Positions 1 through 20,000 of a stretch of DNA of 20,000 bases are shown piece by piece. The DNA is taken from IMG/VR virus record IMGVR_UViG_3300032093_000026; one strand, written 5' to 3'. Under the pieces are notes generated by a model. It had not been told where the DNA came from and did not search any database. It worked only from the letters and a program-made list of their open reading frames with translations. Source of the stretch: an uncultured virus (IMG/VR IMGVR_UViG_3300032093_000026) (Duplodnaviria; Heunggongvirae; Uroviricota; Caudoviricetes). How positions within the stretch are numbered: position 1 is the stretch's first letter; each line of letters starts with the position of its first letter. Both the position numbers and the translations under genes were made by a program.

Positions 1-358
1 CAAAACGCTTTTCTTCTTTATCATAGATGGGAAGAAAATTAAGCCACATGTAATAGTCTCTAGAAATATACCAAGTGTTCGTATTAGAATGTACTATTAT
101 TCCTTTACGACATTTATTCTTTTGGTCATCCCAATAGTTTATAAAGTCTTTTGTTTTAAGAGGAGCATCACAATAGTATCCCTGCTTTTGAAACTTACGT
201 GCTTCTGCATTAAATATACGTGTAGTTTCATCAAAGTTGTACGTACCAGGTTCTTTAAAAAGTGATTGTAAAAAATCTTTAAATTCCTCTCTTGTTTGAA
301 AAGCTGTAACAGACCACGTCCCATTTTTGTATGTTGGTACTTCTATAAAATTATCCAT
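1..358 (-). CDS. terL: Terminase large subunit, N-terminal part (continues past window start)
   Basis: Manual translation from ATG 358: MDNFIEVPTYKNG...GYYCDAPLKTKDFINYWDDQKNKCRKG...RDYYMWLNFLPIYDKEEKRF, open to position 1. Resembles crAss-like TerL N-termini and overlaps the upstream stop (ATGGATAA). Missing from the ORF track because it has no stop in the window. Confidence 0.8.
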   Translation of the reverse strand, partial: MDNFIEVPTYKNGTWSVTAFQTREEFKDFLQSLFKEPGTYNFDETTRIFNAEARKFQKQGYYCDAPLKTKDFINYWDDQKNKCRKGIIVHSNTNTWYISRDYYMWLNFLPIYDKEEKRF

Positions 359-593
359 TGATAAGTTTTTCTACTTCTAAAGGATCGCCTTTAAGTCTAT
401 ATAAAAGTTCTTTTAAATCAGCTATATTTTTACTTTTTAAACATCTTTCACAGTCTTGTTTATCCCAATATTTATTGTAATCGTCTCTATGTATAGCCAC
501 CCACAATTCTGTAAATGGATTAAAATGAAATATCCAATTATACATAAATGAGTTTCCTACATAGTTGGGTTCATAATCTTGATATGCTTCCAT
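351..593 (-). CDS. Hypothetical phage protein (80 aa, MEAYQDYE...)
   Basis: Track ORF 351..746 trimmed to ATG 593 because the extension runs through a tRNA gene. Confidence 0.75.
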   Translation of the reverse strand: MEAYQDYEPNYVGNSFMYNWIFHFNPFTELWVAIHRDDYNKYWDKQDCERCLKSKNIADLKELLYRLKGDPLEVEKLING

Positions 594-607
594 AATAAAT
601 AATTTAG

Positions 608-725
608 CTGTAGGGGTAGGATTCGAACCTACACGTTGACTATTCTCAACAAAAAGCTTATTTCTGTGGAGAATACTCAACACTATCGAGACAAGATAGC
701 GTGTCTGCCATTTCACCACCCTACA
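608..725 (-). tRNA. Atypical tRNA, anticodon GUC (Asp), with 50-nt variable arm
   Basis: Acceptor TGTAGGG/CCCTACA plus G73; D arm GTG-AAATGGCAGA-CAC; anticodon arm CTATC-TTGTCTC-GATAG; T arm GTAGG-TTCGAAT-CCTAC; no encoded CCA. Confidence 0.8.
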
Positions 726-751
726 ATATTGCAACTTTTGTAACAAAAGTC

Positions 752-869
752 AGTGAGAGTTGCCAACTCATCCAGCTTACGATCTGGCTCTCCTGGGTCA
801 GCTGTGCAAGACATGAAGTCTATTCTGAGAGCTGTGAGAGGAACTACGATCTAGTGGCCTACTAGCACT
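752..869 (-). ncRNA. Candidate multi-stem structured RNA between the two tRNAs
   Basis: AGTG/CACT closure with CTAGT/ACTAG, TTCCT/AGGAG-CAGCT/AGCTG-AGAC/GTCT, CCAG/CTGG and GAGTT/AACTC stems; GC-rich relative to flanks. Strand assumed from the operon. Confidence 0.5.
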
Positions 870-872
870 TTG

Positions 873-944
873 TTGCGAGGGTGGGAATCGAACCCACGAC
901 CTTGAGCTTATGAAACTCACGAGCTACCTCTGCTCTACCTCGCG
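873..944 (-). tRNA. tRNA-Met(CAU), initiator-like
   Basis: CGCGAGG/CCTCGCA (C1:A72 mismatch), D stem GAGC/GCTC (A11:U24), TGAGT-TTCATAA-GCTCA, GTGGG-TTCGATT-CCCAC, A73. Confidence 0.93.
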
Positions 945-949
945 AAATA

Positions 950-1462
950 TTATTGATCATACGCAAGATTTTGACCACCTCTCACTGTCGATTGTTGTTC
1001 CTCTTCCAAATCTCGAAGTGTGCCTTTAAAGCTCTGGCGTATTTGTTCAAATTTTGATGCTGCGTTAACAAGTGCTGTAATGTTACCGTCTCTGCCATGC
1101 TCAATTTCTGTAGTCTCCATGTATTTAGCAAGCCTATCCAACATGCTCTTGATACCAGCATAAGCTCTGTACGTTGGTGTTTCGTATAACTTTTTACACA
1201 TTTTAAGACCATTAACAATACAATCTTCATCAGTAGAAAAGTCAACGTCAATTTCTTTAAGAATAAGTTCTTCTTTTTCATGTTCTGGTACATCAAAAAA
1301 AGGGTTTACATCTGGACTAGGACAAGTCATGTAAAACAAATAAGCATATATTTTTAAATACTCATCTGGAAACTCATCCATTATGTCCTTTAAAAATTTA
1401 AGTGTATAACAATGTTCTGTTACTACCACCTTTCCATTTTGTATATCAAATAATCTGATCAT
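950..1462 (-). CDS. Conserved crAss-like protein, putative terminase small subunit
   Basis: 170 aa, helical, C-terminal RGGQNLAYDQ, upstream of terL. TerS function is inferred from position. Confidence 0.55.
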   Translation of the reverse strand: MIRLFDIQNGKVVVTEHCYTLKFLKDIMDEFPDEYLKIYAYLFYMTCPSPDVNPFFDVPEHEKEELILKEIDVDFSTDEDCIVNGLKMCKKLYETPTYRAYAGIKSMLDRLAKYMETTEIEHGRDGNITALVNAASKFEQIRQSFKGTLRDLEEEQQSTVRGGQNLAYDQ

Positions 1463-1652
1463 CTTTTAATTTTATATATATGTCACTATTAACTGGGAGT
1501 GCTAGTGAGTTATGATGATATAATATTTTACCATCATTTGAAAAACCTGTAACTACAACTATATCTCCTTTTTTAACATGACATAATAATTTAGTTCCTA
1601 ATCTATCACAAGTTATTAAAAGTTTATCACCTATTTTTAACTTGTTTGTCAT
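1446..1652 (-). CDS. Hypothetical protein
   Basis: 68 aa, overlaps both neighbours in the operon. Confidence 0.65.
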   Translation of the reverse strand: MTNKLKIGDKLLITCDRLGTKLLCHVKKGDIVVVTGFSNDGKILYHHNSLALPVNSDIYIKLKDDQII

Positions 1653-1846
1653 TTTGTTAAATCAAGAGTCGCGTTAAAATGTATTTTAATTTGATCACTT
1701 CTATAATGTCTTACATGACCTCCATCACATAAAACAACACACCATATATCATTTTCAAATGTCCCACCATTAGTTACATATATAGCATACCCTTCTTTAT
1801 TACCTTCTACTATAACAGGCATGGGATTTTTAAATTCTAACATCAT
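1649..1846 (-). CDS. Hypothetical phage protein (NDIWCV motif)
   Basis: 65 aa, ATGA-type overlaps. Confidence 0.75.
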   Translation of the reverse strand: MMLEFKNPMPVIVEGNKEGYAIYVTNGGTFENDIWCVVLCDGGHVRHYRSDQIKIHFNATLDLTK

Positions 1847-2070
1847 ATAAGACTATTATTTTTTAATAGATCTCTTCTAGCTGATTGATTAGACATGCCG
1901 CGCAATATTGATTGATTTTTTAAATCAAGATTGTGTATCCAACTCACTTTATTCATAGCTTTATCACGCTCTGTCATATAATACTTACGAGCTTGTTGTG
2001 TCATATCTAATGTACCTGCATCAAATGCATCTAGCACTTCAGCAAGTGTAGGTATTTTTTCTTGTTCCAT
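1843..2070 (-). CDS. Hypothetical protein (MEQEKIPT...)
   Basis: Track ORF trimmed to ATG 2070, which directly follows the upstream stop at 2072. Confidence 0.7.
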   Translation of the reverse strand: MEQEKIPTLAEVLDAFDAGTLDMTQQARKYYMTERDKAMNKVSWIHNLDLKNQSILRGMSNQSARRDLLKNNSLI

Positions 2071-2071
2071 G

Positions 2072-2443
2072 TTATACAGAATATAAAATTGATAATGCGT
2101 GAAGTCTTCCTGCTGCATCAAATAAATACTTTATTGCTTCAGGTTCTTTACGCTTTGCATATTCAAGTTCAAGTTTTGACGAGTGTTCTAATAAACCACT
2201 AATCATATTTAAGTCTTCACTATTCACTTTATCTTTAAGATAGTCTAAAAGATTTTCTGCAAGTGCCCACATTGTAGCACACTTACCTTGTGGATATACA
2301 TCTTGTGATAAGTCTTTTGCAGCATCTGCTAATAACTCAGACATTTGTAAGTAAAGCTTTGACACTCTTTCTCTTTGCTCTATGTCTGTTTCTTTTTTAT
2401 GTTGTGCTATTGTCACAAACATTTTTATTACGTCAAACCACAT
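2072..2443 (-). CDS. Hypothetical helical protein
   Basis: 123 aa, TAATG coupling to the upstream gene. Confidence 0.75.
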   Translation of the reverse strand: MWFDVIKMFVTIAQHKKETDIEQRERVSKLYLQMSELLADAAKDLSQDVYPQGKCATMWALAENLLDYLKDKVNSEDLNMISGLLEHSSKLELEYAKRKEPEAIKYLFDAAGRLHALSILYSV

Positions 2444-3273
2444 TATGTTTTTGGTTTTAATTTATGTCTATTATCTGTTAACCAGTTTATAAGAGATGTA
2501 ACCTCTTCTTTTAAATAAGGTAGATCGTATTGCACTACATCTGTGACAATAGGATTGCCAGAAGTATCAAGAGCAGATATAGGATTATCAAAACGGTCTC
2601 TTCCTGCTTCTTGAAATAGAATGTGATGGATTGTAATATTACCTGGCTTAAGCTTAGGATTATGCTTAAGAATAATAAACATATACATGCTAAGCTGCAA
2701 AGTATAGTGATTAAGGTTACAATCGTCAAGATGGCTGACAGGAGGAGACATTTTTTGAGTGACACCTTCCCAGTTAGTATATCCTTCAACTTTAATTTCT
2801 TTATTAGTTTTATAATCAGTGATGTGTACTACACCATTTACCACTTCAACTAAATCAGATTGACCACATATGCCAGCAGATTTTAAATACACCATATGTT
2901 CTGGATAGACACCATCTGTTAGCTTTTGTGTTGGTGAATGTTTAATCCCATCAATTTCGATGGGTTTAAACACTTGTATTGTACTACCATGTCTTTCCAT
3001 ATTTTCAAAAGAACATATATCAGTTTCTCTACAATTATGATACCATGTTCCAAGTGTTGTTGCTCTATTAGCTTCAGCTTTCCAAGCTGCTTTAATTTCT
3101 TCAGGTGTCATTCCATACCACTTGCTCTTTCTACTTTTAGCAGACTTAGCAGCTATTGTATCAGCATCAAAAGGTTGCTTAAAGTTAGATATAAAACTTG
3201 TAACACTAAGCCAATCAGTACCATCTTCACTTATATATTTATGTTTCTCTGGTAAAAATCTTAGTATACTCAT
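2443..3273 (-). CDS. PD-(D/E)XK exonuclease (Cas4/RecB-like family)
   Basis: SVT...GTWYH...PEHMVY...GICGQSDLV...ITDYKTNK...YTLQLSMY motifs. Confidence 0.88.
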   Translation of the reverse strand: MSILRFLPEKHKYISEDGTDWLSVTSFISNFKQPFDADTIAAKSAKSRKSKWYGMTPEEIKAAWKAEANRATTLGTWYHNCRETDICSFENMERHGSTIQVFKPIEIDGIKHSPTQKLTDGVYPEHMVYLKSAGICGQSDLVEVVNGVVHITDYKTNKEIKVEGYTNWEGVTQKMSPPVSHLDDCNLNHYTLQLSMYMFIILKHNPKLKPGNITIHHILFQEAGRDRFDNPISALDTSGNPIVTDVVQYDLPYLKEEVTSLINWLTDNRHKLKPKT

Positions 3274-3602
3274 AAACCTAATTTTTGATTTAGTTTATCT
3301 TCCTCTTCTTCTGTAAGAATAGCTTCCCACTTACCAAGAGGACAATCAGAACTTAGAGCCCTAGTTTTTAAACTAAGACTACATCCACAACCACCTTTCT
3401 TTTCATTACAACACGGCTGGGTTCCTGGCACCATACATCCTTCACCTTGCACATCTAGAAGATCACATTCTTGACAAATCTGCATTCTGTGTTGTGCAAT
3501 TTCTTCTACATCTTCTCTTTTAAATATAGAGTTGGTAATTCCTTCAAGAATTGCTCCCTTGCTCTTCCATATCTTTATTATGTTTTTTCCTAGACTTGAC
3601 AT
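3270..3602 (-). CDS. Cys-rich putative zinc-binding protein
   Basis: CQEC...C...CC...CGC...CPLGKW. Confidence 0.75.
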   Translation of the reverse strand: MSSLGKNIIKIWKSKGAILEGITNSIFKREDVEEIAQHRMQICQECDLLDVQGEGCMVPGTQPCCNEKKGGCGCSLSLKTRALSSDCPLGKWEAILTEEEEDKLNQKLGL

Positions 3603-3966
3603 TAGCTTTAGTTTTATGTAGTTTAATAAAATCTTTTCTCTGGCTTTCTTCTTGTATAAGTTTGTTTAAATTTTTTAAATCAAAAAGATTTTCAGCCACT
3701 TTAAATCTAGCTGTTATTTGTTGTAAACCTTTTTGTTTATTTGTTTCTTCCCAAGCTTCTAGAGATTTTATTTTATCTTCAATTTTCCAATGCTTAATTG
3801 TAAAATCTCCAAGGTTTGTTATATGTATTCTAGAATGTTTTAAACCTGATAAACTTTTTCTCACTTCAGCCCAATAAAAAGATACAACAGCATTTATTAA
3901 ATCTTCACTATGTAATGTTATCTCAGCTGTTGGTTTAATAAGATCTTTAGCTTTCTTTGGGTTCAA
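3544..3966 (-). CDS. IHF/HU-like DNA-binding protein
   Basis: Two N-terminal helices then IHITNLGDFTIK, the HU/IHF I.I.xFG.F pattern; basic tail. Confidence 0.65.
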   Translation of the reverse strand: MNPKKAKDLIKPTAEITLHSEDLINAVVSFYWAEVRKSLSGLKHSRIHITNLGDFTIKHWKIEDKIKSLEAWEETNKQKGLQQITARFKVAENLFDLKNLNKLIQEESQRKDFIKLHKTKANVKSRKKHNKDMEEQGSNS

Positions 3967-4318
3967 TACTTAAAAATTTAAAATTTAAAAGAATGTTTCC
4001 TTTAGAATGAACATTTAATATAGGGTTGATTGCAATCTTCTTTTTGTTCTTTCCTTCTTTTACAATCATTCCTTTTTTTTCTAGTTTTGTTAAACAGTTT
4101 CTAGCACTTTGAGCTGATGAAAATATTTTTCTATCGTGTATAATATTACACAATGTAGTGAGCTCTTGCTCACCATTAATTGCTAAATATGTTAAACAAT
4201 CTAATTCAGCTTCACTTAGATGTACGTATGATAAAAAACAATGTGTGACAATTTGATATTTTACTATCTCCTTTTTGTCAATCATCACCTTCTTATCTAC
4301 TTGATTTACTACAGCCAT
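3947..4318 (-). CDS. Winged-helix (MarR-like) DNA-binding protein
   Basis: LSEAELDCLTYL...SAQSARNCLTKLEKKGMIVKEG. Confidence 0.7.
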   Translation of the reverse strand: MAVVNQVDKKVMIDKKEIVKYQIVTHCFLSYVHLSEAELDCLTYLAINGEQELTTLCNIIHDRKIFSSAQSARNCLTKLEKKGMIVKEGKNKKKIAINPILNVHSKGNILLNFKFLSIEPKES

Positions 4319-4749
4319 TACAAATCAATTTTAAAAAAAACATAATCTTCTTTTGTTCCACCCCAGTTTTGGTAAGTGAGTATTTCTTCACCACCAAAGT
4401 TTTGAAACACTTTCCAGCTAGCACCTTTACGTGCTTCACCAGTTAAATACTTATAATTAGAATTAGTCCCCCACTCTACAGCTAATCTTACAAGTTCATG
4501 ACCTAACCCCTTAGATCTATGAGATGGTAGTACTGTGAAACTTTCTACATGTACAACATTATCTGATTGCCATGTTAATACTATTTCACCCACTAATTCA
4601 TTCTTATCTCTAAGCCATATTCCCTGAATTTTTTCATCTTCATGGAACATGTACATTTTATAGGAAGGTTCCCATCTTAAAGCAGGTGGGTGTTCTCTCT
4701 CAAATTTAAAAGTTTCTTTGTAGTCTTTTAACTTATAGAGGGGGGACAT
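4318..4749 (-). CDS. GNAT family N-acetyltransferase
   Basis: Acetyl-CoA motif VLPSHRSKGLGHELV and ASWKVFQNFG. Confidence 0.88.
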   Translation of the reverse strand: MSPLYKLKDYKETFKFEREHPPALRWEPSYKMYMFHEDEKIQGIWLRDKNELVGEIVLTWQSDNVVHVESFTVLPSHRSKGLGHELVRLAVEWGTNSNYKYLTGEARKGASWKVFQNFGGEEILTYQNWGGTKEDYVFFKIDL

Positions 4750-4753
4750 ATTC

Positions 4754-5080
4754 TTACTTTTTCAAAGATCTGGATTTCTTTTCTTCAACTGGTTCTTCGG
4801 ATTTAAGTACTTCATCTCCTACTTTTAAACCAGCCTCAACAAGCTCAGGATTATTTTCTAAATCCTCTTCAGTGAGTTTATGTGGTGTTCCACGTGGAAC
4901 ATCTTGACTTGGGTTGGTAAGATTTGCAATAAAGTTTAAAGCCTGAAGTTCTTCAGCTCTACCTTTTGCTAAAGTGGTGTTCAAATTCTGAAGTTTAACT
5001 TGTACTTCTTTAACTTCAATTTGCTCGTTAAGAAAAGTGATTAACTCTTCTTTGGTTGGGACTTTTTGTTCTTCTGACAT
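4754..5080 (-). CDS. Hypothetical coiled-coil protein
   Basis: 108 aa ORF in the operon. Confidence 0.75.
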   Translation of the reverse strand: MSEEQKVPTKEELITFLNEQIEVKEVQVKLQNLNTTLAKGRAEELQALNFIANLTNPSQDVPRGTPHKLTEEDLENNPELVEAGLKVGDEVLKSEEPVEEKKSRSLKK

Positions 5081-5098
5081 AATTGTGGGTTTTTATAA

Positions 5099-5434
5099 TT
5101 AAAGATCTATATCATCATCGCCTGGTAAAAGATTTGGTGGCTCTTGATCACCAAACTGATAGAAAGTACTATCTATATAATCAGTCCATTTAGCTACCAT
5201 CTCTTCATATGGTGTATCTAAAATAAACGTCTCTCCTTGTGTTGTAAATATAACAGCACAATTAAATGACTCCTCATCTCTATTATCTGTTGCCATTTTA
5301 ATAGTGGTAATTATACCCATATCAATAGCAAATGGAAGCCATTTACCTGGATCATCTTTAATACCCATAGCTTCTCTTTCCATTAAGCTCATTGTATAAC
5401 AATGCACTTTACATCTGTGAATCATACTTTTCAT
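5099..5434 (-). CDS. Hypothetical protein
   Basis: 111 aa, ATGA overlap. Confidence 0.75.
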   Translation of the reverse strand: MKSMIHRCKVHCYTMSLMEREAMGIKDDPGKWLPFAIDMGIITTIKMATDNRDEESFNCAVIFTTQGETFILDTPYEEMVAKWTDYIDSTFYQFGDQEPPNLLPGDDDIDL

Positions 5435-5664
5435 ATATGTTTGGTTTTACGTTTTGACTCGTGATAATTACTGTAGTTAATATGCTTGCTTTTGTTAGAA
5501 GATCTCTCTAATTCCATAGCAGCCATTCTATAAGCTAGCCCGTCTCTTACATCTATTACAGGAACCCCCACCTCTTGATCAAACCTATCTTTAACTACTC
5601 TGTAATGAGACAAAAGATCTTCTCCTGCGTCATCTTTTAAATACCTTAATTCCATTTGATTCAT
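5431..5664 (-). CDS. Hypothetical protein, first gene of the leftward operon
   Basis: 77 aa ORF directly after a promoter-like motif. Confidence 0.7.
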   Translation of the reverse strand: MNQMELRYLKDDAGEDLLSHYRVVKDRFDQEVGVPVIDVRDGLAYRMAAMELERSSNKSKHINYSNYHESKRKTKHI

Positions 5665-5667
5665 AAT

Positions 5668-5699
5668 ATAATATACTTTAAATGTTTAAACTTTCCAAA
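5668..5699 (-). promoter_or_regulatory. Bacteroidota-type promoter variant for the leftward operon
   Basis: TTTG (5699-5696) - 20 nt - TATATTAT (5675-5668); the consensus is TTTG-N19-21-TAnnTTTG. Confidence 0.5.
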
Positions 5700-5868
5700 T
5701 TTATTTAGAATACCTCAATTAAATTTTTTGATTTTTACACATGTTGTGTATAACCCCCCACTACTATATTAGAGTGTGTTGTGGGGTATTGATGGTTTGA
5801 CCCCTACTTCGTTTGGGGGATATGGTGTACCCCGATGTTACACCACTTAATTCTTAAATCGTAATGTT

Positions 5869-6165
5869 ATGACAGCGAAAGTTTTTGGTGCAAAGATTGT
5901 TTCCATCCTTGAAGAAGTAAAGACTAAATCCAATGGTAAGCAGTACTTGACAGCAACAGTTGAGTTTACTGATGGCCCACTCGTGGGCAAGACTTACTTT
6001 GCTCAACGCACTTTGGGAGAGAACAAGTCTGCTATTGCAGTCGGTCAAAATGTGCGTGCTATTCTTGAAATCGTTGAGAGAGACGGTGTGAAAAGACCGT
6101 TCTTCGAGATTTCTACTAGCATCGTGGATGATGCAGACAGCTTGATGGCGTTGCTTGGTCAGTAA
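5869..6165 (+). CDS. Beta-rich protein, possible OB-fold nucleic-acid-binding
   Basis: 98 aa, KSNGKQYLTATVEF, VGQNVRA; first rightward gene, followed by a terminator. Confidence 0.65.
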   Translation: MTAKVFGAKIVSILEEVKTKSNGKQYLTATVEFTDGPLVGKTYFAQRTLGENKSAIAVGQNVRAILEIVERDGVKRPFFEISTSIVDDADSLMALLGQ

Positions 6166-6185
6166 TGTGACCATAGCATCGTAAC

Positions 6186-6218
6186 AACACACACGCATAC
6201 TGCGTGTGTGTTTTTTTT
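6186..6218 (+). terminator. Rho-independent terminator
   Basis: AACACACACGCA-TAC-TGCGTGTGTGTT plus U tract. Confidence 0.85.
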
Positions 6219-6301
6219 ATTTGTGCGTACAGTTTCTCAGATCATATTTTTTTTAATTGTTTATACTGTTTCTCTGTTCATATATTAATCCTTAGTGAAT
6301 T

Positions 6302-6394
6302 ATGTTAGCAACTATTCTTGCTGACGGAACTGTTACTATTGTTAAGACTGTTAAAGACTTAATAGTATTGGCAGAAGAGACACGCAATGCGTGA
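6302..6394 (+). CDS. Small ORF (30 aa, MLATILADGTVTIVKTVKDLIVLAEETRNA)
   Basis: Manual translation; AT-rich leader. Confidence 0.45.
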   Translation: MLATILADGTVTIVKTVKDLIVLAEETRNA

Positions 6395-6459
6395 TCTCTA
6401 ACGCAGTTATGCTTCATCTGCGTTGCGTCATACGACCAAAAAGCAATTTGATATTATTT

Positions 6460-6502
6460 GTGTGTGTTTGTTTTATTGACAGACACACACTTTACTTTTT
6501 TT
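6460..6502 (+). terminator. Terminator-like hairpin
   Basis: GTGTGTGTTTG/CAGACACACAC followed by TTTACTTTTTTT. Confidence 0.6.
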
Positions 6503-6534
6503 AACCTGCGTATAATGCTCACATTTATTTATTT

Positions 6535-6828
6535 GTGTGGGCATTAGATCGCTATAAATCTTATGTTATGGTTCTAATTAAACCTGGTACTAAGTGTTTA
6601 GAATCTGCTAGTGAATACAAGTATTACTTAGCAGTTAGTTGTGATCAACTGTGGGTTATGGGTAGAGAGAATGGAGAGTATGTGTTGCTTGAACAGATTG
6701 TAATAGGTGTTAGTTATGACGCTTATTTAGTTGCTTGCACTGATGAGGATGCGTTTCTTGATTCTATTACTATTATCAAGGACTATATTCTTAGTGGTCG
6801 TAATGCACTGAACTTGTTAGACATTTAA
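6535..6828 (+). CDS. Hypothetical protein (true start possibly ATG 6568)
   Basis: ORF track. Confidence 0.6.
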   Translation: MWALDRYKSYVMVLIKPGTKCLESASEYKYYLAVSCDQLWVMGRENGEYVLLEQIVIGVSYDAYLVACTDEDAFLDSITIIKDYILSGRNALNLLDI

Positions 6829-6840
6829 ATAATACAAACC

Positions 6841-6908
6841 CAAGTGGTACAGGGGGTAACTCTCTGCAGAGAGAAATAGTAGTGCTCGCGACACTATGGC
6901 CACACTTG
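6841..6908 (+). ncRNA. Candidate three-way-junction RNA
   Basis: CAAGTG/CACTTG closing CAGGGGG-TAA-CTCTCTG and TAGTG/CACTA. Confidence 0.4.
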
Positions 6909-6930
6909 ACTAATAAGTAAAAATTCGTAG

Positions 6931-6960
6931 AAAGGCGTGTGATTAGTCCACACGCTTTTT
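6931..6960 (+). terminator. Rho-independent terminator
   Basis: AAGGCGTGTG/CACACGCTTT plus T run. Confidence 0.75.
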
Positions 6961-6988
6961 AATTTTGTAACCAATTAAACTTGTATAT

Positions 6989-7186
6989 ATGAAACAGAAC
7001 TTCTTGTTAATTTATGCTATTGTATTGTTTGTTATATCATCTGCAGTGCTGTATTTAGGTGCTGATTCAGGGTTATTAGTTGATACTATTAACCTATGTA
7101 TTATAGGTGGTATGACTCTTTTAGGTTATGTTGGTTCATTTTTAGCCTATTTAGGTTATCGTGAACAATTAAAAGAATCTCAATAA
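6989..7186 (+). CDS. Small membrane protein (2 TM)
   Basis: 65 aa, two hydrophobic segments. Confidence 0.7.
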   Translation: MKQNFLLIYAIVLFVISSAVLYLGADSGLLVDTINLCIIGGMTLLGYVGSFLAYLGYREQLKESQ

Positions 7187-7200
7187 GAGAGTAACTCTTT

Positions 7201-7311
7201 GCACAGTTGTAGTTGGTTATATCCTTCTAGAGGGGTATAATCTGTAAACCTACTGTCACTTAGATGACAGCTTGTAAAACATCGCCAAAGGTGTGGGGCT
7301 ACAACTTGTGC
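7201..7311 (+). ncRNA. Candidate four-way-junction RNA
   Basis: GCAC-AGTTGTAGT/GCTACAACT-GTGC closure; GGTTATATCCTT/AGGGGTATAATC; CTGTCA/TGACAG; CATC/GGTG. Confidence 0.55.
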
Positions 7312-7349
7312 TTTGAGATTAATTAGTAACCAATTAAATCATATATATT

Positions 7350-7541
7350 ATGAAAATGTCTATTAAAGAGTTAAATGAAATACTCTATTGTGTTGGTAAA
7401 GTTAATATGATTGAACCTAACAGCCCGTTCAAAGATGTTAGAGATGGTGTTGTTAATAAGATTACCGACAAGCTTAATGCTTATGTAATGGATGAAATGC
7501 GTAAACAGGGTTTACTTCCTGTGTCTGAAGAATGTTTTTAG
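7350..7541 (+). CDS. Hypothetical protein
   Basis: 63 aa, followed by a strong hairpin. Confidence 0.65.
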   Translation: MKMSIKELNEILYCVGKVNMIEPNSPFKDVRDGVVNKITDKLNAYVMDEMRKQGLLPVSEECF

Positions 7542-7555
7542 TTTATTAAAATATT

Positions 7556-7586
7556 GAACTAGGTGTAGCAATACATCTAGTTCTTT
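7556..7586 (+). terminator. Terminator-like hairpin
   Basis: GAACTAGGTGTA-GCAA-TACATCTAGTTC-TTT. Confidence 0.65.
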
Positions 7587-7663
7587 ATTCCTATGTTGTA
7601 AGGAATTAAAACCAAGATGCTGAACTTGGGAATAAGTGTTTACACTTATTTATATACAAAACA

Positions 7664-8198
7664 CAGCTGTTATTAGTAGTGCTTCATTGCGCGAGGAGTA
7701 ACACAATGATGTGGGAACCACAAAGCCTTTAGCGAGGTCTAAAAGTTCCAGTGTTATAGATAAAGAGATGAGCCGCTAAGCTCATTGTAGTTGTCTATAA
7801 AGATAGGTCTTTAGGGAATAACCTATCAAAGCGAAAAATCCTACAATTAATAAAAATAATTGTCTGCAAAAGAGGGCGCAATCCCTTAATCCCATTCATA
7901 CAGGTTAGTAGTGCCAAACATCTTGGGGTAAAACTCAAAGTGTCTCGCAAGAGGATATGTTGAAGCTGTTGCAGCAGTGGATATATATCATCCTGAAGTT
8001 TAGAGACTTGCTATCTCGTAGACAGATGGATAGAATAATCGTATGAAGACCCAAAAGGTCAAACAGTGTTAGTTCTGATGATGACTAACAGGCATAAGCA
8101 TTGAACAGTTTAACAAGCTGGTTGACAGATTACATTACTAACTATAATGTAAGTCAATGCACAATAGCAATAGATCTTGTCATTACGCTATTACTTTT
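7664..8198 (+). ncRNA. Candidate large ornate non-coding RNA
   Basis: Lies in a ~730 nt gap with no ORF in the track; more than a dozen stems, long-range closure 7664-7684/8096-8120, kissing loops TTAGCG/CGCTAA, 3' hairpin plus U tract. Confidence 0.7.
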
Positions 8199-8273
8199 TA
8201 ATTCCAATAGGTGTATACACTTATTGTCTATTATATATATTTCCTTATTGCTTAACTATTAAAAATTTTTAAA

Positions 8274-8690
8274 ATGAAAAGATTTTATTTGGCTTTAACA
8301 ATTGTAGTTGTAATATCTGCTGTAATAGCATTGATATTTATGACATTTAACTCTGACATTGACACAACTTGTGCTGTTAGAGATCGTTCTGATGTTTATT
8401 TAGATGACGAAGAATATCTGATCTATCCATCTGATAGTACAGATAAATGGAATATTGTTTTTCCATCTGATGATTTATATGTAGATCTTAAACCTGAACA
8501 AATTGCATTGTTCTTAAAATCAGGCGAAATACCAAAAGACACAACTTGGGTTATTTATCCTCAATGTGAATATCAACTCACTATGGAAGATAATTATATT
8601 CTTATAGAAGATTTTGGTAGACCTATTGGTAAGATTCCATATAATAAAGCAGGCGATATTGGTAAACTATTATTAAAAGACAACGAATAA
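8274..8690 (+). CDS. Membrane-anchored/secreted protein
   Basis: 138 aa, N-terminal hydrophobic helix, acidic soluble domain. Confidence 0.75.
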   Translation: MKRFYLALTIVVVISAVIALIFMTFNSDIDTTCAVRDRSDVYLDDEEYLIYPSDSTDKWNIVFPSDDLYVDLKPEQIALFLKSGEIPKDTTWVIYPQCEYQLTMEDNYILIEDFGRPIGKIPYNKAGDIGKLLLKDNE

Positions 8691-8700
8691 AAACAATTTT

Positions 8701-8883
8701 ATGAGTAAAACAATTTTATTAGCTAGTTCAATTATACTAGCTATTTTAACGACAGTTATGATTTTCTTGTGCTTTTGTTTCTTAAACGCTAACAAAACTA
8801 GTTTAATTGTTATATGTACAATTAGTTTAGCAGGTTATTTAACAAGCGCACTTTATTTTCTTTCTTATAAAGAACAAAAATAA
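8701..8883 (+). CDS. Small membrane protein (2 TM)
   Basis: 60 aa, hydrophobic. Confidence 0.65.
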   Translation: MSKTILLASSIILAILTTVMIFLCFCFLNANKTSLIVICTISLAGYLTSALYFLSYKEQK

Positions 8884-8889
8884 AAAGTT

Positions 8890-9057
8890 ATGAAATACCT
8901 TATTTTTCTTCCAATTTACTGGGTTTATATGTTATTGCTATTCATAATCGTAGGAATCATTTGCTTATGGGCATTTGATTTTAAGAAATTTGGACTTAGA
9001 ACAAGAAATCTTAACCATGTTATTGGTTTTGGCTATTGGATAGGCGATAGATTATAA
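8890..9057 (+). CDS. Small membrane protein (55 aa, MKYLIFLPIYWVYMLLLFIIVG...)
   Basis: Manual translation; fills the gap between neighbours. Confidence 0.6.
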   Translation: MKYLIFLPIYWVYMLLLFIIVGIICLWAFDFKKFGLRTRNLNHVIGFGYWIGDRL

Positions 9058-9078
9058 AACTTAAAAATTTATTTGCAT

Positions 9079-9282
9079 ATGAAAATTAGTAAAAAACTAA
9101 AGGTGGCGCTGACATTAGCAGCGCTGCCTTTTTTGTTAGTCTGGGCTGGCTTTATTTTAACTGGTTTTGCTTTTAAACCACATGATATATTTCAATCAGG
9201 AGCATTTTGGGGTGGTTCAGTGATATATTGGACACTCTATATATGTATGATTGGTGTAATTATTGAAGAAATAAAACAATAA
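9079..9282 (+). CDS. Small membrane protein (2 TM)
   Basis: Track ORF trimmed to ATG 9079. Confidence 0.7.
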   Translation: MKISKKLKVALTLAALPFLLVWAGFILTGFAFKPHDIFQSGAFWGGSVIYWTLYICMIGVIIEEIKQ

Positions 9283-9287
9283 AGTAT

Positions 9288-9608
9288 ATGACTATACAAA
9301 ACAAATTCTATCAAACCGTCTTAGATGATCTAGGACGGTTTGTAGGTTATAGGACAACCTTCAATGTTCCTAAACAATTTGTATTAGATACCTATGATTA
9401 TTATATGAACATAGGTCGTAATTACTTTGTGGAGATTAAAACTCCTAAAATGAAATCTGCTAGACATATGTATTGCAAAATGTATAAAGATTTCCACATT
9501 ATGTTGGAAGATGTTAAATATCTGCAAATAGATGTTAACAGATGGAAAGAAAAGCAATTACAAGAAAAACGTAAATTTTTAATTAATTCTTTAAGTGAAA
9601 AATTATGA
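9288..9608 (+). CDS. Hypothetical protein
   Basis: 106 aa ORF. Confidence 0.7.
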   Translation: MTIQNKFYQTVLDDLGRFVGYRTTFNVPKQFVLDTYDYYMNIGRNYFVEIKTPKMKSARHMYCKMYKDFHIMLEDVKYLQIDVNRWKEKQLQEKRKFLINSLSEKL

Positions 9609-9730
9609 AAAAAATAGTATTATCTTTAATGGTTATTATCTTTTTAAGTTCTTGTATGAGATATAAAGTAGAGTCATCATCGCCTAGTGGCTGTGGTGTT
9701 TGGTATCCTGCAGGAAAGTTTAACAAGTAA
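9605..9730 (+). CDS. Small lipoprotein (41 aa)
   Basis: MKKIVLSLMVIIFLSSC-MRYKVESSSPSGCGVWYPAGKFNK; lipobox LSSC; ATGA overlap. Confidence 0.7.
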   Translation: MKKIVLSLMVIIFLSSCMRYKVESSSPSGCGVWYPAGKFNK

Positions 9731-9794
9731 GTACGAAGGTTGGGTGTCACCTGAGAGCTCGTAAGAGAGAAAACACCAAATTCTTTTTAAACGG

Positions 9795-9864
9795 AGCTCA
9801 TTTCTGCACCCTAAACATAGCATATATATGTATTAATACTATGTTTAGGGGGCATTTTTGAGCT
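9795..9864. repeat. Long inverted repeat
   Basis: CCCTAAACATAG (9809-9820)/CTATGTTTAGGG (9839-9850) perfect 12 bp, extended by TGC/GCA and AGCTCA/TGAGCT. Confidence 0.85.
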
Positions 9865-9879
9865 ATAAAATCATTTTTT

Positions 9880-10164
9880 ATGAGTAATGCAAATCAGTCT
9901 TTGGCACTAATGCTTGCCACAATCACACCGCGTGAAGTTCTTATTGAACAACTTGAAGAATCTATTTCTGAGTTTAAAGAAGCAAAACTTCTTAATAAAT
10001 CAGAAGAAGAAATGGATGACTTGTTTAGATCTCTTGCTGTAAGAGCACATCTTATTACTATTAATGTAATGACCAAAGGTAGTTTGGAAGGTGTGCAACA
10101 TATTATGCAAAGAATGGATGAACTTGAAAGACAAGACAATTTTTTCAAAAAAAGTACTAATTAG
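9880..10164 (+). CDS. Hypothetical helical protein
   Basis: 94 aa ORF. Confidence 0.75.
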   Translation: MSNANQSLALMLATITPREVLIEQLEESISEFKEAKLLNKSEEEMDDLFRSLAVRAHLITINVMTKGSLEGVQHIMQRMDELERQDNFFKKSTN

Positions 10165-10166
10165 TT

Positions 10167-10316
10167 ATGAAAAAGCTTTTATTGTTTCTTTTAGTTATTG
10201 TTTCTTTTTCTTCTTGCTTACGTGTAAGTTATCCCAGAAATAGTAGTAAGGGCTACGGCTGCAAAGGCAAAGAAAGCTGGAAACATATGGAAAAACGTAT
10301 TAATAAACCTTATTAA
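10167..10316 (+). CDS. Small lipoprotein (49 aa)
   Basis: MKKLLLFLLVIVSFSSC-LRVSYPRNSSKGYGCKGKESWKHMEKRINKPY; lipobox FSSC. Confidence 0.7.
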   Translation: MKKLLLFLLVIVSFSSCLRVSYPRNSSKGYGCKGKESWKHMEKRINKPY

Positions 10317-10326
10317 TTTATTTATT

Positions 10327-10518
10327 ATGATTAATTTATCAAAAAATGATAATCCAAACTATTTTGATTTATCTAAAGATGATAATCAGTTAGAACCACC
10401 ACCAGCTCAAGTTAATCTTGAGAATGGTAAGTCAATGTGGGTTATAGATGGTTATCGTATTTGGGCTAAGTCTTATAAAGAAGCACTTGAATTGCTTCCA
10501 CTTATTGAATCATTTTAA
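10327..10518 (+). CDS. Hypothetical phage protein (IDGYRIWA motif)
   Basis: 63 aa ORF. Confidence 0.7.
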   Translation: MINLSKNDNPNYFDLSKDDNQLEPPPAQVNLENGKSMWVIDGYRIWAKSYKEALELLPLIESF

Positions 10519-10519
10519 A

Positions 10520-10720
10520 ATGTTTTCTTATATGAAAAATAAGATAAGAACAATTCTTTTTGGAGAAAGAATAAAGGGGGAGAAACTTCCCCCTTTAAAA
10601 CCATTAAAAGAAAGACCAATGAATGAAAAAGATTTCTTTAAATGGTGTAATGAACTAAATGTTAGTTCACAGTATGGTAGACAAAATGTTCATATAGATA
10701 ATCTTAAAATCAATGGTTAA
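10520..10720 (+). CDS. Hypothetical protein
   Basis: Track ORF 10448..10720 trimmed to ATG 10520, directly after the upstream stop. Confidence 0.65.
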   Translation: MFSYMKNKIRTILFGERIKGEKLPPLKPLKERPMNEKDFFKWCNELNVSSQYGRQNVHIDNLKING

Positions 10721-11276
10721 AACTACTTATGAATCATCATTTCACAAAAAAGTAGTTCAAAACATTGTTTTTAAAGATTTTAAAATGCGTAAGTTTAAAA
10801 AACTTATTGGTTTAGCAGGTCCAAATATATCTAGTTATTTACTTTTTATAAAGAAAATGGGAATTAAACAAGCACATATATATGAAAATAATAATGAGCA
10901 AATTATTAATCAAGTGCTTGATTTTAAACCTATTATACCTACAACTGTAATATTTGAAGATATATTAAATGCGCCAGTTAAAGATGATACAATATATGAT
11001 TTAGATTTTTGTTGTAGCATTTTAAACGCTAGAGAGCAAATTAAAAAGTTTAAAAACAATGCGATAATTACTTTATCAATTAGACCTTTTGGTTTGAAAA
11101 AAACAATTAATGAATTTTGTAAGCTTATTAGTAAAAATAAAACGGTAATTAATTATAATACCAAGATAACTAATAGTTACAAAATGCATTTAATTATTCT
11201 TAGTAACAAAAAAATCTACGAGTGTTATCAGTATCGTGATAGCACATCAATGTTAACAATTAAACCTCAATTTTAA
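10713..11276 (+). CDS. Divergent class I SAM-methyltransferase-like protein
   Basis: LIGLAGP (motif I-like), HIYENN, FEDIL and YDLDFC in Rossmann order. Confidence 0.5.
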   Translation: MVKTTYESSFHKKVVQNIVFKDFKMRKFKKLIGLAGPNISSYLLFIKKMGIKQAHIYENNNEQIINQVLDFKPIIPTTVIFEDILNAPVKDDTIYDLDFCCSILNAREQIKKFKNNAIITLSIRPFGLKKTINEFCKLISKNKTVINYNTKITNSYKMHLIILSNKKIYECYQYRDSTSMLTIKPQF

Positions 11277-11285
11277 ATTAAAAAA

Positions 11286-11582
11286 ATGGCAACTAAATTA
11301 AAATTTTATACAAGTAGAGAAATTGCACACTTAAAAAGTATTGCAAACTACCCAACTAAGCAACAAAAGATTGCAGCATTAAAACAATTTTCAGAAAAAT
11401 TTGAAAGATCTTATAATGCTGTTTATATTAAATATCTCACTTTAACAAAACGTATAAATAACAAAACTGACAAAAGGTTAGTTAATAGATTATCTGTTAA
11501 AAAGGGTCAATTTAAAATACCTATTGAAAGTTGGAATATTAATAATGAAGATGGTAAATTATATTTTACTGTTAACTTCTAA
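11286..11582 (+). CDS. Myb/SANT-like HTH DNA-binding protein
   Basis: FYTSREIAHLK...FSEKFERSYNAVYIKY. Confidence 0.55.
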   Translation: MATKLKFYTSREIAHLKSIANYPTKQQKIAALKQFSEKFERSYNAVYIKYLTLTKRINNKTDKRLVNRLSVKKGQFKIPIESWNINNEDGKLYFTVNF

Positions 11583-11590
11583 AGAAGCTG

Positions 11591-11796
11591 AGCTAGCTAT
11601 TGCTAGATGGGTACATCCTTACCCTAAGCCATTGCAACTTAGGACTGATCAACCATGGGTGTGTGCTACGACAGGATTCTAGCTAATCAGGGATGAACAC
11701 CCTGTAATGGTGGATATTCAATCACTCCCAAGCCTGGGCTGCATTTATGCGTATACTACCATATGTAGAGATTTAATCTGCTACAATTGACTAGTT
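11591..11796 (+). ncRNA. Candidate ~205 nt multi-stem RNA
   Basis: AGCTAG/CTAGTT closure; GCTAGA/TCTAGC, ATCCT/AGGAT, CCTAAG/CTTAGG, ACC/GGT, CAGGG/CCCTG, CCCA/TGGG, GTAGA/TCTGC; terminator follows. Confidence 0.55.
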
Positions 11797-11808
11797 ACTG
11801 GGTATCAC

Positions 11809-11836
11809 AAGAGGTGGGTTAAGCCTCTTATTTTTT
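11809..11836 (+). terminator. Rho-independent terminator
   Basis: AAGAGG/CCTCTT plus ATTTTTT. Confidence 0.6.
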
Positions 11837-11847
11837 AACTTTGTTGT

Positions 11848-12123
11848 ATGAGTAGAATTGAAAAAGGTTTTGGGATGGTAACATATGATGTTATGCGAGA
11901 TCCTGAAATAAGCTTAAGAGAAAAAGCAATATATTCTTATTTATGTACATATGCTAATAGTAAAACTAATGAGCTATATGTAGGAATAAATAGAATTGCT
12001 GCAGAATGTGGAGTGGATCATTCTACAATTAAGAGAATCATCAAATCTCTAAAAGATAAAGGAATTATATCAAGAACATTAAGAGGTAATCTTAACAGTT
12101 CTATAACAGTTATATTAAAATAA
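11848..12123 (+). CDS. Helix-turn-helix protein (HTH_36, phage replication-initiator N-terminal-like)
   Basis: ISLREKAIYSYLCTYAN...GINRIAAECGVDHSTIKRIIKSLKDKGII. Confidence 0.82.
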   Translation: MSRIEKGFGMVTYDVMRDPEISLREKAIYSYLCTYANSKTNELYVGINRIAAECGVDHSTIKRIIKSLKDKGIISRTLRGNLNSSITVILK

Positions 12124-12128
12124 TTGTT

Positions 12129-12203
12129 AGAAGGCCCCAATATAATATCCAGATAATGTTTTGTAACGATTATTTGAGCTATTATAAGTGGATCAGGCCT
12201 TCT
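12129..12203 (+). other. Long imperfect hairpin
   Basis: AGAAGGCC/GGCCTTCT, TATAAT/ATTATA, CAGATAAT/ATTATTTG, GTT/AAC. Confidence 0.6.
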
Positions 12204-12210
12204 TAGTTAT

Positions 12211-12376
12211 TGTCTGATGTTGAGAGCCTATAGTGTATTGACGTGACGCCACGGATGTACTATGACCAGTTAGTAGTGTCCTTGACATGATCATAATAGG
12301 CCTGGGAAAACACGAAGACTCAGTAGTAATGTGATCCTCCGCAGATAACAAAGAACTATAGTCCTCAGCATAGACA
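12211..12376 (+). ncRNA. Candidate rod-shaped RNA with central bubble (6S-like architecture)
   Basis: TGTCT/AGACA, ATGTTGAG/CTCAGCAT, CTATAGT/ACTATAG, 17/13-nt bubble, CGGA/TCCG, TACTA/TAGTA, TGA/TCA, CCAG/CTGG, TGTC/GACA. Confidence 0.55.
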
Positions 12377-12377
12377 T

Positions 12378-12408
12378 TTTGTTTTTTATTAAAAGTTGCC
12401 TATATTTG
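12378..12408 (+). promoter_or_regulatory. Consensus Bacteroidota sigma-A promoter
   Basis: TTTG (12378-12381) - 19 nt - TATATTTG (12401-12408). Confidence 0.8.
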
Positions 12409-12427
12409 ATACATAAAACCAATTTTT

Positions 12428-12577
12428 ATGTACAAGTATGTAACTCAAAACATTTGTAAGGAAGGTAGTTCCTACAGAGTTCGTTATCAAAGAAATGGTA
12501 AACGCTATTCTAAATTTTTCTCTAAGCGTAAAGAAGCAATTGCTTATAGAAATAAAATGTTAGGAATGAGTTCTTAA
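12428..12577 (+). CDS. Small AP2/integrase-arm-like DNA-binding protein (49 aa)
   Basis: MYKYVTQNICKEGSSYRVRYQRNGKRYSKFFSKRKEAIAYRNKMLGMSS; three strands plus helix pattern; has its own promoter. Confidence 0.7.
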   Translation: MYKYVTQNICKEGSSYRVRYQRNGKRYSKFFSKRKEAIAYRNKMLGMSS

Positions 12578-12677
12578 ATTATTATTAGTACTAATATTTA
12601 ATCACAATTCAAAACAATTAAAAAAAGTTTTGGTTAGTAAGTTATGATTAATGAAGGGGTTAGTACTAATTTTGGTT

Positions 12678-12769
12678 AGTCAAGTGGCGGAATGTAGACG
12701 CTGAACAGAAGTGCATCATCTCAGTTATGAGTAAGGCGCAACATGCAGGTTCAAATCCTGTCTTGACAC
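12678..12769 (+). tRNA. tRNA-like element lacking a canonical anticodon arm
   Basis: GTCAAG/CTTGAC acceptor, GCG-GAATGTAGA-CGC D arm, GCAGG-TTCAAAT-CCTGT T arm; the middle is an irregular hairpin. Confidence 0.6.
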
Positions 12770-12776
12770 AAAACAT

Positions 12777-12866
12777 TTGGATCATCGCCATCGTAAAGCA
12801 TCACTGGAAGAGCTCCTATGGAGAAGTGAGATAGTCGAGTAAAACAGGAAACTGAAATTGATCCAA
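12777..12866 (+). ncRNA. Candidate 90-nt structured RNA
   Basis: TTGGATCA/TGATCCAA closure; TCACT/AGTGA, CTCC/GGAG, CAG-GAAA-CTG. Confidence 0.5.
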
Positions 12867-12884
12867 TACGTTTTTTGAAATTAT

Positions 12885-13306
12885 GGGCCTGCCTGGTATT
12901 GACAGCAAAGAACAGGTAGTATCACATGCAAGGCCTGGCAGAGGTCAAACAATCTGTCAAACAATAAAAGACAACTCTAACGTTGAGCTTTCTAATTACA
13001 CTGTTGAGTCTCTGTTTGCAGAGCTTGAGTGTTCTGAGCTTGAATTAGCTTAATTAGACGGGTAGCTATACCTTGGAACAGAAAATAGTATATAGTCCCA
13101 AATTTCCTGGATTATTAGGACTTTAATAATATTAGAATCTAGGTGGTGGAGCTGTTCTAACCGCTGGTTAGTTCCTCATACGGTGCAAAAGTAAAGCTCA
13201 TCCTTTACTTTAGTACAATAGTTGTCAAGCTATCTCTTGACTAAGCATGTAAGAATGGTATTACAGGTGATTTGTTTGGACAGGGGTTCGACTCCCCTCA
13301 GGTCCA
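12885..13306 (+). ncRNA. ssrA: tmRNA
   Basis: GGGCCTG/CAGGTCC-A acceptor with G3:U70; GGTATTGAC D-loop; CATGC/GCATG helix; GGAC-AGGGG-TTCGACT-CCCCT; tag ORF 12970-13053. Confidence 0.93.
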
Positions 13307-13334
13307 CTTAATTTTCATATAGCAAGCAAGGTAT

Positions 13335-13367
13335 GTCCTGATGTTTCTACATTGGGGCTTTTATTTT
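13335..13367 (+). terminator. Rho-independent terminator after ssrA
   Basis: GTCCTGATGT/ACATTGGGGC plus TTTTATTTT. Confidence 0.7.
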
Positions 13368-13378
13368 AATTTTATTTT

Positions 13379-13729
13379 ATGAAAAATAAAAAATATCTAG
13401 AAGAAGATAAGCCTGTAAGTAAACCAGGTAAAAAAAAATCCAAAGAATGGATTGTAGAATATAAGTGGAAGTCATTAGAAGAATATAATAAATACCCTAA
13501 GAAATGGTATAGATCTGATGTATATTCAGAAGAGTGGAGATCTATTGCATATAGTAATAAATTCCATACATCTAAGTCTGCTATACAATCAATAGATCAA
13601 TTTATAAAAGTTGCAAAAGCTTATCATAAAAATGATCTTATGACGGGATGGTATGATGACAAATTTGGTAAAGATTATAGAGTGAGAAATCTCAAGACAG
13701 GAGAAACAATTAATTATTTAAATGATTAA
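13379..13729 (+). CDS. Hypothetical basic protein
   Basis: 116 aa ORF. Confidence 0.75.
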   Translation: MKNKKYLEEDKPVSKPGKKKSKEWIVEYKWKSLEEYNKYPKKWYRSDVYSEEWRSIAYSNKFHTSKSAIQSIDQFIKVAKAYHKNDLMTGWYDDKFGKDYRVRNLKTGETINYLND

Positions 13730-13731
13730 CT

Positions 13732-14280
13732 ATGACAAAAGAAGAATTCATAGAACTAAAAGACACCTATATTGATAATATCAAAAGATATTTCAAAGAA
13801 TCAGGTGATTTATTTGCACATGTAGCTCTTTTTTGTGAATTTAAAAAAGATGCAGAAGATTATGATGAAAGACCTGCTATTGTGCATGTACCAATACCAG
13901 GTAAATTATTAGAAACAGGACTAGGTAAAGACTTCTTTGTAGAATTTCTTTTAAACGAGGCTGTAACTGATATAAAAGAAAAGTTTATTATTAAGGGAGT
14001 TGCTTGGTCAGCAGAAGCTTGGATGAAAATGTCAGATAAAAATCCAAAAAATGATATAGAAATGGATGATCTTCCTATAAAAGCAGAAGTTATCATTATC
14101 AATATTGAATCTGAAGATGTAAATGAATGTAATATTTTTGAAATTGAAAGATCTAAAATGTCTATTGAAGAAGATGGATCAATAAAGTCAGAAGAAATTA
14201 ATTTTAAAGAATTACAAAGAGAAGGTAATCCAAATATGGGTGGTAGATTTTCAGGTTTGTATAATAAGATTAAAAACTAA
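13732..14280 (+). CDS. Hypothetical phage protein (AEAWM motif)
   Basis: 182 aa ORF. Confidence 0.8.
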   Translation: MTKEEFIELKDTYIDNIKRYFKESGDLFAHVALFCEFKKDAEDYDERPAIVHVPIPGKLLETGLGKDFFVEFLLNEAVTDIKEKFIIKGVAWSAEAWMKMSDKNPKNDIEMDDLPIKAEVIIINIESEDVNECNIFEIERSKMSIEEDGSIKSEEINFKELQREGNPNMGGRFSGLYNKIKN

Positions 14281-14282
14281 TT

Positions 14283-14468
14283 ATGGATTTATTTGGTAAG
14301 AAGAAGATAGCAAATTTAGAGAAAGAGATACAACATTTAAAAGGTATGCTTCATGAATGTGGTATAAAATTAACAGAAAAACAAGAGCATATTAATAAAA
14401 CAAATGCATTTTGGAAAAAGAAAATGCATGATTTAACACATTCTAAAAGCAAGAAAAATAAGTTATAG
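14283..14468 (+). CDS. Small coiled-coil protein
   Basis: 61 aa ORF. Confidence 0.7.
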   Translation: MDLFGKKKIANLEKEIQHLKGMLHECGIKLTEKQEHINKTNAFWKKKMHDLTHSKSKKNKL

Positions 14469-14546
14469 CTTTATTATCCGTACTATTTATATGTAGTTGA
14501 TTGTTATTTAATACATATGATTAATTTTATATGTAAATAAATAAAA

Positions 14547-14798
14547 GTGTTATATCAACTACCAAACGGTAAAGTTATAGAAATAAGTACTGAGCAATTC
14601 GTAGAAATGACTGACGAAGAGCTTGAGTATCTTATTGCCTATAACTATGGGGAAGTGCAAGAAAATCCTTGGTTTGGTTCAGTATTATCTAAACAAGCTC
14701 CAGAAGATGAGATTGATATACTACCAGTAGAATTACCTGATGTGAAGGATAATGATAAAATAAGTTCCCTAGACGCAGATTTTAATGTAGAAGATTAA
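14547..14798 (+). CDS. Hypothetical acidic protein (YQLPNGK motif), GTG start
   Basis: 83 aa; resembles a family I associate with environmental crAss-like phages. Confidence 0.75.
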   Translation: MLYQLPNGKVIEISTEQFVEMTDEELEYLIAYNYGEVQENPWFGSVLSKQAPEDEIDILPVELPDVKDNDKISSLDADFNVED

Positions 14799-14822
14799 AA
14801 TTCTACTCATTTTTTTAGACAT

Positions 14823-14848
14823 GCCTCTGAATTTTCAGAGGTTTTTTT
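14823..14848 (+). terminator. Rho-independent terminator
   Basis: GCCTCTGA/TCAGAGGT plus T run. Confidence 0.8.
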
Positions 14849-14872
14849 ATTTTAACTCAAATTTAGACTCAA

Positions 14873-15349
14873 ATGTACTCTAAAGTAGTAGTAAAAGCAG
14901 ATGAAAACGGTAATGTAATAGGCGTTTTCAAAAACAATCCTGAATATGGATATGTTCGTGTAGAACAAGTGGCACCTGTAATTAGTGACACAGGTTGGTT
15001 AAAGACAGCTAAAAGATCAAGTTTTATTAAAGGTAAAATTGAAGATTTGCAAAAGCTTAGTTATAAAGCAAATCAAGAAATTCCTGGTAAAATTGTAATA
15101 GTTGAATCACTTATTCCGTTTAATATGGAAAATGCTGATCGTGATCTTAAAGTGGCTGGTGACACTGGTGTTATTTGTCGTTATGATGATCAACCAATTT
15201 ATAGAAGGTCATTTTATACAACAAATACTAAAATTGAAGACGAAGTGATTCATCATACAAATGCTGATGAAATTCGTGAAGTTCAAGCTGCTCAACGTGA
15301 ATTAACATCTTCCATTGTTAAAAAACGTGACGCAGTTTTAGATCTGTAA
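14873..15349 (+). CDS. Conserved crAss-like beta-rich protein, possibly ssDNA-binding
   Basis: NPEYGYVRVEQ and KVAGDTGVIC..DQPIYR motifs; flanked by terminators. Function is inference. Confidence 0.6.
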   Translation: MYSKVVVKADENGNVIGVFKNNPEYGYVRVEQVAPVISDTGWLKTAKRSSFIKGKIEDLQKLSYKANQEIPGKIVIVESLIPFNMENADRDLKVAGDTGVICRYDDQPIYRRSFYTTNTKIEDEVIHHTNADEIREVQAAQRELTSSIVKKRDAVLDL

Positions 15350-15369
15350 TTTTTATTTATTCTCAACAA

Positions 15370-15402
15370 TAAAGGGCTCAGTAAAATGAGCCCTTTAATT
15401 TT
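15370..15402 (+). terminator. Rho-independent terminator
   Basis: TAAAGGGCTCA-GTAAAA-TGAGCCCTTTA plus ATTTT. Confidence 0.75.
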
Positions 15403-15414
15403 TAAATCAATTAT

Positions 15415-15930
15415 ATGAATCCAAACAAAACAATTTTGGCAAATCCTAGAGGTATTTTAATTAGCTATGATGATCAAAAGCGTCATTTTCTTAATTACGA
15501 ACCTAAAAGGGAAGTTGTTAAGTCAACACAAATTAATGGTAACTCACGTTATCAAGAAAAAGTATTTGAGTTTAATAGAACTCAATTAAAACTTTATAAT
15601 GAAGCTGTTTATGGATTTAAAGCTTATTCTAATGAAGTGGTTATGGAAATGAGACCACATCATATTAAAAGAATCCAATCTATTCATAGAAAAGCTAAAG
15701 AAGTTATTAATGAATATAAACTTGAAATAGCTAATGCTGAAATGGATAGTTTTCTTTCTAAATTATTTCCAAATTCTAAAATTGCTCAAGCAATTGTAAA
15801 CATTAAAGGAGTTGATACATCTGTAAAAATTCCATTATCTCTAAAAGATCTTAAGATTAGTTCTGAAAGCTTGGCAAAAAGACTTGTACAATCTGGTGTT
15901 TTACCAGAAAACTTTTTTAATTTAGCATAA
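15415..15930 (+). CDS. Hypothetical protein
   Basis: 171 aa, TAATG coupling to the next gene. Confidence 0.8.
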   Translation: MNPNKTILANPRGILISYDDQKRHFLNYEPKREVVKSTQINGNSRYQEKVFEFNRTQLKLYNEAVYGFKAYSNEVVMEMRPHHIKRIQSIHRKAKEVINEYKLEIANAEMDSFLSKLFPNSKIAQAIVNIKGVDTSVKIPLSLKDLKISSESLAKRLVQSGVLPENFFNLA

Positions 15931-16319
15931 TGATTAAGGCAAAACTTAAAAAATGTGCTGGCTGTGAACAAATGAAACACATTTGGAAATCACATGGCAA
16001 AGAAAAGTATTGTCAGCAATGCTGGTACACTATTGATAAGCCCAAATCTATCTCACCTGTCTCTAAAAAGAGGCAGGTTGAGATGGATAATTATTCTAAA
16101 TTAAGAATGGTTTTTCTTATTGCAAAGCCTCTTTGTGAAGCAAAAATCATTCATTGTACAGGAAATAGTACTGATGTGCATCATAAGTCAGGCAGAACAG
16201 GTGAAAATTATTTAAAAATGTCTACCTGGTTAGCTGTTTGTAGAAATTGTCACAAATGGATAGAAGAAAATCCTATTGAGGCAAAAGAACTTGGTTTTAG
16301 TAATTCTAGATTAGATTGA
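15930..16319 (+). CDS. HNH-type endonuclease with N-terminal zinc ribbon
   Basis: CAGC..CQQC; CEAK..C..TDVHHK..WLAVCRNCHKWIE. Confidence 0.8.
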   Translation: MIKAKLKKCAGCEQMKHIWKSHGKEKYCQQCWYTIDKPKSISPVSKKRQVEMDNYSKLRMVFLIAKPLCEAKIIHCTGNSTDVHHKSGRTGENYLKMSTWLAVCRNCHKWIEENPIEAKELGFSNSRLD

Positions 16320-16320
16320 T

Positions 16321-16479
16321 ATGACTACTAAAGAAAAAAGAGAAATTTATTACAACAAACTTCTTGAAAAGCGTAAAACAAATTTTTTAAAAAGTGTAAA
16401 ATCAGTTGTAGTAAAAAAACCAGTTCAAAAAGAAATTAATTGGGAAACTTTAAATGATTTTTTTAAAAAAAGAAAATAA
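16321..16479 (+). CDS. Small Lys-rich protein (52 aa)
   Basis: Manual translation MTTKEKREIYYNKLLEKRK...; fills the gap between neighbours. Confidence 0.55.
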   Translation: MTTKEKREIYYNKLLEKRKTNFLKSVKSVVVKKPVQKEINWETLNDFFKKRK

Positions 16480-16481
16480 TT

Positions 16482-16862
16482 ATGGATTATATATTATTAG
16501 GATTAATAGTTACAGCTGCTGTTATTGCAGTTGTAGGAATTATAATGTATACAGCACAAGAACTTATGATCACTTGGAAGCATGAACCACATGGTTATTG
16601 TCCTGTGCAAGCTGAAGGTTGGTTTATTGGTTATTATTTCTATTTTAGATCTCGTTATGAAACTGGTAAAATACAGTTTTGTAAAACATCTGACGATTGG
16701 GATAATGGCTATATAACTAAAGAATATGTTCTTTATAGATCTGATGATGCATATGTAGCAGGATATATAAAATATTCAAAAGCAAGACGACTAATATATT
16801 GGGCTTGTTTTAAGTTCTTAATTAATCGTATTATTAGAAATATTAAAGATGCCGTTAAGTAA
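16482..16862 (+). CDS. Membrane-anchored phage protein (CPVQAEG..FYFRSR motif)
   Basis: 126 aa, N-terminal TM. Confidence 0.75.
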   Translation: MDYILLGLIVTAAVIAVVGIIMYTAQELMITWKHEPHGYCPVQAEGWFIGYYFYFRSRYETGKIQFCKTSDDWDNGYITKEYVLYRSDDAYVAGYIKYSKARRLIYWACFKFLINRIIRNIKDAVK

Positions 16863-17079
16863 AAGATGTTATTGTTGTAAAAGGACATTTCCACTCTTTA
16901 TGTATCATAAAGCTACAAGATTTACTATTAAAACAGATTTAGGTAGAAATAGATGTTGTAGAATATGTGTATTTAAAAAAGCAAAAGATCCTGTTGTGAG
17001 ATGGAATAAACAAATAAAAAAATTTGAATTAGTATCTCTTACATTAAAACAGCGTATTAGAGAATTTTTTAAACGATAA
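16849..17079 (+). CDS. Small zinc-finger-like protein
   Basis: CYCC...CRIC, basic. Confidence 0.65.
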   Translation: MPLSKRCYCCKRTFPLFMYHKATRFTIKTDLGRNRCCRICVFKKAKDPVVRWNKQIKKFELVSLTLKQRIREFFKR

Positions 17080-17081
17080 TT

Positions 17082-17309
17082 ATGGATCAAGAACCAAAAT
17101 TAGAAAATGCTACTTTCACATTTAGCCAAGAAACTAATTGTGTAGATGAAGGTGATATAGAAGAACTTACTATCAGATGTGAATCATCATTAGGAATAGA
17201 TAATGATGAAGGTTGTTTCTATGTTCTGGAGACAGAAAGATGGTCTATTGACTCTGTAGAAGAATTACAGAAACTATTTGATAGGATTAGTAAAGTGATA
17301 AACAAATAA
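17082..17309 (+). CDS. Hypothetical acidic protein
   Basis: 75 aa ORF. Confidence 0.75.
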   Translation: MDQEPKLENATFTFSQETNCVDEGDIEELTIRCESSLGIDNDEGCFYVLETERWSIDSVEELQKLFDRISKVINK

Positions 17310-17311
17310 CT

Positions 17312-17620
17312 ATGGCACAACAAACAGCAATGCAACAATTAATTAAATGGATGGAAGATATGAGTGAAGTTATTCCATTTGATCAAGGAAGTTGTTATGA
17401 CAAGGCTATTGAACTTTTACAAATGGAGAAGGAGCAACTTGAAAATGCTAGACCACAAATAATATCAAATTGTGTTATAAAGGAAATGTCAAATGAGGAA
17501 ATATGGAATGCAAGTATAAAATATGATAATGGTGCTATGCTAGAAACACCAATGGTACACTTTCAACAAGGAGCTTTTTGGTATAGAGAACAATTAAAAA
17601 ATAGTGTTCACGGAACGTGA
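17312..17620 (+). CDS. Hypothetical phage protein (QTA.Q.L family)
   Basis: 102 aa; its 3' end lies in a duplicated palindromic insert. Confidence 0.75.
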   Translation: MAQQTAMQQLIKWMEDMSEVIPFDQGSCYDKAIELLQMEKEQLENARPQIISNCVIKEMSNEEIWNASIKYDNGAMLETPMVHFQQGAFWYREQLKNSVHGT

Positions 17621-17732
17621 ACAATTAAAAAAGAAATATAATACTGAAATGGCTAATAATGTACCTTATAGGGTACAAAATGAGGCAAATTGAGTAATAT
17701 AATACCTGTTAGGGTATAAAAATAAAAATTTT

Positions 17733-18065
17733 ATGACAATAATTGACCCACCAAGTGGCTGGAAATATGGGTTTCCAAAGCCAATACCTGAAGATAGAAA
17801 AAAAGATGTTATTCCATGGCTCATAGAGCAAGGCTATCCAAAAAAAGTTATAGATGAGTATGGAGAGTATTTTGCTTGTAGATTTTGGGATGAAAATGAA
17901 GAAGCAGAAAATCCATTAAAAGATGTAACTAGATTTGAAGTGATAGATCATTCAGGTGATAAACCTGGAAGAGTGTTAGTTAAACATAATATTAGTGTGG
18001 AAATGTCTATTCAAGATGATGGTAAAACATTAAAAATATTTATATCAGATGAAACTAAGGTATAG
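17733..18065 (+). CDS. Hypothetical two-module phage protein
   Basis: IDPPSGWKYGFPK module plus VTRFEVIDH..QDDGKTLKIF module. Confidence 0.75.
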   Translation: MTIIDPPSGWKYGFPKPIPEDRKKDVIPWLIEQGYPKKVIDEYGEYFACRFWDENEEAENPLKDVTRFEVIDHSGDKPGRVLVKHNISVEMSIQDDGKTLKIFISDETKV

Positions 18066-18312
18066 ACTGCTTATAGTTTTTATTTGTGCGTTATTTATTG
18101 AAATAACAGGTGTATGTGGACTTGTATTTCTTGAGAAAAGAAACTATGTAGGAATGTTTTTAATGATATTTCTAAACCCATATATTTGTCTACCAATGAA
18201 CCATTTTAATATAGAATGTAAAACTTTTAAAGACAGGTTTTATTTAGCCACTGCATTTGCATGTGGTTTTGGACTAGGAGTTATTTTAGTTAGGCCTTTT
18301 ATTTTAAAATAA
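18049..18312 (+). CDS. Small membrane protein (3 TM)
   Basis: 87 aa, hydrophobic. Confidence 0.7.
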   Translation: MKLRYRLLIVFICALFIEITGVCGLVFLEKRNYVGMFLMIFLNPYICLPMNHFNIECKTFKDRFYLATAFACGFGLGVILVRPFILK

Positions 18313-18317
18313 ATAAT

Positions 18318-18938
18318 ATGAAAATAAATAAAAAAAGCAAATTTTATACTCCAAAACCATTTAAAGAAAAAGCAATCGACTTCTTTAAATCCTTGCCATT
18401 TTGGAGAGGTAGAAAAAAAGGTATGATACATACTATGAACATTAAATGGGAACATATCAGAGCTGTATTCTTTCCTAAGAACTTCCACGAGAAATATCAT
18501 TATCTTGGATCTATACCATGGAAAGAAGACAGTGAGATATTTCTAGCATTAGAACCATTAGTGATATTTTTAGATTATAAAGCTAAGCCATGGTGGTGTC
18601 CAAGATGGGTGCTTAGATTCTTACATCTCTTTGGAAATGATAATAGTATTGTAAGAGTTAGAAATAGAACCCTTGCTAATTTAAGCGATAAGTTAACCAA
18701 AGGAATTATGATGGTTGACTATAAAACTAAATGGAGTTGGTATGATTTAAGACTTAGCATTTATGGTGACAAACAAGCAAACTGGTTAGCAGATGCTATA
18801 GAAGATAAATATTATAGAGATGGTAGAAGACAAGATATTTTAGATGAGTTAAAGAAACTAAATCCAGAATGTAATTATAGTTGGAAACCTTTAGCAGATT
18901 TAGAAGCAGAATTAGAAAAATTAAAACCAAATTATTAA
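18318..18938 (+). CDS. Hypothetical phage protein
   Basis: 206 aa ORF. Confidence 0.8.
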   Translation: MKINKKSKFYTPKPFKEKAIDFFKSLPFWRGRKKGMIHTMNIKWEHIRAVFFPKNFHEKYHYLGSIPWKEDSEIFLALEPLVIFLDYKAKPWWCPRWVLRFLHLFGNDNSIVRVRNRTLANLSDKLTKGIMMVDYKTKWSWYDLRLSIYGDKQANWLADAIEDKYYRDGRRQDILDELKKLNPECNYSWKPLADLEAELEKLKPNY

Positions 18939-18941
18939 GTT

Positions 18942-19139
18942 ATGCCAGATATTACAATGTGTAAGGATCATCAGTGTAAACTAAAAGAAAATTGTTATAG
19001 ATACACTGCAACACCTTCTAAGTATGACCAATCATATTTCGTAAATAGCCCATATAATAAACAAGAAGACAATTGTCAATATTTTTGGGACAGTAGTCAT
19101 TATCAAAAAGTAAAAGATGAAAACAAAATCACAGACTAA
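18942..19139 (+). CDS. Small Cys-rich phage protein (MPDITMC..C...NCYRY)
   Basis: 65 aa, four Cys. Confidence 0.75.
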   Translation: MPDITMCKDHQCKLKENCYRYTATPSKYDQSYFVNSPYNKQEDNCQYFWDSSHYQKVKDENKITD

Positions 19140-19218
19140 ATTAGTTATTGAAACAATTGTATTTACTATTTTATGGATAGCTGCAGCAACAGCTCTTTAT
19201 TTTTTATGTAAAATTTAA
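19117..19218 (+). CDS. Single-TM peptide (33 aa)
   Basis: MKTKSQTKLVIETIVFTILWIAAATALYFLCKI; manual translation. Confidence 0.45.
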   Translation: MKTKSQTKLVIETIVFTILWIAAATALYFLCKI

Positions 19219-19221
19219 ACT

Positions 19222-19479
19222 ATGTCTTATATTTTATCATTTATTGGTGTATTTTTTGCAATAGCAATAGCAGATGTTTGTTGGACTTATTATTTTATAA
19301 AAATTGAAGAAAGAAAGTCTGTTTCTGCTGGCTTTTGGGGCGCAGGTGTTTACATCTGTGGTGCATTTGCTGTAATACATTATACAAATGATAAAACATT
19401 AATTATACCAGCTATATTGGGTTCATTTATTGGTACATGGGCCACTGTTGAGTATAAAAAAAGAAAAGAAAAAAAATAA
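19222..19479 (+). CDS. Small membrane protein (3 TM)
   Basis: 85 aa; GSFIGTW motif. Confidence 0.75.
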   Translation: MSYILSFIGVFFAIAIADVCWTYYFIKIEERKSVSAGFWGAGVYICGAFAVIHYTNDKTLIIPAILGSFIGTWATVEYKKRKEKK

Positions 19480-19482
19480 ATT

Positions 19483-19863
19483 ATGTCACACCCATTACAT
19501 CACGCAATTTCTAGTCAAAGAAAATGGGGAGGATCAGTAGATGACTATCTTCCTATACACAATTGGTTTGATGAAACCAAAGCTCATTATCCAGACATGA
19601 GACATCGCACCCTCAGACATCACGCTGAGGGTATTTTTTGGTGTGAAGAAAAGTTTGGAGTATATATTACAAACTCTGATGGTAAAATGGTACCAGTAAG
19701 AGCATTAGGAGAACAACACGTAAAAGAAGATATTGGATTTATTCCCACTATTAAAGAATATCTAGACAATATGAATATTGTTGGCTGGATGTATAAACCT
19801 GGAGAAGGTAGAGCAATGTTAAAAGAAATTAACGAACAAAAATTAGATTATGTCACTAAGTAA
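19483..19863 (+). CDS. DUF6915-like His-rich phage protein
   Basis: HPLHHAISS.RKWGG..IHNWFDETK..RHRTLRHHAEGIF..GEQHVKED. Confidence 0.8.
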   Translation: MSHPLHHAISSQRKWGGSVDDYLPIHNWFDETKAHYPDMRHRTLRHHAEGIFWCEEKFGVYITNSDGKMVPVRALGEQHVKEDIGFIPTIKEYLDNMNIVGWMYKPGEGRAMLKEINEQKLDYVTK

Positions 19864-20000
19864 AAAAGCAGCGAAAGCTAAAAAAATAGAAGTAAAACTA
19901 TCAGTACTTGAATGGTGTAAACAACAAGTAAAAGATGGAAAAGAACTTGTAATCCACTGGGAAGGTGGTGGAGATTCAGGATGGGCACATTTTGAAATTG
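19850..20000 (+). CDS. DUF6878-like protein, N-terminal part (truncated by window)
   Basis: MSLSKKAAKAKK...IHWEGGGDSGWAHFEI; GGGDSG motif, adjacent to the DUF6915-like gene. Confidence 0.6.
   Translation, partial: MSLSKKAAKAKKIEVKLSVLEWCKQQVKDGKELVIHWEGGGDSGWAHFEI

Follow-up and report, generated by a model that had tools for sequence, protein, structure and literature searches.

Large structured RNAs of undefined function are rare. The pRNA of phi29, an RNA of ~120-170 nt from small phi29-like genomes, has a pair of mutually complementary loops through which separate molecules link hand in hand into a ring. Two further phage-associated classes, ROOL and GOLLD, are described in PMC12286853 as building RNA-only cages: ROOL is a homo-oligomeric cage built by kissing loops, and kissing loops also form the cage of GOLLD, whose abundance rises during lysis.

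The window analysed here, a stretch of 20,000 nt from the genome of an uncultured tailed phage, contains at 7553-8198 on the plus strand what we take, with a probability of roughly 0.8, to be the gene for a stable structured non-coding RNA of ~645 nt, an accessory element of a ~128-kb freshwater phage. The stretch is without coding capacity, its helices have undergone compensatory change in a second phage, and it is present in the RNA libraries of seven studies with agreeing contig ends. Like ROOL it is phage-encoded and large, close to the ~600 nt of that class, and composed of many helices, and its conserved pair of complementary loops could act in the same way; it differs in matching no Rfam model and in having no supported long-range helices or pseudoknots. 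ROOL is often encoded near tRNA islands. Neither the tRNA-Met (872-944) nor the tmRNA (12885-13309) of the window adjoins it, the nearest tRNA being 6.6 kb away. With GOLLD it shares a phage origin and an aquatic setting, GOLLD having first been seen in lake and marine data and this RNA occurring in many lake RNA libraries, whereas GOLLD is frequently longer than 800 nt, carries a conserved 3' region and is often found close to tRNAs, and its model finds no match here. By analogy, phi29 pRNA would be the simplest precedent for pairing in trans, since two mutually complementary loops are present here too, although in an RNA of ~645 nt, in a ~128-kb genome and without an Rfam match.

Comparison rests on a single metagenome scan that returned two identical copies (L090 and L091), one of them on a contig of 127,938 bp, and one diverged copy, L092, on a contig of 21.6 kb. 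The diverged copy is 85% identical to 7588-8199 at the nucleotide level, while the proteins beside it are only 26-63% identical to those of the window and the sequence upstream is unrelated, which makes the RNA the best-conserved segment of the locus.

The original prediction had placed a large RNA in a gap of ~730 nt devoid of open reading frames, and this gap is real: 7542-8273 is free of reading frames and its longest open run is 71 codons. TAA, TAG and TGA are each present in all six frames, so that no single stop reassignment would open the stretch, and coding under another genetic code was rejected for this reason. The 90 substitutions between window and L092 are spread over the codon positions 35/23/32, without codon periodicity, and the indels between the two RNAs disrupt frames. 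Conserved small ORFs, named from the outset as what would count against an RNA, were sought in the same comparison, and none was found that accounts for the stretch. One candidate, an ORF of 8 codons behind a GAGGAG word (7693-7732), is kept in L092 with amino-acid changes and was set aside; it is further disfavoured by the use of such a word in 0 of 40 phage ORFs. The ORF-free stretch folds better than shuffled sequence, with z -4.8 on the plus and -4.6 on the minus strand, and its G+C content, 0.38-0.39 against 0.27-0.32 in the flanks, is raised much as it is over the tmRNA gene of the same window. The gap very probably contains a genuine gene for a structured non-coding RNA.

From the consensus energy, which is better by 43 kcal/mol on the plus strand (-159.8 versus -116.9 kcal/mol), from the 3' U tract and from the direction of the neighbouring genes we infer that the plus strand is the RNA. 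The start at 7664 proposed earlier was wrong, as conservation with L092 spans 7586-8198 and RNA contigs begin from 7553-7570; as best delimited, the start lies ~110 nt further 5', which adds the 5' terminal hairpin and three conserved hairpins (7587-7651). The parts of the gene, with the changes that their helices show in L092, are as follows.

7553..8198, plus strand: whole RNA gene in its best delimitation, ~645 nt, from RNA contigs and L092 conservation
7556..7583, plus strand: 5' terminal hairpin of 12 bp (-21.1 kcal/mol, z -5.2)
7587-7606, 7612-7629 and 7630-7651, plus strand: three tandem 5' hairpins, consensus helices 1, 3 and 4 (3 both-sided and 2 one-sided changes, 0 broken)
7662..7713, plus strand: local three-helix domain
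7714..7749, plus strand: arm A, with the GGAAC/GTTCC helix, an internal loop, a short stem and the 6-nt loop TTAGCG at 7729-7734 (helices 8 and 9)
7754..7800, plus strand: arm B, with a 10-bp helix, a 7-bp stem and the 6-nt loop CGCTAA at 7774-7779 (helix 11, 3 both-sided compensatory changes)
7802-7827, 7843-7863 and 7872-7887, plus strand: three more hairpins with A-rich linkers between them, helices 12-14 (1 both-sided and 2 one-sided changes, 0 broken)
7895..8047, plus strand: central multi-branch domain of 153 nt closed by 7895-7907/8036-8047, helices 15-21 (6 both-sided and 7 one-sided changes, 0 broken)
8048-8060 and 8067-8090, plus strand: two hairpins, the second with loop CTGATGAT, helices 22 and 23 (2 one-sided changes; the L092-type version also occurs in RNA run X9)
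8098..8160, plus strand: 3' three-way domain with outer helix 8098-8104/8154-8160, a small hairpin and the variable hairpin 8130-8152
8163..8198, plus strand: terminal hairpin 8163-8168/8187-8192 and U tract 8194-8198, helix 27 (1 both-sided and 1 one-sided change; U tract retained in L092), likely the intrinsic terminator and 3' end of the RNA
8206..8225, no strand assigned: palindromic hairpin beyond the 3' end of the RNA, sharing 90% identity with 7631-7650

The RNAalifold consensus of the window and L092 has 169 base pairs, of which 135 are unchanged, 17 carry one-sided and 17 both-sided changes, and none is broken; these are counts from a single diverged homologue, on a fold optimised with the same two sequences, and not a formal covariation statistic. 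As a control, the 3' partners were slid by 1-3 columns, after which 38-44% of cells were paired and both-sided changes numbered 0-2. When the window was folded by itself, L092 being withheld, the result showed 13 both-sided and 16 one-sided changes along with 23 breaks, most of the latter in long-range helices and in one hairpin that is replaced in L092. The most conserved part is the central domain, with a mean column identity of 92%, and the covariance model of the core, R1, recognises the two copies, at 185 and 186 bits, and these only.

Most of the stems read from the single sequence reappear in the two-sequence consensus. Present there are GGAAC/GTTCC around GCCT[TTAGCG]AGGT; TTATAGATAA/TTGTCTATAA around ATGAGC[CGCTAA]GCTCAT, with 3 both-sided changes; GATAGGT/ACCTATC, ACAATTA/TAATTGT, AGGG/CCCT and GACC/GGTC; TGTTAGTT/GACTAACA; the final hairpin with its U tract; and TTCATAC/GTATGAA, which extends to 7895-7907 with 8036-8047 and also has 3 both-sided changes. 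The pairing TTACATTA/TAATGTAA (8130-8137 with 8145-8152) survives as a position rather than as a sequence, a different hairpin occupying the same place in L092 (6 bp with a GAAA loop, against 8 bp with a 7-nt loop in the window), and the two copies, folded separately, give the same three-way shape for the 3' domain. The same holds for the 5' terminal hairpin, whose position is kept in L092 by an unrelated 15-bp hairpin directly 5' of the conserved block. Replacement of a hairpin at a fixed place is typical for variable stems of RNA families.

The overall architecture first drawn for the molecule has to be given up. A helix of 7664-7684 with 8096-8120 was to close the RNA; since 5 of its 15 pairs break in L092 it was dropped. 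A local alternative (7662-7665/7710-7713, 7668-7674/7697-7703 and 7679-7682/7689-7692) keeps 15 of 15 pairs, two of them through both-sided changes, UA to CG at 7671/7700 and GC to AU at 7679/7692. The proposed stem TCATTG/CAATGA is invariant and crosses this supported local helix. The description of the gap as almost wholly paired was too strong, with 338 of 615 columns paired (~55%). The globally closed architecture was wrong, and with no long-range helix closing the molecule the RNA is less "ornate" than ROOL or GOLLD. The core of the original prediction, a large structured non-coding RNA of an uncatalogued class, is supported. Such an RNA would open with a strong 5' hairpin, continue through some twelve local hairpins with A-rich linkers between them, the 153-nt core and the 3' three-way domain, and end in a hairpin and U tract.

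The loops of arms A and B were predicted to kiss. Their complementarity at 7729-7734 and 7774-7779 is exact (6/6) and identical in L092; among the unpaired segments, TTAGCG/CGCTAA is in fact the sole 6/6 Watson-Crick match that both RNAs retain, and the CGCTAA loop is unpaired with an ensemble probability of 0.99-1.0. Both loops are unchanged in L092 though the stem under CGCTAA has its 3 both-sided changes. Unpaired columns show ~14% substitution, so that 12 unchanged bases are not rare, and of 5000 shuffles 9.7% produced a 6-nt match among the 18 hairpin loops. With invariant loops and a chance of ~0.1 for the match, a kissing contact between the two arms is plausible. The loops might pair in cis, in trans or not at all, and there is an appreciable prospect that the complementarity is fortuitous. 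Pairing between molecules that would drive self-assembly, in analogy to the rings of phi29 pRNA or the cages of ROOL and GOLLD, is speculative and on balance doubtful; pairing within one molecule is about as likely as pairing between molecules.

Evidence for transcription comes from assembled RNA libraries. Eleven runs from seven freshwater studies contain 76-89% of the words sampled from 7560-8260, even though several of the libraries amount to only 32-38 million letters. Four runs, one per study (X9, X11, X12 and X18), were compared with 6500-9500, and their contigs match with 0 differences at 7553-8196 (X9), 7567-8189 (X12), 7570-8170 (X18) and 7243-8188 (X11). Three of the four thus start within 7553-7570, that of X9 beginning 3 nt 5' of the terminal hairpin 7556-7583, and the ends in all four studies fall within 8170-8196. 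All compared runs are assembled contigs that carry no strand, true ends or level and allow for DNA carry-over, and the agreement of contig ends across studies, where DNA contigs run on, is a weak hint only. In X11 the phage lies on four perfect pieces, and the RNA piece has a depth, as a rough figure, of 537 against 9.3, 2.7 and 3.5 for the flanks; the flanks bare of contigs in X9, X12 and X18 carry no evidential weight. X9 also contains a 176-nt contig of the L092 type, which places the sister RNA in an RNA library too. The long X9 contig continues after 8196 with 17 loose letters equal to 8107-8123, perhaps an assembly artefact or a template switch. Metatranscriptome coverage had been suggested as a check; in the assembled libraries the stretch is present, with contig ends at 8170-8196 and with one contig, that of X11, running on to 7243.

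This last contig could point to another origin for the transcript. Unbroken from 7243 to 8188, it crosses the 63-aa ORF upstream, so that a longer transcript may exist of which the RNA is the 3' portion; no convincing promoter was found between the upstream stop codon and 7553, and in both phages a 5' hairpin directly follows the stop codon, where the hairpin 7556-7583 could also be a terminator for the upstream ORF. The RNA might accordingly derive from the mRNA of the 63-aa ORF (7350-7541), as its long, structured 3' untranslated end or as a product of its processing, and have no promoter of its own. We consider this unlikely. L092 has an unrelated ORF of 99 aa at the upstream position and an RNA that is nonetheless 85% identical, and three of the four RNA contigs start at 7553-7570; the question moreover bears on the origin of the RNA and not on its being a functional RNA. 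For the gene as preferred here, transcription may begin at a promoter of its own just upstream of 7553, or a longer transcript, starting at 7243 or before, may be processed to release the RNA.

The genes downstream suggest a different role, that of a cis-acting leader or attenuator in which the terminator at 8163-8198 controls read-through into the small membrane-protein genes from 8274. The RNA runs in the same direction as these genes, its hairpin and U tract come shortly ahead of them, and L092 has the RNA and the genes in the same order. A length of ~645 nt is, however, far above that of known leaders, the nucleotide identity of 85% contrasts with 26-46% for the proteins of the genes that would be controlled, and relatives keep homologues of some of the downstream genes without the RNA; together these make a leader improbable. 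We infer instead that the RNA would act in trans, early in infection, as a folded RNA that serves some factor of host or phage as scaffold or decoy.

Searches beyond the metagenome scan returned no homologue from 50,697 phage records (blastn), from IMG/VR with exact or degenerate patterns, where two matches were rejected as chance, or from prokaryote genomes. Nor did blastn and nhmmer on 81 and then 92 loci find any besides L092; 34 related records, 4 of them at 96-100% completeness, gave only matches of at most 41 nt, and no relatives were found with the flanking proteins as search handles. Run on 45 sources, the covariance model R1 returned the two known copies only; a 15-bit match in L051 was rejected, lying inside a 96-aa ORF. 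Matches on both flanks show 13 related loci to extend across the slot, and the RNA is absent from all 13. The lack of homologues outside L092 across these phage, IMG/VR, prokaryote and related-locus searches makes it an accessory gene of two lineages, and its absence from related loci and records indicates that it is not essential to this phage family.

Known families were addressed with Rfam 15 (4227 families), at curated gathering thresholds over the whole window and at E up to 10 on 7450-8350. The models named for this purpose at the outset (ROOL, GOLLD, OLE, HEARO, RNase P and introns) gave no match, which supports novelty; within 7450-8350 there was likewise no Rfam match to OLE, HEARO, RNase P RNA, group I or II introns, tmRNA, 6S or self-cleaving ribozymes, in line with the earlier remark that signatures of RNase P and introns are lacking. 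At E up to 10 with permissive filters these 901 bases yielded matches at chance level only, four in all (E 0.65-9.6, 14-17 bits): two microRNA models, flpD and one plastid leader. No ribozyme was found within 5600-13400 at E up to 1. A literature search brought up no description of this RNA. Of the two options first offered, a divergent member of ROOL or GOLLD or a new class, membership is rejected by the failed model tests, and the RNA is, as judged from sequence, a new class within the large structured phage RNAs. That it might be a ROOL or GOLLD RNA so diverged that the Rfam models fail to recognise it is very improbable. It does share with them a phage origin, a size within 600-800 nt, many hairpins, a candidate loop contact and a tRNA and tmRNA in the window (ROOL and GOLLD traits as given in PMC12286853); the permissive search over 901 bases nonetheless gave no match to either, the nearest tRNA is the one 6.6 kb off, and long-range helices and supported pseudoknots are absent.

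The palindrome beyond the 3' end raises the idea of a small non-autonomous mobile element with repeats at 7631-7661 and 8195-8225 and incidental folding. The 31-nt arms are 77% complementary and 533 nt apart, the palindromes 7631-7650 and 8206-8225 are 90% alike, and the element, located in a variable region, has a patchy distribution in the relatives. Against this, homology with L092 begins at 7586 and so extends 45 nt beyond the left repeat, L092 does not conserve the right repeat, the left palindrome is a helix with pair-keeping changes, and neither target duplications nor other copies were found; with the homology running past the left repeat this reading was dropped as scarcely credible. 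The palindrome at 8206-8225 itself, with 4 matches where 0.03 are expected, has similar words in three related phage records. Equally hard to credit is an origin-of-replication transcript or primer RNA, for although the RNA is a structured transcript 3.6 kb upstream of the initiator-like gene 11848-12123 and 2 kb from the point of divergent transcription, relatives keep that gene (43-58% identity) without the RNA and no iterons or AT-rich unwinding element were found beside it.

The genes mark the window as phage DNA: besides many orphan ORFs it encodes a RecB/Cas4-like exonuclease, an HNH endonuclease and a replication-initiator-like protein. IMG/VR contains 330 relatives of the exonuclease, on contigs that reach 121-128 kb; among named phages the nearest are crAss-like, with an identity of only 26%. 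Genes left of ~5700 are conserved among the relatives, and the region ~5700-10300, which contains the RNA, is highly variable. The attribution to a Bacteroidota-type phage is no more than hinted at: a Shine-Dalgarno-like word precedes 0 of 40 ORFs, as would suit a Bacteroidota host, but the TAnnTTTG promoter word, with 24 occurrences for 34.6 expected, shows no enrichment. The only full TTTG...TAnnTTTG pattern of the window is at 12378-12408. It falls within a second ORF-poor stretch (12124-12884, plus strand, fold z -4.5) that precedes the tmRNA and holds a tRNA-like match at 12678-12769 (24.5 bits, below the cut-off of 29). The tmRNA itself (plus strand) scores 79.3 bits with Rfam, and the tag given by ARAGORN is unusually long and lacks the usual ending; in sister phage L010 a tmRNA and a tRNA are found in the matching region (638-1104, minus strand).

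Other sequence features around the RNA are recorded here in their own right. A repeated word (..GTAACCAATTAAA) at 6962-6979 and 7321-7338 stands 10-12 nt 5' of the start codons at 6989 and 7350 and may be a phage promoter or translation signal; a related word at 7539-7550 ends 3 nt 5' of the first base of the longest RNA-only contig. Tandem 36-nt repeats and a repeated GT-run/T-run word (6204-6282 and 6460-6477) are located in the divergent-promoter region that separates the leftward and rightward gene blocks. A basic orphan protein of 106 aa (9288-9608, plus strand) has its only detected relative next to the RNA in L092 (1279-1677, minus strand, 26% identity) and none in IMG/VR; on this thin evidence it is a candidate partner of the RNA.

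The RNA appears to be a further class, unrelated to the cage-building ROOL and GOLLD, and although it is known from two lineages only it has a clear natural signal in the RNA libraries of seven freshwater studies and a testable feature in the conserved loop pair. A bolder reading, which we hold to be rather unlikely, would see a self-assembling class whose loops pair hand in hand into rings or cages, encoded at a slot that serves as an exchangeable RNA-cargo site. Were it true, nuclease-resistant assemblies would account for the RNA in very small lake RNA libraries, and the sister phages would be filling the same slot with other large RNAs and hatchet ribozymes. The phage family, with more than 300 IMG/VR relatives and a variable early region that holds a tmRNA, hatchet ribozymes and at least one other large structured RNA, is in any case a good system for asking what large RNAs do in infection.

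Hatchet ribozymes are present in the same variable early region of two sister phages, at 6128-6266 of L064 and 6707-6848 of L025 (both minus strand; 76.6 and 66.3 bits), and none was found in the window itself; L012 has at ~6342-7150 a stretch 75% identical to the hatchet of L064. The other large RNA is a ~530-nt candidate of unrelated sequence in L010 (~5478-6010, minus strand) and L020 (2593-3170, minus strand), whose copies are 76% identical and show 21 both-sided compensatory pairs and 1 broken, with a consensus energy of -136 against -85 kcal/mol on the other strand. It occupies the same variable slot and strand as the RNA described here and is also without an Rfam match at curated thresholds; it differs in being rich in GUAA loops and in having no sequence or model similarity to this RNA. 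The variable slot may be a place where non-coding elements accumulate. One or two ORF-free gaps occur in almost every sister phage and fall into several sequence families, none related to this RNA, and such gaps, of 580-770 nt, were seen in the variable regions of L025, L043, L052, L056, L064, L070, L072, L076 and L078.
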